Shown: piece after piece, positions 1 through 56,281 of the stretch
Numbering within the stretch: position 1 is the first letter of the stretch
How the letters are laid out: each line of letters starts with the position of its first letter
Source of the DNA: a virus
Taxonomy: Duplodnaviria; Caudoviricetes
Reading direction: 5' to 3' (one strand)
Virus record (IMG/VR): IMGVR_UViG_3300042892_000077
Coordinates: 1 to 56,281 of that record
DNA length: 56,281 nucleotides
Notes under the pieces: generated by a model
Database searches by the model: none
What the model saw: only the letters and a program-made list of their open reading frames with translations
What the model was told of the DNA's origin: nothing
Program-made: the position numbers and the translations under genes

Positions 1-59
1 AATTGGCATGACACTCACAACAGTAAACCCAGCCCTGCTGGACACCCAAGCCCAGTACA
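1..59. repeat. Terminal direct repeat (copy 1), circular assembly overlap
   Basis: nt 1-59 are identical to 56223-56281. Confidence 0.97.
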
Positions 60-1087
60 CAGGGTTCAAGAACCGCATCATCAACGGCGCAATGGTGATT
101 GACCAGAGGAATGCTGGGGCGACAACCACACCGGCAGACTTCGCGTTTATCACTGACCGCTGGCAAGTTCGTCAAAGCACGGCATCAAAAATGTCGGCGG
201 GTCAAAGCTCGACAGTGCCAAATGGTTTTTCAAAATCTTTGCTTATTACTTCGCTGTCTTCTTATACAGTGAGTTCAAGTGATGTTTATGTTGTGCGGCA
301 GCAGATTGAGGGTTTTAACACTGCTGACCTTGGCTGGGGTACTGCCAACGCACAAGCGGTAACGCTGTCATTTAAGGTGCGGTCTTCTTTAACTGGCACA
401 TTTGGCGGTTCGTTTCTAAATGCAGCAAACAACCGCAGTTATGTTTTCACATACACCATCAACGCAGCAAACACTTTTGAAGACAAAGCTGTAACTATTG
501 CTGGTGACACCACAGGCACATGGGAAACTGGCAACCTGCGCGGCATTCAAATTTCGTTTGGGTTGGGGGTGGGGTCTACCGCCAGTGGTACTGCTGGCTC
601 TTGGGGTACAGCCGCATTAGCTTCAGCCACAGGCGCAGTCTCAGTAGTCGGCACAAGCGGAGCCACCTTCTACATCACAGGCGTACAGCTTGAGAAGGGC
701 AGCACAGCCACCAGCTTTGACTACAGGCCGTATGGCACGGAAATGCCGCTGTGTCAGCGGTATTACGAGAAAATGTTTGAGCCTTTTGGCTTTGGTCGTG
801 CAAACGGCTCACCTGCCCCACGCTTTTTTGCGAGGTTTACTGTGCAAAAAAGAGCAATCCCAACCTGCACTGGCGTCGGTAGTTTTTCGTGTTCTGATAT
901 GTTTACAGTGGACACAGTACAAAGTGCGGCACAAGGCGCAAGCGTAATTTCTGATATCACTACCAATGGCCTTTTGTTTGGATTTCTTAGTAGCACGCTA
1001 ATTAACTCAGCGCCTTTTTCAAACGGTGTTGTTTGCGCCAACCTAACTTCATCTGGCGCTTTTGTAACAGCCTCATCGGAGCTTTAA
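8..1087 (+). CDS. Tail fibre/receptor-binding protein (paralog of 53858..55453)
   Basis: [17 protein letters not shown] ... [17 protein letters not shown] ... CQRYY motifs; Ser/Thr/Gly rich; ends in SSEL. Confidence 0.75.
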
Positions 1088-1089
1088 TC

Positions 1090-1233
1090 ATGTACCGACT
1101 TATTAAAGAAGACGCTAATGTCGTGCATCGCCTGTCAGACAACGCCTTCATCCCCTTCGACCCAGCGAACACAGACTACCAAGCCTACCTCGCATGGCTG
1201 GCCGAGGGCAACACGCCAGAGGCCGCAGAATGA
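1090..1233 (+). CDS. Small fibre-associated protein/chaperone (47 aa)
   Basis: [27 protein letters not shown]; ATG just after fibre stop; paralog at 55454. Confidence 0.7.
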
Positions 1234-1472
1234 GCGATCACGATGTAACCCACCGAGAAATCTACGATAGGCTGGTGGCTGTTGAGACTAAGGTGGATGC
1301 TCTGACCGAGAACACCAAGGACGTGGTGTCAGCGTTTGCTGCTGCACAGGGTGCGTTCCAAGTGTTGGAGATGCTCGGCAAGTTAGCCAAGCCGTTGCTG
1401 TGGATTAGTCTGTGGGTGGGCGGGGTATCCGCTGCCATCGTCACATTCTGGGAACACTTCAAGGTGCGCTGA
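1230..1472 (+). CDS. Small membrane protein (coiled coil + C-terminal TM), possibly holin/antiholin-like
   Basis: ATGA overlap with upstream stop; hydrophobic C-terminus; start of lysis region. Confidence 0.55.
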
Positions 1473-1615
1473 TGGATGCCTTGCCGCCACCTCCTCCTGC
1501 TGCCCAAGCGCCAGCGCCCGTGATGGAGTGTGTGCGGTGGTCATGGTCGTCTGATAGGCTGCTGGTCTGGTGCCTTAAATGGCGTGAGAAAAACAAGCCG
1601 GAGCTCAAGAAATGA
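1472..1615 (+). CDS. Hypothetical Pro-rich 47-aa protein
   Basis: TGATG coupling upstream, ATGA coupling downstream. Confidence 0.5.
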   Translation: MDALPPPPPAAQAPAPVMECVRWSWSSDRLLVWCLKWREKNKPELKK

Positions 1616-2103
1616 TCGACCCACTCACGGCCCTAGCAGGGATACAAGCCGCAGTTGCGCTGATCAAAAAGGTCAGTAAGACTGTTGACGATGTGTCCTC
1701 GCTCGGCCCCGTTCTGGGCAAATACTTTGATGCCAAGTCCACGGCAAGCAAGGCGGTTGTCGCCGCCAAGAAGTCCAAGTCCTCAATGGGCACAGCCATC
1801 CAGATCGAGATGGCCCTCGACCAAGCCAAGCGGTTTGAAGATGAGTTGCAACTGCTGTTTATGCAGTCCGGCAAGATTGACGTGTGGAACAAAATCAAGT
1901 CGCGGGCAGCGGCGATGGATGTTGAGTCCGCCCACGAAGCGCGGCGGGAGCGAGAGGCTGCGGCCAAGCACAAGAAAGAGATGGACGAGATCGTCACCAT
2001 CGTGCTGGCCCTGCTGGTTCTCGGATTGGTGCTTGGCGGTGTTGGCTGGGTTATATACGAAGCCGTGCAGCAGTGCGGCGGCAAGTGTGGTTTTCAACGA
2101 TAA
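1612..2103 (+). CDS. Hypothetical coiled-coil protein with C-terminal TM helix
   Basis: 163-aa ORF; IVTIVLALLVLGLVLGGVGWVIY. Confidence 0.65.
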   Translation: MIDPLTALAGIQAAVALIKKVSKTVDDVSSLGPVLGKYFDAKSTASKAVVAAKKSKSSMGTAIQIEMALDQAKRFEDELQLLFMQSGKIDVWNKIKSRAAAMDVESAHEARREREAAAKHKKEMDEIVTIVLALLVLGLVLGGVGWVIYEAVQQCGGKCGFQR

Positions 2104-2111
2104 GGATAAAC

Positions 2112-2525
2112 ATGTTCCCACTTACAGCACTCCTTGAAGTCGGTGGCAAGCTCATCGACAAACTTATTCCCGACCCGGAAGCCAAGGCCAAGGCGCAGAT
2201 GGAACTGGCAAAGCTGGCCCAAGACGGTGAACTCGCCAAGATGGCGAACGACACCAAACTCTTTGAGGTCGAGCAACAGAACACCACCGACCGCTGGCAG
2301 GCTGACATGGGTTCTGACTCGTGGCTGTCCAAGAACATCCGCCCGATGGCCCTGATAGCTATCTTCATTGCGTTCTTCCTGTTCACCATGATGTCTGCGT
2401 TCGGATACAACGCGCAGGAATCCTATGTCCAGTTGCTGGGGCAGTGGGGGCAGATCATCTTCCTTGCGTACTTTGGTGGCCGCACTGTGGAAAAACTCGC
2501 TGATATGAAGATGAACAAGAAATGA
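2112..2525 (+). CDS. Holin (3-TM, gene-transfer-agent-type family)
   Basis: LIDKLIPDPEAKAKA, DSWLSKNIRP and AYFGGRTVEK motifs; AAGGA RBS; adjacent to endolysin. Confidence 0.75.
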   Translation: MFPLTALLEVGGKLIDKLIPDPEAKAKAQMELAKLAQDGELAKMANDTKLFEVEQQNTTDRWQADMGSDSWLSKNIRPMALIAIFIAFFLFTMMSAFGYNAQESYVQLLGQWGQIIFLAYFGGRTVEKLADMKMNKK

Positions 2526-2986
2526 ATTTATCCCTCAACTTCTCCCTACAAGAACTGACCAAAAGTCAGGAGGCGCTGCGCAAGGGGCTGAACAACGCTC
2601 CGTCGCAGGAAGTCATCAGCAACCTGCAAGAGTTGTCCAACATGGTGCTCCAGCGGGTGCGTGACCACTTCGGCAAGTCCGTCGTTGTGACCAGTGGCTA
2701 CCGCAGTCCGGAAGTCAATGCAGCCGTTGGCGGCAGCAAAACCAGCGATCACTGCAAGGGGCAGGCGGCAGACATCGAAATCCCCGGTGTGCCCAACGCA
2801 GAGTTGGCCGAGTGGATTCGTGATAATCTGGACTTTACTCAGGTCATCCTTGAGTTCTATACTCAGGGTATTCCGGACAGCGGCTGGGTGCATGTGTCGT
2901 ACGACCCCGCAAATCTGAAGAAGCAATCGCTGACCGCTGTCAAACAGGATGGCAAGACGGTTTACCTACAAGGACTGGTTGCGTAA
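2522..2986 (+). CDS. Endolysin, peptidase M15A (Zn D-Ala-D-Ala peptidase fold)
   Basis: SGYRSPEVNAAVGGSKTSDHCKGQAADI and WVHVSY motifs. Confidence 0.88.
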   Translation: MNLSLNFSLQELTKSQEALRKGLNNAPSQEVISNLQELSNMVLQRVRDHFGKSVVVTSGYRSPEVNAAVGGSKTSDHCKGQAADIEIPGVPNAELAEWIRDNLDFTQVILEFYTQGIPDSGWVHVSYDPANLKKQSLTAVKQDGKTVYLQGLVA

Positions 2987-5427
2987 TGGCTGGTATCAAG
3001 ATCACCAACTTTCTCGGCACGGCTCCCAAGATAAGCCCGGAGTTGCTGCCGAACACGGCTGCACAGACTGCGAGCAATTGCAAGCTGTACTCGGGTGATC
3101 TGCTGCCTTATCCACAACCTGTTGTCATAGCAAACACGCTGCGCACCGGCACGATCAAGACGCTGTTCGCTCTGCGTGACCCAGACACGGACGCGCTGAA
3201 GTGGCTCTCGTGGGCTACAGACGTGGACATTGCAGTGGCGTCCTCCAACGAGAACGAGGAGCAGCGGTTCTACTACAGCGGCGATGGTGCCCCCAAGGTC
3301 AGCAACTACGAACTGGCGACAACAGGTGCCGCACCGTACCCCACAAACTACTACGATCTAGGGTTACCACTACCCCCGGACGCTACTATCCTGACGACCG
3401 TGGCTTCGACGTTCACGACCAAGACCACTGCCTCGTTCTTCCGGGACGCGGGCAACATCGCCACGATCAACGCGGGTGCTGCTCATGGGTTGCGCACGGG
3501 CAACACCATCACGATCTCCGGCTTTACGTTCATATCCGGGACGTACAACCAAGCGGGAACCTCGACGATCACGGTGACGATCAACGCCCACGGATTGGCA
3601 AACGGAGCCTCCGTCACGCTGGACTTCACGTCTGGCACAGCGGTTGATGGCACGTTTATCATCAGCAACGTCACGACCAACACGTTTGACATCATCGTCA
3701 CGACCGTGGCTACGACCAGCGGCAATGTCAACTTCGACTTGCGCGGGTTCAACGCAACCAACGTGGTGTGTACTGTCACGTCAAGCACAGCGTTCACGTA
3801 CTTCAGCCCCGGCATCCAGATCGGTAGCTCCGGCACGCCCATCGCGTTCACGACTGCCAAGATCGACCTCGGTGGTTTGACACAGACCCGCTCGTATGTC
3901 TTCACTTGGTACACCCCGTGGGATGAGGAATCCATCGCGTCCAAACCGTCGGTCAACCTGTACATCAAGGAAGGCATCACGGTCACGGTCTCGGGTATCC
4001 CTACGGTAAAGCCATCGGGCAACAACTTCATACGTGGTGTGCGGCTGTACCGCACCTTGGCTGCGGCATCTGGCACTGAGTATTTCCTGCTGTCTACGCT
4101 CTGGTTCCCGACTGGGTTGACCAACGTGGCAAGGGCATCGAACGTGTCCACGGTGCAGTTCCTGTACCCGCACAACCTGAGCATCGACGACCGCTTCAAG
4201 ATCAGTGGCTGCACAGACGCGACCTTCAACATCACAGGCGGCATCGTCTTGGACGCGCCGGATGACTACACCATCACGTACGCACAGACTGCGGCCAACG
4301 TGACAAGCACCACTGTTGCTGCCGGTACGATGTACCATGACGTGTCTGAGAACCAGCCGACGACGGCTGCGCGGTACTGGGGCGATGGTTCCTACGACTT
4401 CGTGGATGACTTCGACTCGCTCAACCTGACCGACATTCTGGTCTCCGATGAGTACGATGCACCGCCTGACAACCTGCAAGGGCTGACGGTAATCCAGAAC
4501 AACATCCTTGTTGGCTTCGTCGGTAACACCCTGTACTTCTCAGAACCCGGCGTGCTGCACGCTTGGCCCACGCGGTATGCCTTGCCCTTGGCGTACGACA
4601 TCGTTGGTCTGGCGGCGCTCAGTGGCTCCATGCTGGTTACAACTAAGGGTTATCCCTACCTTATCAGCGGTTCCGACCCTGCTTCCGGCATGGCCTCGGC
4701 CCGGATTGACGCACTGTACCCCTGCCTGAACAGCCGCAGCATGGTGACGATGGGCTATGGTATCGTGTACTCCACGCACGATGGACTGGCCGTCTACTCC
4801 CCCAACAGCGGCCCGACGATCATCACCAAGCTGCTGTACAACAACGACACTTGGGGTGAGGCGCTTGTCCCTTCTACCGTGATCGCTGAATACTACGGGG
4901 AGAATTACTTCGCGTCCCATTCAGGTGGCGCGTTTGTCTTCGAGCAAGACCAGAAGACTGGCGGCTCGTTCGTTGACGTGGACTACTCGTTTACTGCCTC
5001 GTGGTACGACACCGTGTCAGGACATCTGTACTACGTCAATGGAACCAACGGGGACATCTACCAGTGGGATGATCTGGCGCAACCGTCAGTGACGCAGGAG
5101 TGGAAGTCCAAGGTCATCGTCACCAAGGACATGATTAACCTCGGCGCAGCCCGAGTGGTGGCTGACTACTCCAGCGTGACTGTTGACTGGGACGCAGGAA
5201 CCACGCAGTGGCAGGCGTATACCAATACATGGAACAGTGCCGACGAAATTACATTCCGTATGTGGGTGGACAAGTCGCTTATCCTTGAGACGCAGGTCGG
5301 CACTTCAAACGCATTCAGGCTTCCGTCGGGGTATCGCACTGATACGTTCGAGGTGGGTGTTGAAGGCAACATCCGTGTGCGGGCCATCCATCTGGCCGAA
5401 ACTCCACTGGGCTTGAAAGAGACGTAA
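2986..5427 (+). CDS. Tail tubular/nozzle-like structural protein with inserted beta domains
   Basis: 813 aa; beta-propeller-like LYFSEP...AWP, WKSK motifs; HGLxxG repeats; precedes ejection genes. Confidence 0.6.
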   Translation: MAGIKITNFLGTAPKISPELLPNTAAQTASNCKLYSGDLLPYPQPVVIANTLRTGTIKTLFALRDPDTDALKWLSWATDVDIAVASSNENEEQRFYYSGDGAPKVSNYELATTGAAPYPTNYYDLGLPLPPDATILTTVASTFTTKTTASFFRDAGNIATINAGAAHGLRTGNTITISGFTFISGTYNQAGTSTITVTINAHGLANGASVTLDFTSGTAVDGTFIISNVTTNTFDIIVTTVATTSGNVNFDLRGFNATNVVCTVTSSTAFTYFSPGIQIGSSGTPIAFTTAKIDLGGLTQTRSYVFTWYTPWDEESIASKPSVNLYIKEGITVTVSGIPTVKPSGNNFIRGVRLYRTLAAASGTEYFLLSTLWFPTGLTNVARASNVSTVQFLYPHNLSIDDRFKISGCTDATFNITGGIVLDAPDDYTITYAQTAANVTSTTVAAGTMYHDVSENQPTTAARYWGDGSYDFVDDFDSLNLTDILVSDEYDAPPDNLQGLTVIQNNILVGFVGNTLYFSEPGVLHAWPTRYALPLAYDIVGLAALSGSMLVTTKGYPYLISGSDPASGMASARIDALYPCLNSRSMVTMGYGIVYSTHDGLAVYSPNSGPTIITKLLYNNDTWGEALVPSTVIAEYYGENYFASHSGGAFVFEQDQKTGGSFVDVDYSFTASWYDTVSGHLYYVNGTNGDIYQWDDLAQPSVTQEWKSKVIVTKDMINLGAARVVADYSSVTVDWDAGTTQWQAYTNTWNSADEITFRMWVDKSLILETQVGTSNAFRLPSGYRTDTFEVGVEGNIRVRAIHLAETPLGLKET

Positions 5428-5786
5428 TGGCTATCCGTCCTCCACGCTTCGTCGCTATCCCCAACATCCCGCAGAGCGGGTTGACTGACTGGCAGTTCAA
5501 CACACTGAACGCCATGAAGGAAAACGTCGAACTCCTCACGGGCGCTCGTGGTAGCCAGAACTTGGCAGCAAGCGCAGTTACAAGATCGTCAGTTACTGTT
5601 GCGCCTCCTGCAACACAGACGATGCAGCGCGTGACGGCAGAGGGCACCGGCTTTACAATCAGCAATGTAACGGTTCCAAGCCTTGACGATTACTCTAAAC
5701 TTGTGACCAATGTCCAGCAACTGGCAAATGACGTGGCGAATTTGCGGGCAACAGTGAACGTATTGATTTTACAAATTAAAGGTTGA
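5427..5786 (+). CDS. Hypothetical virion protein
   Basis: TAATG coupling; C-terminal coiled coil. Confidence 0.6.
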   Translation: MAIRPPRFVAIPNIPQSGLTDWQFNTLNAMKENVELLTGARGSQNLAASAVTRSSVTVAPPATQTMQRVTAEGTGFTISNVTVPSLDDYSKLVTNVQQLANDVANLRATVNVLILQIKG

Positions 5787-5788
5787 AC

Positions 5789-6628
5789 ATGAACAATCCC
5801 ACTCTCACCATGCTCAGTGCCCAAGGCGCTCCAGTCCCTGCCCCAACAACCTCGCTTGATCTGCCGCCTGCGCTGGCTAGCATCTTGAGCATGGGGACAC
5901 CGGCTGCTCCCGGCTCGGGCATGGCCCCTACAGGTGGACTGTCAGGCAGTATGACGAACAACACTTCGTTCCTGCCGCAGTATGAGGAAGGTGGCATGAT
6001 TGGTCAAGGCGGTATGCCCATGCCTCCGGCCATGCCGATGGGTGGCGCTGGTGGTACACCGCAGTCCACAAGTGTTGGGGTTAACCCTAACATGCAGCAG
6101 GGTGGGGCAATGAACCCGCAGATGATGGACATGCAGGTCAACCAGTTTGCCTCGCAACATCCTGAGCAAGTGCAGCAGATTCGCGCTGCCATCATGGAAG
6201 TGATGCAGACTGGCGAACTCACCCCCGAGGAACTTAACACCGTCATCCAGTTGGCGACTGTGGCTGCGCAGAACCCTGAGATGTACCCGTACATTCGCAA
6301 GTTCGCTATCCAGCAGGGTATCGCTACCGATCAGGACTTGCCACAGCAGTACGACCAAGGTCTGGTCTTCGTGTTGCTGCTTGCAGCACGGGCCGTTCAG
6401 CAGGCTGCGGGTGGGCAGAACATGATGCAGGGTGGCACGCCAGCAATGGCCGGTAACCCGTCAATCCCCTCGATGGCAGTCGGTGGCCCAGTGCCCAACT
6501 CGAAGAAAGCCAGTGGGGGTGTCATTATCGAGGCACATGAGGGAGAATACGTCATCCCCAAACGTGTGGTCGAGATGAAGGGCCGTGAGTTCTTTGACTC
6601 GCTGGTTGAAAAATACAAGGAATCGTGA
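5789..6628 (+). CDS. Putative internal virion/ejection protein
   Basis: Met/Gln/Gly rich; YEEGG and MAVGG motifs; HEGEYVIP...KG..FFD C-terminal motif. Confidence 0.55.
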   Translation: MNNPTLTMLSAQGAPVPAPTTSLDLPPALASILSMGTPAAPGSGMAPTGGLSGSMTNNTSFLPQYEEGGMIGQGGMPMPPAMPMGGAGGTPQSTSVGVNPNMQQGGAMNPQMMDMQVNQFASQHPEQVQQIRAAIMEVMQTGELTPEELNTVIQLATVAAQNPEMYPYIRKFAIQQGIATDQDLPQQYDQGLVFVLLLAARAVQQAAGGQNMMQGGTPAMAGNPSIPSMAVGGPVPNSKKASGGVIIEAHEGEYVIPKRVVEMKGREFFDSLVEKYKES

Positions 6629-7074
6629 TGCAGGAACTGTCCATCGAACTGCTGTCCAAGGAGCGAGTGGTCGAGCTATGGCCCGCGCTTGAGCCGCTGT
6701 TTGATGCGGCCTGCGACGGTAACGTAATCGCCAAGGGCGAGATGGACGCTGGGCATGTGCTGCTGGCAACTCAGCTTGACAAAGCTGTTGTGTTCGCTGG
6801 CTTCCTCGATGGGAGCATCACCTGTGTTATCGCGCTTCAGTTCTACTACGTCAACGGGCACAAGGGTGCAGACGTGATGGGGCTGGCCGGGCGGGGGCTG
6901 CTTAAATTCAAAGCTGCATTCTGGGAACCCATCTTGGCATGGCTGCGAGCCAACGAGGTCGAGTTCCTTGATGCGTACACTCCCACTGATCGCGCCGAAA
7001 TGTACCTGAAGAAGTTTGGGTTCACCCAGACATGTGCCTACGTCAGAATGAATCTAGGAGAAAACCATGAGTAA
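6628..7074 (+). CDS. Hypothetical protein, possible GNAT-like fold
   Basis: 148 aa; C-terminal 'LKKFGF'; position next to ejection proteins as in podoviruses. Confidence 0.45.
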   Translation: MQELSIELLSKERVVELWPALEPLFDAACDGNVIAKGEMDAGHVLLATQLDKAVVFAGFLDGSITCVIALQFYYVNGHKGADVMGLAGRGLLKFKAAFWEPILAWLRANEVEFLDAYTPTDRAEMYLKKFGFTQTCAYVRMNLGENHE

Positions 7075-8311
7075 GTCAGTCAAGACCATCGTCGCTGTGG
7101 CAGCAGCCATCGCAATCCCATTTGCCGCACCAATGATCGCATCGTCCATCGGGATGTCTGCCGCCATCGGTACAGCTATCGGGTCGGCTACCGCAGGTAG
7201 TGTCATCGGTGGTGCCATCGTTGGCGCTGGCCTTGGTGCTGCCAAAGGCGCGATTCTTGGCGAAGACGTGGGCCGCAGTGCCCTCATGGGTGGCCTTGGT
7301 GGTGGTATCGGTGGTTACACAGCCGGTGCGTCTGCTGTTCCTACGGGTGCTGAAGCGATGGGGCCAGCCACGGCAGCGCAGCCACTTGATGCCAGCTTCA
7401 ACCAATATCTTGCTGCAACTCCGGCCCCTGTGTACGATGCAGGTACAGCATCTGCCACTGGTGCGCTTACTCCTGCACCGGGCTACGCCACCACACCGGC
7501 TACTGGCTTCTCGGGCGTGGACACTTCGGCTGGACTGAACACATCTGCGATGGGGCCAATGCCAACCGCCCAGCCACTGGGTAGCGAGTTCGATGCCTAC
7601 GCCGCCGCTGCTCCTACTGCTGGTCTGGCAACGGGCACTGCTCCTGCCGCTGCTGCGGCTCCTGCCGCTGGTGTTGCCCCTGCTGCTGCTCCTGCTGCCG
7701 CCGCTGCTGCTGCCCCGCCTACATTCATGTCGTCGCTGACCAAGGCGTTCTCCAACCCAGTCAACCAAGCTGACTTCACACTGCGTGCAGCCGGTATGCT
7801 GGCTGGCTCGGCCATTGCCGGTGACGGTCTGTCCAGCGAGGAGAAGGCTCTGCTCAACGCGCAGACCGAGGAGTTGCGCACACTGCAAACCGAGAACCGC
7901 GCCCTGTTTAACCAGAAGCTGGAGCAAGCCCAGAACATGCTCGGCGAAGCCAAGTACTTCGACCCTGAGTATTTCGGTCTGCAACGCGCTCGACGCGAGC
8001 AGGTGGCCGGTGCCCAGCGTAAACGTGCTGGTCTTCGTGGCCTGACTGGTGATCGCCGTGAGTCTGAAGGTCGTCGCTATGACATCGGCACAGGCCGTGG
8101 CACTGCTACTGCATATGACCAAGGCTACGCTGGTGGTGTGACTGGTCGCCAGCAAGCTACGGCTGCTGGTCTGAGCGCAATGCCATCTGCCTTCCCGTCC
8201 AGCGGTACTGAGATGGGTAATCTGCGCAGCGCATACGGTTCAGGCCGTGACGCCCAGCGTCAGGCTCAGTCAGACATCGGCTACTTGTTTGGCTCGTTCA
8301 CTGGCCGTTAA
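7067..8311 (+). CDS. Putative DNA ejection protein
   Basis: Hydrophobic Gly/Ala N-terminus, AP-rich linker, coiled coil; AGGAG RBS. Confidence 0.6.
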   Translation: MSKSVKTIVAVAAAIAIPFAAPMIASSIGMSAAIGTAIGSATAGSVIGGAIVGAGLGAAKGAILGEDVGRSALMGGLGGGIGGYTAGASAVPTGAEAMGPATAAQPLDASFNQYLAATPAPVYDAGTASATGALTPAPGYATTPATGFSGVDTSAGLNTSAMGPMPTAQPLGSEFDAYAAAAPTAGLATGTAPAAAAAPAAGVAPAAAPAAAAAAAPPTFMSSLTKAFSNPVNQADFTLRAAGMLAGSAIAGDGLSSEEKALLNAQTEELRTLQTENRALFNQKLEQAQNMLGEAKYFDPEYFGLQRARREQVAGAQRKRAGLRGLTGDRRESEGRRYDIGTGRGTATAYDQGYAGGVTGRQQATAAGLSAMPSAFPSSGTEMGNLRSAYGSGRDAQRQAQSDIGYLFGSFTGR

Positions 8312-8335
8312 ACCGCGCATCACGAAGGAGCCAAC

Positions 8336-10165
8336 ATGGCATTAGATTTTGGGCAGTTTCTAGGTGGGGCGGGTACAGTCGCTCGGGGTATGCGTGCAGG
8401 TGAAGAAGCCGAACGCCAAGCACAGACCAGCCGACTCCAGCTTGACGAGCGTAAGCGCCTTGACCAGTTACGTCAGGAGATGGCCGCTGCACCTATGCCA
8501 ACAGCACCCGGTGGGCCTCAGATTCCAATCACCAAGTTCGGTGAACTGGGCATTCTGCCCGTGGAATACATCGAGCCCCCTGCTGCACCCGTAGCCGCTG
8601 CGCCTGTTGTGCCCGCTGGCCCTGCCAACCTGCCAGAGATTCAGACCACACGACCACTGCCGTTCGGCCAAGACGTGCCCAACCCAATTGGCAATGAGCG
8701 CTTGGCGAAGAACGCACAGGAGCTTGTCAAGATGCGCGAGATGCGTGTCGCTGATGTTAAGCGTGGCCTCGACCAGATCGCTACCCGCACTGACATACCT
8801 CCTCGCATGGTGGCAAACCAACGGGCTTCACTGGCCCGTGAGCAGCAGCTTCTGGACGACGCCCGTCGCGGGCTGGCATCGGTAGCCCCAACAGTACCCT
8901 TCGGTATTGAGGGTCGAGGCCGTGGTGCTGCGCCTCCCGAGTTTGCCAAGCTGTACGCTGCGGTTGAACTTGTTGAGAGTGGCGGTAAAGAGAATGCTGT
9001 TAGCCCCAAGGGTGCCCTTGGCCCCATGCAGACAATGCCCAAAACGCTTGTCAAGCCGGGCTTCGGCGTAACTCCTGCCAGAGACGACAGTCCAGCAGAA
9101 CGCCGCCGTGTTGGTCAAGACCTGCTTGCTGCTTTCATTCGGAAGTACGAGGGTAACCTCGACCACGCGCTGGCTGCTTACAACTGGGGGCCGGGCAACA
9201 CCGACAAGTGGATTGCCAAGGGTGCCGACATGGCAAAGCTGCCCAAGGAAACCCGCGAGTACATCCCCAAAGTGAAGCTGGCACTGGGCCAGACTGCGGC
9301 TCCTGCCGCTATGGCTGCTGCACCTGCTGCGCCTGCACCTGCCGCTGGTGGACTGAACATTCCCGGTATCTCCTCGGCGCAAGCTGCTGAACCACCGCGC
9401 ACCCCCAAGATCGAAGTCAGCGGCACGTCCAGCTTCTACCTCGCCAACCCGCAATCCATCCCGATGGAAATGCAACGGGCGCAGCAGCAACGCGGCGAGA
9501 TCGAACGACTCGCTGGCATGTACCAACGCTCCGGCATGGGGCCACAGTTCATGGAAGCCCGTGCCAAGATGATGGAGTTGGACAATGGCATGACCTACCT
9601 GCACGGTATGCAGGGTGTGCAGGAGTTCTCTACTGCCAACGACCCTCGCCGTCTGGCCGCAGTCTGGAGCCAGTACGCAGGCGTGCCCATCGGTATTCAA
9701 CCCCGCACTGATGGTAAGTTCAACATCATCGTCAACGGCAAGAAGACCAAGGAAGGTGTGTCGTCCAGCGAGATCGTTGACACCGCCCGCTCTGCGTTCG
9801 ACCAGACTTACCGCCAGCAGAAGTCAACGGCAAGTGCCGAGTACAACAAAGAATCGTTTAAAGCCCAGCTTAAGATGCAGGAAAATCAGGGTAAAGAGGT
9901 TGCCCAGATGATTCGTGAGGTGGCAGTTGAGCGTATCAAAGGCAGCAACGCGCAAGCACTTGAGTACGCCAAGGCCAACTTCGGCTGGGACATCAAGCCC
10001 ACTGGTTCTGGCGACGGCACTGTCATCATCCGTCCACCCGGCGCAGCCCCGTACCTTTTCAATCCGTCAGGCAAGACAATCGAGATCGACGGTGTTAAAG
10101 TGCAGTCCAACGCAGCATATCCTATCGCCGGTCTCCCGACTTACGGCGGTGTACAAATGAGGTAA
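8336..10165 (+). CDS. Virion-associated lytic transglycosylase (SLT domain) ejection protein
   Basis: VESGG, AVSPKGALGPMQTMP and ALAAYNWGPG are SLT motifs I-III; AAGGAG RBS. Confidence 0.88.
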   Translation: MALDFGQFLGGAGTVARGMRAGEEAERQAQTSRLQLDERKRLDQLRQEMAAAPMPTAPGGPQIPITKFGELGILPVEYIEPPAAPVAAAPVVPAGPANLPEIQTTRPLPFGQDVPNPIGNERLAKNAQELVKMREMRVADVKRGLDQIATRTDIPPRMVANQRASLAREQQLLDDARRGLASVAPTVPFGIEGRGRGAAPPEFAKLYAAVELVESGGKENAVSPKGALGPMQTMPKTLVKPGFGVTPARDDSPAERRRVGQDLLAAFIRKYEGNLDHALAAYNWGPGNTDKWIAKGADMAKLPKETREYIPKVKLALGQTAAPAAMAAAPAAPAPAAGGLNIPGISSAQAAEPPRTPKIEVSGTSSFYLANPQSIPMEMQRAQQQRGEIERLAGMYQRSGMGPQFMEARAKMMELDNGMTYLHGMQGVQEFSTANDPRRLAAVWSQYAGVPIGIQPRTDGKFNIIVNGKKTKEGVSSSEIVDTARSAFDQTYRQQKSTASAEYNKESFKAQLKMQENQGKEVAQMIREVAVERIKGSNAQALEYAKANFGWDIKPTGSGDGTVIIRPPGAAPYLFNPSGKTIEIDGVKVQSNAAYPIAGLPTYGGVQMR

Positions 10166-10168
10166 TTC

Positions 10169-13100
10169 ATGGCCACAGCAGGACTCTCTTTCGCCGACCC
10201 GTTTCTCGCAAAGGTCAACGTCGGTGAGGAGCCGAATCCCTATGCGCCGTACAGCCCAACGTCCAGCATGGGAGCGGGTGGTCTTGCTCCGTCTGCTGCC
10301 GACATGGCTGTCATGGGTGAGTCGCTGGTTAAACAAAGCCAGTTCACGATGCCCGCGATGCGCAAGCCCCCGGCCATTGCGTTCAGTCCAACAACCAAGG
10401 AGTTGTTTGTCAATGGCTTGACGTTTGCTGCGGATGATGCGTCTACTGCGCTTCAGTCTGAGCAGTATCTACGCGGCCCCGGCACTGGTCTACCAACAGG
10501 CGGCGACTGGGTTCCGCTCGACGAGCAAGCCTACGCACAGTACCTTGACTCCATCCGCAACCCCAGCTTGGGCCGACTGGCATCCAAGTCATTTGGGCGT
10601 GGTGTTGACTCCATGCAGATGATGGCTGGCCGTGGTGCCCAGCTTCTTGGGGCTGAGGAGACTGGTGCCAATATCGTGGAGCAGCAAGCTGAGGAACTGC
10701 GCAAGACTGAGCCCTTTGAGCGGCAGTTCACCGACATCGAGTCGGGCCGTGGTGCTGTCGAGTGGTTCGTCGCCAACTTCGCCCAGCAAGGGCCAAACCT
10801 GATTGAGTCCGTGGTGACTGCTGGTGCTGGTTTCCTTGCAGGTACAGCCGCTGGTGGCCCTGCCGCTGGTGCGACTGCTGCGTTCGCTGGCCTCATGGGC
10901 AAGTCCGCGTTCAAGGAAGCCATCAAGGCCGCTGCCCAGAAGAAGATTGCGGGTGAAGCCCTGAACGCCGCAGAGAACAAACTCCTGCGTGAAGCCGCTG
11001 GCTTGGCCGGTGCTGTTGCCACATCCTACGCGCAGAACCTTGCCACTGGTGCTGCTGACATCTACGGTGAGTTGCGTGACCAAGGTGCTGATGCCACGGA
11101 CATGGATGCCCGCCTCAAGGCGCTGGCCGGAAGTGTGCCCTACGCTGCACTGGAGACCCTGCCTGAGTTCTTGCTGGCCGGTCGCTTGTTCGGCGCTGGT
11201 GGTCGTGCCGCCCTGCCCGCAGGTGCCAGCCGTACGGCTCGTGCTGGTGAGTTACTCAAGCGGGGTGCGATTGGTGGTGCAGTAGGCGGTACTGCTGAGG
11301 GCTTAACTGAAGCTGGGCAAGAGAGTCTGTTGCTTGGTATCTCTGACCAAGACCTGAGTTCCCCTGAGAGCGTTGACCGCCTCATCAATTCGTTTGCCGC
11401 TGGCTTCGGTGTCGGTGGCCCCATCGGTGCTGTTGCCAACCTCAAGGGCAAGAAGGCCGCGAACCTGCTGAACCCTGCCCAGAACCCAGAGCAGACCCCC
11501 GGTGCAGCCACAGGTACAGGCTTGGCAGTAATCCCACCGACTGCACCACCTACCCCCGGCACGGGTATGGCTCCGTACTTCTCGCCCATTACGCCGACAG
11601 CCAACGCGCCAACTCCGGGCGCTGCGCAACTGCAACTGCCGCCTCCCGGCCAAGTGCTTCAGGTACAGGGTCGCCCGAACTTCGTGGTGGATTCCAGCGG
11701 TATGGTGCGTCAGGCCATGCCAGAAGACACGATTGTTGGTGTCACAGCCAACATCCCTCCGGGTGCCCAGCCCGGCTCGCAAGGTGTGCTCAACATCTTC
11801 GGCGGTCAGCCCGTCACCGCTGGTGAGATCGCAGCCCGTACTCAAGCAGTTGGTGCCCCACCTGAACTAGGGTATACCCCTACGGCCCCACAGCCAGACG
11901 CCCGGCAAGGTGCGCTTCAGTTCGGTGCTCCTGCCCCTACGCCCGTGGCAAACACACAGATGCCCAACCAGTTGCAGGCCATCCAAGACCGGATGCGCAG
12001 GCAGCGTGAGTTCGAGGCTGCACAGGCCCAGCAGCAAGCACAAGTCCAGCAGCAGATGGAGCAGATCGCTCTGCAAAGCCGCAACGCCCGTGACCTGTAC
12101 ACCATGCAGCAAGCCCAGCAAGCTGCCGCCCAGCAGCCGTCGTTGCCGATGGTTCCTGTGACCCGTCCAGCGCCGCAGCAGTTACCGCTGTTTACCCGCA
12201 AGCAAGCACCCATCCCCCCACGTGCCGGGCAGTTACGCCGTGGTGGCCGTATGGCTGCGCCTGTTGCCCCAGCCGAGGGTGATCGTGGCCTGCGCCAAGC
12301 CACACTGCAAGTGCCCATGTTCGGCACCACTGGTGAGCCCACACTGCCAGCGCTTCGGGCAGCAGGTGTTAAGGGCAAACTTAGCAAACCTGTGCCTGCC
12401 AAGGGTGTCAAGCAGATTCCACCTACCGGCAAGGCCGTGACTCCTGCGTCTGTCGAGCGGGCCAAGGCCGCTGAGGCAGCGAAAGTAACCAAGCTCAAGG
12501 CGGGCATCGCCAAACTCAAAGCAAAGGAGACTCCAAGTGCCATTCAAAAGCCAAGCCCAGCGCCGGTACCTGCACGCGGTCGAGCCGCAACTGGCAAGCA
12601 AGTGGGAGAAAAAGTACCCAGTGAAAAGCAAGCTGCCGGAAAAGGTGAAGCCCTCAAAGCCGAAGCCAAAGTCGAAACCGTAACCGACAAGCTCGCTGCA
12701 CGTATCGCCAAAGGTGCCTTCGGTGGCCCTGCTGGCGCACTCGGGGAGAAACTCAAACAGAGAAAGACTCCCCCAGCAAAAAAAGCTGAGGCGGCACCCG
12801 CTGCCGCCGTCGAGGAAGAACAGTTCGTACCCAAGACTGTTGCTGAACTGGAGGCCGTTGCCCAAGCCAAGCGTGCAGCCCAAGTCCAAGAGGAAGAACA
12901 GACTCCTGCCGACACGTTGGCAGAGGACATGCAGGTTGCAGAGACCGCCACCGATATTGCTACGTTCCGTGGTGCTATCCAGACGGTGCTCAACTACGCC
13001 TACTTCACGGGTGAAGAAACCAACACCAAGAAGCTGGTGGAACAGGCGCGTGCCTTCCTCGCTACCACCCAGTTTTCACTGGAGCAGGTGGGCGCAATTG

Positions 13101-16100
13101 ACCAAGCGTTCTTGGATGCTGCCCAGTCTACGATTGCCCTCGAAGCCATGTACAAAGGCGGCGTCAACAAGGGTAAGAACAAGCCGTGGTTCGACTACGC
13201 TGTCAGCCGTAACCTGCTGCCCAGTATCACTGTGCGCGTTACCAATCTGCCACCGGCATACAAGCCACAGGCATCCCCTATCAGCGGCAAGATCGCCAAG
13301 ACTGTGCCCGTGGAGACCAGTGCTGAGAAGCTGACCCTCACCCCGCAAGCCCGCCTCGGCGAGTTGATCGACGCACTGGTCACGCAACTGCGCACTGTGA
13401 CCCGACTGAACCAAGAGGTGAAGTTCCAAGGTACGTCGTACGCCAACGTCGTGGAGTTAGCCAAGGGGCTCTACGCTGCCACTGATGCTGTTGGTCGTGA
13501 GTACGTTATTCGTGGCTACAAGCTCAAGGATTACTTCACCGACAAGGGTGAACCCAAGATGCTCAAGTCGGGTGGTCGGTACCTGATTACCAACAGAGAC
13601 ATGACCACGGCTGATCAGCGCAAGCTGGAGCAAGAACAGAAAGCCACTGCCAAGGCGCTGGCTGCTGAAGCCAAAGCCAAGTTCGAGGAAGACGTTGACC
13701 TTGAGTCCCGCCTTGGTGGCGGCGCATTCAATGTTGAGGACGACTGGGACAGTGCCGATGGCATGTTCTACCGTGATGACGGCACCCCGATTGCTGCGTC
13801 TATCCCTGCCGGTCGTGTGCAAATGATCGTCAAAGGGTTCCTGTCCAAGCTGCGCAGCAAGCCGACAACCTACGTCTACAACAACGTGGCTGACCTCAAG
13901 GCCCGCAACCCCAAGCTGTTTGCCCGCGCCAGTGCTGCACGTAAGCAAGGCGACTTCGAGTCCACCAACTCGGTGGGTTACTCCTTCGGCCCGAACGTCA
14001 TCATCTTCAGCGACTTCGTGCGCACTGAGCAGCAGCTTAAGTTTGTGCTGGCACACGAGACACTGGGCCACTTCGGCTTCAAGGGTGTGATTCCACAGGC
14101 GCAACTCAACGAGGTGCTGACGCGCATCTATGACGCAGACGTGGACTTGCAAGCTGCTGTCGATGCGATGGTACAGAACCAAGGCATGAGCAAGCTGGAA
14201 GCTGTTGAGGAATATCTGGCCGACAACGCTGCCGATCTGGATACGTCCATCGTGGCTCGCATCTGGAACGTCCTGAAGAACTTCCTGAACAAGCTCGGCT
14301 TTGACTTCCGCGACGACGAGGCTCGCTACTTTGTCAACCAAGCTCGCAAGTATGTGCGCCGTGGTGATGGCGGTAACTTCGTCGGAGTCAAGGCAATCGT
14401 CGGTGACATGGAGCAGCTTGAGCAAGACCGTGATGATGGTCGCTACGCTCGGCAGTCGATGGGCACACTGGCATCTCGGGCATTTGCCACGGGGGCTATG
14501 AACCGGCAGTACGGTGGCACTGGTGGTCTGGCTGGTGCGATGGAAGCGTTTGCCAAGGGTGCCTTCGGTGCTCGCAAGGATGTCCCCGGTCGTATCGCCT
14601 CCGTGCTTGAGCAAGTCCAGACACTGGACAACAAGGCTCGCCGCAGTTACGGTCTGAACCAAATCTACAGGTTGCTTGAAAAGCAGCAGCAGTACGCACG
14701 CGCTTTGCTGTCGAAGTACCAGCGTATGACGGCGTTCACCCACTCACCCGATGTGTTCGGGTTTGGCAACGGTGTGACCGAGGCACAGAAGGAAGTGTCT
14801 GGCGAGTTGCTGTCACGCGCTGCGCTGCTGCGTGCCGCTGAGGCTACCGATGAAGTCATCAAGTCGTACGACAGTCTGGTCTCAGTAGACGCCAGTGGTG
14901 TGATCAACGTAGACCCGATTGTGCGGCAAGCCATTGAGAAAGCTGGCTTCGTGACGGCTGAGGAGTTCCGCAAGGGCTTCGACATCACCTACTCCAACGG
15001 CGAGAAGGTGCGCTTCCAGTTCGACGTGAAGGAAGACAGCCCAGAGTGGAAGGTCTACACCGAGTTGCGTGAGACTGTGAACGATGCAGCTATCGACCTG
15101 ATGCTGTCCAACTACGAAGCTGCACAGGCTGAAGGCAAGCGCGTCATCAGCGATCTAAACGCCAAGCGCAAGGGTGCGAACGTGTTCACGGCGATGGACT
15201 TGGAAGCTGTTCGTCAAGCTGCCATGCTGTACCAAGAAAAGCGGTATGCAGGTAGTGACGTTGCCAGTGCTGGTGTTGACCTCAAGCGCAAGTCGCAGAA
15301 GGAATCCGAGGAGTTCGTGGTCGCATTCGGTCGGGCACTGTTCAACGATGACGTGTTCGCAGTGTGGATGAAAGACCCAGCCGCCAAGGCTGAGATCGCC
15401 AAGGACATGGAGGAGTTCCTCAAGGCTGAGTACGATGACCTGCGTGCCCAACTGCCAAGTCTGCGCAGCAAGATCAAGGGCGACACCCAGTCGTTCGAGG
15501 TGCAGAAAGCTATCCGCGATCTGTTCATGTTCGACCTGCAATCCAAGAACGCAGACTACTACGCCAAGCGCACCATCCTTGGTTCGTATGTTCCGTTCAC
15601 ACGCCGTGGCTCTGAGCAAGTGCGACTCGTGGCTGTTGATGAGCGGGGCAACCCAGTGCAACTGGACGAGAACCTGCGTGCCACGCTGCCGTACTTCCAG
15701 TTCGATAGCCGCAGTGAAGCAACCGCCGCTGCTGAGGAGTTGGAGGCTGAGTTCGGTGGCGATAACGAGTGGGTGATGCTTGACGAGACTGGCTCTGAGA
15801 CCACTGTCCGGCTGCGCCCCGAAGTATCCAAGACCCGTCAGTCCCCTGACTTGACTGAAGCAGTGAACTTCAACGAGTTCGTCTACGTGCTGAACCGACT
15901 GAACGTCAACCTCGCACCAGAGACTCGTGAGAAGATCGTCACGACACTGACCAACCAGAACAGTCGCGCACGCCGCAACCTCCAGCGTTCTGGTACTGAG
16001 GGCTGGGATAAGAATGTGGTGCGCTCCGTGTCTGAGCATCTGGAAACGTCGGCTCACGTCGCTGCCAAGAAGCTGTACCGCCACCGCCTCGACGACATCT

Positions 16101-17995
16101 TGCTGACAACCGGCAATTGGTTGGGGGATGAGGGTAAGCTCAACGCACTGAAAGATGCCGTGGATAGTGCTACGTCAGACGGTGCCCGCGCCCGCGCCCA
16201 GCGTGAGTACGATGAGTACGCCTTCATGTACCAGTACATGGCCGGTAGCCGTGGCGGCAAGACTGTCACCATCGGTGGCAAGGAAGTACCCACACTGGGT
16301 CGTGGCGAGGACTACCGTGAAGAAGCCAAGCAGGTGCTGCGTTGGTACAGCGAAGCGTCCAACATCACGGACTCCACCGAGGACATGCTGTCTGGCGAAG
16401 CTGGTTCTGCACTCAAACTTACCACGGTGCTGATGCAGTTGGGTGGCTCTGTCGCCACGGCTGTGATCAACTTGGCATCGCTTGTCACACACAGCCTGCC
16501 ATACCTGTCGTACTACAACTCGGCTCGCGGGTTCGGTGGTGGCTACGGTGAGGCCAAGTCTGCCACTGCGCTCTGGAAAGCTGCCAAGGACTTGAAGAAC
16601 CCCAACTTGTCCGAGGATGCGTTCCTCAACGAGATGATGCGTGATGGTTCGTACGAGCAGTACGGCTTGACGGAAGACGAAGCGCAGTTCTTGTTTGACC
16701 AGACCGAGCAGGGCACACTGCAAGCATCCCAGTTCAACGCGCTCGTGGGTACTGCACGCGGCAAGGTGTTCAACAACAAGGCACAAGCTGCCATTAAGTT
16801 GTGGATGTCCATGTTCAGCTACACCGAGTCGGTCAACCGCCGTGTCACGGCACTGGCTGCGTACCGGCTGGAGAAAGACCGCGCACTTGCCCAAGGTGTG
16901 GACGAAGCACAGGCTATCACTGACGCCACAGAAGCTGCCCGTAAAGCAGTCAACTACGCGCAGGGTGAGTACGCCATGTTCAACCGCCCCGAGATGGCTC
17001 GTGGCAACGTGCTGCAATACATCTTCATGTACAAGCAGTTCGTGATCGTGACTGTGCAGTTGCTGCGTAACATGCCCAAGGAAGGGCAGTTGATGATGCT
17101 TGGCTTCTTGCTGCTGACATCCGGTCTCAAGGGTCTGCCGTTTGCTGAGGACATCTTCGACATCGTGGACACCATCGCGCAGAAGCTGGGGCTGAAGATG
17201 CCAAGCGTGGAGAAAGCACTGTCCGAGTGGATTGATGCTGTAGCCCCCGGCGCTACACCCTACCTGATGCGTGGTGCGCTTGACCGGGTGACTGGTGCAA
17301 CGGTCTCCACCCGCATGGGTATGGGCGATCTGATTCCACTGACTGGTGCGTTCCGCGCTGGTGCTGACCCTGCTCGTGAGGCCGCAGACTTTGCTGGCCC
17401 AGTGTTCAGTGGTATCACAGGGCTGGTAGGCATGGCTGGTTCTCTCACCAAGTACGGTGCGGAAGTAACAGGTCTGCGTGACGACACCACGGACTTCAAC
17501 ACTGTGCTGCGTGAGTCTCCGGTTGCTGCGTTCCGCTCAGTCGGCGACAGCTTCGCCTTCCTCACCGATGGCCGGATAACAAACATGCGTGGACAAGTTG
17601 TGGCAAATGAAGCACCGCTGCACACAGTCGTCGCCCGTCTGTTGGGCTTCTACCCTGCCATTGCCACGGAGCAGAACGACATCGTGCGTATCTCCAAGCA
17701 AGCGACCGAGTACAACAAGGCGATCAAGGCTGAGTACGTCAAGTCGTATGTCAAGGCCAAGCTGGCTGGTGACTCTGACCGCATGGCTAGCATCGCTGAG
17801 GATGTGCGCGAGTGGAACGAAGCTGCCAAGGGTACGGGGCTGGAGATCACCTCGTTCGGTAAGTCAGCCAACCGTGCCGCACTCGAAGCATCCCGTCCGA
17901 CAGTAGCCCGTTATCTCAAGTCAGCACCCAAACAGATGCGGCCTGAGACATTGGAACTGCTGCGGCTCAACGGACTGGACGACGAGATCAGATAG
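10169..17995 (+). CDS. Giant polyvalent virion/ejection protein (2608 aa) with zincin-like metallopeptidase and PLxRFG-like region
   Basis: AHETLGH...EEYLA zincin-like motif; YVPFTRRG; helical C-terminus; GAGGT RBS. Confidence 0.75.
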   Translation: MATAGLSFADPFLAKVNVGEEPNPYAPYSPTSSMGAGGLAPSAADMAVMGESLVKQSQFTMPAMRKPPAIAFSPTTKELFVNGLTFAADDASTALQSEQYLRGPGTGLPTGGDWVPLDEQAYAQYLDSIRNPSLGRLASKSFGRGVDSMQMMAGRGAQLLGAEETGANIVEQQAEELRKTEPFERQFTDIESGRGAVEWFVANFAQQGPNLIESVVTAGAGFLAGTAAGGPAAGATAAFAGLMGKSAFKEAIKAAAQKKIAGEALNAAENKLLREAAGLAGAVATSYAQNLATGAADIYGELRDQGADATDMDARLKALAGSVPYAALETLPEFLLAGRLFGAGGRAALPAGASRTARAGELLKRGAIGGAVGGTAEGLTEAGQESLLLGISDQDLSSPESVDRLINSFAAGFGVGGPIGAVANLKGKKAANLLNPAQNPEQTPGAATGTGLAVIPPTAPPTPGTGMAPYFSPITPTANAPTPGAAQLQLPPPGQVLQVQGRPNFVVDSSGMVRQAMPEDTIVGVTANIPPGAQPGSQGVLNIFGGQPVTAGEIAARTQAVGAPPELGYTPTAPQPDARQGALQFGAPAPTPVANTQMPNQLQAIQDRMRRQREFEAAQAQQQAQVQQQMEQIALQSRNARDLYTMQQAQQAAAQQPSLPMVPVTRPAPQQLPLFTRKQAPIPPRAGQLRRGGRMAAPVAPAEGDRGLRQATLQVPMFGTTGEPTLPALRAAGVKGKLSKPVPAKGVKQIPPTGKAVTPASVERAKAAEAAKVTKLKAGIAKLKAKETPSAIQKPSPAPVPARGRAATGKQVGEKVPSEKQAAGKGEALKAEAKVETVTDKLAARIAKGAFGGPAGALGEKLKQRKTPPAKKAEAAPAAAVEEEQFVPKTVAELEAVAQAKRAAQVQEEEQTPADTLAEDMQVAETATDIATFRGAIQTVLNYAYFTGEETNTKKLVEQARAFLATTQFSLEQVGAIDQAFLDAAQSTIALEAMYKGGVNKGKNKPWFDYAVSRNLLPSITVRVTNLPPAYKPQASPISGKIAKTVPVETSAEKLTLTPQARLGELIDALVTQLRTVTRLNQEVKFQGTSYANVVELAKGLYAATDAVGREYVIRGYKLKDYFTDKGEPKMLKSGGRYLITNRDMTTADQRKLEQEQKATAKALAAEAKAKFEEDVDLESRLGGGAFNVEDDWDSADGMFYRDDGTPIAASIPAGRVQMIVKGFLSKLRSKPTTYVYNNVADLKARNPKLFARASAARKQGDFESTNSVGYSFGPNVIIFSDFVRTEQQLKFVLAHETLGHFGFKGVIPQAQLNEVLTRIYDADVDLQAAVDAMVQNQGMSKLEAVEEYLADNAADLDTSIVARIWNVLKNFLNKLGFDFRDDEARYFVNQARKYVRRGDGGNFVGVKAIVGDMEQLEQDRDDGRYARQSMGTLASRAFATGAMNRQYGGTGGLAGAMEAFAKGAFGARKDVPGRIASVLEQVQTLDNKARRSYGLNQIYRLLEKQQQYARALLSKYQRMTAFTHSPDVFGFGNGVTEAQKEVSGELLSRAALLRAAEATDEVIKSYDSLVSVDASGVINVDPIVRQAIEKAGFVTAEEFRKGFDITYSNGEKVRFQFDVKEDSPEWKVYTELRETVNDAAIDLMLSNYEAAQAEGKRVISDLNAKRKGANVFTAMDLEAVRQAAMLYQEKRYAGSDVASAGVDLKRKSQKESEEFVVAFGRALFNDDVFAVWMKDPAAKAEIAKDMEEFLKAEYDDLRAQLPSLRSKIKGDTQSFEVQKAIRDLFMFDLQSKNADYYAKRTILGSYVPFTRRGSEQVRLVAVDERGNPVQLDENLRATLPYFQFDSRSEATAAAEELEAEFGGDNEWVMLDETGSETTVRLRPEVSKTRQSPDLTEAVNFNEFVYVLNRLNVNLAPETREKIVTTLTNQNSRARRNLQRSGTEGWDKNVVRSVSEHLETSAHVAAKKLYRHRLDDILLTTGNWLGDEGKLNALKDAVDSATSDGARARAQREYDEYAFMYQYMAGSRGGKTVTIGGKEVPTLGRGEDYREEAKQVLRWYSEASNITDSTEDMLSGEAGSALKLTTVLMQLGGSVATAVINLASLVTHSLPYLSYYNSARGFGGGYGEAKSATALWKAAKDLKNPNLSEDAFLNEMMRDGSYEQYGLTEDEAQFLFDQTEQGTLQASQFNALVGTARGKVFNNKAQAAIKLWMSMFSYTESVNRRVTALAAYRLEKDRALAQGVDEAQAITDATEAARKAVNYAQGEYAMFNRPEMARGNVLQYIFMYKQFVIVTVQLLRNMPKEGQLMMLGFLLLTSGLKGLPFAEDIFDIVDTIAQKLGLKMPSVEKALSEWIDAVAPGATPYLMRGALDRVTGATVSTRMGMGDLIPLTGAFRAGADPAREAADFAGPVFSGITGLVGMAGSLTKYGAEVTGLRDDTTDFNTVLRESPVAAFRSVGDSFAFLTDGRITNMRGQVVANEAPLHTVVARLLGFYPAIATEQNDIVRISKQATEYNKAIKAEYVKSYVKAKLAGDSDRMASIAEDVREWNEAAKGTGLEITSFGKSANRAALEASRPTVARYLKSAPKQMRPETLELLRLNGLDDEIR
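12537..12683 (+). CDS. Nested +1-frame small basic protein MPFKSQAQRRYLHAVEPQLASKWEKKYPVKSKLPEKVKPSKPKPKSKP (48 aa)
   Basis: AAGGAG at 12524-12529, 7 nt before GTG; resembles, from recall, the phage 'MPFKSxxQRR' small-protein family. Confidence 0.65.
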   Translation: MPFKSQAQRRYLHAVEPQLASKWEKKYPVKSKLPEKVKPSKPKPKSKP

Positions 17996-20831
17996 CTTTA
18001 AGCTGGCCGTAGGCCAAGTCCTCAACGGCTTGGTCTGCGTCACTGAGGATGCCCTGCAAACGAGGGTGCGTGAGGTTCACACCGATGACGTACGACTGGC
18101 CCAGCTTGATGGGTGAGTCCTTACCGAGGTAAGCCTTCTCAGACTTGGGCGTAGCGATGGCATTCTCAGCAGCGATCTCAGACAGGAACGTCTTGTAGTC
18201 TGCGCCACGGGTAGCCAGCCACTTGCGAAAGTGTGTCCTGTCCAGCAGCACCGTACCATGTGTGAACAGGTCGCTGGATGTCTTGCGGTACATGTCGAAC
18301 CTCACACGCAACTCGCCCCGTGGTACACGGCTGAAGTCGATGGTGGGTTTCTGTACCCCTGTCTGCATGGCTGTCAACGTAGCGTCTGCGGTGTCGTTCA
18401 AGTACTCGGTCAACAGGTCGAACGAGTCGGTCTTGTTCTCGGCCACCGTCCGGCGTATCGCACCCATCTGTGCCAGTGCCCACTCGATTGCAGGGGTGTG
18501 GTCGAAGGCGATCAAGCCCCACTCTTTTGCCAGCCGCCCTGCCCATTCAGCGAGGATGATGGACTGCTCGTAGTACCGCTCACTACCCGCGAACTTGCAC
18601 TTGTATCGGGTGGCGAACTGCGCAGTTGCCTCAGCGATTGATGCACGGATACCGTCGGCTCCAAGCTCCAGCAACCGCCGTACAAACTCGTGGCCCACAT
18701 GTCCGTAGTTGGTGCTGACGAACTCATAAATCATGCGGCCAGCGGTGCTGTCCTTGGTGAACATCTGGTGGACGGGGACGCTCACCTCAAGGATACGGGC
18801 CATCTGCGCATCGGTGTCTAGCCCGGACGCAATCAGCTTGGCATTCATAGACTTGTTGGTGGATACGATAACGGGCATTGCCCATGTTGTCGAAGCGCGT
18901 TCCTCAGCGTTGCGATTGAGTCGGGTCTTGTTGCGTCCTTGGCTGACCCAGTACGCGAAGTCACCGACCTCCTTGTTGTCCATCATCGTTGTCTCGTCGA
19001 TGGTCATTGGCATGTGTGCGTACAGACCCATCCGTCCGAACAAACTGTTCTGTGTGAACTTGGCAGTGAAGTGCAACTCAGCAGGGTTACCATAGATCGA
19101 CTGCACCCAGAACTGGGCCAGTGTCTTGCCGCCGCCTGTCGGGCCGTACAGCGAGATGGTCAGTCCCTTCAAGCCAGTGAATGCGTAGAGCGGAGCAGAC
19201 AGTCCAACCAGCAGGGTGAACATGTGCGCTGGCATTCCAGCTTTCTCAAGCAAAGAGGTGAAGTCCACCCATGCTGACATCGACCCAGCGCGACCGTAGA
19301 GTTCAGTGCCCAGTCGCTGTGACCCAGCCGCCAGTGCGATGGTCTCCTCAGAAACCGTGCCGTCAGCATTGCGCCGCAGGATTGTGTCGCCAAGCACGAA
19401 CTGGGAGAAGTTTTCTTTCCACCCCATCGTGCTGTACATGTTGGTCATTGCGCGTTTCTGGCGCAACTCGTCCATATAAGATCGAAGCATAAGTTGGAAG
19501 TGTCCTGTCTGTGATTTGCCATTGAGCACGATGCCTTGGTCAGCGATGTTGGTCGCAAACTCCCTGTGCCCATCCGTGAGATAGGCTTGCCGCATTGCCA
19601 ACTCAGTCCAGCCCACGTGTGGCCGGTTCCAGTTGTAGCGCACAGTCTCGTAGCCCAGCCCCTCATCCTTGCCGTAGCTCACGGGGTAGATGTCGAACTT
19701 GCACACGTCGATGTCGGTCTCGTCGATGGTCATCTTGATACCATCTGAGGTGCGTTTGAACGGGCGCGGCAGTGGCACATCCAGTGCTGTCGATGCGGGA
19801 GCCTCAGTGGCAACGGCCACCTCTTGGTACTGCACACCCAGTCGTGCTGGGGAACCGATCTTGTCTTTGAACTTGCAGCCCTTGCAGCCACCGGGTCTGT
19901 CCACCTCGAACTTGGTACACGTGGTCGGGCCAGTGGTGGACATCTTCCAGTGGTGTACCTTGCGCAGTGTCTCCGTGGCGTTGAAGCCGGGGTGGTTCTC
20001 GCTCCACGATATGGCTACCTCATCGGGGTCTTGGCAGTACGCAGCCACTCCGATCAGGTTGTACCACAGGGGCTCGGCCACCTCAGTCTGGTTCTTGATA
20101 GCCCAGCCGATCTGCTGGCACTTCATGGCAACCACGGCTGCGACTGCTGGGGGTAGCTCCGCCTGAACCTGCAACGCTTGTGCCAACGGGCTGTTGGATG
20201 TTAAACGTGGGAGGCTCACCGGGCGAGCTACCGTGTACGCAGCCAGACAAGCAGCGATCTGCCCGACCAATGCAGTGGGTGCGTCGATGAGAAGCCGCAC
20301 CTCAGTGCCGCTCTTTGGGTTCTTTGTACCCACAGGGCGAAGCACCCGCGCACTGTCGGCGGGTACGGCTGGGTCAATCTCGAAACCCTTGTCCTTGGCA
20401 GCAGCTTTCATTGCCTCAGCCAGTGGCTTCCATCGGGCTGGCTCAAGCTCCTCGGATAGCACCCAGTACACATGCAGCCCGTTGCCGGAGTGAATGATCA
20501 TAGGCTTGGGCAGTCCCATCTGCTGGACAAACCTACCTGTTGCGGCCAGTCCTTCACGCCACGTGGGGAAGGGTTTGTTCTCACCGCAGTCAACGTCCAG
20601 CGCAATCACCTTGGTGGCTCGGACGTTCTCTTGTTTGCGACTTCCCTTTTCCGTGAATGCGGAGATGGCGAAGTATGTGTTGTTGCCGCGCTGGTCTAAG
20701 CCCAGCACTGCCTTTGCGAGATCGTCTACTGAGGAAAAGAATCCCTGCCTGTTACCGTCTGCATTGATGACGGTTGTGACAAAGAAACCTTCCGACGGTA
20801 GAACCCGCTGAAGAAAGTTCAACGTGTTCAT
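17988..20831 (-). CDS. Primase-helicase: N-terminal RepB/AEP-like primase, PriCT-like domain, DUF927 helicase
   Basis: ALDVD and SGNGLHVYW primase motifs; Cys cluster TCTKF...CKGC; Walker A GPTGGGKT, Walker B MTIDE. Confidence 0.85.
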   Translation of the reverse strand: MNTLNFLQRVLPSEGFFVTTVINADGNRQGFFSSVDDLAKAVLGLDQRGNNTYFAISAFTEKGSRKQENVRATKVIALDVDCGENKPFPTWREGLAATGRFVQQMGLPKPMIIHSGNGLHVYWVLSEELEPARWKPLAEAMKAAAKDKGFEIDPAVPADSARVLRPVGTKNPKSGTEVRLLIDAPTALVGQIAACLAAYTVARPVSLPRLTSNSPLAQALQVQAELPPAVAAVVAMKCQQIGWAIKNQTEVAEPLWYNLIGVAAYCQDPDEVAISWSENHPGFNATETLRKVHHWKMSTTGPTTCTKFEVDRPGGCKGCKFKDKIGSPARLGVQYQEVAVATEAPASTALDVPLPRPFKRTSDGIKMTIDETDIDVCKFDIYPVSYGKDEGLGYETVRYNWNRPHVGWTELAMRQAYLTDGHREFATNIADQGIVLNGKSQTGHFQLMLRSYMDELRQKRAMTNMYSTMGWKENFSQFVLGDTILRRNADGTVSEETIALAAGSQRLGTELYGRAGSMSAWVDFTSLLEKAGMPAHMFTLLVGLSAPLYAFTGLKGLTISLYGPTGGGKTLAQFWVQSIYGNPAELHFTAKFTQNSLFGRMGLYAHMPMTIDETTMMDNKEVGDFAYWVSQGRNKTRLNRNAEERASTTWAMPVIVSTNKSMNAKLIASGLDTDAQMARILEVSVPVHQMFTKDSTAGRMIYEFVSTNYGHVGHEFVRRLLELGADGIRASIAEATAQFATRYKCKFAGSERYYEQSIILAEWAGRLAKEWGLIAFDHTPAIEWALAQMGAIRRTVAENKTDSFDLLTEYLNDTADATLTAMQTGVQKPTIDFSRVPRGELRVRFDMYRKTSSDLFTHGTVLLDRTHFRKWLATRGADYKTFLSEIAAENAIATPKSEKAYLGKDSPIKLGQSYVIGVNLTHPRLQGILSDADQAVEDLAYGQLKAI

Positions 20832-20847
20832 TGTGCCCCTGCTGGAA

Positions 20848-20867
20848 CAGGGGGATTGCTCCCCCTG
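20848..20867 (-). promoter_or_regulatory. GNRA-capped hairpin upstream of the primase RBS
   Basis: CAGGGGGA-GCAA-TCCCCCTG perfect 8-bp stem. Confidence 0.5.
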
Positions 20868-20872
20868 CTACC

Positions 20873-21160
20873 TCATTTATCTAAATCAAGTACGGCTACG
20901 AGCCGCTCCTTGCGCTGCTTCTGGTCTGCGGCAATCACCTCTGGTGGAGGCCACTGGTGGTTCTTGATGACCGTCAGCAAGCGCCGCAACATTGTCCGTA
21001 CTGCCTCGTCGTTGGATTTGCGAAGGGGTTTGCCCTTCACCCAGCCATAATAAGTCATTCGGGACACTCCTAGCAACTCGGACATATCCTGAGTCGTGAG
21101 GAGCATGTGCTTGCGGAGCGCCTCGACCTTGGAAAATTCCAGTGTCGGTTTAGGCGTCAT
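20873..21160 (-). CDS. XRE/Cro-like HTH DNA-binding protein
   Basis: LRKHMLLTTQDMSELLGVSRMTYYGWVKG. Confidence 0.8.
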   Translation of the reverse strand: MTPKPTLEFSKVEALRKHMLLTTQDMSELLGVSRMTYYGWVKGKPLRKSNDEAVRTMLRRLLTVIKNHQWPPPEVIAADQKQRKERLVAVLDLDK

Positions 21161-22148
21161 CTGCGGCCACCTCTCCGACCAGTGCAGCGATCTCGTCAGC
21201 CAGTGACAGCGACGACTGCGCGTCTGCTACCTGTACAGGAGCAGCCTTGGCTTGCACAGGCTTGGCAGCAGGGGTTGCTGGGGCCGGTGTTGCCTTGGCG
21301 GGAGCGCCGAAACCACGCTTTGGAGCAGCAGCCGGTGCGGGTGCAGGGGCAGGTGCAGGTTCCTCAACGGGAGCCACTGCTTTGACAGCGGGTTTCGGCA
21401 CAACTGGTGCAGCAGCACGTGCAATCTGGGGCACGGCCACGGCTTTTGAATTCTCACCAGTGATCTCACGCACGGCTGGTGTACCGAACAGTGTATCAAC
21501 AACTTCCTGAGTCTCAGGCTCAAGGAATCCGTGGAAGGAAAACTTCAGCTTGGGGAACGAAGCATCAGTGTCAAACGACACACGGGTCTTGATAATCTCT
21601 GGCGGGATACCACGGACGGACAACTCTTTCTGGTACTGGTTCAATCCCTTGAGTGCAGCCGGAGTAACGGACAGCAGGTAGATCGGGCCAGTCGGGTCAT
21701 CGGCAGAGACCACAGCCAGACGCTTGGTATCAGCACAGGCTTTGATCTGCTGACCATTGTCAGTCACTTTGGAACCCCATGCGTTTTGTGGGCAGCTTGC
21801 GCACAGGTCGTTCTGCGGGTCGGTAGCTGATGCGTCAGGGGACACACCGTCCAACGACTGGCAATCAGGGGCTTGTGGCTCGGCGTCTTTCGTCCATGCC
21901 TTGGCGTACCATGACTTGGACAGGCGGGGGTTCGCACCAACAACTACCACGTCGAGGGTCGTGGATTCCAGCACAGTCTCGGTGTCACCCTCGACGATGC
22001 GAAAGCGTGAACCCTTGATACTGATGCGTGGGAACGACTCACTTGTGGACAGGCCACCAGTCATGGACTGGGACAGCGCAGATGGAACACCAACACGGGA
22101 TGCGAGGTGGGCGGGGACGGTAAGATTCACGAGGGCGATGTTGCTCAT
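21150..22148 (-). CDS. Putative ssDNA-binding/annealing protein
   Basis: PDCQSLDG..P, CASCPQNAWGS, KAC motifs; Ala/Pro linker and acidic tail; replication context. Confidence 0.55.
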   Translation of the reverse strand: MSNIALVNLTVPAHLASRVGVPSALSQSMTGGLSTSESFPRISIKGSRFRIVEGDTETVLESTTLDVVVVGANPRLSKSWYAKAWTKDAEPQAPDCQSLDGVSPDASATDPQNDLCASCPQNAWGSKVTDNGQQIKACADTKRLAVVSADDPTGPIYLLSVTPAALKGLNQYQKELSVRGIPPEIIKTRVSFDTDASFPKLKFSFHGFLEPETQEVVDTLFGTPAVREITGENSKAVAVPQIARAAAPVVPKPAVKAVAPVEEPAPAPAPAPAAAPKRGFGAPAKATPAPATPAAKPVQAKAAPVQVADAQSSLSLADEIAALVGEVAADDA

Positions 22149-22561
22149 TTTGAGACTCCTTGGTTGACGAAAAATTGTGATGTGTTGCGACCGCTGACTA
22201 CGGTATGACCTGTGCCACCTTTACCGATAGCGGTGGTGTACTGGCCGGAGATGGAACCTCCCCATGCTGGCTCAATGCCCAGCTTCTCTTTGGCAGCAGC
22301 GACCACGATGTGATCAGCGATTGCTTGGCGATCAGCGCAGTAAGTGAACCCACCCATACGCTCACCGTGGAGGATGGATTCTTGGTTCATAGTACGCACG
22401 AGGTAACCGTTGTCGATCTTGAACGCCACCAGTGCAGCGCCGCTGCTACCCAGCATGTCTTGTATCTTGTTGGCGCGACCCGCCTCGATGACGTACTCAC
22501 GTGCTGCCACGTCATCATGCAATATATTCCGCAGTGTTTTGCGGAGCCAGTTTTTAATCAT
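22145..22561 (-). CDS. Hypothetical protein
   Basis: 138-aa ORF tightly packed in operon. Confidence 0.6.
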   Translation of the reverse strand: MIKNWLRKTLRNILHDDVAAREYVIEAGRANKIQDMLGSSGAALVAFKIDNGYLVRTMNQESILHGERMGGFTYCADRQAIADHIVVAAAKEKLGIEPAWGGSISGQYTTAIGKGGTGHTVVSGRNTSQFFVNQGVSK

Positions 22562-22564
22562 GGT

Positions 22565-23017
22565 CTAGTCCTCAGCTTTGACTGTTGGTTTGCGGACACT
22601 AACGCTCAACTTAGTGCCGTATGTAATACCGGGCGGGACGGCCTTGGTCAGGTCGATGTATCCACGCACGGCTGTTTTGCTCACACGCTTTTCCAGCATG
22701 TCGAACGCATCGTTCTCACGGATGAACGTCAGCACTGCATCCCAGTCGGCCACGTTCGCAAAGTCGGTGGTTGTCAGGAACGCTGTACCGTGCGCTGTCT
22801 TGAAGCTGGACACTCCAAGCTGGTCGGCCTGAGCTTTAATCCACGCTTCGAGCTTGGTCATCTTGGCCTCAATCGTGGACACCTTGTCTTTGATCTCTGC
22901 TTCGATGGCTTCCTTCTGCCTACGTAGCTTCATGTACGTGCCGATCACATCGTCCACGTTAGGTACGTCCATCCTTGCTCTGGCGTGGGACGCGATCTCC
23001 TCTGCATATTCACTCAT
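22565..23017 (-). CDS. Hypothetical coiled-coil protein (replication module)
   Basis: GAGGTG RBS; DWDAV..FI and LEKRVSKTAV..Y....VPPG motifs. Confidence 0.65.
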   Translation of the reverse strand: MSEYAEEIASHARARMDVPNVDDVIGTYMKLRRQKEAIEAEIKDKVSTIEAKMTKLEAWIKAQADQLGVSSFKTAHGTAFLTTTDFANVADWDAVLTFIRENDAFDMLEKRVSKTAVRGYIDLTKAVPPGITYGTKLSVSVRKPTVKAED

Positions 23018-23021
23018 GTCA

Positions 23022-24590
23022 TCACCTCTTATTTGTAAGTTCACTAATCATGTCCAGCAGCAAGCCTTGCAGCTTCTGCTTTGTACGCAGCCGCTCGTAC
23101 ATCTTGTGCTCAAGGTCTGTCGCCTCGATGTGGATGACGTTGGACACGTTGCGTTTGCCGATGCGCTCGATACGACCATTGGCTTGCACGTAGACTTCGT
23201 TGCTGTTGATCGGCCCGTACCAGATAATCGTTGAGGCTGAGGTCAGTGTCAGACCGTGTGCCATCGTGCCGGGGTGGGCGATCAATACATGTGGGTCACG
23301 CTCGTGCTGGAACCCTTGGAATATCCTGTTGCGCTCTGACGCAGACACCGCACCGTTGACAACGCCAACAGACCAGTGCTTGCTCAGTTCTTTCTCCAAC
23401 ATGTGGAGTGTCCCTGTCAGTGGGACGAACAGAATTACTTTCTCTCCTGCTTCTTCGATGATCTCCTTGACCAAGTTAATCCGTGGGGAACAGTCGATCA
23501 GGATGTTCTGACCGTCATCGCCATACGCCACGCCGCAAGCGATCTGCACTAACTTCTGAACCTTGACTGCCTCGTTGACTGCCGTGATGGTTCCACCGGA
23601 CACGCGCTCCTGTGTCATCTCGGTCACGAAATGTTTGAGCATCTGCTCGTAGTGCTTCTTCTGCTCTGGGGTCAGGGCCACCTGCCTTGTCTGCACGATG
23701 GTCTCTGGCAAGTCAAAGCACTCGTCCCGTGTGTACCGCACCGATGGCTGGAGGATGTGCTTGACAATCTCCGTTGACTCCGGACGTGGCACGAACTTCC
23801 ACTGGCCTATCTTCATCATCACCTGTTCACGGAACGCGGTATACGTCTTGGTGCAGAACGGGCTGTTGATCAGCTTGGACAAAGCCCATGCGTCTGTCGG
23901 GTCGTTAGGCGTAGGTGTTCCGGTCATCAACCACAAACGTGCTGATGGGTTATTGTCTGCCCACTTGCGAAATATCTTGAACCGTTGCGTCGATGGGTTG
24001 CGCAGCACTGCTGCCTCGTCCACGATGATCAGGTCGAACATGCCGTGGCACTGCTCCTTGATGATGGGGAACCCGTCATGGTTGACGATATAAAACTGTA
24101 CGTCATGCTTGAGTAACTTCAGCCGCTTCTCTGCCGTGCCGTGCATCACCACGAACTTGTGGTGTGGAAAGCCAGTGAACAAGGCGTCACCCCAGACCCG
24201 CTCCAGTGTGGACAGCGGCGACAGTATCAGGACACGCTTGATCTTCTTGGTCTTGAGCAAGTAGTCCGCTGCCCACAGTGCGCTCTGGGTCTTGCCAGTA
24301 CCGATCTCGTTGAGTACCAGTGCCCGATGCTGCAAGGTCAGGAACGCTGCCGTCTGCTTCTGGTGGTCGTAAGGTACGTACTGGCCCGGCCACGGGTAGT
24401 AGTGCAGGATAGGGGATGGGGCTTCGATGCCCAGATTGCGCAGCACCTTGACTTCATCAAGCTGATGTGGCGTGATGACCAGTGTCACCCCCTGCACTTC
24501 AATTGTCTTGGCCGTGGGGATGCTGTCGAGTACCCTGTTGGGGTTGTTCAACTTCAGCGCAATCGCCCTTGACTTCTCAACTACCAGCAT
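23022..24590 (-). CDS. SNF2-family (SF2) helicase
   Basis: EIGTGKT, IIVDEA, LMTGTP, HGLTLT, QANGRIERIG motifs. Confidence 0.9.
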   Translation of the reverse strand: MLVVEKSRAIALKLNNPNRVLDSIPTAKTIEVQGVTLVITPHQLDEVKVLRNLGIEAPSPILHYYPWPGQYVPYDHQKQTAAFLTLQHRALVLNEIGTGKTQSALWAADYLLKTKKIKRVLILSPLSTLERVWGDALFTGFPHHKFVVMHGTAEKRLKLLKHDVQFYIVNHDGFPIIKEQCHGMFDLIIVDEAAVLRNPSTQRFKIFRKWADNNPSARLWLMTGTPTPNDPTDAWALSKLINSPFCTKTYTAFREQVMMKIGQWKFVPRPESTEIVKHILQPSVRYTRDECFDLPETIVQTRQVALTPEQKKHYEQMLKHFVTEMTQERVSGGTITAVNEAVKVQKLVQIACGVAYGDDGQNILIDCSPRINLVKEIIEEAGEKVILFVPLTGTLHMLEKELSKHWSVGVVNGAVSASERNRIFQGFQHERDPHVLIAHPGTMAHGLTLTSASTIIWYGPINSNEVYVQANGRIERIGKRNVSNVIHIEATDLEHKMYERLRTKQKLQGLLLDMISELTNKR

Positions 24591-24594
24591 GTCG

Positions 24595-24894
24595 TTACCT
24601 TCTGTTCTCGATGATCGCCTCAAGCGCCATCAATGTAATGTCGTCAGATACCACCACCCACGTACCACCGGCTTCCTTGATCTCCCGACCACAGATTTTC
24701 TGTAGCTCGGTCGGCTTGCCAGTGGCAGACTTGACCTCAATCCCAACAAACTCCCCGCTCACGATGGCAATGATGTCTGGTATCCCTGACTTGCCGAACC
24801 CGTTGTTCGCTGGGAAAAAGTACCAGATGTTCATCGCCTTGAGTAGCTTCACTACCTTGGCTTTAACCTTACCCTCGGGGGTCAATGCACTCAT
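24595..24894 (-). CDS. VRR-NUC domain nuclease (resolvase-like)
   Basis: PEGKVK, GIPDII, IEVKS...PTELQ motifs. Confidence 0.88.
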   Translation of the reverse strand: MSALTPEGKVKAKVVKLLKAMNIWYFFPANNGFGKSGIPDIIAIVSGEFVGIEVKSATGKPTELQKICGREIKEAGGTWVVVSDDITLMALEAIIENRR

Positions 24895-24936
24895 TGTATC
24901 ACCTACCTTTACGCTTGTGTCAAGTATTTAATTAGG

Positions 24937-25593
24937 TTAAACCCTAGCAAAGTCACAGTCATGTCGGGCTGGACAGAACCGGCACAGCCCGCTGGGTTTC
25001 GCGGGCCAGTTGTCATGCTCCAGTGAGGTGTGGATACGCTGGATGCGCTTCATAATCTCGGCCCACACAGTGTTGACATCCTCTCGGTTGTACACCTCGG
25101 TGTCCATCTCCATCGTCTTGAGCCAGACCAGACTGGTCTTCACCCGCTGCACCTGCGGGTAGTGCTTGAACACCTGTGCCGCAAAGATTTGCATCTGGAA
25201 AAAGTCCACTTTGCGCTTGCCCGTCTTCCAATCCATGACCACTGCATCGTTGCCTGTGATTACAAGCACGTCAAGTTTACTTCGCAGCCATGCGTCCGCA
25301 TCCCACCAACCTGTTGGTGTAAGGTTGTCGTTGAGAACCAACTCCTTCTCGATGTGCAACTCACCGTTGCTGGCGATGCGCTCGACCGATTTGCACAGCG
25401 GCTCGTAGTTGATGATCTCCTGCGGTAGGTCTGTGCCCTTGAGCCGGTTCTCAAGGAACGCATGTACCCGTTCGCCGTGCTTGCTGGCTTCGCCCCCGCC
25501 GTCCACCACGTCTTTAAGGATTCGTTGGCGGTAGTACCGCAACGGGCAGTTCTCGTACAAGGTGATGGACGAGTAGGAATGAGCAAGGCGCAT
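24937..25593 (-). CDS. PD-(D/E)XK Cas4-like exonuclease
   Basis: SYSS...CP, KLDV, DWKTGK, Q, C-terminal CRFCP...C (Fe-S-type cysteines). Confidence 0.85.
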   Translation of the reverse strand: MRLAHSYSSITLYENCPLRYYRQRILKDVVDGGGEASKHGERVHAFLENRLKGTDLPQEIINYEPLCKSVERIASNGELHIEKELVLNDNLTPTGWWDADAWLRSKLDVLVITGNDAVVMDWKTGKRKVDFFQMQIFAAQVFKHYPQVQRVKTSLVWLKTMEMDTEVYNREDVNTVWAEIMKRIQRIHTSLEHDNWPAKPSGLCRFCPARHDCDFARV

Positions 25594-25653
25594 AGGTCAT
25601 AGCCACAGGGGGTATCCCTGCGGTGTACTGTTAATTGGAAAAGCCAGTGTACA

Positions 25654-25884
25654 TCACGCCGACATGCGTTGCAAGGCGTCGTACTTGGCAAGCTCCAGCG
25701 TGGCAACAAGTTGCATCAAGTCAGTGATGCCGGACGAGAAACGATGGTAGTCCCCGTCGATCTTCACCAGCATGAACACCTCGCTTGCGTTGCCCGACTC
25801 GATGACTTGCTCAGTGACAGCAGCCAACAACTTCAGCACCTCGTGGTTGCGTGGTTCCCGCTTGATCTCTTTGATGTTGCTCAT
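25654..25884 (-). CDS. Hypothetical protein
   Basis: ORF with ATGA coupling. Confidence 0.55.
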   Translation of the reverse strand: MSNIKEIKREPRNHEVLKLLAAVTEQVIESGNASEVFMLVKIDGDYHRFSSGITDLMQLVATLELAKYDALQRMSA

Positions 25885-26249
25885 TTGTTTTCTTTCGGTG
25901 GCGTGCATGTGTGAATCGTGGTCAGGTCAGCAGTGCGCTTGCCGCAGCGTTGGCAGAAGTTGCGCTCCTGTATGGGCAGCTTTTTCCATCTGTCATCGCC
26001 AGCCTCCATAACGTATGCGAAGTCAAGCGGCTCCTGCTCTGGCTGTGCCGTCAATTCTTCAATGCGTTTTTCCAGCCATTTGATTGTTGATTCGTGGTAC
26101 TGGATGATGATTGCGTCTGCATCATCATGTGCCAAGGCTTCAGCCACCATTGCCTCACGCTCATCAGCACGGACAAGCTCAGCGAAATGTTCAATGTCCC
26201 CGTGCAGCGTCAGGCCGTTGACCTCGATCAGTTTAAATACATCAGTCAT
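25881..26249 (-). CDS. Hypothetical mosaic phage protein with C-terminal Cys/His motif
   Basis: FAELVRADERE, AQPEQEP, RNFCQRCGKR...IHTCTPP short phage modules. Confidence 0.55.
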   Translation of the reverse strand: MTDVFKLIEVNGLTLHGDIEHFAELVRADEREAMVAEALAHDDADAIIIQYHESTIKWLEKRIEELTAQPEQEPLDFAYVMEAGDDRWKKLPIQERNFCQRCGKRTADLTTIHTCTPPKENK

Positions 26250-26440
26250 ATGTTCCCCTTCGGTGTATCGAACCGTATAAAAAAGCATCGCCATCCTCTG
26301 AAGATGTGCAGCCCGTTGAACTCCACGTCACCCGCAGTGGCCTTGCGCTGGGCCAGTGCTGCGTTGTAGCGCAGGAACCTCGTGCCGTTTACATCGAACA
26401 GGATGTACCCACGTAGCCATGCTTCCAGTGTCTTGTTCAT
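26246..26440 (-). CDS. Hypothetical protein
   Basis: ATGA coupling at both ends. Confidence 0.5.
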   Translation of the reverse strand: MNKTLEAWLRGYILFDVNGTRFLRYNAALAQRKATAGDVEFNGLHIFRGWRCFFIRFDTPKGNI

Positions 26441-26685
26441 TTGCTTTCCCCCTTGCGTACTGGGCTGTAGATCGTGAACGTCTTGGGCTTGAGTGCGATC
26501 AACTCCGCTGTCTTCTTGGTCATGCCGACAGTGCCGTAGTGTGGGTTGTCCACCTGCTCTCGCTCGATGGCCTTGGTCGATGCAATGCTGCGCTTGCGGG
26601 ACGTTTCGTTCTCGTTGCGTGTCTCACCCCGCTTGGCTCTTTCCTCGTCGGTGTACTGCCGCCAGTTGAATGCGTTGACCATCAT
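26437..26685 (-). CDS. Hypothetical protein
   Basis: ATGA coupling to pol stop. Confidence 0.55.
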   Translation of the reverse strand: MMVNAFNWRQYTDEERAKRGETRNENETSRKRSIASTKAIEREQVDNPHYGTVGMTKKTAELIALKPKTFTIYSPVRKGESK

Positions 26686-28565
26686 GTATCTCCGTAGTTG
26701 CTTGCCATGCCGGACTCACAGGCCACTGGCAGGGTCGGTGCCCAGACTGGTGGCGTAGACATCACACTCTCAAGAAGTTGCTGTGTCTGTGCGGCTGTGT
26801 CGCTCGCCGCTACGGTGACGATCTCGTCATGCACTTGGAACGTAGTGAGGATGCCGTGCTTACGGGCAGCAGCCATCTGTTCACGGATAACCAAAGCAGC
26901 GAGTGCTTGCACCACGTTCTCTGTCATCTTGCCGCCGTAGATTTTGGTGCGGTTGATCTCGGCCTCAGTACCCGCAGTCACCCGTGCTGTCACTGCCTTG
27001 CGATACGACCGCACATCGGCGATGTAGTCGAACCCGTTGGCCGTCTGCCGCAGCCCGTGGTATTGAATCTTCAACGTGTTGGGCAGTGTTACGCCGGTGT
27101 TGTCGTAGGTCACCTGCTCGTTCAACATACCGCTGCGCCCTTGCACCATGCCTGACAATGCGTGGCCACACGCTGACCACAACCCGACGATGCGGAAGTT
27201 CTTCTGCCGGTACAGACGCACAATCCTCTCGGCCTCGTTGAGGTCGATGATCACGTTCATACCACCCTGTCCGATCTCCAGTGTGCGCCGGAACTTCTCA
27301 GCACCCATGCCGTAGCCTAGTCCCAAGATGCAGGTCTTGCCGACGAAGCGTTCCACCTTGTCAGCCTTGGTAATGGTACGGCCATACACCTCGCTGGCAA
27401 ACTCAGAGTACACATCCCTGTTCTGCCTGAAGGCTTCAAGTAAGTCCTCCTGCTTGGCTAACCACGCCACTACACGGGCCTCAATCTGTGACGAGTCACA
27501 TGCAATGATCATGTGCCCCTCTGGTGCTTTGAGTGCCCTGCGTATGGTGTTGTTGCCACGTGCTGGCAGGTTCTGTAGGTTGAGCTTGTCACCCCCACTG
27601 AAGCGGCCTGTGTGTGCGCCGTAGTAGTTGAGCATGATGGGCAGCGCACCCCGTCCAGCCACCCCGATCAGTGCCTCGGTACGTGTCTGCTCGATGGTCG
27701 ATTTAACTCCCAGCCTTGCTGTCACCACTGCCTGTACACGGTCGTCCGGATGGTCGAGTAGGTCAGTCATACCCTTGTCTGTCTTGGCGAATGCCCACGC
27801 TTGCTTGCCTGTCTTGAGACTGGTCTTCACAGGCGGCTCGACACCCAGCTTCTTGAGGTACTGTGCGAAGATGTCGTTGCTCATCAGCATCTTGGTCAGT
27901 GCTTCACCGGATGCACCTGTCTCATCCAGACTGGAGATCAGCGCAGCCTTGCGTTCGTTTACTTCCACAAGATGTTGCTGCAAGAGTGGCACGTCAAGCT
28001 GGATCACGGGTTCGGTATACATGCGCAGTGTCTGGTCGATCACCAGCAACTCACTGGCAGGGAAGCCTTGCTTGAGTTTGTCGAACAGTTTGCGGGTAAT
28101 CTCCACATCGTTGATGCAGTACTCAGCGTACCGTGCCATCTCATCCGGCGAGAAGTCCTCACGGCGTTTGCCCAGTGCATTGACTACCTCTGTACCCTTG
28201 ACGCCCAGTCCGTAGTACGCAGTCAGCGCAGCCAGTGAACCACCCACAGATACGCTGTGCATTGGTCGAGCCATCGACAGTGTGTCCAGCCACAGCCTCG
28301 GCCTGATACCGAAGTGCCACGACAGGATAGCCCCGTCGAATGCAGTGTGATGGCACAGGATGGCCTTGTTGCTGTAGTCCAGCGAGTTTAGGAACGAGCC
28401 GGGGTTCTCCCCCGTGTACCAGTCTGTTGGGTGGTTGTTGACCTTGACCCCCACACCGATGACTTGGAACTGAGGGCTGCGTATGTACGATTCAGTAGTC
28501 ATCTTGGACAGACTGAACACTGGGTCGTAGTAGGTCTCGAAGTCGATGGTCACAATGTCCATCAC
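26682..28565 (-). CDS. polA: DNA polymerase family A with 3'-5' exonuclease
   Basis: ExoI DFETY, ExoIII YCINDV; TGRFS, NLQNLP; motif A DSSQIEAR, motif B KTCILGLGYG, motif C VHDE. Confidence 0.95.
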   Translation of the reverse strand: MMDIVTIDFETYYDPVFSLSKMTTESYIRSPQFQVIGVGVKVNNHPTDWYTGENPGSFLNSLDYSNKAILCHHTAFDGAILSWHFGIRPRLWLDTLSMARPMHSVSVGGSLAALTAYYGLGVKGTEVVNALGKRREDFSPDEMARYAEYCINDVEITRKLFDKLKQGFPASELLVIDQTLRMYTEPVIQLDVPLLQQHLVEVNERKAALISSLDETGASGEALTKMLMSNDIFAQYLKKLGVEPPVKTSLKTGKQAWAFAKTDKGMTDLLDHPDDRVQAVVTARLGVKSTIEQTRTEALIGVAGRGALPIMLNYYGAHTGRFSGGDKLNLQNLPARGNNTIRRALKAPEGHMIIACDSSQIEARVVAWLAKQEDLLEAFRQNRDVYSEFASEVYGRTITKADKVERFVGKTCILGLGYGMGAEKFRRTLEIGQGGMNVIIDLNEAERIVRLYRQKNFRIVGLWSACGHALSGMVQGRSGMLNEQVTYDNTGVTLPNTLKIQYHGLRQTANGFDYIADVRSYRKAVTARVTAGTEAEINRTKIYGGKMTENVVQALAALVIREQMAAARKHGILTTFQVHDEIVTVAASDTAAQTQQLLESVMSTPPVWAPTLPVACESGMASNYGDT

Positions 28566-28807
28566 TCAAGCTCCTCAAGTATCTCAAGAAGTTTCTGCAT
28601 GTAGTGCTTCCCCTTGGCGATCTCCACAGCGGACTCATCCTTGCTACCCATGCGCATCAGATACTTGAGCGCACCTCCACGGTAGTAACCAATGCGTTGC
28701 TCGATGGGCCATGTGTCCACCACATCCCACGGCTGCACGTCCATCTCCTTGTAGTGCGAACCGCCCACCTGCCGGTCGTTGGCACGTGTCGTGTCTAAGT
28801 CTGTCAT
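28562..28807 (-). CDS. DUF3310 (SaV-like) protein
   Basis: QVGGSHY...QPWD...KYLMRMGSK...KGKHY. Confidence 0.8.
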   Translation of the reverse strand: MTDLDTTRANDRQVGGSHYKEMDVQPWDVVDTWPIEQRIGYYRGGALKYLMRMGSKDESAVEIAKGKHYMQKLLEILEELE

Positions 28808-28808
28808 C

Positions 28809-29303
28809 TCATGCTCCTGTTAAAGTTAATCTGGGTAGCTTGGTAGCACCCTTGTTGCGTATCTTGTTGGTGGCGTAGGTCAGCGCCCTGTCCATATCGC
28901 CAAGCGTAATCACATCCATCTGTGCATCATGCAACTCCATCATCATGTTCAAGGCGTTGATCTCCGGCCCTGTCGGGACGAACCGATGAATCTCAACAGC
29001 CCTGTACACGATGCGCAGCACTGCCTCACGTCCATCAACAGCGTGTGCTGCGTACTCTTTCCCAAAGCCGATGGCACACAGCGCCTCCACGATGTTGCTC
29101 ATGCTCACCAGCTTGTCGATGTCGTCCTTCACAGCAGCACCCTTGAGTAGTGCTGCCATAGCCTGACTGTTCTTGATCTTGAGGTCGATCAGGTACGAGT
29201 CATGCTTGGCTACAGGGGATATGTTCTCGATGACGTAGCCAAGCGGGTTAACAAACCTCGCTCGTGGTCTGTACTTCTTGGTTGGTTTTTTGTTCTTCGC
29301 CAT
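28809..29303 (-). CDS. Hypothetical protein
   Basis: GGAG RBS; basic N-terminus KKYRPR. Confidence 0.6.
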   Translation of the reverse strand: MAKNKKPTKKYRPRARFVNPLGYVIENISPVAKHDSYLIDLKIKNSQAMAALLKGAAVKDDIDKLVSMSNIVEALCAIGFGKEYAAHAVDGREAVLRIVYRAVEIHRFVPTGPEINALNMMMELHDAQMDVITLGDMDRALTYATNKIRNKGATKLPRLTLTGA

Positions 29304-30114
29304 ACTGATCTCCGAATACACCAAATCTTTTACGTAGCTCAATGCTCAACTTGTTGCACACAGCATCAACAGTGTCAACGACATGCGCCTTGGTTGGCCG
29401 CTCACCACGCCACCAGTTAACGTGTGATGATTTCACAAAGCCATCGAGTAGCACATCAGTGTATTCCCCATCGCGGATACACCTGTACAGGTAGTCAACC
29501 CACTTGGGGTTTACCCAGTCAGGCTTGTTCAGCATGAACGCACTACGCCCTCCGCGTTTTATCTCATCGTGCGACCTCTCACACAGCGTGTCCAGCACAC
29601 CGAGCTTGGCTCTGACTGCGATACCCCGCTTGAACTTACGCAGTGCCCGTAGCCACTGAAGATTGCGCTCACTGTCCGTTGAGTCAGTGAGTCTGGGTCT
29701 AGCGTTGATGCAGCAACCACGGGTCAGGTCGAACGCAACACCAGCGAACAACTCCTGCCCTGTCTTGTCCCATCGCTCCTTCACGTAGTACTGATACCGC
29801 AGTTGTCCTGACGGGTCATCGCGGTGGTACAAAAGCTCGAACGTGGACGTACCCTTACTGCGCCACAGGATGGGCAACACCCTGCTCAGGGAGCTACTCA
29901 TAGTGCGGGAGATGGTAGCCCCCTGCAACGGCGAGATGAGAAACGTCAGTACGTTGTCAGATGTCAGTGATGCGAACGTAACGTGGTCGTACATGAAGTA
30001 GAACGTGTCATCCTTCTTGATCATGGTTGCCCATGACCTCAGCTTCTTGAGCGTAGACTTACGCATGAAGCGCACTGCCGATGCGTAGTCGGTGATGAGT
30101 GGGCTGTAGTCCAC
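29248..30114 (-). CDS. Hypothetical protein
   Basis: Long ORF; probable GTG start just after the upstream stop. Confidence 0.55.
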   Translation of the reverse strand: MDYSPLITDYASAVRFMRKSTLKKLRSWATMIKKDDTFYFMYDHVTFASLTSDNVLTFLISPLQGATISRTMSSSLSRVLPILWRSKGTSTFELLYHRDDPSGQLRYQYYVKERWDKTGQELFAGVAFDLTRGCCINARPRLTDSTDSERNLQWLRALRKFKRGIAVRAKLGVLDTLCERSHDEIKRGGRSAFMLNKPDWVNPKWVDYLYRCIRDGEYTDVLLDGFVKSSHVNWWRGERPTKAHVVDTVDAVCNKLSIELRKRFGVFGDQYGEEQKTNQEVQTTSEVC

Positions 30115-30115
30115 G

Positions 30116-30742
30116 TCAGAACCCCATCTTGTTGGCTGCTGCCATCGCAGTGATACGGTCAAGGTCGATGGTAAGCACGGGTGCTACCTTTTCTCTGGAT
30201 ACAATGAGTCGGTGTGTATCCTTGACGTTATCAGGTATCAAGTCCCACAGTGGAGGCCATGCCTTGAGTGCCGGTGCAAGGGTAGAGTAGGTCGTGATGA
30301 CAGTCTTCACTGCGGATACGAACTCGTCACGCCTTGCCTCTGCTGCCTTGATACGCTCGTTGTACGCCACCAGTTGGGCATGGTAGTCATCCCACATTGA
30401 GGGATGGTTGAGGACAATCTCGTCACCATAGGAGCCGTTGTACTGCGCACCGTACGACGAATCGAATGACACGGGGAACGGCATCAGCTTACTCAACATG
30501 AAGGTGAAGTTGCAACGCAGTCCATTGACCTTGGCGACAATTATCTTGTCACGCATCTTGAAGAACTGCACAGGAAGTTTCTGCATGTCGGCCAGATGGG
30601 GGCCGAGGGTTTGTGCATAGATGTAGTCACCCCACCCTGTAGGCTCACTGTTCTTGGCTGCTTCGATCTTGTCTACAAACTTCTTGGACGCTATGTTGAG
30701 AATCTGCGTCTTCAGCGCATCGCTAAATCGTACTGTTGCCAT
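30116..30742 (-). CDS. Nmad5-like (nucleotide-modification-associated domain 5) protein
   Basis: N-terminal VRFSDALKTQI and C-terminal STLAPALKAWPPL resemble the Nmad5 T-L-x-x-L-x-x-x-WP signature. Confidence 0.55.
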   Translation of the reverse strand: MATVRFSDALKTQILNIASKKFVDKIEAAKNSEPTGWGDYIYAQTLGPHLADMQKLPVQFFKMRDKIIVAKVNGLRCNFTFMLSKLMPFPVSFDSSYGAQYNGSYGDEIVLNHPSMWDDYHAQLVAYNERIKAAEARRDEFVSAVKTVITTYSTLAPALKAWPPLWDLIPDNVKDTHRLIVSREKVAPVLTIDLDRITAMAAANKMGF

Positions 30743-30743
30743 G

Positions 30744-30983
30744 TTAATTTATCCCTTCAAAACCTGAATTAGAAATAGAACCCGTCTTCCCTTTGTGTGT
30801 GATGTACATCCTGCCGTGCTTGATCTCCACCGTGGTAGTACCACGTGCCACGTCTTCAATGCACATCACCATCAGTGCCAGTGCGACACCTCGTTTCTTC
30901 AGCAGATGCTGCTGGTACATGATGTACCCTGCCATCGCTGCATACACAGCCAGTGCCAGTAGCTCAGTCTCTGTGATCGTCAT
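30744..30983 (-). CDS. Small membrane protein
   Basis: Hydrophobic N-terminal helix. Confidence 0.5.
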   Translation of the reverse strand: MTITETELLALAVYAAMAGYIMYQQHLLKKRGVALALMVMCIEDVARGTTTVEIKHGRMYITHKGKTGSISNSGFEGIN

Positions 30984-31245
30984 GCCGTATTCCAATCCTA
31001 TGTTTAATGCACATCACTCGTGTCATCTCCGTTATCGTCTTAAACTTCTGCCATGACCCACCCGGTAGCCGAGCAGCAAACTGATGGGTGTGGACGTGGG
31101 TATCAAACCGCTTCACCATCTCGAATGCGTCATACCCCCTGTAGTAGATGGTGATGTCCCACTCGTCGCCCAACATCGTGTGCTGCGCCTTTGCTCGACT
31201 CCGAGTAGTTACCCCCACCTTGTAACCATCAGGCAGGGGCAGCAT
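30964..31245 (-). CDS. Hypothetical protein
   Basis: TGATG coupling to vWA gene; GGAG RBS. Confidence 0.5.
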   Translation of the reverse strand: MLPLPDGYKVGVTTRSRAKAQHTMLGDEWDITIYYRGYDAFEMVKRFDTHVHTHQFAARLPGGSWQKFKTITEMTRVMCIKHRIGIRHDDHRD

Positions 31246-32405
31246 CACATCTCCACCACTTCGCCGAACGGCGCAGTACCGGGGTCTGTCGTAACCCACA
31301 GCACAGGACAGTCAGGTGCATCGCCGAAACTGTTGCAGCACAGGTCAGTCAGGAACACCACAGCAACTGGCTCGATGTTGAGTTCAGCGATCTTGGCAAA
31401 CACCGGAGCAAAGTCTGTACCACCACCGCCGTGTGGCTTGATGTCCAGCGCATCGTCTGGGCCGTAGTCCTCAACGTGGCTGACCTCAGAGTCAAAGTAC
31501 AGCACGTGTACACGTGTCGGTAGCAGGTCTTCCTTGAACGTCGTGATCTCCGCTGCAAACTGGTTGATCACCTCGCTGGTGATGGAGCCGGAGCAATCCA
31601 CTGCGTATACAACCTCGCCCATCTGCTCACCGCTGGAGCTTGGCAGGTACAGGTTCTGTGCAATGAAGCGGCGGTTAGGCCGTGCCCAAGACCGAGTGTC
31701 AGCCTTGCACTTCTGGAGGAATCGCTGCATCACTTCACGCCAGTTAACCTTGGGGTGCAACACCTCGTCAACCAGTCGCTGCATGTTGGCAGACAACTTG
31801 CCCATCATCTTGGCAGCTTGCGCAGCCTGAGCAACCTTGACCTTCCACTCAGCCTGTGTCTGAGCCTGTTCAGCAGGGCCACCGGAGCCGTCCTCGCAGT
31901 TGTCCAGTGGGTCACCCTCACCGCCGTACTCACCGCTGTCGTCCTCTTGTGGCAGGATGTTGTAGATACCATCCGAAGTACCGTTGCCAGCGTTGTAGAT
32001 TTGCGGGTTCATCAGCCCCTGCTTGGGCATCTTGCCGATGTTGTCGTTGACCAGTAGCTGGTTGATCACGTAGTCAGCGGCCTTGTTCCAGCGCCGAGCC
32101 TGTCGCTCACCACGTCTGAAGTTGTGCTCCAGCATGGGGTGCATACACTCATGGGCCACAAGGAACTTAAGCTCCTCGTCTGTCAACGTGCCAATGAAGT
32201 CGGGGTTGAACACCACCCGCTTGCCGTTGGTTGCAGCAGTGGGTACTGCACGGTCAAGCAGGAACGGCATACCGAGGGCGATAGTACCGATGAACGGATG
32301 CTCAAGAATCAGGGCAGTCTTGGCTTTCGCCAGTCTGATCTTGAGCTTGGCTTCCTCAGCCGGAGTAAGGGGCTGAACTTCAGCCGGAGCAGTAGCAACA
32401 GACAT
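31245..32405 (-). CDS. Metallopeptidase-vWA fusion (DUF2201-like)
   Basis: TAATNG, AHECMH (HExxH), WNKAAD; MIDAS DCSGS, GGGGTDF, FLTD. Confidence 0.88.
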   Translation of the reverse strand: MSVATAPAEVQPLTPAEEAKLKIRLAKAKTALILEHPFIGTIALGMPFLLDRAVPTAATNGKRVVFNPDFIGTLTDEELKFLVAHECMHPMLEHNFRRGERQARRWNKAADYVINQLLVNDNIGKMPKQGLMNPQIYNAGNGTSDGIYNILPQEDDSGEYGGEGDPLDNCEDGSGGPAEQAQTQAEWKVKVAQAAQAAKMMGKLSANMQRLVDEVLHPKVNWREVMQRFLQKCKADTRSWARPNRRFIAQNLYLPSSSGEQMGEVVYAVDCSGSITSEVINQFAAEITTFKEDLLPTRVHVLYFDSEVSHVEDYGPDDALDIKPHGGGGTDFAPVFAKIAELNIEPVAVVFLTDLCCNSFGDAPDCPVLWVTTDPGTAPFGEVVEM

Positions 32406-32413
32406 GTAATCTC

Positions 32414-32776
32414 CTAGTTAAGACGAACGATTTCAACGAACTTGCCAGTGTGGTCAATCGTTGTGATGGAAGCACCAGTACCCCAGTGTTTGTTGCACCA
32501 CGCTGCCATCGAACCCCGCAGGTTCTCAGGTTTGAACTCAGCGAACGGAACCTTGGCAGCACCACCGGGTGGCATGTCCTTGAGGTACGGTATGAAGTGC
32601 TTGGTCAGCGACCCTACTGGATGCAGACTCGCAGCCCTTGTCCGCAGCTTGGCAGGAGGCAGCACTTGCAAGGTGCCGTACTCAGTACCATCAGGCAGGA
32701 TGATCTTGTACTGGGCCTTGAGACCAGTCAGTGTATTAATGGCCCTGTCGAAGGCGATTTGTTGGATAGTCAGCAT
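32414..32776 (-). CDS. Hypothetical protein
   Basis: 120-aa ORF with GGGAG RBS. Confidence 0.6.
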   Translation of the reverse strand: MLTIQQIAFDRAINTLTGLKAQYKIILPDGTEYGTLQVLPPAKLRTRAASLHPVGSLTKHFIPYLKDMPPGGAAKVPFAEFKPENLRGSMAAWCNKHWGTGASITTIDHTGKFVEIVRLN

Positions 32777-32777
32777 G

Positions 32778-33626
32778 TTATTTAGCTCCCATGAAGACGC
32801 TCATTGCGTCCATAATTTTCTTAGCTTCTGCTGCCGTATCACGGCGCAGGTCGGGGTCGTTACGCAGGGCGTCAGGATGCTTGATCAGTGACGCTTCAAC
32901 CTGTTGACGCATGGCCTCAAGGTTAGGGTCATCACTGAAGTTCAGCCTTGGTAGCAGGGCACAGATTTCACGAGTGTTCTCCAGCATGGAGTCACGGAAG
33001 ATCGCCTTGGGGTCAGCCAGCTTCTCAGCCATGTGCTTCACCCTGTCGTACAGCCGAGTCCACACCTCGCTCATGGCCTTGCCTTGTGCATCGGCAACAC
33101 GCTTCTCAACATCTTGTTGGATGCGGAGCAACTCTGCTGATGCGATGCTTACACGGAAGTCCGCAGACGGAACAGGGAACACGGCCATGTCCATGCTGAA
33201 CTTGTCAGAGACCTGCCACCGCAGTGGATAGTCCGACTCGTTGTACAGGTTGCCGAGTACCCGCTGGGCAGCGAGTTTGAGACTGTCGTAGTTGTCAACG
33301 AAGGTCTGCACCAGTGACTCCCACTCGCCCTTCTCCTTGCGGAAGTCGGACATGAAGTTGAGGTAGTTGCTGGTGGGCAGCATCATCGTGCCATCCATAC
33401 CCCACGGCAGTGTGTTGTCGTAGTACTTCTGCCGAATCAGTGTCGCTTTCTTGTGGACATGATCAAGCAGATCGTTCATTGGCAACAGCGACTTGTTGTA
33501 CCGGCCAGCACCCATCGTGGTGTTGTTGGCATCGGCCACCTGCCGTGTGGCAGTCTTGTCGTACTTACGGGCTGTCCACTGGCTGATGTTCAACTGAACA
33601 AGCAGGGCTCTATCGTTTAGATTCAT
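32778..33626 (-). CDS. DUF3150-like helical protein
   Basis: LVQLNISQWTARKYD, YNKSLLP, DYP motifs; position between AAA and vWA genes. Confidence 0.55.
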   Translation of the reverse strand: MNLNDRALLVQLNISQWTARKYDKTATRQVADANNTTMGAGRYNKSLLPMNDLLDHVHKKATLIRQKYYDNTLPWGMDGTMMLPTSNYLNFMSDFRKEKGEWESLVQTFVDNYDSLKLAAQRVLGNLYNESDYPLRWQVSDKFSMDMAVFPVPSADFRVSIASAELLRIQQDVEKRVADAQGKAMSEVWTRLYDRVKHMAEKLADPKAIFRDSMLENTREICALLPRLNFSDDPNLEAMRQQVEASLIKHPDALRNDPDLRRDTAAEAKKIMDAMSVFMGAK

Positions 33627-33687
33627 AGGATTCTCCTCTATACAGGTTGGTAGGTGTTAAGCACAGTAGATTACTAATAACCATCGC

Positions 33688-34674
33688 TCAAAACAGCACA
33701 TCTTGGTGGGCAATCGACCACTTGGTGAACGCTTGTGTGTTGGCAAGGTCGGGGTTACGCCGTGCTGCTTGGCTGATGGTCAACACGCTGAACTCTGGTG
33801 GCATACGCTCGGCGTAGGTACAGACCCTCTCGAAGTTGCCGTCCGTAGCTCGCTGTGCAATAGCACCAGACAGGGCATACAGAGTCGCAGGGTCAGAGGG
33901 CACATCACCAGCAGTGGGGTTCAGCAGGATAGCGTCAGGGTTGGGCAGCTTGCGGAAGATACGCAGGAACCCAACGAACTCAGCAGCAGCACCCTCACCG
34001 ACAGCACCCTTGAACGACTCGTACTCAGCCTCTGGTGGCACAGTACCAAGCACATCGGACACACCCTCAACCCATGATCGAGGTGTAGGGTTCTGGTCAC
34101 GCTGTGGGTCAGAGTCATGCAGCAGGTTGGGACGAAAGCGAATGAACGAGATTATCTCTGGCTTTACATCGTTGTCAATAGCCCAGCTTGTAAAGTCATC
34201 GAGGTGGGTCTCCAACTCGTACACAGTCTCTCGGTTACGCAGATGGGACAGCACACGGTTAGCACCAGCCCTGTCGGACTGCCTGTTGCCAGTGGACACT
34301 ACCTGCCATCCATCGGGCATCGACACACCGTGCAGATTACGGGCTTGGCAGATGTTTGCCAGCACCTTTTGAAGGTCACCGTTGGCTTGGTTGCGGTCGT
34401 CAAACAGCAGGATGCCACGCTCTGGGGCTTTGCCCTTGACAGGGAACCAGTCTGGCAGTCGGTACTTCAGACCGCCGTCACCATCGGGGAACAGGATACC
34501 GAAGTCCTCGACCAGCATGGTCGGCATGTGCCGTTCGATGCAGGGTACATCAAGCTCCTTGGCAACTTCATGTACGATGGTTGTCTTACCACCACCGGGA
34601 GCACCCTCGATGCAGATGGTACGCTGGATGGGGAACAGGGACTTGATAGTGTCCTTGAGAAGTGTAGCTCGCAT
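33688..34674 (-). CDS. MoxR/CobS-like AAA+ ATPase
   Basis: Walker A GAPGGGKT, Walker B LLFDD, sensor TGN, LRNR, PTPRSW. Confidence 0.88.
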   Translation of the reverse strand: MRATLLKDTIKSLFPIQRTICIEGAPGGGKTTIVHEVAKELDVPCIERHMPTMLVEDFGILFPDGDGGLKYRLPDWFPVKGKAPERGILLFDDRNQANGDLQKVLANICQARNLHGVSMPDGWQVVSTGNRQSDRAGANRVLSHLRNRETVYELETHLDDFTSWAIDNDVKPEIISFIRFRPNLLHDSDPQRDQNPTPRSWVEGVSDVLGTVPPEAEYESFKGAVGEGAAAEFVGFLRIFRKLPNPDAILLNPTAGDVPSDPATLYALSGAIAQRATDGNFERVCTYAERMPPEFSVLTISQAARRNPDLANTQAFTKWSIAHQDVLF

Positions 34675-34676
34675 GA

Positions 34677-34841
34677 TCAGATTCCTTTGAAAAGTTTATG
34701 GTCGGGGCCAGTGGATACCACCTGCCCATCCTGTCGTGAACCCTTGGCATCTTGCTTGTTGCCAAAGTACATGACCTCGCCGTGGATGTCCTTGACCACA
34801 TCTCCGCGTTTACCGTGCCGCAGCACAAACAGTCGCTTCAT
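34677..34841 (-). CDS. Hypothetical 54-aa protein MKRLFVLRHGKRGDVV...
   Basis: AAGGAG RBS and ATGA coupling; below the ORF-track cutoff. Confidence 0.6.
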   Translation of the reverse strand: MKRLFVLRHGKRGDVVKDIHGEVMYFGNKQDAKGSRQDGQVVSTGPDHKLFKGI

Positions 34842-35008
34842 TTGCTCTCTCCTTGGTTGATGTAATGTTCGATGCGCCAGAGCTTTTCCTGCATACCCTC
34901 CAACTCAGTTATGGTGAGTGTCTCCCCCTGTATAGCGGACTGCACCCTATTGAGCAGCGCCTCGATGTACCCCTCGGTCACGCCCTTGGATATGGTTATC
35001 TTGCTCAT
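34838..35008 (-). CDS. Hypothetical protein
   Basis: AGGAG RBS; ATGA coupling. Confidence 0.55.
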   Translation of the reverse strand: MSKITISKGVTEGYIEALLNRVQSAIQGETLTITELEGMQEKLWRIEHYINQGESK

Positions 35009-35220
35009 TTGGCATCTCCTCGATTGATAAACACACACTCGTTGGGGTGAGTTAGACCCTTGGAGTCCACATAGGACTCCCCACAGCCGACCATCCACTC
35101 TACGAGCAGAACAGCCATCAGTAGTCCGAACGCCAGTACTCCCAGTCCAGTGAAGAACCACTGAAGCAGTACCCTCCACAGAGGGCGGGAGGTGGCAATA
35201 ACCATACGACTCATCTTCAT
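35005..35220 (-). CDS. Small membrane protein
   Basis: TM helix followed by EWMVGCGE..Y...C motif. Confidence 0.55.
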   Translation of the reverse strand: MKMSRMVIATSRPLWRVLLQWFFTGLGVLAFGLLMAVLLVEWMVGCGESYVDSKGLTHPNECVFINRGDAK

Positions 35221-35432
35221 GTCGTCCTCTTTGGGTTAAGTTGTTTGAGCATCTCTGGGTCAGTGAACAGCATGTAATTGCTCTTGTTCATCGGGGCCAC
35301 AGTGTGTTTCTTCTGCTTGGCAGTAGCCTCCCCACAGGGCAGACAGGTTCGGTAGCCAAGCTGGGCTCTGCGGTATTCCACATGCCCTCCGTAACACTGT
35401 ACACACAGGTATCGTCTGTCTTCAGCACTCAT
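35217..35432 (-). CDS. Small zinc-finger protein
   Basis: CVQC...R..LGYRTCLPCGE; NKSNY motif. Confidence 0.65.
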   Translation of the reverse strand: MSAEDRRYLCVQCYGGHVEYRRAQLGYRTCLPCGEATAKQKKHTVAPMNKSNYMLFTDPEMLKQLNPKRTT

Positions 35433-36013
35433 GCTTCATCTCCTTGTGTTAGTTCATCTGTCATCTCGTTGGCTACTATCCAGTCCCACACCACTTCGTC
35501 ACTGGTCAGGTGGTCGTACTCTTTCTCCAAGTTCCTGTACAACTGCCGCATGTGGTTTCTGAAAATCTCCTTGGCCTGAGTCTCAAAGTCGTCCATCTCA
35601 GCATCCAGCAGGACTTGCCAAGCCTCGACAACCTGCTCCTGAAGCTCCGATGGCCTGTCGATGTACCAGTCAAGCCGGTCACAGTCGCTGTCGAACACAG
35701 TGCAGTTCTCGTGGTAGTAGTGCCCACTCTGTATTACTGACAGCTTGATACGCCCTCCACAGTCCAACAGCTTGCGTATCATGGGGAAGTCAGCAGGTGT
35801 AAAGTGACAGTCGAGAAACACTCGTCCGTCCTCAATCCATCCATCGAAGCAAGCACCATCCCCCTGTGACCAAAAGCCACTGTAGAACATGCGCTGCACC
35901 TCGATGCCCTTGGCCTTCATATCCTCGGTGAAGTTGCTGTACACACAGTCGTACCACTCGTCATACTCGGTGTTGATGGTGCGGTACTTGGTGAGCAACT
36001 CCTCCTTGGTCAC
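35429..36013 (-). CDS. Acidic hypothetical protein
   Basis: YSGFWSQGDGACF and LYRNLEKEYDHLTSDE; D/E rich. Confidence 0.65.
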   Translation of the reverse strand: MTKEELLTKYRTINTEYDEWYDCVYSNFTEDMKAKGIEVQRMFYSGFWSQGDGACFDGWIEDGRVFLDCHFTPADFPMIRKLLDCGGRIKLSVIQSGHYYHENCTVFDSDCDRLDWYIDRPSELQEQVVEAWQVLLDAEMDDFETQAKEIFRNHMRQLYRNLEKEYDHLTSDEVVWDWIVANEMTDELTQGDEA

Positions 36014-36183
36014 GGCTTCTCCTCGATGACGCCAAGCAGGTCTTGCTCGTAGTTCTCATCGTTGTGGTCGTTCTCCACGCTGAACTCCTCGTTCGCCATC
36101 TCGACGGCATCCTGCTCGTTGTCAGCCTGAACTTGCAGGGTCTTGGTTACCGTGGCTCGGATGGTGATGCTGTAGGTTTTCAT
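36010..36183 (-). CDS. Small acidic protein (DpnD/PcfM-like)
   Basis: MKTYSITIRATVTKTLQVQADNEQDAVEMA pattern. Confidence 0.5.
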   Translation of the reverse strand: MKTYSITIRATVTKTLQVQADNEQDAVEMANEEFSVENDHNDENYEQDLLGVIEEKP

Positions 36184-36530
36184 GCTGAGACCCCTGTCAG
36201 GATGCGCTCTTTGGCAATAGCAGCGTACCCCCCACGGGCCAGTCGTTTCATCCATTCAGCGGACAACAGCACTGTGGAAGTGTGAGGGTGAGACTGTGTA
36301 CGGTGCTTGGAGGTGGTAACGCTGTGCCTCTCCTCGTTCTCAAACCATACACCGTTAGCCTTGACGAACAGCGGCCAGTGAGCACCGTAGCTGTAAACCA
36401 CATACCACATGTCTGGGCCGTTGGTTCCATCGGTGTTGTTCTGAGTGCAGAACTGAGCGAACAGGTTGTTCCCTTGGAAAGGATGCTCCCGCTGTACCAG
36501 TGCCCTGCACTCCTTGTTTGCTACTTTCAT
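36180..36530 (-). CDS. Hypothetical protein
   Basis: CTGGAG RBS; YVVYSYGAHWPL...HSVTTSKH. Confidence 0.6.
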   Translation of the reverse strand: MKVANKECRALVQREHPFQGNNLFAQFCTQNNTDGTNGPDMWYVVYSYGAHWPLFVKANGVWFENEERHSVTTSKHRTQSHPHTSTVLLSAEWMKRLARGGYAAIAKERILTGVSA

Positions 36531-36610
36531 ATAGTCTCCAGTAGTGATGCAACATCGCATCCCACAACCCACTGTCACATGGGCTGTAAGCTGATATGTC
36601 AGCGGCGGTC

Positions 36611-36847
36611 TCAAAGGGTGCTGAACGCTGATGTGTCACCGTCGTAGAACCAGTCGGTGTACGAGTAGATGCTGCCCTCAGTGCTGAGGAACACACCGTA
36701 CAGTGGTTCGCTGTCGGCTTCTTCATAGCCAGCTTCTGACAGGGATACCATCAACCCCCGTTCATCAGCAATTTCTTCCCACTGCATCTCATCCACAAGG
36801 TCGAGTTCAAACAACTCACTGACAACTTTCACAGATGACTTGATCAT
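36611..36847 (-). CDS. Highly acidic hypothetical protein
   Basis: CTGGAG RBS; very D/E rich. Confidence 0.55.
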   Translation of the reverse strand: MIKSSVKVVSELFELDLVDEMQWEEIADERGLMVSLSEAGYEEADSEPLYGVFLSTEGSIYSYTDWFYDGDTSAFSTL

Positions 36848-36860
36848 GTCTATCTCCAGT

Positions 36861-36888
36861 AAAAACGCAGTGTGAGACGGCACACTGC
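36861..36888 (-). terminator. Rho-independent terminator after 36901..37191
   Basis: GCAGTGTG-N6-CACACTGC then GTTTTT. Confidence 0.6.
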
Positions 36889-36900
36889 AAACCGATACGA

Positions 36901-37191
36901 TTAAGCCAACTTGACAACAGTAATCTTCACAGCACCGGGGGCTTTGCGTTCTGGCAACAGAGCGATGTAAGGCTTACCCCAACGGTCAGACATCAACACT
37001 GGTGTATCACCAGTCGCTTCTGGCTTGAAAACCTTGGGTGTCAACTTGTTGGACTTGGCTACTGTGAGCATAGTCTTGTAAAGTTCAGCGATAGATTCGC
37101 TGTCAAACTTGCCGTCAACATCAGGCTTTACAACCACTTCCTTCTTGAGGTTGCTGAACAGAGAAACTTTACCTTGATAAATCTTAGCCAT
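36901..37191 (-). CDS. Early protein, paralog A
   Basis: AAGGAG RBS; aligns with 38153..38449. Confidence 0.75.
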   Translation of the reverse strand: MAKIYQGKVSLFSNLKKEVVVKPDVDGKFDSESIAELYKTMLTVAKSNKLTPKVFKPEATGDTPVLMSDRWGKPYIALLPERKAPGAVKITVVKLA

Positions 37192-37249
37192 GATGGCTCC
37201 TTAAACGAGGGTTATAAGACAGTGAACAGCGGAATCGCTGCCCAAAACC

Positions 37250-37278
37250 AGTCTGCCCCGCCCCGCCGCCGATGTCAA
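37250..37278 (-). promoter_or_regulatory. Sigma70-like promoter
   Basis: TTGACA-N17-CAGACT upstream of 37191. Confidence 0.5.
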
Positions 37279-37319
37279 GTTGGCCGCAGTTGTCCAAGAA
37301 CATGTCAAGTTATAAGGGA

Positions 37320-37890
37320 ATTTAGTGCAACAATCTAACTTGACAGTGTAAACAATCTGTGAAATAGGGGTGGGAATAGATTGCCAATAGATCGTGGGAA
37401 CCCGCATGGATGCTGGATAGTGTGCTATACAATCTGCATAATCTGTGGTTTTGGAAGTAATGTGGCGCTACAAAATTAGAAAGTGTCTATGCCATATTAT
37501 GAAATGAGAGCAGAAATAATTTTGTATAGGAAAGGGTATGAAAAAATCACAGATTATACAGATTGTTAGATTGTTGTAGTGTATATATTGGCTTTCTCTT
37601 TTTCGTAAGTGGTTGATTCATATGGCTAATCTGGACTACTTTACGTGTAAGGTATGTAAGGTTTTACGATCTAAATTCCACTAAATTGCGTATAGTTAAG
37701 AACAGATTGTTGGAGCGTATAGTTAGATTGTGTCAGTTTAGCCTGTTTACCCGTGAAATTGTGTAAAGTTGCTGTATACTGTACGTATAAGGGTGTAAAG
37801 TCGCCGTAAGTGCGAGCCATGACCCCCCGACGTATAGTGTATTTATACATGAACGAGGAAAAGCGGACGTAACGTGGCACTTTACACAAA
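37320..37890. repeat. AT-rich non-coding region with iterated ACAATCT/AGATTGT, GTGTAAAGT and CGTATAGT motifs; putative origin/control region
   Basis: Multiple motif copies; 19-bp inverted repeat 37429-37447 / 37548-37566 with 1 mismatch. Confidence 0.6.
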
Positions 37891-37900
37891 TTTAGAACGA

Positions 37901-37925
37901 GAAAAAGCCCGCTTTCGCGGGCCTT
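37901..37925 (-). terminator. Rho-independent terminator
   Basis: AGGCCCGC-GAAA-GCGGGCTT followed by TTT. Confidence 0.75.
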
Positions 37926-37930
37926 ACATC

Positions 37931-38086
37931 TCATCGGTCGCGGTCACACTCGTTGCGAGCTGAGATCGTGAGGATTATCCAGCCCAGACCGAACATTGCA
38001 ACCCAAAGCCAGTTGCCTTCAGGGATTAGAACAGTCAGGGAGCAGCCGATCATGGTGGCACCGGCAAGGGTCATCAAATAATTCAT
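37931..38086 (-). CDS. Small two-TM membrane protein (51 aa)
   Basis: MNYLMTLAGATMIGCSLTVLIPEGNWLWVAMFGLGWIILTISARNECDRDR; CTGGAG RBS; terminator follows. Confidence 0.65.
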   Translation of the reverse strand: MNYLMTLAGATMIGCSLTVLIPEGNWLWVAMFGLGWIILTISARNECDRDR

Positions 38087-38108
38087 ATCATTCTCCAGTT
38101 TTAAGGGT

Positions 38109-38140
38109 AAAGAAGAAGGCAGGGAGCCTGTGCTCCCTGC
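38109..38140 (-). terminator. Rho-independent terminator after 38153..38449
   Basis: GCAGGGAGC-ACAG-GCTCCCTGC then CTTCTTCTTT. Confidence 0.55.
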
Positions 38141-38152
38141 GATCTCACACTA

Positions 38153-38449
38153 TCAGGCCAGTTTTGTCACTGTGCGCTTCGCTGCGGTTTCTGCCCGCTT
38201 GCCCAGCAGGGCAATGTAGGGGTTACCGAAACGATTTGCCAAGAGCAGCGGTTCAGTGCCGCCTTCAGTGACAAAGAGAGAGTACTTGTTGATCGGTGAC
38301 TTCAGCTTTTTGCTGAACTCTTTGATCTTGCTGTAAATCTCTGCCGCATCGGCTGCTGTAAACTTACCTTCGGGGTCTCGCTTGATAGCGATCTCACCCT
38401 TGGAATTTTGAACAACGGAAACGGCACCTTCAAAGGTCTTTGCAGACAT
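38153..38449 (-). CDS. Early protein, paralog B
   Basis: CTGGAG RBS; aligns with 36901..37191. Confidence 0.75.
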   Translation of the reverse strand: MSAKTFEGAVSVVQNSKGEIAIKRDPEGKFTAADAAEIYSKIKEFSKKLKSPINKYSLFVTEGGTEPLLLANRFGNPYIALLGKRAETAAKRTVTKLA

Positions 38450-38529
38450 AGTAGAACTCCAGTACAGATTGTTAAAGAGCGGTAGCGGTTGCTACCGCCC
38501 TGTCAGTGCAAGATTGCATCGACAAATTC

Positions 38530-38557
38530 AGACTATCAAACTATACGATAATGTCAA
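38530..38557 (-). promoter_or_regulatory. Sigma70-like early promoter
   Basis: TTGACA-N16-TAGTCT. Confidence 0.55.
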
Positions 38558-38817
38558 GTAGCAGGGGAGAATATACCCGACCAGACTGTAGGGTTATTCC
38601 TTCGCGCCTTGCCGCTGCGGGCGCTAGCGAGGCAGGGGGAGGGGGGGTACATGGCCTGCCAGCCGCGACCCGGCCCCTATATACCCCAACTCCTTAAACC
38701 ACGACCCACAAAAAGCACGTGTAAAGTTAGACCCCCCACTTGCCCCATTCCCAAAAAATCGCGCCCCCCAAAAAGGAACGTGTAAAGTTACCTGACCACC
38801 ACCCAAGCACATGCCTC

Positions 38818-38846
38818 TTGACAGCAGCGTACATACGGCATAATCT
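38818..38846 (+). promoter_or_regulatory. Sigma70-like promoter for terS, probably leaderless
   Basis: TTGACA-N17-TAATCT, 6 nt before ATG 38853; no SD. Confidence 0.65.
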
Positions 38847-38852
38847 GCGCTC

Positions 38853-39344
38853 ATGGATAACCACCCACTCAATCACACCAAGTGGTCAGACCGACTGGCC
38901 TTCGACGTGGCTCTCACACTGGAGGGCAGCGGCGAGTCTTTGCAGGAAGTCATCACCCGGCACAACATCAATGCCAACGACATCCTCAAGTTCAACGCCG
39001 ACCCGGTGTTCCTCAAGAAGGTGGAGCACTACCGCACCGAGGTGAGGGAGAAGGGTATGACCTTCAAGCTCAAGGCGCGTGCGCAGGCCGAGGAGTTGCT
39101 CACCACCAGTTGGTTGCTCATCCACAGCGCTGATGTGTCACCCGCAGTCAAGGCCGACCTGATCAAGTCCACGGTGAAGTGGGCCGGGCTGGAGCCCAAG
39201 GATGCAGGGCCGGGAGATGTAGGCGGTGGCGGTGTGAAGATCACGATCAACTTGGGGCCGGATGCACGCGACATGCGCACCATCGAAGCGTCCACAACCG
39301 AGATAGAAGATGCCACTACCATCGAGCATTCAGGCTTTATTTAA
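38853..39344 (+). CDS. Putative terminase small subunit
   Basis: Helical 163-aa protein upstream of TerL; C-terminal VKITINLG beta strand. Confidence 0.6.
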   Translation: MDNHPLNHTKWSDRLAFDVALTLEGSGESLQEVITRHNINANDILKFNADPVFLKKVEHYRTEVREKGMTFKLKARAQAEELLTTSWLLIHSADVSPAVKADLIKSTVKWAGLEPKDAGPGDVGGGGVKITINLGPDARDMRTIEASTTEIEDATTIEHSGFI

Positions 39345-39513
39345 CGAGACGTTCGACGGGATGCAGGCAGCGAAGTTCAAGACCGCCAGTGAGGCGGCAA
39401 ACTTGGAGACCAACTTGAAGTGGTTGAGTCGGTCGTACCGCACGAAGATTGTCACAACAAAAAAGCACGGACGTGAGTTCGTGGTGATGCTACTGGAGCA
39501 GTATGGCGCTTGA
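39310..39513 (+). CDS. Hypothetical protein
   Basis: ORF bridging terS and terL with overlaps. Confidence 0.5.
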   Translation: MPLPSSIQALFNETFDGMQAAKFKTASEAANLETNLKWLSRSYRTKIVTTKKHGREFVVMLLEQYGA

Positions 39514-40891
39514 TATTTCGTACACCCCACCGCCCACGGGCAAGAAGTTCATGGCGTCCAACGCCAAGATGCGCACCCTGATGGGGCCGGTCGGTTCGGG
39601 CAAGTCAGTGACCTGCTCGTTCGAGGTCATCCGCAGAGCGTCCATGCAAGCGCCCGATGCTACGGGCAAGCGCAGGTCACGGGCAGCGGTTGTGCGGGAA
39701 ACCGTGCGGCAGTTACAGGACACGACCATCAAGACGTTCCTCGACTGGTTCCCGCCGGGGCAGTGTGGGCAGTACATGCGCACCACCAAGACCTACCTGT
39801 TCAGCGTTGGCGATGTGGAGTGCGAGATTATGTTTCGGGCGTTGGATGACGCTGACGACGTCGCCAACTTGAACTCGTTGGAGTTGACCTTCGCGTGGTT
39901 CAACGAGTGCCGCGACATCCACCCGGATATTGTGGACGCCATGTCCAAACGGATTGGGCGGTTCCCCTCGGCCAAGGACGGCGGGCCGACATGGCATGGG
40001 ATGTGGGCGGATACCAACCCGCCGACGATGGACACGTGGTGGTACTACCAGATGGAGGGGCTGGACATCAAGGACGGTGTGTCGCCCAACAACAACGGAT
40101 GGGACGTGTTCAAGCAGCCGTCGGGGCGCAGTCCTTACGCTGAGAACATCGAGAACCTGCCGGACGGGTACTACGATACACAGGGCCGCAGCGAGGAATA
40201 CGTGCGGGTTTACATCGACGGAGAGTATGGGCTGTCGTCGGCGGGTATGCCGGTGTACAAATACTTCCGGCCCGACTACCACATGGCGAAGGGGCCGCTG
40301 CGTTCCATCATCAACGGGGTTCGGCCCATCGTCGTGGGGATGGACTTGGGGCTTACACCTGCGGCGGTCATCGGCCAGCAAGACCCACGCGGACGGGCAC
40401 TGGTGCTCGACGAGTGCGTCAGTTTCGACATGGGGGCCCAGCGGTTCATCCGCACCATGCTCAAGCCGCTGCTCTACGAGCGGTTTCCCGGCGCACCCGT
40501 GCTCATCGTCGTTGACCCGGCAGGTGTGCAGCGGGCGCAGACCGACGAGCGCTCGGCAGTGGACATCATCCGGGCTGAGGGTATGCGGGTTATCCCTGCC
40601 AAGACCAACAGCGTCTCGGCGCGGGTCAACGCGGTGGACGAGTACCTCATGCGGCAAGTGGACGGTGACCCCGGCTTCCTGCTCGACCCGAGATGCACCC
40701 AGCTTAAAGCCGCCATGATGGGTGGGTACCGCTACAAGCCCAAGGGCGACGGGGACATCGACAAAAACAAACACTCGCACGTAGCCGAGGCGCTCCAGTA
40801 CCTGATGCTGCACATCGCCAGCGCGGGGGAAGGTGGGCACATGCCCATGCGCCGAGAAATAAAGCGTGCGGCAAGCGCAGGATGGACATGA
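39503..40891 (+). CDS. terL: Terminase large subunit
   Basis: Walker A GPVGSGKS, AWFNE, DTNPP coupling motif, nuclease VGMDLG, SHVAEALQY. Confidence 0.9.
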   Translation: MALDISYTPPPTGKKFMASNAKMRTLMGPVGSGKSVTCSFEVIRRASMQAPDATGKRRSRAAVVRETVRQLQDTTIKTFLDWFPPGQCGQYMRTTKTYLFSVGDVECEIMFRALDDADDVANLNSLELTFAWFNECRDIHPDIVDAMSKRIGRFPSAKDGGPTWHGMWADTNPPTMDTWWYYQMEGLDIKDGVSPNNNGWDVFKQPSGRSPYAENIENLPDGYYDTQGRSEEYVRVYIDGEYGLSSAGMPVYKYFRPDYHMAKGPLRSIINGVRPIVVGMDLGLTPAAVIGQQDPRGRALVLDECVSFDMGAQRFIRTMLKPLLYERFPGAPVLIVVDPAGVQRAQTDERSAVDIIRAEGMRVIPAKTNSVSARVNAVDEYLMRQVDGDPGFLLDPRCTQLKAAMMGGYRYKPKGDGDIDKNKHSHVAEALQYLMLHIASAGEGGHMPMRREIKRAASAGWT

Positions 40892-40937
40892 AGCGCTATA
40901 CTGGACGGGAGTTGTCACCTCCGTCCCATTAAGGGTT

Positions 40938-40968
40938 AACCCTCAGAGCGATCTGGGGGTTTCTTTTT
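40938..40968 (+). terminator. Rho-independent terminator after terL
   Basis: AACCCTCAGA-GCGA-TCTGGGGGTT then TCTTTTT. Confidence 0.7.
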
Positions 40969-41024
40969 AGTTGCTCGTGTGTATACTTCGTGGTAGAACA
41001 CCGATATGTAGGTAAGGAACGACC

Positions 41025-41219
41025 ATGAAAATGCCGAAATCGAAAGCTGGTAAGTCGTACGAAATCTTTTCGACGAACCCGAAAATGGATACCTCCGGTA
41101 TGGCTGGTAAGCCCAAGCCATTTGAGGTGTACGCATACACGCCACCACCTATGGACATCGAGGACATGATGGAAGCGCGTGAGATGAAGACCAACAAAAA
41201 ACCGGAAGCGGAGTCCTGA
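41025..41219 (+). CDS. Hypothetical protein
   Basis: AAGGA RBS; TGATG coupling to portal. Confidence 0.6.
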   Translation: MKMPKSKAGKSYEIFSTNPKMDTSGMAGKPKPFEVYAYTPPPMDIEDMMEAREMKTNKKPEAES

Positions 41220-43267
41220 TGGCCGGTCTGACATTCCTGCGGGTTGTCAACAACACTGACCTTGCAAAGCAAGAGCAGGAAGTCTCTGACCGCGCTTTAC
41301 AAGAGCGCCAGAACCAGCCCATCATCCTCGGCCTTGCCTCCTACCTGCGTGAGTGCTGGGATGCAGCCCAGATGGCCAAGCGGCCCATCGAGCAGGAGAT
41401 GCTCCAAGCGCTGCGTCAGCGCAACGGCCAGTACGAGGCCGACAAGCTCAAGCAGATTCAGGGTCAGGGCGGCTCTGAGTTGTACATGATGATCACCGAA
41501 GTCAAGTGCCGTGCGGCTGAGTCGTGGTTGCGCGACATCCTGCTGGACAACGGCTCGCCCCCTTGGGACTTGACTGCTACCCCCATCCCTGACCTGTCAC
41601 CTGCCCAGACGCGGGATGTGCAGGAGCTTTTTGCCGAGCGCGTGTTGAAGATGGTCGGTGAAATCGGCCAAGCTCCCACCCGTGAGGAGATGAGCGAGAT
41701 GCGCGAGATGGTCTCGCAGGACTACCGCTTCAAGGTACTGCACGATGCACAGATGCGGGCCGACAGGATGAAGCTGAAGATTCAAGACCAGTTCGCACAA
41801 GGCGGCTGGGAGAGTTCGTTCAACGACTTCATCACCGATCTGGTCACGCACCCTGCTGCGTTCGTCAAAGGCCCGATTGTCCGCCGTCAGCGCACGCTGG
41901 GCTGGAAGACTGACGCCACTGGCCGCACCGTGGTCGAGCCCATTGAGCGCCTTGGCCCCGAGTACGAGCGCGTTGACCCGTTCCGTATCTACCCCGAGCC
42001 GGGCATCAGCACGATCAACGAAGGCTACCTGTTCGAGCATCACCGCATGTCCCGCATGACGCTGGCCGACATGATCGGTTTGCCGGGCTACGACGACGAT
42101 GCCATCCGCAAAGTGCTGGAAATCGGCAACGGTTTGTCGTGGATTGGTGAGGATGTGGAGTTGCAAAAGGACGAGGAGGAGCGCAAGTTCTACTCGTACA
42201 TGCGGCCAACTACCGAGTTCGACGCGCTTGAATTCTGGGGCAAAGTCAGCGGCAAGATGCTCATCGAGTGGGGTCTGTCGGAGGAAGATGTGCCCGATTC
42301 GGCCCGTGAGTACGACGCCAACGTGTGGCTGGTCGGCAACTACGTCATCAAGGCGGTGCTGAACTATGACCCCCTCGGCGAGAAACCGTACGCCAAAACC
42401 TCGTTTATCAAGTGTCCGGGCGCATTCTGGGGCAAGGGTATTCCCAAGATCATTGAAGACCTGCAAGGCGTGTGTAACGCTGCCGCAAGGGCATTGGTGA
42501 ACAACATGGGCATCTCCTCTGGCCCGCAGGTTGAGGTCAACCTTGAGCGCATCCCGCCAAACGAGGACATCACCCAGTTGACCCCGTGGAAAATCTGGCA
42601 GGTTACCAACGACCCCGTTGGCTCCAGTGCTCCGGCCATCCGGTTCACGCAGCCTGATTCACGTGCCAACGAGTTGATGGCTGTCTACGAGAAGTTCAGC
42701 CGTCTGGCCGATGACCACTCCGGTATCCCTGCGTACGTCTACGGCGACCTGAATGTTCAGGGTGCTGGCCGCACATCGTCTGGCCTGTCCATGCTCATGG
42801 GCGCGGCAGGCAAGGGTATCCGGCAAGTCGTGATGCACATCGACACCGATGTGGTCAAACCAATTGTCCTTCGTCAGTTCGTGTACAACATGCGCTACGA
42901 CGAGGATGAGTCCATCAAGGGCGACGTTGAAGTTTCAGCGAAGGGCGCGATCAATCTCGCCGTCAAGGAAACTGTCAACATTCGCCGCATCGAGTTCCTC
43001 AACGCAACCGCCAACCCCATTGATCTTGAGATTCTTGGGAAGGAAGGACGAGCCACCATCCTACGGGAAGTGGCTAAAGGGTTGCAAATGCCTGTGGAGG
43101 AAGTTGTTCCATCTCGGGAGAAGTCGGACTATCAGGGTCGTATGCAGGCGAGAGCGGCGCAACAAGCGCCAGCCCCGTCAGCTACCCCCGAGCGTCCTGA
43201 CGGCTCTCCCAAAGGTGGGATGGAAGCCAACACAGTTCAAAGCCGCGTGAGTGGACAGGCCGCATGA
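41219..43267 (+). CDS. Portal protein
   Basis: 682 aa after terL; RVDPFRIYPEP, FWGKGIP, RTSSGLSMLM motifs typical of podovirus-type portals. Confidence 0.82.
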   Translation: MAGLTFLRVVNNTDLAKQEQEVSDRALQERQNQPIILGLASYLRECWDAAQMAKRPIEQEMLQALRQRNGQYEADKLKQIQGQGGSELYMMITEVKCRAAESWLRDILLDNGSPPWDLTATPIPDLSPAQTRDVQELFAERVLKMVGEIGQAPTREEMSEMREMVSQDYRFKVLHDAQMRADRMKLKIQDQFAQGGWESSFNDFITDLVTHPAAFVKGPIVRRQRTLGWKTDATGRTVVEPIERLGPEYERVDPFRIYPEPGISTINEGYLFEHHRMSRMTLADMIGLPGYDDDAIRKVLEIGNGLSWIGEDVELQKDEEERKFYSYMRPTTEFDALEFWGKVSGKMLIEWGLSEEDVPDSAREYDANVWLVGNYVIKAVLNYDPLGEKPYAKTSFIKCPGAFWGKGIPKIIEDLQGVCNAAARALVNNMGISSGPQVEVNLERIPPNEDITQLTPWKIWQVTNDPVGSSAPAIRFTQPDSRANELMAVYEKFSRLADDHSGIPAYVYGDLNVQGAGRTSSGLSMLMGAAGKGIRQVVMHIDTDVVKPIVLRQFVYNMRYDEDESIKGDVEVSAKGAINLAVKETVNIRRIEFLNATANPIDLEILGKEGRATILREVAKGLQMPVEEVVPSREKSDYQGRMQARAAQQAPAPSATPERPDGSPKGGMEANTVQSRVSGQAA

Positions 43268-43479
43268 TTAAGCCTGAACCTCAAGCGATCAAGGTACTCG
43301 CTACCATCGTTCGACAGCATCCGGAGTTTCTGGTGTGGCTGGAAGAATGGCGGATGCGGGAACTGGAGTCGCTTCCAAGCGCAATAAACAACCCGACAGT
43401 GTTTCAGGGGCGCTGTCAGGTATTGGGTGAACTGTATAAGTTCGCCAAAGAATCCCCTGCGTTGGCGGCAAAGTTATGA
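43264..43479 (+). CDS. Small head-associated protein
   Basis: Helical, with QGR motif typical of portal-adjacent small proteins. Confidence 0.55.
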   Translation: MIKPEPQAIKVLATIVRQHPEFLVWLEEWRMRELESLPSAINNPTVFQGRCQVLGELYKFAKESPALAAKL

Positions 43480-43523
43480 AAAAACTCGCCGTCTAATCAC
43501 GCACACCGATAGGAGCGTTCAAC

Positions 43524-44567
43524 ATGGCACTTCCAGAGCAAATTCGCAAGCAGACCGAGGCTGTACAAGAACTGTACAAGCAACTCAACAACGACAGTGG
43601 AACAGGCGAGGTAACCCCTCAAGCCGATGGCCCCGCTGCGTCTGGTGAGCCCGCACCTACACGTTCAGTAGCCGACGAGAACCTTGGGTCGAATAACGCT
43701 GCTCTTTCATCGGGCAACGAGTCAACACCCGATGATGAAAAAGTCCCAGAAGAAAGTGTCGTACAGAAGTACAAGACGCTTCAGGGTATGTACAACGCCG
43801 AAGTCCCCCGTCTGCATCAGCAGAACCGGGAGATGACGAACCGTGTGCAGCAGATGGAACAGTTGCTTGCAACACTTTCAGCGCAGCAGTCGAGCCAGTC
43901 TCAGCAACGTCAGGAAGCCGTGGTCGAAAAGATCGTGTCTGACAAAGACGTTGAGGAATATGGCGAGTCGATTGATGTGATGCGCAAGGTCTCCCGCGAG
44001 GAGTTAATCCCCGTGGCGCAGCGCCTTGCACAGATTGAAGGTATGTTGCGGCAGATGCAGCAGAACGTGGTGCCACAGGTGCAAGCCGTAGCACAGCGCC
44101 AAGCTGCCTCCTCCGAGCAAGCCTTCTGGGCTGACCTCACACGGGCTGTTCCAACGTGGCGCGACGTGAACGACAATCAGGACTTCCAGTCTTGGCTGCT
44201 CGCCGCTGACCCGCTTACTGGCATCACACGCCAGACGTACCTTGACGATGCACAACGTGCGCTTGACGCACCACGTGTTGGTAATTTCTTCCGGGCTTGG
44301 TTGGATTCCACTGGACAAGCCGCTGTTGCTCAACCCACTGGTCGCGCTTCCAGTTCCGAGTTGGAGAAACAGGTTACCCCCGGTCGCTCACGTAGCACCG
44401 GAGCGCCTGCCTCCAATAAAGGCCGCGTATACGCCCCTGCTGACATCACTACCTTTTTTAACGATGTCCGCTCGGGTAAATACAAAGGTCGGGAGCCGGA
44501 ACGTGACCGCATCGAACGCGATATTTTCGCCGCCCAGCGAGAAAATCGTATCCAAGTCCCTGCCTGA
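43524..44567 (+). CDS. Capsid scaffolding protein
   Basis: Acidic/coiled coil; KYKTLQGMYNAEVP; C-terminal helix; directly upstream of the capsid gene. Confidence 0.7.
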   Translation: MALPEQIRKQTEAVQELYKQLNNDSGTGEVTPQADGPAASGEPAPTRSVADENLGSNNAALSSGNESTPDDEKVPEESVVQKYKTLQGMYNAEVPRLHQQNREMTNRVQQMEQLLATLSAQQSSQSQQRQEAVVEKIVSDKDVEEYGESIDVMRKVSREELIPVAQRLAQIEGMLRQMQQNVVPQVQAVAQRQAASSEQAFWADLTRAVPTWRDVNDNQDFQSWLLAADPLTGITRQTYLDDAQRALDAPRVGNFFRAWLDSTGQAAVAQPTGRASSSELEKQVTPGRSRSTGAPASNKGRVYAPADITTFFNDVRSGKYKGREPERDRIERDIFAAQRENRIQVPA

Positions 44568-44583
44568 TTAGAGGAGTTTTCTC

Positions 44584-45510
44584 ATGTCTTATCCCGTTTC
44601 CCCCGGTCGCCCAAATTACAGCGGCAACTTCATCCCAGAAATCTGGTCTGGTAAATTGATCGAGAATTTCTACGACGCCACCGTGCTCGCAGCTATCTCG
44701 AACACCACCTACGAAGGTGAGATTCGTCAGTACGGCGATACGGTCAACATCCGTACCACCCCTGAGATCACCATCCGTGACTACGTGAAGGGCCAAACCC
44801 TGACCGTTGAGAACCCAGACAAGCCAAAGCTCCAGTTGATCATCGACAAAGGCGAGTACTTCGCTTGCGTTGAAGATGATGTGGACAAGGTTCAGGCTGA
44901 CATCAACTTGATGGACACTTGGTCGAAAGACGCTTCCGAGCGTATGAAAATCAAGATCGACCAGCGCGTTCTGACTGACATCCTGCCCGGCATTTCGTCT
45001 TTCAACAAAGGCGCAACCGCTGGTGAGCAGTCCCTGTCGTTCAACCTCGGCACTTCTGGCGCTCCGCTGGTCGTGACTAAGGATGGCGCTGGTGGTACTG
45101 TCTCCGTGGTTGACCTGCTGGTTGACATGGGCACCGTGCTGGACGAAGCCAATGCTCCTGAGAGCGACCGCTTCATCGTCATTCCTGCCAAGATGGCTGG
45201 TCTGATCAAGAAGTCGGAACTGAAAGACGCTTCGCTGACTGGTGACAGCATGTCTGTCGTCCGTAACGGTCGTCTGGGTATGGTTGACCGCTTCACGATC
45301 TACGTGAGCCACAACCTGTCTGTGTCTTCGGGCAAGTACAACATCGTCGCCGGTCACAAGATGGGCTTCACGTTTGCCAGCCAGATGACCAACATGGAAA
45401 CCATCCGCTCCGAGTCCACCTTCGGCAACATCATCCGTGGTCTGCAAGTCTACGGCTACAAAGTTGTCAAGGGCGAAGCTCTGGCTCAGTCGGTTATCTC
45501 GTTCTCGTAA
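44584..45510 (+). CDS. Major capsid protein (HK97 fold)
   Basis: FIPEIWS, YEGEI..GDTVNI, IIRGLQVYGYKVV; GAGGAG RBS; strong codon bias. Confidence 0.88.
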   Translation: MSYPVSPGRPNYSGNFIPEIWSGKLIENFYDATVLAAISNTTYEGEIRQYGDTVNIRTTPEITIRDYVKGQTLTVENPDKPKLQLIIDKGEYFACVEDDVDKVQADINLMDTWSKDASERMKIKIDQRVLTDILPGISSFNKGATAGEQSLSFNLGTSGAPLVVTKDGAGGTVSVVDLLVDMGTVLDEANAPESDRFIVIPAKMAGLIKKSELKDASLTGDSMSVVRNGRLGMVDRFTIYVSHNLSVSSGKYNIVAGHKMGFTFASQMTNMETIRSESTFGNIIRGLQVYGYKVVKGEALAQSVISFS

Positions 45511-45513
45511 TCT

Positions 45514-45540
45514 GAGGGGGGCATTGCGCCCCCCTTCTAT
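45514..45540 (+). terminator. Hairpin/terminator after the capsid gene
   Basis: GAGGGGGGC-ATTGC-GCCCCCCTT. Confidence 0.5.
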
Positions 45541-45561
45541 CAATTTTGAAAGGATTCTGAA

Positions 45562-46017
45562 ATGGCTGCATATACTGACTCGCTCGGGTTCAATAAGGGT
45601 ACCGCTGCGTACCCCGCGAACGTCACCGACATCTCCAAGTTTGAAGTAACCTTGGACTTCGCCGCGATCATCGCCGCTCGTCTGGCTGCTGGTGCTACTG
45701 CACTGGCTGCTGCCGACACGCTGCAAGTGATTGCCCTGCCTGCTGGCTCCGTCGTCCTGTCGGCTGGCGTGAACGTGACCTCTGCTGAGACCACCAACAC
45801 GACTGCTACCTTCGACCTCGGCTTCACGGGTGGTTCGCCGTACGCTGCAAATGCGTATGCCAACGACGTTGCTTCCAACGCCACTGGCTTGAAAGCGTCT
45901 GATCTCGCAAACCCATCCGTTGTGGTTGCTGCCGACACGATTGATCTTCTGATCAACACCGCTGTCCCAGCCAACTGCGTGGTGAAGGTTTTCGCTATCG
46001 TCGCCAACGCCAACTAA
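45562..46017 (+). CDS. Putative capsid decoration/cement protein
   Basis: Beta-rich; LPAGSVVL motif; follows the capsid gene. Confidence 0.55.
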   Translation: MAAYTDSLGFNKGTAAYPANVTDISKFEVTLDFAAIIAARLAAGATALAAADTLQVIALPAGSVVLSAGVNVTSAETTNTTATFDLGFTGGSPYAANAYANDVASNATGLKASDLANPSVVVAADTIDLLINTAVPANCVVKVFAIVANAN

Positions 46018-46020
46018 CAC

Positions 46021-46042
46021 GACAGGGGCTTCGGCCCTTGTC
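46021..46042 (+). promoter_or_regulatory. cUUCGg hairpin
   Basis: GACAGGGGC-TTCG-GCCCTTGTC. Confidence 0.55.
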
Positions 46043-46059
46043 TCCCAAAGGAGAATGAA

Positions 46060-46311
46060 ATGGGTGTTTATCGTGGTATTGCGCAAGACAATGTGACCAT
46101 CAACAGCGGAACGGCTCGTCTCGACGGCCTGACTATGCTCGCGCCACTCGCATTGGCTACTTACACGGTTGCTACCGTACCGGCTGCGGCCTCGTACACA
46201 GGCGACCTGATCTATGTGTCAAACGGTGCTGCTGGCGCTGCTGTCGTTGCATTCAGCAACGGTACAAACTGGCTGCGCGTGGACACGCTGGCTGCAATCG
46301 CGGCTGCGTAA
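46060..46311 (+). CDS. Small structural protein (head fibre-like)
   Basis: YTVATVPAA...IYVSNGA...AFSNGTNW; AAGGAG RBS. Confidence 0.65.
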   Translation: MGVYRGIAQDNVTINSGTARLDGLTMLAPLALATYTVATVPAAASYTGDLIYVSNGAAGAAVVAFSNGTNWLRVDTLAAIAAA

Positions 46312-46319
46312 AGTAAACT

Positions 46320-46343
46320 GGTGGGGCTTCGGCCCTGCCTTTT
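46320..46343 (+). terminator. cUUCGg hairpin with short U tract
   Basis: GGTGGGGC-TTCG-GCCCTGCC-TTTT. Confidence 0.55.
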
Positions 46344-46354
46344 GGAGATAAAGA

Positions 46355-47233
46355 ATGCCAACAAACCTCACCGGCACGACAATTGCCAGCACTTTCGACC
46401 AATTGCTGCACGTCGATGAAGGCCCGGCTGCGACCGAAAAGACGGTCTACAGCGGCACAGGAGTGGCAACAGCCCTGAAAGTGGGCACGCTTTCCGCATC
46501 AGTGGACAACATTCAGTTGGATGGCAACACCATCGCAACAACCAACACCAACGGCAACCTCGTGCTGGCCCCCAACGGCACGGGTGTGGTCACGACAGAT
46601 AACATCAGCCTGTCGGGCAACGCCATCACCGTCACGGATACCAACGGCAACCTCGTCCTGTCTGGCAACGGCACCGGCTCCGTGTCGATGGTCAATGCCG
46701 CGATCACAGGCGGTACGATCTCCGGGGTCACGTTCACCGGCTCGTTCACCGGCCTCACGTCCATTTCCTCAGTGACGCTCATCGCTGGCAATTTGACGAT
46801 GGACGACAACGCGATCTCGGCCAACAACACCGACGGCGACATCAAGCTCAACCCCAACGGTACGGGCGAGGTCATCATCTCCAAACCCTTTGGGTACGGC
46901 GGTACAGGTGTGGGCGGCGCAGTCACTCAGGGCACAAGCCGCACGACTGCTGTCACGCTCAACAAGGTCAGCGGGCGGATTACTATGTTCGCGTCCACTG
47001 CAATTGCGGGTCTGTCGTCCAATGAGTTCACGCTCAACAACAGTTTTATCGACCCGGACGATGTGATCGTTGCCTGTTTCGCTTCGGGCTTGACTTCTGC
47101 CCAGTACTCAATCAACGCTACTGTTGTCTCGTCTGGGTCATGCAAGATCGCTGTCCACAACGTGACAAACACTGCGACTGCTGCCGACACGCCGGTCATC
47201 AATTTTGCGATCATTAAAGCGGTTGCCGCATAA
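46355..47233 (+). CDS. Fibre-like structural protein with three internal repeats
   Basis: Three NIxLxxNxI..xxTxGxLxLxxNGTG-type repeats. Confidence 0.65.
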   Translation: MPTNLTGTTIASTFDQLLHVDEGPAATEKTVYSGTGVATALKVGTLSASVDNIQLDGNTIATTNTNGNLVLAPNGTGVVTTDNISLSGNAITVTDTNGNLVLSGNGTGSVSMVNAAITGGTISGVTFTGSFTGLTSISSVTLIAGNLTMDDNAISANNTDGDIKLNPNGTGEVIISKPFGYGGTGVGGAVTQGTSRTTAVTLNKVSGRITMFASTAIAGLSSNEFTLNNSFIDPDDVIVACFASGLTSAQYSINATVVSSGSCKIAVHNVTNTATAADTPVINFAIIKAVAA

Positions 47234-47242
47234 AGGAGCATC

Positions 47243-47497
47243 ATGGCAAAGACACCAGCGTGGACACGCAAGGAAGGCAAAGACCCCAAGGGTGGGCTGA
47301 ACGCAGCCGGACGTGCGTCGTACAACAAGGCCAACCCCGGTAAGCCCGGCCTGAAACCGCCGCAGCCTGAAGGTGGGTCGCGCAAGGATTCGTTCTGTGC
47401 CCGGATGGAAGGCATGAAGAAGAAGCTGACCAGCGCCAAGACAGCCAACGACCCCAACAGCCGCATCAATAAATCGCTCAAAGCGTGGAAGTGCTGA
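47243..47497 (+). CDS. Small basic protein (DUF6321-like)
   Basis: AWTRKEGKDPKGGLN...RKDSFCARM...SRINKSLKAWKC. Confidence 0.7.
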   Translation: MAKTPAWTRKEGKDPKGGLNAAGRASYNKANPGKPGLKPPQPEGGSRKDSFCARMEGMKKKLTSAKTANDPNSRINKSLKAWKC

Positions 47498-47553
47498 CAT
47501 GGCTACCAAACCGAAAACCGCGAAGTACCGTTAACTTAACCAAGGAGTCTGAT

Positions 47554-47694
47554 ATGCCCGGAATGATGCCCAAAGCAAAAAAACCTATGCCGTACAAGGC
47601 AGGCGGCATGGTCTTTAAGCCATGCGCCCAGTGTCCCAACACCGCCAAATGCAAAGCCGCTGGCAAGTGCATGGCGAAGCAGGGTAAAAAATGA
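47554..47694 (+). CDS. Small basic Cys-rich protein
   Basis: AAGGAG RBS; YKAGG; CAQC....C....C. Confidence 0.6.
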   Translation: MPGMMPKAKKPMPYKAGGMVFKPCAQCPNTAKCKAAGKCMAKQGKK

Positions 47695-47957
47695 GCACGA
47701 TGTACATCCGCGTTCGCAAAGACGGCTTCGTCTACGACTGGAATCCAATTCTGGCGAAGAACCCTGACTGCGAAGTCATCACTGAGGAGGAAGCCTACCC
47801 GGAACGGTTCATCCAGCCAGCGGTTGTGGAACAGGTTAAACTCGAACGTAAGAAGCGCAAGGGTGCGCTCGATCTCGGAACCAGTGACATCCCCGAGGCT
47901 CCGCCGTATACTTCACCTGAGTTGGCTGCTGAAGCCGCACGAGGAATGCCTGCATGA
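47691..47957 (+). CDS. Hypothetical protein
   Basis: ATGA coupling. Confidence 0.6.
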   Translation: MSTMYIRVRKDGFVYDWNPILAKNPDCEVITEEEAYPERFIQPAVVEQVKLERKKRKGALDLGTSDIPEAPPYTSPELAAEAARGMPA

Positions 47958-48595
47958 CACCGAGCGAAGTCATCACCGAGGTACGGCGGCTTGTCCAAGA
48001 CACGCGAGAGCCGTTCCGTAACTCAGACGTAGTTCTGCTGGGGTTTGTAAATCAGACCCTCAAGCGGATGGTGATACTTCGCCCGGATTTGTTCACGGTC
48101 ATTGGGGAATTCCCTATGACTGCGAACGTCGTTTTACAGTCCTGCCCCACAGGCTCGACTCGATTGGTCGAAATCTTCCAAGTCAAGAACGGCGCGGCTG
48201 TCACCGAAGCGTCCCGCGATATGCTCGACCAGAGCTACCCAGAGTGGGTCAGTGAGCCACCCGGCCAGCCGATCAACTTCATGCGGCATGTGCGCAACCC
48301 CAACAAGTTCTTCGTTTACCCCCGGCCCGCGCTGAACACAGTGCTCATCGGGGAGTACGTGCAGTCACCTCCGGCATACACGCTGGCACAGACCATCGAG
48401 CTACCCGACGGGTACTTCAGCACAGTCATCGACGGCACGGTCTTCCTCACGGAGTCGATTGACAACGAGCATGTGCTATCTGGGCGGGCCAAGTTGTTCC
48501 AAGACGCCTTTGTGCAGGGCTTGGGTGTCGGTCTTCAGTCGCGGGTTATCACTGATACCGAGACTGGCGGCATGGAAATCAAACAGGTGGTGTAA
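47954..48595 (+). CDS. Putative head-tail adaptor protein
   Basis: EVRRLVQD...LLGFVN...RPD, FVYP motifs; position. Confidence 0.6.
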   Translation: MTPSEVITEVRRLVQDTREPFRNSDVVLLGFVNQTLKRMVILRPDLFTVIGEFPMTANVVLQSCPTGSTRLVEIFQVKNGAAVTEASRDMLDQSYPEWVSEPPGQPINFMRHVRNPNKFFVYPRPALNTVLIGEYVQSPPAYTLAQTIELPDGYFSTVIDGTVFLTESIDNEHVLSGRAKLFQDAFVQGLGVGLQSRVITDTETGGMEIKQVV

Positions 48596-49266
48596 TGATT
48601 ACCCGAGACTTCTCCTCGCTCTCCGTCCGGCTCCAGCCCAGTGTGCCGGGGTGCCCGCGCCAAACGATTACGCAGTACGTACGCGACTGTGCTATCCGGG
48701 TGTGCGAGCGCACGCTGGCATGGCGCTACCAGCAGCCAAGGTTCAACTTGACGCCCGGCACATACGTGTACAACTACAGCAAGCCTGTGGATACCGAGGT
48801 GTGCGCCGTGTTTTCGTCGCTGATGAACGACAACCAGCTTGAGGTGCTGACGCTGGAGCAAGCGTTGGAGTCGTACCCCAAGTGGGCCGACAAGTACACG
48901 ACAACGGGCGACATCGCCCTGTACGGTAGCCAGCCGCAGGCCATCACCCAGATTTCCCCATCACAGTACGCTGTCCTGCCGTTGCCAGACGCGCTTGTTC
49001 CATACAATATGCGCATGATCTATGCGCTGCGCCCGACGCGCTCCTCCTCCGGCATGGACGAGGTGATGTTCAACGAACTCGAAGACGTGATCATGCACGG
49101 TGCGCTTCAGGAACTGCTGGCCCTCCCCAAGACAAGCTGGTCTGACCGGGAGTTGGCCGCGTACCACGCCAAGCAGCATCTGTCGCAACTCACTGAGCGC
49201 CGGGCACGGGCAAACATCGGCAATGCACGGGGTACTGTTATGACCCGAATGAACCCGTTTCGATAA
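48595..49266 (+). CDS. Putative second adaptor/tail tubular A-like protein
   Basis: PSVPGCP...CERTLAWR; TAATG coupling. Confidence 0.55.
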   Translation: MITRDFSSLSVRLQPSVPGCPRQTITQYVRDCAIRVCERTLAWRYQQPRFNLTPGTYVYNYSKPVDTEVCAVFSSLMNDNQLEVLTLEQALESYPKWADKYTTTGDIALYGSQPQAITQISPSQYAVLPLPDALVPYNMRMIYALRPTRSSSGMDEVMFNELEDVIMHGALQELLALPKTSWSDRELAAYHAKQHLSQLTERRARANIGNARGTVMTRMNPFR

Positions 49267-49274
49267 GGCAGAAC

Positions 49275-49604
49275 ATGGCAACCTACAAACTGGTACAGGG
49301 CGACACCGCGCCGCAACTTCGACTGGCTCTGTCCAATACCCAGACTGGGGTCGCAACCGACCTGACCGGGGCAACTGTAACCCTGCACTTTCGGGCCAGC
49401 GGTTCGACAACGCTCTTGTTCAGCCGTCCGGCAATCATCGTCGCTCCAGCAACCAACGGGATTGCCATCGTCGCTTGGGCAATCGGTGATCTTGACCGTG
49501 ATGCGGGCGAGTACGAGGGTGAAGTTGAGGTCGTGCTGGGCACGGGCGAGCGGGAAACAATCTACGACATCTTGCAGTTTGAATTGCGAGAGGACTTTGC
49601 GTGA
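49275..49604 (+). CDS. BppU-N-like fibre-anchor protein
   Basis: VQGDTAP, DLTGATV, GEYEGEVEV motifs. Confidence 0.65.
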   Translation: MATYKLVQGDTAPQLRLALSNTQTGVATDLTGATVTLHFRASGSTTLLFSRPAIIVAPATNGIAIVAWAIGDLDRDAGEYEGEVEVVLGTGERETIYDILQFELREDFA

Positions 49605-50452
49605 AACTTGTAACAGCGTATCTGGCGGTCAGACTGGCTGCGGGCATCACCGCAAACCGTCTACGCCTGAGCGTTGCTGCAAGCCGGATGCGGCTGACCA
49701 TCGGTGTTCTGGGCCTGCGACTGGTCTCGACGCTGGGGGAGTTCCTCCAGATTCTGACCAAGCAAGATACCGTGGGTGTGCAGGAATCCCGCCGCGCCAG
49801 CATGACGCGAGTACGCAGCGACGACGCATTTATCACTGATTTTGCGGTTGTTGTCCCCAACAAGAAGGTCTACGACGGTACAAGTTTCGGGGATGGCGAG
49901 CCGTATTTCCTAGAAGATTACGTGGTCGGTGCCCCTGATTTCCAGACTTACACGCTCGGGATTCAGGTATTCAAGGACATCACCAAGCCTCGGGCTGAGG
50001 CACTGGGTGTCGCGGAATCGTCTGAGATCGTCCTCCAGAAGAACTTTACTGAGAACATTACCATCACCGATGACGTGAACGGTGGGTTGTTTGACACCGA
50101 TGATCAGTTGCTGGAGTTCTTCAAGGCCGCGTCCAACACGTCTGCGGTCTCTGATCTTGCAACCCGGAGCGTGGGGGCCGTCCGCAGCGATGCTGCCGCC
50201 GTAGCCGAGTCAAGCACCCTGAGCATTACCACCAGCCGCTTCGAGGCGCTGCTGGCTTCTGACGCCCCGCAGATCATCTTCGCAACCAGTAAGGCGGATG
50301 CCACTGGCGTAACTGACGCTTTCAATGTATCCTTTGGGGGTGTTTACGCTGAACCGCCCACGGCCCAAGACTCAGGAAGTTTGCGCAGCCAAGGATACGT
50401 AGAGTTCAGTTATTTTGCCGAAGACTACGTGGGGTCGTCCCGAACTTTCTAA
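49601..50452 (+). CDS. Hypothetical tail protein
   Basis: GAGGA RBS + GTG start; YF(L/A)EDYV occurs twice. Confidence 0.55.
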   Translation: MKLVTAYLAVRLAAGITANRLRLSVAASRMRLTIGVLGLRLVSTLGEFLQILTKQDTVGVQESRRASMTRVRSDDAFITDFAVVVPNKKVYDGTSFGDGEPYFLEDYVVGAPDFQTYTLGIQVFKDITKPRAEALGVAESSEIVLQKNFTENITITDDVNGGLFDTDDQLLEFFKAASNTSAVSDLATRSVGAVRSDAAAVAESSTLSITTSRFEALLASDAPQIIFATSKADATGVTDAFNVSFGGVYAEPPTAQDSGSLRSQGYVEFSYFAEDYVGSSRTF

Positions 50453-50462
50453 AGGAATCGCT

Positions 50463-50924
50463 ATGAACGCAAACGACAAACTTCAACTCTCAGGTGCGCT
50501 GGGCATCGTCATCACCGGCAAAGACGGCGTGGTCAAGGAGTCGAAAACTGTACCCAACCTTGTAGTCAACGCAGGCTTGGCGTTCATCACCAGCCGCATG
50601 ACCGGCACCGCCAAGGCTGTAATGAGCCACATGGCTGTGGGTGCAGGTACCTCGGCTGCTGCCGCGACTGACACCGATCTGGGCAGTCTGCTGGGAGTAC
50701 GTAAAGCGCTGACCAGCGCGACTATCTCCGGGGCCAACAACCAAGCCATCGTGTACGTTGCCACCTTCGCCGCTGGCGAGGGCACTGGCGCTATCACAGA
50801 AGCAGGCATCTTCAATGCAAGCAGCAGCGGGGACATGCTCTGCCGCACGGTGTTTGCAGTGGTCAACAAGGCTGTTGACGACACGATGCAGATCACTTGG
50901 ACTATCACGCTGTCGGCTTCTTAA
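50463..50924 (+). CDS. Tail fibre-collar-like structural protein
   Basis: NLVVNAG, HMAVGAGT, ITEAGIFNA, ITWTI. Confidence 0.65.
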   Translation: MNANDKLQLSGALGIVITGKDGVVKESKTVPNLVVNAGLAFITSRMTGTAKAVMSHMAVGAGTSAAAATDTDLGSLLGVRKALTSATISGANNQAIVYVATFAAGEGTGAITEAGIFNASSSGDMLCRTVFAVVNKAVDDTMQITWTITLSAS

Positions 50925-50934
50925 GAGGTAGCAC

Positions 50935-51180
50935 ATGGCTGTCATCGTCACACGAACAGGTAAAGGCTCCCCGCTTACAAACGCGGAGTTGGACGCCAAC
51001 TTTGTCAACATCAACAACCAGCTTGCGACGGCAGATATTACTGCTGGCACGATCACTGGAATTACTGACTTGGCAATTGCTGACGGTGGCACAGGTGCGT
51101 CCAACGTGGCTGGGGCGCAGGCCAATTTACAGGTAGACCCCGCTGGTACGGCTGTGGCCCTCGCCATCGCGCTTGGATAA
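50935..51180 (+). CDS. Short fibre-like protein
   Basis: KGSPLTNAELDANF, LAIADGGTGAS, ALAIALG. Confidence 0.65.
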   Translation: MAVIVTRTGKGSPLTNAELDANFVNINNQLATADITAGTITGITDLAIADGGTGASNVAGAQANLQVDPAGTAVALAIALG

Positions 51181-51189
51181 GGATAAATC

Positions 51190-51516
51190 ATGGCAAATAC
51201 ATTCAAAAACTTCTTGAGCAAGAACGTCGGCACATCCCCTGCCACGGTCTACACATGCCCGACCGCGACCCAGACCACCATCATCGGGTTCTCAATTGCC
51301 AACACCTCGGCCTCCCCGATCACCTGTGATGCCTACATCACGTCCAGCGCAGTGAGCTACTACCTCATCAAGTCGGCTGTGGTGCCTGTGGGTGGTTCGC
51401 TGGTCATCGTGGGTGGCGACCAGAAGGTCGTGCTTGAGGCGGCGGATGTGCTGCTTGTTGTAACCTCGGCGGCAACGTCTGCTGATGCGGTCTGCTCCCT
51501 GCTGGAGATTGCATAA
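51190..51516 (+). CDS. Small structural protein
   Basis: MANTFKN...VYTCP...KVVLEAAD; AAGGA RBS. Confidence 0.65.
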   Translation: MANTFKNFLSKNVGTSPATVYTCPTATQTTIIGFSIANTSASPITCDAYITSSAVSYYLIKSAVVPVGGSLVIVGGDQKVVLEAADVLLVVTSAATSADAVCSLLEIA

Positions 51517-52799
51517 TGGCATACATCGGCTCCACTCCAACCACCCAGAGCTTCGTCGCTGGGACGGACTACTTCAACGGTACGGGGTCGCAGGTTGCCT
51601 TCACGCTCAGTCGGTCGGTCAACTCGGTCAATGACATTGAAGTCATCGTCAACAATGTCGAGCAGATTCCCAGCGGCTACTCGGTATCGGGTACAACGCT
51701 CACGTTCTCAGCAGCCCCATCGGCGGGTACGAGCAATGTGTATGTGCGGTATCTGACAACGACTTTGCAAAGCATTGCACCCGGTCAAGGTACAGTAGGA
51801 ACCACTCAATTACAAGATAATTCTGTTACGGCTTCAAAAATTGCTAGCGGCGCGGTGTCACCGGCTGCTGTGTCAGACCAAAATAATACCTCCACTGGGT
51901 ATTTTGATTTGCCTGCTGGGACTACAGCACAGCGCCCGGGAACACCTGTTAATGGGATGCTTCGGTACAACAGCACTACAGCTAAAATTGAAGCCTATCA
52001 AAACGGTGGGTGGACAAATTACGCCCTTGCATATGACATTCAGGTTCTTGTAGTAGCTGGCGGCGGTGGCGGTTCTGCTACGGCTGGCGGTGGCGGCGGT
52101 GGCGGCGGTTATATTGCCACGACAGCAAGCGTTAGTTCAGCAGGCGCGTACGCAATTATTATTGGCGGCGGCGGTACTGGGGCTACGGTTGACGGGGGCA
52201 GTGGCGTAAACGGAACAGCTTCCGCGTTTGCTCTTACGACTACTGTAGGCGGCGGCGGCGGAGCGCACGGTGGAGCTAACACACTAGGCGGTGGTTCAGG
52301 CGGCGGTGGCGGATATGGTTCACTTGCGGCAGGTGGAATTGGAACAGTTGGCCAAGGAAATAACGGCGGTGCAGGCGGAAATGTCAACGCACCAAATTAT
52401 CCTTGCGGCGGTGGCGGCGGTGCAGGCGCGGTTGGCGGTTCTTGTACTCCGGGTTCCGCTGCGGGTGGCCTTGGCGGCGCGGGTGCGCAATGGCTTAACG
52501 GGTCGTACTACGCTGGCGGCGGTGGGGGTTCTGGTACAGGAAATGCTGCTGGGGGCGTAGGCGGCGGCGGCAGAGGTGGCCTCGTTGCTGATGCAACAAA
52601 ATTACCCGGCACTGCCAATACAGGCGGCGGTGGCGGTGGCGGTGGATTCGGTGGTACTGGTGGCGCTATCGGTAATGGTGGCTCTGGCGTTGTCATCGTC
52701 CGTTACGAGGGGGCTACAAAAGGTACGGGCGGCACTATAACTTCCGCAGGTGGCTTTACATTCCACACCTTTACTTCATCTGGCACATTCACGGCGTAA
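51516..52799 (+). CDS. Glycine-rich tail fibre/adhesin
   Basis: LPAGTTAQRP..G.LRYN; VVAGGGGG...GGSGVVIVRY polyglycine domain. Confidence 0.75.
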   Translation: MAYIGSTPTTQSFVAGTDYFNGTGSQVAFTLSRSVNSVNDIEVIVNNVEQIPSGYSVSGTTLTFSAAPSAGTSNVYVRYLTTTLQSIAPGQGTVGTTQLQDNSVTASKIASGAVSPAAVSDQNNTSTGYFDLPAGTTAQRPGTPVNGMLRYNSTTAKIEAYQNGGWTNYALAYDIQVLVVAGGGGGSATAGGGGGGGGYIATTASVSSAGAYAIIIGGGGTGATVDGGSGVNGTASAFALTTTVGGGGGAHGGANTLGGGSGGGGGYGSLAAGGIGTVGQGNNGGAGGNVNAPNYPCGGGGGAGAVGGSCTPGSAAGGLGGAGAQWLNGSYYAGGGGGSGTGNAAGGVGGGGRGGLVADATKLPGTANTGGGGGGGGFGGTGGAIGNGGSGVVIVRYEGATKGTGGTITSAGGFTFHTFTSSGTFTA

Positions 52800-52808
52800 G
52801 GATAGGAC

Positions 52809-53093
52809 ATGGCGCATTTTGCAAAAGTTGTTAACGGCCTAGTAATGCAAGTCATCGTTGCAGAGCCAGAATTCTTCAACACATTTGTGGACTCTAGTTC
52901 AGGTGAGTGGGTACAGACCAGCTACAACATGCTGGGGGGCGCTCATGCACTCGGTGGTACTCCCCTGCGTAAAAACTACGCTGGCATCGGGTACACATAC
53001 GATAGCACCCGTGATGCGTTTATCCCACCAAAACCAGAAGGCGACTGGACATTAAACGAAGACACTTGTTTGTGGGAAACGGAGATTAAATAA
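52809..53093 (+). CDS. Small partner of the Gly-rich fibre
   Basis: MAHFAKV...WVQTSYN...RKNYAGIGYTYD..RDAFIPP. Confidence 0.7.
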   Translation: MAHFAKVVNGLVMQVIVAEPEFFNTFVDSSSGEWVQTSYNMLGGAHALGGTPLRKNYAGIGYTYDSTRDAFIPPKPEGDWTLNEDTCLWETEIK

Positions 53094-53596
53094 TGCCACT
53101 CAGCAAAATTGACAGCGACAGCCTGAACAGCGGGTTGACTTTTAGCGGCCAGCAAACGATACCCACCATCAACCTGACGGGTGGTCAGATCACGTTCCCC
53201 GCAACCCAAGTGCCATCGGCTGACGCAAACACGCTGGATGATTATGAGGAGGGAACTTGGACGCCTGCGCTTGCTCCCGTAACTGGAACAATTACCTCAC
53301 AAAGTGTTTTTGGTAGTTATATAAAAATAGGCAATCAAGTAACTTTAACTTTTAAAGCAATTATCACTGGTGGGACAGTTACCGCTATAGGCACTATTGG
53401 CGGCTTTCCATTTACCTCCATAAACGCTAACCAGCAAGCGTGCGGCGCGGCAAGGGAAATACAAGTAACGGGAGCAATATACCAAATTGCAGCAGTTGGT
53501 AACACTGTTACAGCGGATGTTCGTAAATACGACAACTCAACTGCTGTTACAAACTCTTATGGCTGGCAAGGTTCTATAACTTACATCACTTCATAA
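53093..53596 (+). CDS. Short fibre/adhesin
   Basis: SADANTLDDYEEGTWTP...YIKIGNQV...GFPF. Confidence 0.7.
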   Translation: MPLSKIDSDSLNSGLTFSGQQTIPTINLTGGQITFPATQVPSADANTLDDYEEGTWTPALAPVTGTITSQSVFGSYIKIGNQVTLTFKAIITGGTVTAIGTIGGFPFTSINANQQACGAAREIQVTGAIYQIAAVGNTVTADVRKYDNSTAVTNSYGWQGSITYITS

Positions 53597-53606
53597 AAGG
53601 AAACCC

Positions 53607-53861
53607 ATGCCAACATTCACCGAATCTAAAGTCATCGACCAGATCACCGTCACTGAGAACGGCACTGTGCTGTACCGCGAGGCTACACGCATCCTCAAGG
53701 ATGGCGACCAGATTGCTCAGACCTACCACCGCACCAGCCTGACGCCGGGCCAAGACCTCACAGGCCAACCAGCCAACGCGGTGGCTATCTGTAACGCAGC
53801 TTGGACACCAGAGGTTGTTGCAGCCTACCAAGCCGCACAAGCCAACCGGGAAACACCATGA
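53607..53861 (+). CDS. Small fibre partner protein
   Basis: DQITVTENG...YHRTSLTPG...ICNAAWT; AAGGA RBS. Confidence 0.7.
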   Translation: MPTFTESKVIDQITVTENGTVLYREATRILKDGDQIAQTYHRTSLTPGQDLTGQPANAVAICNAAWTPEVVAAYQAAQANRETP

Positions 53862-55453
53862 GCTACATAGGCGCAGAGCCAACCACAGCAGCGTTTCCGT
53901 TTGACCAGTTCAGCGGGACGGGCGCAGCTACATCTTTCACGCTGACTTACGCTCCTGCGAGTGCTACGTCTATCCTTGTCGCCATCTCTGGCGTGATGCA
54001 GAACCCCAACCTGTACTCAGTCATTGGGACAACCCTGTCGTTCAGCCCAGCCCCACCAGCGGGAACCAACAACATCTCGGTGCTGTATCTGGGCCTGCCG
54101 GTCATCGGCTCAAGCTCACCGGGCAACACTGCGTTCATGAGTTCAACTGATCTGACTGCCACGGCGGGCCAGACTGTCTTTGCTTCTGCGGGCAGCTACA
54201 CCCCCGGCTTCGTGCAGGTCTACCGCAACGGCGCAAGGCTGGGCAACGCTGACTTCACAGCTACCAACGGAACCACCATCACGCTGGCTGTAGGGGCCAC
54301 TGCTGGCGATCTGGTGACGATTGAGTACTACACCCTCACTTCGCTGACCAACGCCCTCCCACTGACAGGCGGGACAGTAACTGGGTCAACGACATTTAAT
54401 ACCGGAGTCACGATCAATGGGGGCTTGGTGTCGGGCTTCACGGGCATGAAGAACAGGATCATCAACGGGAACATGGTGATAAGCCAAAGGAATAACTCTA
54501 CGAGTGTGACGCCTGCGGCTTCGGCTTACACGTTGGATCGCTGGGAAGCTGGTATGTCGGCGGCGTCCAAGTTTTCAGTCCAGCGCAGCACAACAGCGCC
54601 AGCAGGCTTTACAAATTCTTTGTTGGCAACCAGTACGTCGGCATATACGGCCACCACAAGCCAGACGTTTAACCTGACGCAGTTCATTGAAGGCTTTAAC
54701 GTAGCTGACATGGGTTTTGGCACTGCCAGCGCTCAGACTTTTACTTTGTCGTTTCAGGTTCGTAGTTCGCTTACAGGCACGTTTGGTGGCGCTTTCCAGA
54801 ACTCAGACCGCACAAGATCGTATCCCTTTACGTTCACCATCAGCGCGGCCAACACGTTTGAAACAAAGACGGTGACAGTGGCGGGGGATACTTCGGGCAC
54901 ATGGCTGACTGACAGCGGTCGCGGCTTGAACGTGATCTTTTCTTTGGGCGCTGGCGCTACTCTTAGCGGCACATCAGGTGCATGGGCCACAGCAACCTAC
55001 TACTCAGCCACAGGCGCAACCTCCGTTGTTGGCACAAGCGGCGCAACCTTCTACATCACTGGTGTGCAACTGGAGCGCGGCAGCAACGCCACCAGCTTTG
55101 AGTTCATTGACTACGGACGGCAGTTGGCACAGTGTCAGCGGTATTATCAATTAGCAGAAGGTTTTAATGGTATTGCTGCGGGTAGTGGTACAGTTATGTA
55201 CTGCACTATGCAATTTAAAACAGAAATGCGTGCAAATCCAAGTGTGTCTGCAAATGCCAACATTCAAATTACATATCCGGGTGTAAATGACTACACACAA
55301 TCTTCCCCAAGTATTACGATAAGTGCAGGCAGGGTATCCACAAGGGCAATCCAGTTAAATATAAATAATTTTACAGGACTTACAAGCCTTAGCCCGTTGT
55401 CACACAATGTTGGAATAAACAATGCTTCTGTAACACTTAGTTCGGAGTTATAA
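53858..55453 (+). CDS. Tail fibre/receptor-binding protein
   Basis: N-terminal Ig-like repeats; MKNRIING...VQLERG...CQRYY; ends in SSEL. Confidence 0.75.
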   Translation: MSYIGAEPTTAAFPFDQFSGTGAATSFTLTYAPASATSILVAISGVMQNPNLYSVIGTTLSFSPAPPAGTNNISVLYLGLPVIGSSSPGNTAFMSSTDLTATAGQTVFASAGSYTPGFVQVYRNGARLGNADFTATNGTTITLAVGATAGDLVTIEYYTLTSLTNALPLTGGTVTGSTTFNTGVTINGGLVSGFTGMKNRIINGNMVISQRNNSTSVTPAASAYTLDRWEAGMSAASKFSVQRSTTAPAGFTNSLLATSTSAYTATTSQTFNLTQFIEGFNVADMGFGTASAQTFTLSFQVRSSLTGTFGGAFQNSDRTRSYPFTFTISAANTFETKTVTVAGDTSGTWLTDSGRGLNVIFSLGAGATLSGTSGAWATATYYSATGATSVVGTSGATFYITGVQLERGSNATSFEFIDYGRQLAQCQRYYQLAEGFNGIAAGSGTVMYCTMQFKTEMRANPSVSANANIQITYPGVNDYTQSSPSITISAGRVSTRAIQLNINNFTGLTSLSPLSHNVGINNASVTLSSEL

Positions 55454-55615
55454 ATGTACAAACAATACAAAGACACAATGACTGGCGAAGTCGCAGACAA
55501 AGCAATCATCCGCACAGCAGACGGTGCATGTATCCCCTTTGACCCCGCGAACACCGACTACATCGCTTACTTGGCATGGCTTGAAGCTGGCAACACACCG
55601 GAGGCAGCAGAATGA
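55454..55615 (+). CDS. Small fibre chaperone-like protein (53 aa), paralog of 1090..1233
   Basis: [27 protein letters not shown]; absent from ORF track. Confidence 0.7.
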   Translation: MYKQYKDTMTGEVADKAIIRTADGACIPFDPANTDYIAYLAWLEAGNTPEAAE

Positions 55616-56070
55616 CCGCAGCAGTAACTCTCGCATCACTGGGCAACGGCCCAGCGTTTAATGCTTATACAAAAACAGCACAATCAATTTCATCAAGTAC
55701 GTTTACAAAAATTCAGTTTAACGTAAAAAGATTTGATACCGCAACAGCGTATGACGCAACCACTAACTATAGATTTCAACCTTTAGTCGCTGGATACTAT
55801 CAAATTAATGCAAACATAAGCGGTGGTGGAGGCACTACTGGCTATTGGCAATGTTACATATTTAAAAATGCAAGTCAATATTCTGCCGGTAGCGGCATCC
55901 CCAATAACACTAATGTTGGTGGAAAAATAACTGCGTCAACAGTTATGTATCTTAATGGATCAACTGACTACGCTGAGTTTTATGTTTGGCAGAATAACGG
56001 AACTTCTATTGCACTACAAGTTGCCGATGGAGATAACACCTTTTCGGGTGCAATGGTAAGGGGCGCATAA
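55612..56070 (+). CDS. C1q/TNF-like beta-sandwich adhesin
   Basis: PAFNAY, KIQFN..FD, YRFQPLVAGYYQIN, LNGSTDY.E, FSGAMV. Confidence 0.7.
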   Translation: MTAAVTLASLGNGPAFNAYTKTAQSISSSTFTKIQFNVKRFDTATAYDATTNYRFQPLVAGYYQINANISGGGGTTGYWQCYIFKNASQYSAGSGIPNNTNVGGKITASTVMYLNGSTDYAEFYVWQNNGTSIALQVADGDNTFSGAMVRGA

Positions 56071-56071
56071 C

Positions 56072-56233
56072 ATGACACTCTACGACAAAATCATGGCTTT
56101 GTACCCGTCACTCACAGACAGTGACTTCATGACCACAATCAGGCTCCAGAACGACTCTGACGGTAGGGGCGACTACATTGCTGCGTGGGAACACCCAACG
56201 CTGGCACGACCAACTGAGGAGCAATTGGCATGA
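56072..56233 (+). CDS. XkdW-like small protein (53 aa)
   Basis: ALYP....DF...LQNDSDGRGDYIAAWEHPTLARPTEEQL; ATGA coupling into the gene at 8. Confidence 0.65.
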   Translation: MTLYDKIMALYPSLTDSDFMTTIRLQNDSDGRGDYIAAWEHPTLARPTEEQLA

Positions 56234-56281
56234 CACTCACAACAGTAAACCCAGCCCTGCTGGACACCCAAGCCCAGTACA
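56223..56281. repeat. Terminal direct repeat (copy 2)
   Basis: Identical to nt 1-59. Confidence 0.97.

What the first reader, a model, noticed from the sequence alone, without database searches (positions are those of the whole stretch)
12524..12683. Hidden overprinted gene inside the 2608-aa virion protein gene
Seen: a consensus AAGGAG (12524-12529) lies 7 nt before a GTG (12537). This opens a +1-frame ORF to TAA 12681-12683 encoding MPFKSQAQRRYLHAVEPQLASKWEKKYPVKSKLPEKVKPSKPKPKSKP. The host frame here is low-complexity linker (SAIQKPSPAPVPARGRAATGKQVGEKVP), and the DNA turns A-rich. From recall, not a search, the peptide resembles the small basic phage proteins starting 'MPFKSxxQRR', which usually stand alone in head modules. 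Inference: a real gene has been captured and retained out of frame within the giant gene, giving a dual-coding locus that gene callers miss. If 'AIQ(E/K)PS' linkers in other giant phage proteins hide the same ORF, this would be a widespread, overlooked nested-gene system, for example a DNA-condensing or packaged peptide co-expressed with the ejection protein.
Basis: partly seen in the sequence, partly recalled or inferred. Interest (0 to 1): 0.85.

Follow-up and report, generated by a model that had tools for sequence, protein, structure and literature searches.

The report
Swappable small gene inside giant gene
A 48-codon gene for a small, very basic protein really is hidden out of frame inside a phage's giant virion-protein gene, and related phages carry it, a different small gene, or nothing at that same spot.

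Summary
AAGGAG (12524-12529) lies 7 nt before GTG 12537, which opens a 48-codon ORF to TAA 12683. This ORF is +1 inside the 2608-codon ORF 10169-17995.

It is not a chance ORF. The peptide belongs to a large family, F1, with the N-terminus MPFKS. F1 has 4,593 cluster representatives at E<=0.001. Members occur as stand-alone small genes or as the N-terminal module of longer proteins.

I sampled 80 relatives of the giant gene through its zincin domain alone:
- 34 carry F1 at the same slot.
- 14 carry an unrelated small basic gene, F2, which begins MPLKKGSS.
- 32 carry neither.

Where the start could be placed, the small gene has ATG or GTG, and it is +1 to the zincin-bearing frame in 46 of 47. 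An SD-like site lies upstream in 53 of 54 loci.

Substitutions fit the nested frame: pN/pS is 0.45 for the nested frame against 1.61 for the host frame, and 0.32 against 1.82 for F2. In a control block of the giant gene the host frame scores 0.48. The host frame stays open in 48 of 48 nested copies.

Near-identical phages differ by F1, F2 or an empty slot, and the breakpoints fall at the small ORF's start and stop.

Translation and function remain untested.

The parts
12524..12529 (+). Shine-Dalgarno-like AAGGAG, 7 nt before the nested start codon
   Evidence: An SD-like 5-mer lies 4-17 nt upstream of the aligned start in 53 of 54 nested loci, and a GGAG/GAGG core in 46 of 54. The empty-slot relative L050 lacks it.
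12537..12683 (+). Nested gene, family F1: GTG start, 48 codons, TAA stop, +1 relative to the giant ORF. The product has net charge +11. It is predicted to form two short helices followed by a Lys/Pro-rich tail.
   Evidence: AlphaFold2 gives mean pLDDT 82.8 with helices at residues 6-15 and 17-26. Charge.
10169..17995 (+). Host gene: a 2608-aa giant virion-type protein. The nested gene lies in its low-complexity linker, about 789 codons from the start.
   Evidence: NCBIfam NF032893, PLxRFG domain, 186.7 bits against a cut-off of 100. phrog_11358, E 2e-45.
13736..14428 (+). Conserved HExxH (zincin-like) block of the giant protein. I used it as the anchor for sampling relatives independently of the peptide.
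   Evidence: Alignment A1, with H107, E108 and H112 invariant. The scan found 250 relatives and kept 80.
16391..17845 (+). PLxRFG domain region of the giant protein (residues 2075-2559)
   Evidence: tblastn hits to giant proteins of F116-like and other phages, annotated PLxRFG, DarB-like or structural protein.
8336..10165 (+). Upstream neighbour: a 609-aa protein with a transglycosylase or lytic domain (context: ejection/internal-virion module)
   Evidence: phrog_2013 and phrog_342, 'internal virion protein with endolysin domain'.
2986..5427 (+). 813-aa internal virion protein (context)
   Evidence: phrog_511, E 3e-118.

Best explanation
Positions 12537-12683 are a genuine protein-coding gene embedded in the +1 frame of the giant PLxRFG/zincin virion-protein gene.

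Shown:
1. The peptide belongs to a large family of small basic phage proteins, F1. Members otherwise stand alone in structural modules or form the N-terminus of longer proteins.
2. In many distantly related giant genes the same slot holds this gene with its own ATG or GTG and an SD-like site.
3. Substitutions in the overlap follow the nested frame's codon structure. The host frame behaves there like a non-coding frame that is only kept free of stops.
4. The slot is a cassette site. Near-identical phages carry F1, an unrelated small basic gene F2, or nothing, and the breakpoints fall at the small ORF's start and stop.

Inferred: ribosomes start internally at the SD and GTG on the late mRNA of the giant gene and make a separate 48-aa protein, while other ribosomes read the giant frame straight through a linker whose amino-acid sequence is free to vary.

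Function is a guess, at roughly 0.3. I think it is an accessory, virion- or DNA-associated basic protein of the head/ejection module. It is dispensable, because complete relatives lack it.
For: Anatomy.

Homologues that start at the same residue:
- GenBank phages.
- 34 of 34 IMG/VR loci match from query residue 1.
- Of those 34, 17 are nested in open frames of 754-2858 aa, 10 are stand-alone small ORFs and 7 are N-terminal modules.
- 4,593 cluster representatives at E<=0.001 and 937 at E<=1e-10. Of the best 150, 126 match from residue 1 or 2.

Sample taken independently of the peptide: 80 loci found through the zincin block gave F1 in 34, F2 in 14 and neither in 32. Among the 65 loci with at least 2,100 nt upstream, the split is 30, 12 and 23. 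Of 47 placed starts, 46 are +1 to and inside the zincin-bearing ORF. Start codons are 31 ATG and 23 GTG in 54 loci, with an SD-like 5-mer in 53 of 54.

Selection:
- Site entropy by nested codon position 1/2/3 is 0.73/0.48/1.05. pN/pS is 0.43 for the nested frame and 1.72 for the host frame. The nested value is lower in 105 of 105 pairs.
- 29 non-redundant F1 copies give 0.45 against 1.61. 10 F2 copies give 0.32 against 1.82.
- Control block in the zincin domain, in the same 8 phages: host frame 0.48, alternative frames 0.92 and 1.48.

Giant proteins are 20-62% identical overall. Over the 39 shared codons, identity is 61% in the nested frame and 39% in the host frame.

Both frames are maintained. 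The host frame is open in 48 of 48 non-redundant nested copies, while the third frame is open in only 11 of 48. The host-equivalent frame is open in only 7 of 19 stand-alone or N-terminal-module homologues.

Cassette behaviour:
- L066 (F1) against L062 and L067 (F2), and L046 (F1) against L047 and L049 (F2), are near-identical up to the start codon and again from the stop.
- L050 and L068 have an empty slot with no SD, and both alternative frames there are full of stops.
- L075 lacks the segment altogether.

The RNA around the start is no more structured than shuffled sequence: z = +1.23.
Against: There is no direct evidence of translation or of the protein. No ribosome profiling, proteomics or cultured relative is available. 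No GenBank phage has this zincin block.

Neither the 48-aa peptide nor any F1 member tested reaches a Pfam or NCBIfam model. The window's peptide has no PHROG hit, and its relatives hit phrog_1375 only weakly. Function is therefore unknown.

The gene is dispensable. 23 of 65 assessable relatives have nothing at the slot. Two complete genomes, G001 and G005, lack both F1 and F2 anywhere.

Nei-Gojobori pN/pS on overlapping frames is biased, the sequence pairs are not independent, and I ran no tree-aware test.

The first scan was seeded with patterns from the peptide itself.

Only 80 of 250 relatives were examined.
Confidence: 0.85

Rival explanations
1. Programmed +1 ribosomal frameshift. Ribosomes that are translating the giant gene shift into the +1 frame near 12537 and make a truncated protein of about 790 aa with the basic peptide as its C-terminal tail. 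The SD-like site acts as a frameshift stimulator rather than as an initiation site.
For: The ORF is +1 in 46 of 47 placed cases, and an SD-like element sits just upstream. SD-like stimulators of frameshifting are known (recalled, for example prfB; not checked here). The +1 frame is open for some codons upstream of the start in several loci ('openframe_up_aa' 1-141).
Against: An ATG or GTG sits at the aligned position in 54 of 54 loci. A shift site would not need one. Stand-alone homologues begin with Met at exactly this residue. The cassette breakpoints fall at the start codon. In several loci a +1-frame stop lies 1-8 codons upstream of the start. I did not look for a conserved slippery motif.
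Confidence: 0.05
2. Passenger relic. A small gene was inserted into a tolerant linker and persists, but it is no longer expressed or needed. Its apparent conservation reflects recent spread of the cassette by recombination.
For: The slot is variably filled, and complete genomes lack the gene. The cassette is exchanged between near-identical backgrounds.
Against: Nested copies differ by up to about half of their residues, yet they keep the frame, the start, the SD and a pN/pS of 0.45. Variation is concentrated at nested third positions. No copy with an internal stop or a lost start was seen among the 47 placed hits. HMM detection would, however, under-report badly decayed copies.
Confidence: 0.05
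3. The giant ORF is not really continuous. It is two genes with a small gene between them, joined into one ORF by chance or by an assembly error, so there is no dual coding.
For: In L007 and L008 the host is only a 753-aa gene that ends 122 nt after the nested stop. In the L014/L073 contig the giant is split into separate ORFs. The host-frame sequence in the overlap shows no amino-acid-level constraint.
Against: The host frame is open across the small gene in 48 of 48 non-redundant nested copies. The third frame is open in 11 of 48, and the equivalent frame in 7 of 19 stand-alone homologues. Many independent contigs show the same continuous ORF of 2,400-2,950 codons. The empty-slot relative reads straight through in the same frame.
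Confidence: 0.03
4. Chance ORF with a chance SD.
For: The giant gene holds 21 alternative-frame ORFs of 40 codons or more on the same strand.
Against: All the comparative evidence above.
Confidence: 0.01

Closest known systems
Lambda Rz/Rz1 embedded spanin genes
   Same: A small gene lies entirely inside a larger phage gene in the +1 frame. It sits in a part of the host gene that is free to vary: in Rz, the mature Rz1 coding part lies in a mutationally silent stretch of about 40 codons. I saw passages of PMC5295617 through the find mode.
   Different: The product here has no Cys, so it has no lipobox. The host is a 2608-aa PLxRFG virion protein, not an i-spanin. Nothing shows that the two products work together. 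The embedded gene is an exchangeable cassette from at least two unrelated families and is often absent. The Rz paper calls its architecture 'unique'.
Stand-alone small basic phage proteins of the MPFKS type (nearest catalogued: phrog_1375, unknown function; DUF3008 only as an atlas lead)
   Same: The same N-terminal motif, size and basic tail. They lie in head or structural modules: between portal and head genes in 023Pt_psg01, after the major head protein in S-CBS2, before head closure in C75C1, about 2 kb upstream of tail sheath in L029 and L038, and near terminase in L017.
   Different: Those are free-standing genes. The window's peptive itself gets no PHROG or Pfam hit. Its relatives hit phrog_1375 at E 7e-6 to 0.2, and only over part of the profile. 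DUF3008 appears only at score 0.86 in the atlas, which the tool calls a lead.
Phage morons and accessory-gene cassettes at fixed genomic slots
   Same: Presence or absence, and replacement, between near-identical genomes, with breakpoints at gene boundaries. The comparison with morons is from my own knowledge, not from a call.
   Different: Morons sit between genes with their own promoter and terminator. This cassette sits inside an open reading frame and has to keep that frame open. No promoter-like site was found nearby.
Polyvalent or giant PLxRFG / DarB-like virion proteins
   Same: The host gene meets NF032893. Its C-terminus matches giant proteins of F116-like and other phages. More distant carriers, L018 and L019, hit the DarB-like phrog_10089.
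   Different: I found no report of nested genes in them (literature searches). The 12 GenBank matches to the window peptide were weak, and the six records I opened placed it outside giant genes.

Membership tests
Embedded out-of-frame phage gene (Rz/Rz1-type architecture) | Small ORF wholly inside a larger ORF, same strand, +1 frame | tested here: met
   46 of 47 placed relatives are +1 to and inside the host ORF.
Embedded out-of-frame phage gene (Rz/Rz1-type architecture) | The embedded frame has its own start signals and is under purifying selection | tested here: met
   ATG or GTG in 54 of 54 loci, SD-like site in 53 of 54, pN/pS 0.45 against 1.61. Control.
Embedded out-of-frame phage gene (Rz/Rz1-type architecture) | Both proteins are actually made | not testable with these tools
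   No cultured relative. No proteomic or ribosome-profiling data were examined.
o-spanin (Rz1-like) | Signal peptide with a lipobox Cys; outer-membrane lipoprotein | tested here: not met
   The peptide has no Cys and no hydrophobic N-terminus. Its net charge is +11.
phrog_1375 (unknown function) | Significant match to the profile | tested here: inconclusive
   The window peptide has no hit at E<=1. Relatives score E 0.0015-0.23 and 7e-6 to 9e-4, and only over profile positions 17-65.
Pfam DUF3008 (PF11450) | Match to the Pfam model | tested here: not met
   No Pfam hit at E<=1 for the peptide or for F1 relatives. The only trace is an atlas lead at 0.86.
F2 cassette: phrog_2423 / Pfam DUF6496 | Match to the profiles | tested here: inconclusive
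   phrog_2423 at E 2e-8, but only over positions 1-22 of 52. DUF6496 at E 0.029, 15.2 bits against a cut-off of 24. A stand-alone 60-aa relative is at L121:1489-1671.
PLxRFG domain-containing giant virion protein (NF032893), for the host gene | Score above the curated cut-off | tested here: met
   186.7 bits against 100, residues 2075-2559.
Programmed +1 frameshift site | Conserved slippery or shift-prone codon context, with no need for a start codon | not tested
   I made no motif search for shift sites. The invariant ATG or GTG and the stand-alone homologues argue for initiation instead.

The most novel reading that the evidence does not exclude
The low-complexity linker of giant PLxRFG ejection-type proteins is a dedicated gene-in-gene cassette slot. 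Small basic protein genes of at least two unrelated families are swapped in and out in the +1 frame by recombination at the SD/start and at the stop, while the giant frame is kept open. The products are made together with the giant protein and act with it, for example packaged or ejected with it to coat or protect the entering DNA. If so, this is a widespread class of accessory phage genes that gene callers miss, with a dual-coding architecture that has been called unique in Rz/Rz1.
Probability: 0.35. Interest if true: 0.85.

Novelty: new variant of a known kind. Interest (0 to 1): 0.8.

Why it matters
Embedded out-of-frame genes in tailed phages are known mainly from Rz/Rz1, whose authors call the architecture 'unique' (PMC5295617, passages seen). 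This finding differs in several ways. The nested gene is conserved across giant genes that are only about 20-60% identical. It is under purifying selection, while the host frame is merely kept open. It behaves as an exchangeable cassette drawn from two unrelated families.

It also matters for annotation:
- The window's peptide does not appear among called proteins in a collection of 5.8 billion clusters. Only 6 weak relatives were found in the 26-84 aa search.
- In three GenBank phages the stand-alone homologue lies in an unannotated gap.
- The family has thousands of cluster representatives but no Pfam model.

The locus gives a concrete, testable case for two questions: how essential giant genes tolerate insertions, and how dual coding is maintained.

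Tried and rejected
- **Family libraries for the 48-aa peptide.** Pfam, PHROGs and NCBIfam gave nothing.
- **DNA and protein searches of GenBank phages.** blastn with the region found no match. tblastn with the zincin block found no match, so no cultured relative is available.
- **PDB profile search.** The only hits were designer 'Cake' repeat proteins, through nine repeats each scoring about 2 bits. I rejected these as spurious.
- **Foldseek against PDB with the model.** The best hit had E = 9, so nothing usable.
- **F1 against F2 by hhalign.** Probability 1.1%, so I treat them as unrelated.
- **A third cassette family.** I scanned the 32 'neither' loci for alternative-frame ORFs with an SD. 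Nothing was convincing. L050 and L068 proved to be empty sites.
- **Internal promoter.** None was found.
- **Domains in the long forms of F1.** Only DUF5661 and glycine-zipper hits, which are not informative.
- **Literature.** Searches turned up no description of a nested gene in giant, PLxRFG or polyvalent phage proteins. I saw only listings and abstract starts for those hits. Supplementary files were not consulted.
Full report
**Observation.** The window has aaggag at 12524-12529, a 7-nt spacer, and GTG at 12537. From there a 48-codon ORF runs to TAA at 12681-12683. It lies in the +1 frame of the 2608-codon ORF 10169-17995. The stretch is 34% A, against 22% for the whole giant ORF. On its own this is only suggestive. 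The giant gene holds 21 same-strand alternative-frame ORFs of 40 codons or more. Only this one has AAGGAG before its start, and that hexamer occurs just twice in the giant gene.

**Context.** The window is a complete virus record of 56,281 bp with direct terminal repeats, and it holds a single copy of the peptide. The giant protein meets NCBIfam NF032893 (PLxRFG domain, 186.7 bits against a cut-off of 100) and phrog_11358. It has a conserved HExxH block. It follows an internal virion protein (phrog_511) and a protein with a transglycosylase domain, so it sits in an ejection/internal-virion module. No GenBank phage matches the region by blastn or the HExxH block by tblastn. The C-terminal domain matches giant proteins of F116-like and other phages at about 26% identity.

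**The peptide has real relatives.**
- tblastn against GenBank phages gave 12 weak matches, all starting at query residue 1.
- In phage 023Pt_psg01 and Streptomyces phage FlowerPower the match begins at the start codon of an annotated small CDS of 39 and 72 aa. Both share the N-terminal motif and a basic tail.
- In C75C1, S-CBS2 and P-RSP2 the match lies in an unannotated gap.
- In IMG/VR, 34 loci encode relatives, and 34 of 34 match from residue 1.
- A profile of 25 members (A2) finds 4,593 cluster representatives at E<=0.001 and 937 at E<=1e-10 among 1.84 billion. Of the best 150 (45-575 aa), 126 match from residue 1 or 2 of the protein.

I call this family F1. No F1 member I scanned matched a Pfam or NCBIfam model. 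Relatives hit phrog_1375 (unknown function) only weakly. The ESM Atlas returns unnamed viral clusters of 40-51 aa, plus DUF3008 as a lead at 0.86.

**The nesting is conserved.** Of the 34 loci:
- In 17, the small ORF lies +1 inside an open frame of 754-2858 codons.
- In 10, it is a stand-alone small ORF.
- In 7, it is the N-terminal module of a 153-368 aa protein.

The giant proteins of nine of these loci are 20-62% identical to the window's. The host-frame motif AVQ(K/E)PS recurs because it is the shadow of MPFKSQ.

That scan was seeded with the peptide itself. I therefore resampled through the HExxH block alone (A1). The scan found 250 relatives and kept the best 80. A peptide HMM run over six-frame translations hit 34 of the 80.

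**A second cassette.** Close relatives without F1 carry a different +1 ORF of 57-61 codons at the same place. It has its own SD and an ATG or GTG start. I call it F2, and it is present in 14 of the 80. F2 matches phrog_2423 over its first 22 residues (E 2e-8) and DUF6496 below the cut-off. It is not detectably related to F1 (hhalign probability 1.1%).

Tally of the 80 loci: F1 34, F2 14, neither 32. Among the 65 loci with at least 2,100 nt upstream of the anchor, the split is 30, 12 and 23. Among the 15 shorter loci it is 4, 2 and 9.

Of the 47 hits whose start could be placed, 46 are +1 to and inside the zincin-bearing ORF. The exception is L073, where the giant is split; in L014, from the same contig, the gene is nested in the upstream 1191-codon ORF. 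L061's hit runs off the end of the locus. Across 54 loci, not de-duplicated between the two scans, the start is ATG in 31 and GTG in 23. An SD-like 5-mer lies upstream in 53 of 54, and a GGAG/GAGG core in 46 of 54.

**Selection.**
- Over 39 gap-free codons in 15 nested F1 loci, site entropy by nested codon position 1/2/3 is 0.73/0.48/1.05. Nei-Gojobori pN/pS is 0.43 in the nested frame and 1.72 in the host frame, and the nested value is lower in 105 of 105 pairs. Amino-acid identity is 61% in the nested frame and 39% in the host frame.
- With 29 non-redundant F1 copies the values are 0.45 and 1.61. With 10 F2 copies over 55 codons they are 0.32 and 1.82.
- As a control, a 66-codon gap-free block of the zincin domain in the same eight phages gives 0.48 for the host frame and 0.92 and 1.48 for the other two frames. 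The nested region in those same eight phages gives 0.44 for the nested frame and 1.72 for the host frame.

In the overlap, then, the host frame evolves like a non-coding frame. These statistics are rough. The frames overlap, the pairs are not independent, and I used no tree.

**The host frame is still kept open.** It has no stop across the small gene in 48 of 48 non-redundant nested copies. The third frame is open in 11 of 48. The host-equivalent frame is open in only 7 of 19 stand-alone or N-terminal-module homologues. This argues against two separate genes joined by chance, and for true dual coding.

**Cassette behaviour.**
- L066 (F1) and L062 and L067 (F2) share near-identical DNA up to and including the SD and the first bases of the ORF. 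They are unalignable through the body of the small gene and become near-identical again at its stop.
- L046 (F1) against L047 and L049 (F2) behaves the same way at the 5' side, with identity resuming downstream.
- L050 and L068 align with L049 on both sides at about 88-89% identity but hold a different 169-nt filler. There the host frame reads on, the SD is absent, and both other frames are full of stops. This is an empty slot.
- L075 lacks the segment.
- Two complete genomes, the records of L075 and L088, have neither F1 nor F2 anywhere at E<=0.01.
- The record of L064, whose slot is empty, has a stand-alone 60-aa F2-like gene among other small basic genes.
- In L007 and L008, F1 is nested near the end of a 753-aa gene. 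That gene's only significant similarity to the window's giant protein is the overlap itself.

**What the product may be.** The window's peptide has 14 Lys+Arg in 48 residues, a net charge of +11, and no Cys. AlphaFold2 with A2 gives mean pLDDT 82.8, two helices (residues 6-15 and 17-26), and an extended tail.

Stand-alone F1 and F2 genes lie in structural modules:
- Between portal and head genes in 023Pt_psg01 (F1) and in DSL-LC04 (F2).
- After the major head protein in S-CBS2.
- Before head closure in C75C1.
- About 2 kb upstream of tail sheath in L029 and L038, and near terminase in L017.
- In FlowerPower, by contrast, the gene sits between genes annotated as peptidase and holin.

Long forms add DUF5661 or glycine-zipper segments. 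I infer, at low confidence, an accessory virion- or DNA-associated basic protein. No internal promoter-like site was found. The RNA around the start is no more structured than shuffled sequence. Both points fit internal initiation on the late mRNA, but neither shows it.

**Comparison with what is known.** The closest architecture is lambda Rz1, which is embedded in the +1 frame of Rz within a mutationally silent stretch of Rz (PMC5295617, passages seen). This case differs in host gene, in product, in the lack of any shown partnership, and in being an optional, exchangeable cassette from two families. Six literature searches found no description of it.

**Verdict.** This is a real, selected nested gene that gene callers miss, sitting in a cassette slot of a giant virion-protein gene. 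Its translation and its function remain to be shown.

Noticed in passing
window 12714-13334 (+): A 206-codon ORF lies in the same +1 frame, starting 31 nt after the nested gene's stop. GC by codon position downstream favours the host frame, so it is probably a chance ORF of GC-rich DNA. I did not check its conservation.
   Followed up: no
L066:~4905-4925; L062 and L067 at the equivalent place: A second SD-like AAGGAGG sits directly after the nested gene's stop codon and is conserved in all three loci. The window has no equivalent. Its meaning is unknown.
   Followed up: no
L121:1489-2155 (-): A run of three small basic genes of 60, 77 and 85 aa lies in a phage whose giant-gene slot is empty. 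The first is a stand-alone F2-like gene.
   Followed up: partly
L007:2264-4525 and L008: F1 is nested +1 near the C-terminus of a 753-aa gene that has no PHROG hit. That gene shows no significant similarity to the giant protein outside the overlap. The cassette is therefore not tied to one host gene.
   Followed up: partly
L071, L072, L091, L095, L104, L106-L108, L111, L112: These nested F1 versions are longer, at 80-89 codons, with an added Arg/Gln-rich C-terminal extension. All are still +1 inside the giant ORF.
   Followed up: no
L003:3001-3105, L004:3001-3111, L005:3001-3123 (GenBank phages C75C1, S-CBS2, P-RSP2): Stand-alone F1 homologues lie in gaps with no annotated CDS. These look like missed small genes in deposited genomes.
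   Followed up: partly
window 14054-14071: An HExxH motif is invariant in seven relatives (A1: H107, E108, H112), yet the giant protein has no Pfam peptidase hit. It may be an uncatalogued zincin-like domain.
   Followed up: no
L041:~4400-4600: The giant protein of L041 carries an extra insertion of about 65 aa, rich in Gly/Asp/Tyr repeats, just upstream of the nested gene (host-frame alignment).
   Followed up: no

Follow-up and report, generated by a model that had tools for sequence, protein, structure and literature searches.

Small genes behind five tail-fibre heads of a podovirus-like phage: candidate minimal, head-specific fibre assembly partners

Several phages have a dedicated partner protein for the receptor-binding ends of their fibres. 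In the myocyanophage Pam3, every subunit of the fibre gp24 has a TNF-like domain, to the side of which a 55-aa N-terminal beta-sandwich of the chaperone gp25 attaches, with 3:3 stoichiometry, and virions do not contain the chaperone, according to the available text of the report (PMC9608196). In both this system and TfaMu, the partner gene directly follows the fibre gene, and a beta domain of ~55 aa, one per subunit (3:3), sits on a TNF-like or glycine-rich head, next to a second, helical trimerisation domain of the chaperone. For the marine Alteromonas phages A5 and V22, the accessible part of PMC10579305 describes a fibre and cognate chaperone forming a single module in inheritance and in exchange between phage families, the two being joined by beta-strand pairing in a modelled heterohexamer; there is one such pair per genome, and the chaperones, helical proteins with beta-hairpin tentacles, are similar to intramolecular ones. 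Other fibres and tailspikes answer the same need, the folding of a trimeric fibre end, with intramolecular C-terminal Peptidase_S74 chaperones, which act in cis and get cleaved off. Finally, XkdW of the Bacillus subtilis element PBSX (PF09636, PDB 2hg7) has a solved structure and so far lacks an assigned role; the part of the phage Sam46 report available to us places an XkdW-like gene among the tail genes (PMC8190038). Our literature search found no link between XkdW and C1q-like heads, no paper on phage C1q-like heads with chaperones and none on PBSX XkdV, and the terms 'tail fiber', 'XkdW', 'C1q' and 'mass spectrometry' are absent from the paper on phage MEP401, an isolate that carries pairs of the kind described here.

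We analysed a podovirus-like phage contig of ~56.2 kb (the window, 56,281 nucleotides), which is circular since its last 59 bases are identical to its first 59. It contains five large genes (F1 to F5), each followed by a small one (S1 to S5), in an array that runs through the contig junction:

51190..51516, + strand: g108, a conserved gene of 108 aa (phrog_1276, E 1.4e-8), whose stop overlaps the F1 start (TAATG)
51516..52799, + strand: F1, 427 aa, N-terminal anchor (residues 1-140) plus glycine-rich C-terminal domain (Pfam, PHROG)
52809..53093, + strand: S1, 94 aa, partner of glycine-rich heads (phrog_7759, E 3e-23)
53093..53596, + strand: F2, 167 aa, anchorless head, tailspike C-terminal domain-like, with an invariant NTLDDYEE motif
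53607..53861, + strand: S2, 84 aa, partner of F2-type heads (phrog_6228, E 4e-19)
53858..55453, + strand: F3, 531 aa, N-terminal anchor plus CBM-like head with a CQRYY motif (phrog_4492 'tail fiber', E 1e-49)
55454..55615, + strand: S3, 53 aa, partner of CBM-like heads, family S35 (phrog_20370, positions 5-47 of 148)
55612..56070, + strand: F4, 152 aa, anchorless C1q/TNF-like head (AF2 model pLDDT 90.7)
56072..56233, + strand: S4, 53 aa, XkdW-type partner of C1q-like heads (Pfam XkdW, PF09636)
56223..56281, no strand: terminal direct repeat of 59 nt, equal to bases 1-59, the overlap of the circular assembly
8..1087, + strand: F5, 359 aa, anchorless CBM-like head (AF2 model pLDDT 74; residues ~40-235 confident)
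1090..1233, + strand: S5, 47 aa, S3 paralogue (phrog_20370, E 3.5e-13)
1230..1472, + strand: holin-like gene, first of the lysis cassette (phrog_689 holin, E 0.003), whose ATG overlaps the S5 stop (ATGA)

An earlier note, made from the letters of the sequence, had described a strict alternation of large and small genes in five pairs, consecutive pairs being coupled by ATGA or TAATG. All ten open reading frames were recovered where it had placed them, on the + strand, and all four pair-to-pair junctions overlap, with TAATG at S1/F2 and ATGA at S2/F3, S3/F4 and S4/F5. Owing to the circularity of the contig, the F5 ATG at base 8 is also position 56230, within the terminal repeat. Each small gene lies directly downstream of its fibre gene, as is typical of Tfa-type chaperones, with gaps of 9, 10, 0, 1 and 2 nt for pairs 1 to 5 (0-10 nt overall), and every gene of the array is preceded by a Shine-Dalgarno-like purine run of its own. 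Overlap coupling reaches past the array on both sides, through the TAATG of g108/F1 and the overlap of the S5 stop with the holin-like ATG at 1230. The gene order g81-g108-fibre is seen again in related loci, where the holin-like gene also follows an S35 gene. DNA similarity to phage isolates was limited to short patches; two isolated phages, MEP401 and S-2L, have the same head-partner pairs.

The small genes are genuine, as judged from their hundreds of IMG/VR relatives (at least 602 for S1, and 357, 337 and 556 for the other three families) and from a pN/pS of 0.28-0.34, with pS of about 0.75, so that synonymous sites are saturated. Their association with the preceding head is strict. The gene upstream was F4-type in 101 of 103 evaluable IMG/VR loci for S4, F3/F5-type in 158 of 163 for S3/S5, F2-type in 117 of 135 for S2 and glycine-rich in 78 of 86 evaluable ones for S1; the survey covered the 80 best loci for each query, a sample biased towards relatives in which ORF calling was simple and labels came from BLAST. 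Nowhere in the surveyed loci did a small gene stand behind the head of another family. The earlier claim that every adhesin fold is accompanied by a partner of its own is thus borne out in hundreds of related loci by zero cross-family pairs, and the neighbourhood check that the note had proposed shows partners that are not randomly assorted, each small family occurring behind its own head family only. Reciprocally, S4 came next after 16 of 19 F4 heads when F4 itself had served as the query and after 39 of 41 when the loci had been retrieved with non-cognate queries, and S2 after 59 of 77 heads in F2-fetched loci, where 18 heads lacked it, at least 7 of these being followed by divergent S2-like proteins, judged by eye. 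Median head-to-partner gaps among relatives were 0 nt (S35), -1 nt (S4), 9 nt (S1) and 20.5 nt (S2).

The ATGA overlaps hint at a pairing of the small gene with the gene that follows it. We rejected this possibility because upstream heads are constant and downstream neighbours diverse: after S4 came F3/F5-type genes (42), others (34), F2 (8), anchor-only genes (6), F4 (4) or none (6). The order of pairs, their number and the flanking genes vary among loci (shuffled orders occur, for example, in L295, L139 and L151), and partners occur with anchor-fused and anchorless heads alike (anchorless/longer, 130/50, 22/154 and 25/120). As also claimed before, unrelated fibres have unrelated partners: hhalign gave no homology (probability <= 0.5%) in four family pairs. 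A common origin of the small families was accordingly rejected for S4-S35, S4-S2, S35-S2 and S1-S35, the four combinations that the comparison covered.

Partners are far more conserved than heads (for S4 and F4, median pairwise identity of 0.77 versus 0.47), which fits any conserved binding role and does not single out a chaperone. Co-divergence of heads and partners was weak in broad sets (Mantel r 0.56 for S4, 0.17 for S2 and 0.05 for S35), and in the first 60 of the 62 loci with both pairs it was 0.08 and 0.11, against ~0 for non-cognate combinations. We therefore dropped mirror-tree support for the pairing, as it is weak to absent when both pair types are compared in the same loci.

The C1q-like pair provided the most detailed clues. 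The F4 model has the ten-strand jelly-roll fold of gC1q domains, with Foldseek probability 1.00 and TM 0.77-0.86 (target-normalised) to C1QL1-3 and C1q, and it also matches knobs of phage fibres and spikes. At the sequence level F4 had no match to Pfam C1q (PF00386) at E <= 0.1, and its relative MEP401 gp56 scored 21.7 bits, under the cut-off of 23.7. S4 belongs to the XkdW family (31.1 bits against a gathering cut-off of 24.6, E 1.9e-7), and its profile (A1) aligns with residues 1-47 of 2hg7 (E 1.7e-7). XkdW has 110 aa, so that S4 corresponds to its N-terminal half only; XkdW and, in the available text on it, the protein of Sam46 continue at the C-terminus with an extension that S4 lacks, a coiled coil in the case of Sam46.

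A complex of three F4 and three S4 copies was predicted with an ipSAE of 0.88, versus 0.00 for the best of three controls. Of 157 solved complexes, 116 attain the mark applied, as do 2 of 215 mismatched pairs; for F4-S4 these counts hold only approximately, since the job was of 3+3 format and ran on alignments of our own, and this pass may be partly due to the predictor remembering the solved Pam3 complex. The runs agreed on at least 96% of contacts (~146 in total), with partner pLDDT of at least 91. In the model each S4 copy contacts mostly one F4 copy and, judging from contact residues and strand order rather than coordinates, would lie on the outer side of the F4 beta-sandwich. The predicted interface residues of F4 are not more conserved than the rest (0.55 versus 0.54, permutation p 0.43). 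Conservation within S4 peaks at residues 38-53, with W39, P47 and L52 invariant, and this stretch is outside the predicted F4 interface.

The two fibres with the CQRYY motif had been noted to have homologous partners, and this proved right: F3 residues 182-531 and F5 share 49% identity, and S3 and S5 share 79% across their last 34 residues. The confident domain of F5 resembles CBM4/11/16/22-type sandwiches (Foldseek E 5e-6 to 1e-4, TM 0.5-0.69, target-normalised). At least 1702 longer proteins have the S3/S5 domain as their N-terminus, homology covering their first ~50 residues. In 13 of them that were scanned, this N-terminus is followed by PF16778 'Phage tail assembly chaperone' (3/13) or DUF4376 (PF14301; 2/13). 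Unlike these proteins, S3 and S5 end after the N-terminal domain, and the Pfam scan found neither PF16778 nor PF14301 in the window. S2L_51 of phage S-2L, annotated 'tail fiber assembly-like', has an S3/S5-type N-terminus; neither it nor the F5 profile matched any solved structure. One protein, P0005, unites a head of F3/F5 type with an S35 domain in a single ORF.

F1 is a member of Gly_rich_2 (PF21722; 62.5 bits, cut-off 24.3, residues 166-398). Its residues 1-125 match phrog_18673 'tail fiber', and its N-terminal anchor is 39% identical to that of F3 over ~140 aa. S1 is shorter than the norm of its family (~115 aa) and lacks the C-terminal segment (alignment A4). A query of the ESM Atlas with S2 yielded unnamed viral clusters only, with no model among them.

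Taken with the known systems, these data make it probable that the product of each small gene is a minimal tail-fibre chaperone, an assembly partner dedicated to one type of head. We infer this chaperone-or-cap role from gene position, the predicted F4-S4 complex, the S3/S5-Phage_tail_APC proteins and the Pam3 gp24-gp25 precedent; binding itself is suggested by one in-silico complex, that of F4 and S4, which represents one of the four pair types. The partner would be translated right after its own fibre gene, and the protein of 47-94 aa would bind the C-terminal receptor-binding domain of the fibre, one per subunit (3:3), keep the head foldable and trimerisable, and then probably be released, or be retained just transiently as a cap. 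It would thereby act like the N-terminal fibre-binding domain of the two-domain Tfa-type chaperones TfaMu and Pam3 gp25, functioning without their helical trimerisation domain, and head plus partner would form a unit moving between phages. In favour of a chaperone, a scan of 44 anchor-bearing fibres of related loci, none with these heads, detected a cis-acting Peptidase_S74 in 12; this domain is found in the same gene arrays there and in MEP401 gp54, and the Pfam scan detected none in F1-F5. Against it, S1-S5 had no match to PF02413 (Caudo_TAP) or PF16778 at E <= 0.1, the profiles of S35, S2 and S1 matched no solved structure or solved chaperone, and S1-S5 are single small domains rather than the fibre-binding plus oligomerisation build of Tfa proteins, whose mechanism, like that of gp25, depends on the trimerising domain that they lack.

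The partners might alternatively be permanent virion subunits or adaptors, which remain on the head and either attach anchorless heads (F2, F4 and F5) to another fibre or to the tail, or take part in receptor binding, in the manner of T2 gp38 and TfaMu at the tips of fibres. An N-terminal anchor is indeed missing from three of the window's five heads, but the partner is just as present behind anchor-fused heads (F1, F3 and most F2 and F4 relatives), and in related loci anchorless heads come after separate anchor/shaft proteins and do not rely on the small gene. TfaMu remains on the fibre, as cited in the accessible part of PMC10579305, and the Pam3 chaperone is not in virions in the available text of PMC9608196. 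The higher conservation of partners than of heads agrees with a permanent subunit, and the conserved S4 residues 38-53, beyond the F4 interface, could contact something else, but they may be mere fold residues since they align with the core of the XkdW domain. On balance we regard permanent subunits as unlikely.

We give slightly less credence to transient caps that mainly shield the receptor-binding surface until lysis has occurred rather than aid folding. Such a role has been proposed for the A5 and V22 chaperones, the A5 fibre folding without its chaperone (available text of PMC10579305), and in the model S4 hides a large part of the exposed face on every F4 subunit; yet the modelled contacts follow the flank of the head and are not centred on the apex loops, as deduced from strand order without coordinates. 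It is very improbable that the association has no protein-protein basis, the small ORFs being recombination linkers between fibre cassettes or having an unrelated role such as lysis timing. Conserved small genes beside hypervariable heads are a layout favouring cassette exchange, and the array adjoins the lysis cassette. However, with synonymous sites saturated and amino acids conserved (pN/pS about 0.3), selection acts on the protein rather than the DNA, and the family-specific pairing with zero cross pairs, the P0005 fusion and the complex score point to a physical link.

If the small proteins are minimal chaperones, a folding partner for the fibre tip is a known principle that most likely appears here in an unusually small and modular form. 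Both head types of the Pam3 and TfaMu systems, C1q/TNF-like (F4) and glycine-rich (F1), are found in the window, and as in those systems the partner gene comes directly after the fibre gene. Unlike them, one genome contains four partner families for four head folds, and the partners are single domains with no similarity to gp25 or TfaMu detected by Pfam and profile searches. The inheritance of head and partner as one module recalls A5 and V22, although the window has five pairs instead of the single one in the available description of those phages. Unlike the Peptidase_S74 chaperones, the partners would act in trans.

A broader reading, which we consider doubtful, is that the array is a plug-and-play receptor-binding kit with three separable components: anchor/shaft proteins, which in related phages mature with the help of a cis S74 chaperone; heads standing on their own, which would dock through short N-terminal peptides; and one-domain trans chaperones, one family for each head fold. 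Were this true, a small podovirus could show up to five distinct heads on a branched fibre set, any head-plus-partner cassette could be swapped by recombination, and XkdW together with PHROGs 7759, 6228 and 20370 would be the four founding families of the minimal fibre chaperones, a large, unrecognised class in aquatic phages.

The proposed chaperone role offers a testable function for XkdW and for three PHROG families of hundreds or more members each, labelled 'hypothetical' in pelagiphages, cyanophages, roseophages and OM43 phages. It also yields an annotation rule, by which a given head fold followed by its own partner would locate receptor-binding genes in uncultivated aquatic phages and name the small gene to co-express when heads are produced recombinantly. 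More generally, it suggests that the ~50-aa fibre-binding domain alone may be the smallest functional part of a Tfa-type chaperone.

The contig carries an exact 59-nt terminal direct repeat (window 1–59 = 56223–56281), which shows the assembly to be circular, with a length of about 56,222 bp, and the phage genome (~56.2 kb) to be complete. Judging from its PHROG matches, which include terminase, portal/adaptor, and structural proteins, this phage may be described as podovirus-like. Two further proteins have matches, one of 813 aa to PHROG 511 (‘internal virion protein’) and one of 609 aa to both ‘lytic tail protein’ and endolysin-domain PHROGs. DNA polymerase and helicases are encoded on the minus strand according to their PHROG matches, and a holin and an endolysin are also present. 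A 2608-aa ORF (window 10169–17995), with matches to PHROGs of unknown function over its last ~500 residues only, probably encodes a giant ejection or virion protein.

The most striking feature of this genome is an array of fibre genes, whose alternation of large (F1–F5) and small (S1–S5) members had been claimed from the sequence alone and is borne out for all ten genes:

Genes of the fibre array and its surroundings
within 50463–51180, upstream of the array: 153-aa gene, weak Phage_tail_fib and Gp80 fibre matches (phrog_5417)
within 50463–51180, upstream of the array: 81-aa gene, weak tail-fibre PHROG matches
51190–51516: 108-aa gene before F1
51516–52799, + strand: F1, large fibre gene
52809–53093, + strand: S1, small partner gene
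53093–53596, + strand: F2, large fibre gene
53607–53861, + strand: S2, small partner gene
53858–55453, + strand: F3, large fibre gene
55454–55615, + strand: S3, small partner gene
55612–56070, + strand: F4, large fibre gene
56072–56233, + strand: S4, small partner gene
8–1087, + strand: F5, large fibre gene; the contig junction lies inside it
1090–1233, + strand: S5, small partner gene
1230–2986: lysis cassette, directly after the array and translationally coupled to it
1230 (ATG): holin-like gene, overlapping the S5 stop and opening the lysis cassette
listed between the holin-like gene and the holin: 163-aa gene of the lysis cassette
2073–2525: holin of the lysis cassette
2522–2986: endolysin of the lysis cassette (PHROG 894)

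The earlier note had also proposed that the pairs are coupled by ATGA or TAATG overlaps, and all four pair-to-pair junctions do overlap (TAATG at S1/F2; ATGA at S2/F3, S3/F4, and S4/F5). The gaps inside pairs 1–5 measure 9, 10, 0, 1, and 2 nt, and a Shine-Dalgarno-like sequence precedes each of the ten genes. Coupling runs past the array in both directions, with the stop of the 108-aa gene overlapping the F1 start and the S5 stop overlapping the ATG at 1230. The two fibres with the CQRYY motif, F3 and F5, are indeed homologous, as are their partners (49% identity between F3 residues 182–531 and F5; 79% between S3 and S5 across the last 34 residues). An N-terminal anchor spanning about 140 aa is common to F1 and F3 (39% identity) and lacking in F2, F4, and F5.

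The large proteins carry heads of different types. F1 matches Pfam Gly_rich_2 (62.5 bits), and the NTLDDYEE motif of F2 is invariant in 61 aligned sequences. The predicted model of F4 is a jelly roll (pLDDT 90.7) that matches gC1q domains (TM 0.77–0.86, normalised to target), so that its ‘C1q-like’ label is right, despite the lack of a match to the Pfam C1q model. It also matches several phage knobs (phi812 central spike, cyanophage A4 fibre, and A-1(L) short-fibre CBD). In the F5 model (pLDDT 74), residues ~40–235 form a confident beta-sandwich similar to CBM4/11/16/22 modules, and the C-terminal part is poorly predicted.

Among the small proteins, S4 deserves its ‘XkdW-like’ label, since it exceeds the Pfam XkdW cut-off and its profile aligns to residues 1–47 of the XkdW structure 2hg7 (110 aa). 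S1, S2, and S3/S5 fall into PHROGs 7759, 6228, and 20370, respectively, all of them families of unknown function, and their profiles have no solved structural relative detectable by sequence. None of the five small proteins reached a Pfam chaperone model. Profile–profile comparison revealed no homology for the four family pairs compared (S4 with S3/S5, S4 with S2, S3/S5 with S2, and S1 with S3/S5), in agreement with the claim that unrelated fibres have unrelated partners. The four small families have 602 (a lower bound), 357, 337, and 556 confirmed IMG/VR relatives, and members annotated as ‘hypothetical proteins’ occur in isolated pelagiphages, roseophages, and OM43 phages, as well as in isolated cyanophages of myo-, podo-, and sipho-type. 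Synonymous changes in their genes have reached saturation (pS about 0.75), against a pN of 0.21–0.25; therefore, selection acts on these small proteins. S1 (94 aa) lacks a conserved C-terminal segment of ~20 residues found in most of its 46 aligned relatives (~115 aa), and may be a shortened yet intact variant.

To follow these pairs across viruses, a check that the earlier note had suggested, we collected 418 loci from IMG/VR: the 80 best for each of the queries S1, S2, S3, S4, and F2, plus the full set of 19 for F4. This sample is biased towards relatives of the window. Plus-strand ORFs were called, labels were assigned by BLAST to the window proteins and with HMMs of the small families, and duplicates were removed.

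Gene upstream of each small partner in the IMG/VR loci
S4: F4-type, 101/103 evaluable
S3/S5: F3/F5-type, 158/163
S2: F2-type, 117/135
S1: glycine-rich (G ≥ 28% of last 220 aa), 78/86; under-called by BLAST alone because of low-complexity sequence

No small gene was found behind the head of another family among the 418 loci. Reciprocally, S4 followed 16 of the 19 heads fetched with F4 and 39 of the 41 F4 heads in loci that a query other than F4 had retrieved, and S2 followed 59 of the 77 heads fetched with F2; at least 7 of the 18 F2 misses had, by eye, a divergent or duplicated S2-like protein next. What comes after a pair is variable: the gene following S4 was F3/F5-type (42), F2 (8), anchor-only (6), F4 (4), another gene (34), or none (6). 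The order and number of pairs differ among contigs, as exemplified by loci L295 (F4-S4, F4-S4, F3/F5-type with its partner, anchor/F2-S2) and L139 (anchor/F2-S2, F3/F5-type with its partner, anchor/F4-S4), and heads occur in anchorless and longer forms (130 and 50 for F3/F5-type, 22 and 154 for F2, 25 and 120 for F4). Pairs are also found in two unrelated isolates, the Zobellviridae phage MEP401 (F4-like gp56 with XkdW gp55; F5-like gp53, 44% identity, with S3/S5-like gp52) and cyanophage S-2L (F3/F5-like S2L_50 followed by S2L_51). The fixed upstream head, the variable downstream gene, and the pairs in isolates make head and partner a conserved unit. Gene neighbourhoods thus agree with the claim that each fold travels with its own partner, and that the two travel together is nearly certain. 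Mirror-tree co-divergence was weak (Mantel r 0.56, 0.17, and 0.05 for S4, S2, and S3/S5 in broad sets; 0.08 and 0.11 in the first 60/62 loci with both pair types, with non-cognate values of about 0).

Headless anchor-bearing proteins are numerous in related loci, and of the 44 such anchor/shaft proteins scanned, 12 end instead in a Peptidase_S74 cis (intramolecular) chaperone (loci L193, L269, L316, L088, L146, L121, and others). Some headless proteins are directly followed by an F4-type or F3/F5-type head without anchor (L193, L269, L316), an arrangement suggestive of two-piece fibres. Across the loci and among F2, F4, and F5 of the window, the N-termini of anchorless heads with different folds fall into a few recurring peptide types of ~12–16 aa each, possibly docking peptides. 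Near the array, the window contains neither an anchor-only nor an S74 protein; the weakly fibre-like 153-aa or 81-aa upstream protein could provide the attachment site for its anchorless heads.

Other fibres are followed by further conserved small ORFs (58–63, 70, and 89–118 aa; loci L081/L284/L313, L086/L246, and L047/L164/L231/L290), so that the head and small-partner rule would probably extend beyond the four families of the window.

We modelled the F4–S4 complex with alignments, as three chains of each protein, together with three controls. Its ipSAE was 0.88, the best control giving 0.00. Of 157 solved complexes, 116 come up to the mark for this score, as do 2 of 215 mismatched pairs, counts that apply only approximately to our own alignments and 3+3 chains; the score may also owe something to the solved complex of Pam3, whose gp25 is a known tail-fibre chaperone. 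Contacts agreed at ≥96% between runs, with partner pLDDT ≥91. In the model, each S4 copy contacts mainly one F4 copy, through S4 residues 2–5, 16–20, 23–30, 34, and 37 and F4 residues 27–35, 51–53, 77, 87, 100–102, 124, and 128–132. Judging by how the strands are ordered in the monomer model, the F4 contacts would run from base to apex along the outer sheet, so that S4 would occupy a lateral position, not that of an apex cap. The predicted F4 interface residues are no more conserved than the others (0.55 vs 0.54, p 0.43). Neither this result, nor the weak co-divergence, nor the lack of matches to Pfam chaperone models lends support to an assembly-partner role.

In a search for longer relatives, the S3/S5 domain was found to open at least 1702 proteins, each ≥129 aa long. 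Among 13 scanned, three run on into Pfam Phage_tail_APC (‘phage tail assembly chaperone’), two into DUF4376, and eight have no Pfam match, including P0012, with a proline-rich tail seen in its sequence, and P0005, a 425-aa metagenomic ORF in which an F3/F5-type head is continuous with the small domain, either by natural fusion or by loss of a stop codon. S2L_51 (148 aa), annotated as ‘tail fiber assembly-like’, has the same N-terminus as S3/S5. XkdW and Sam46's XkdW-like protein likewise possess a C-terminal extension, described in Sam46 as a coiled coil where mutations alter plaque type (PMC8190038). This N-domain plus extension build matches the solved architecture of the Pam3 chaperone, whose helical C-domain is described as trimerising within a 3:3 complex, and which was reportedly not found in virions (PMC9608196). 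Thus, S1–S5 look like the fibre-binding domain alone of such chaperones. In the Alteromonas phages A5/V22, fibre and chaperone are described as swapped jointly between phage families, and chaperones are proposed as transient caps (PMC10579305).

Mizuno et al. list C1q-like proteins (10) and XkdW (4) in marine ‘metaviromic islands’, a listing that draws no link between them (PMC3909814); in the literature searched, we found no papers tying XkdW or PHROGs 7759, 6228, and 20370 to a head fold. Taken together, the gene observation is confirmed and the initial reading of adhesin folds with cognate partners is supported. As for the mechanism, we consider it fairly probable that the small proteins are assembly partners of their fibre heads. 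They would thus belong to a known kind, the tail-fibre chaperones, in a form that is new: minimal, single-domain, fold-specific, and arrayed five times.
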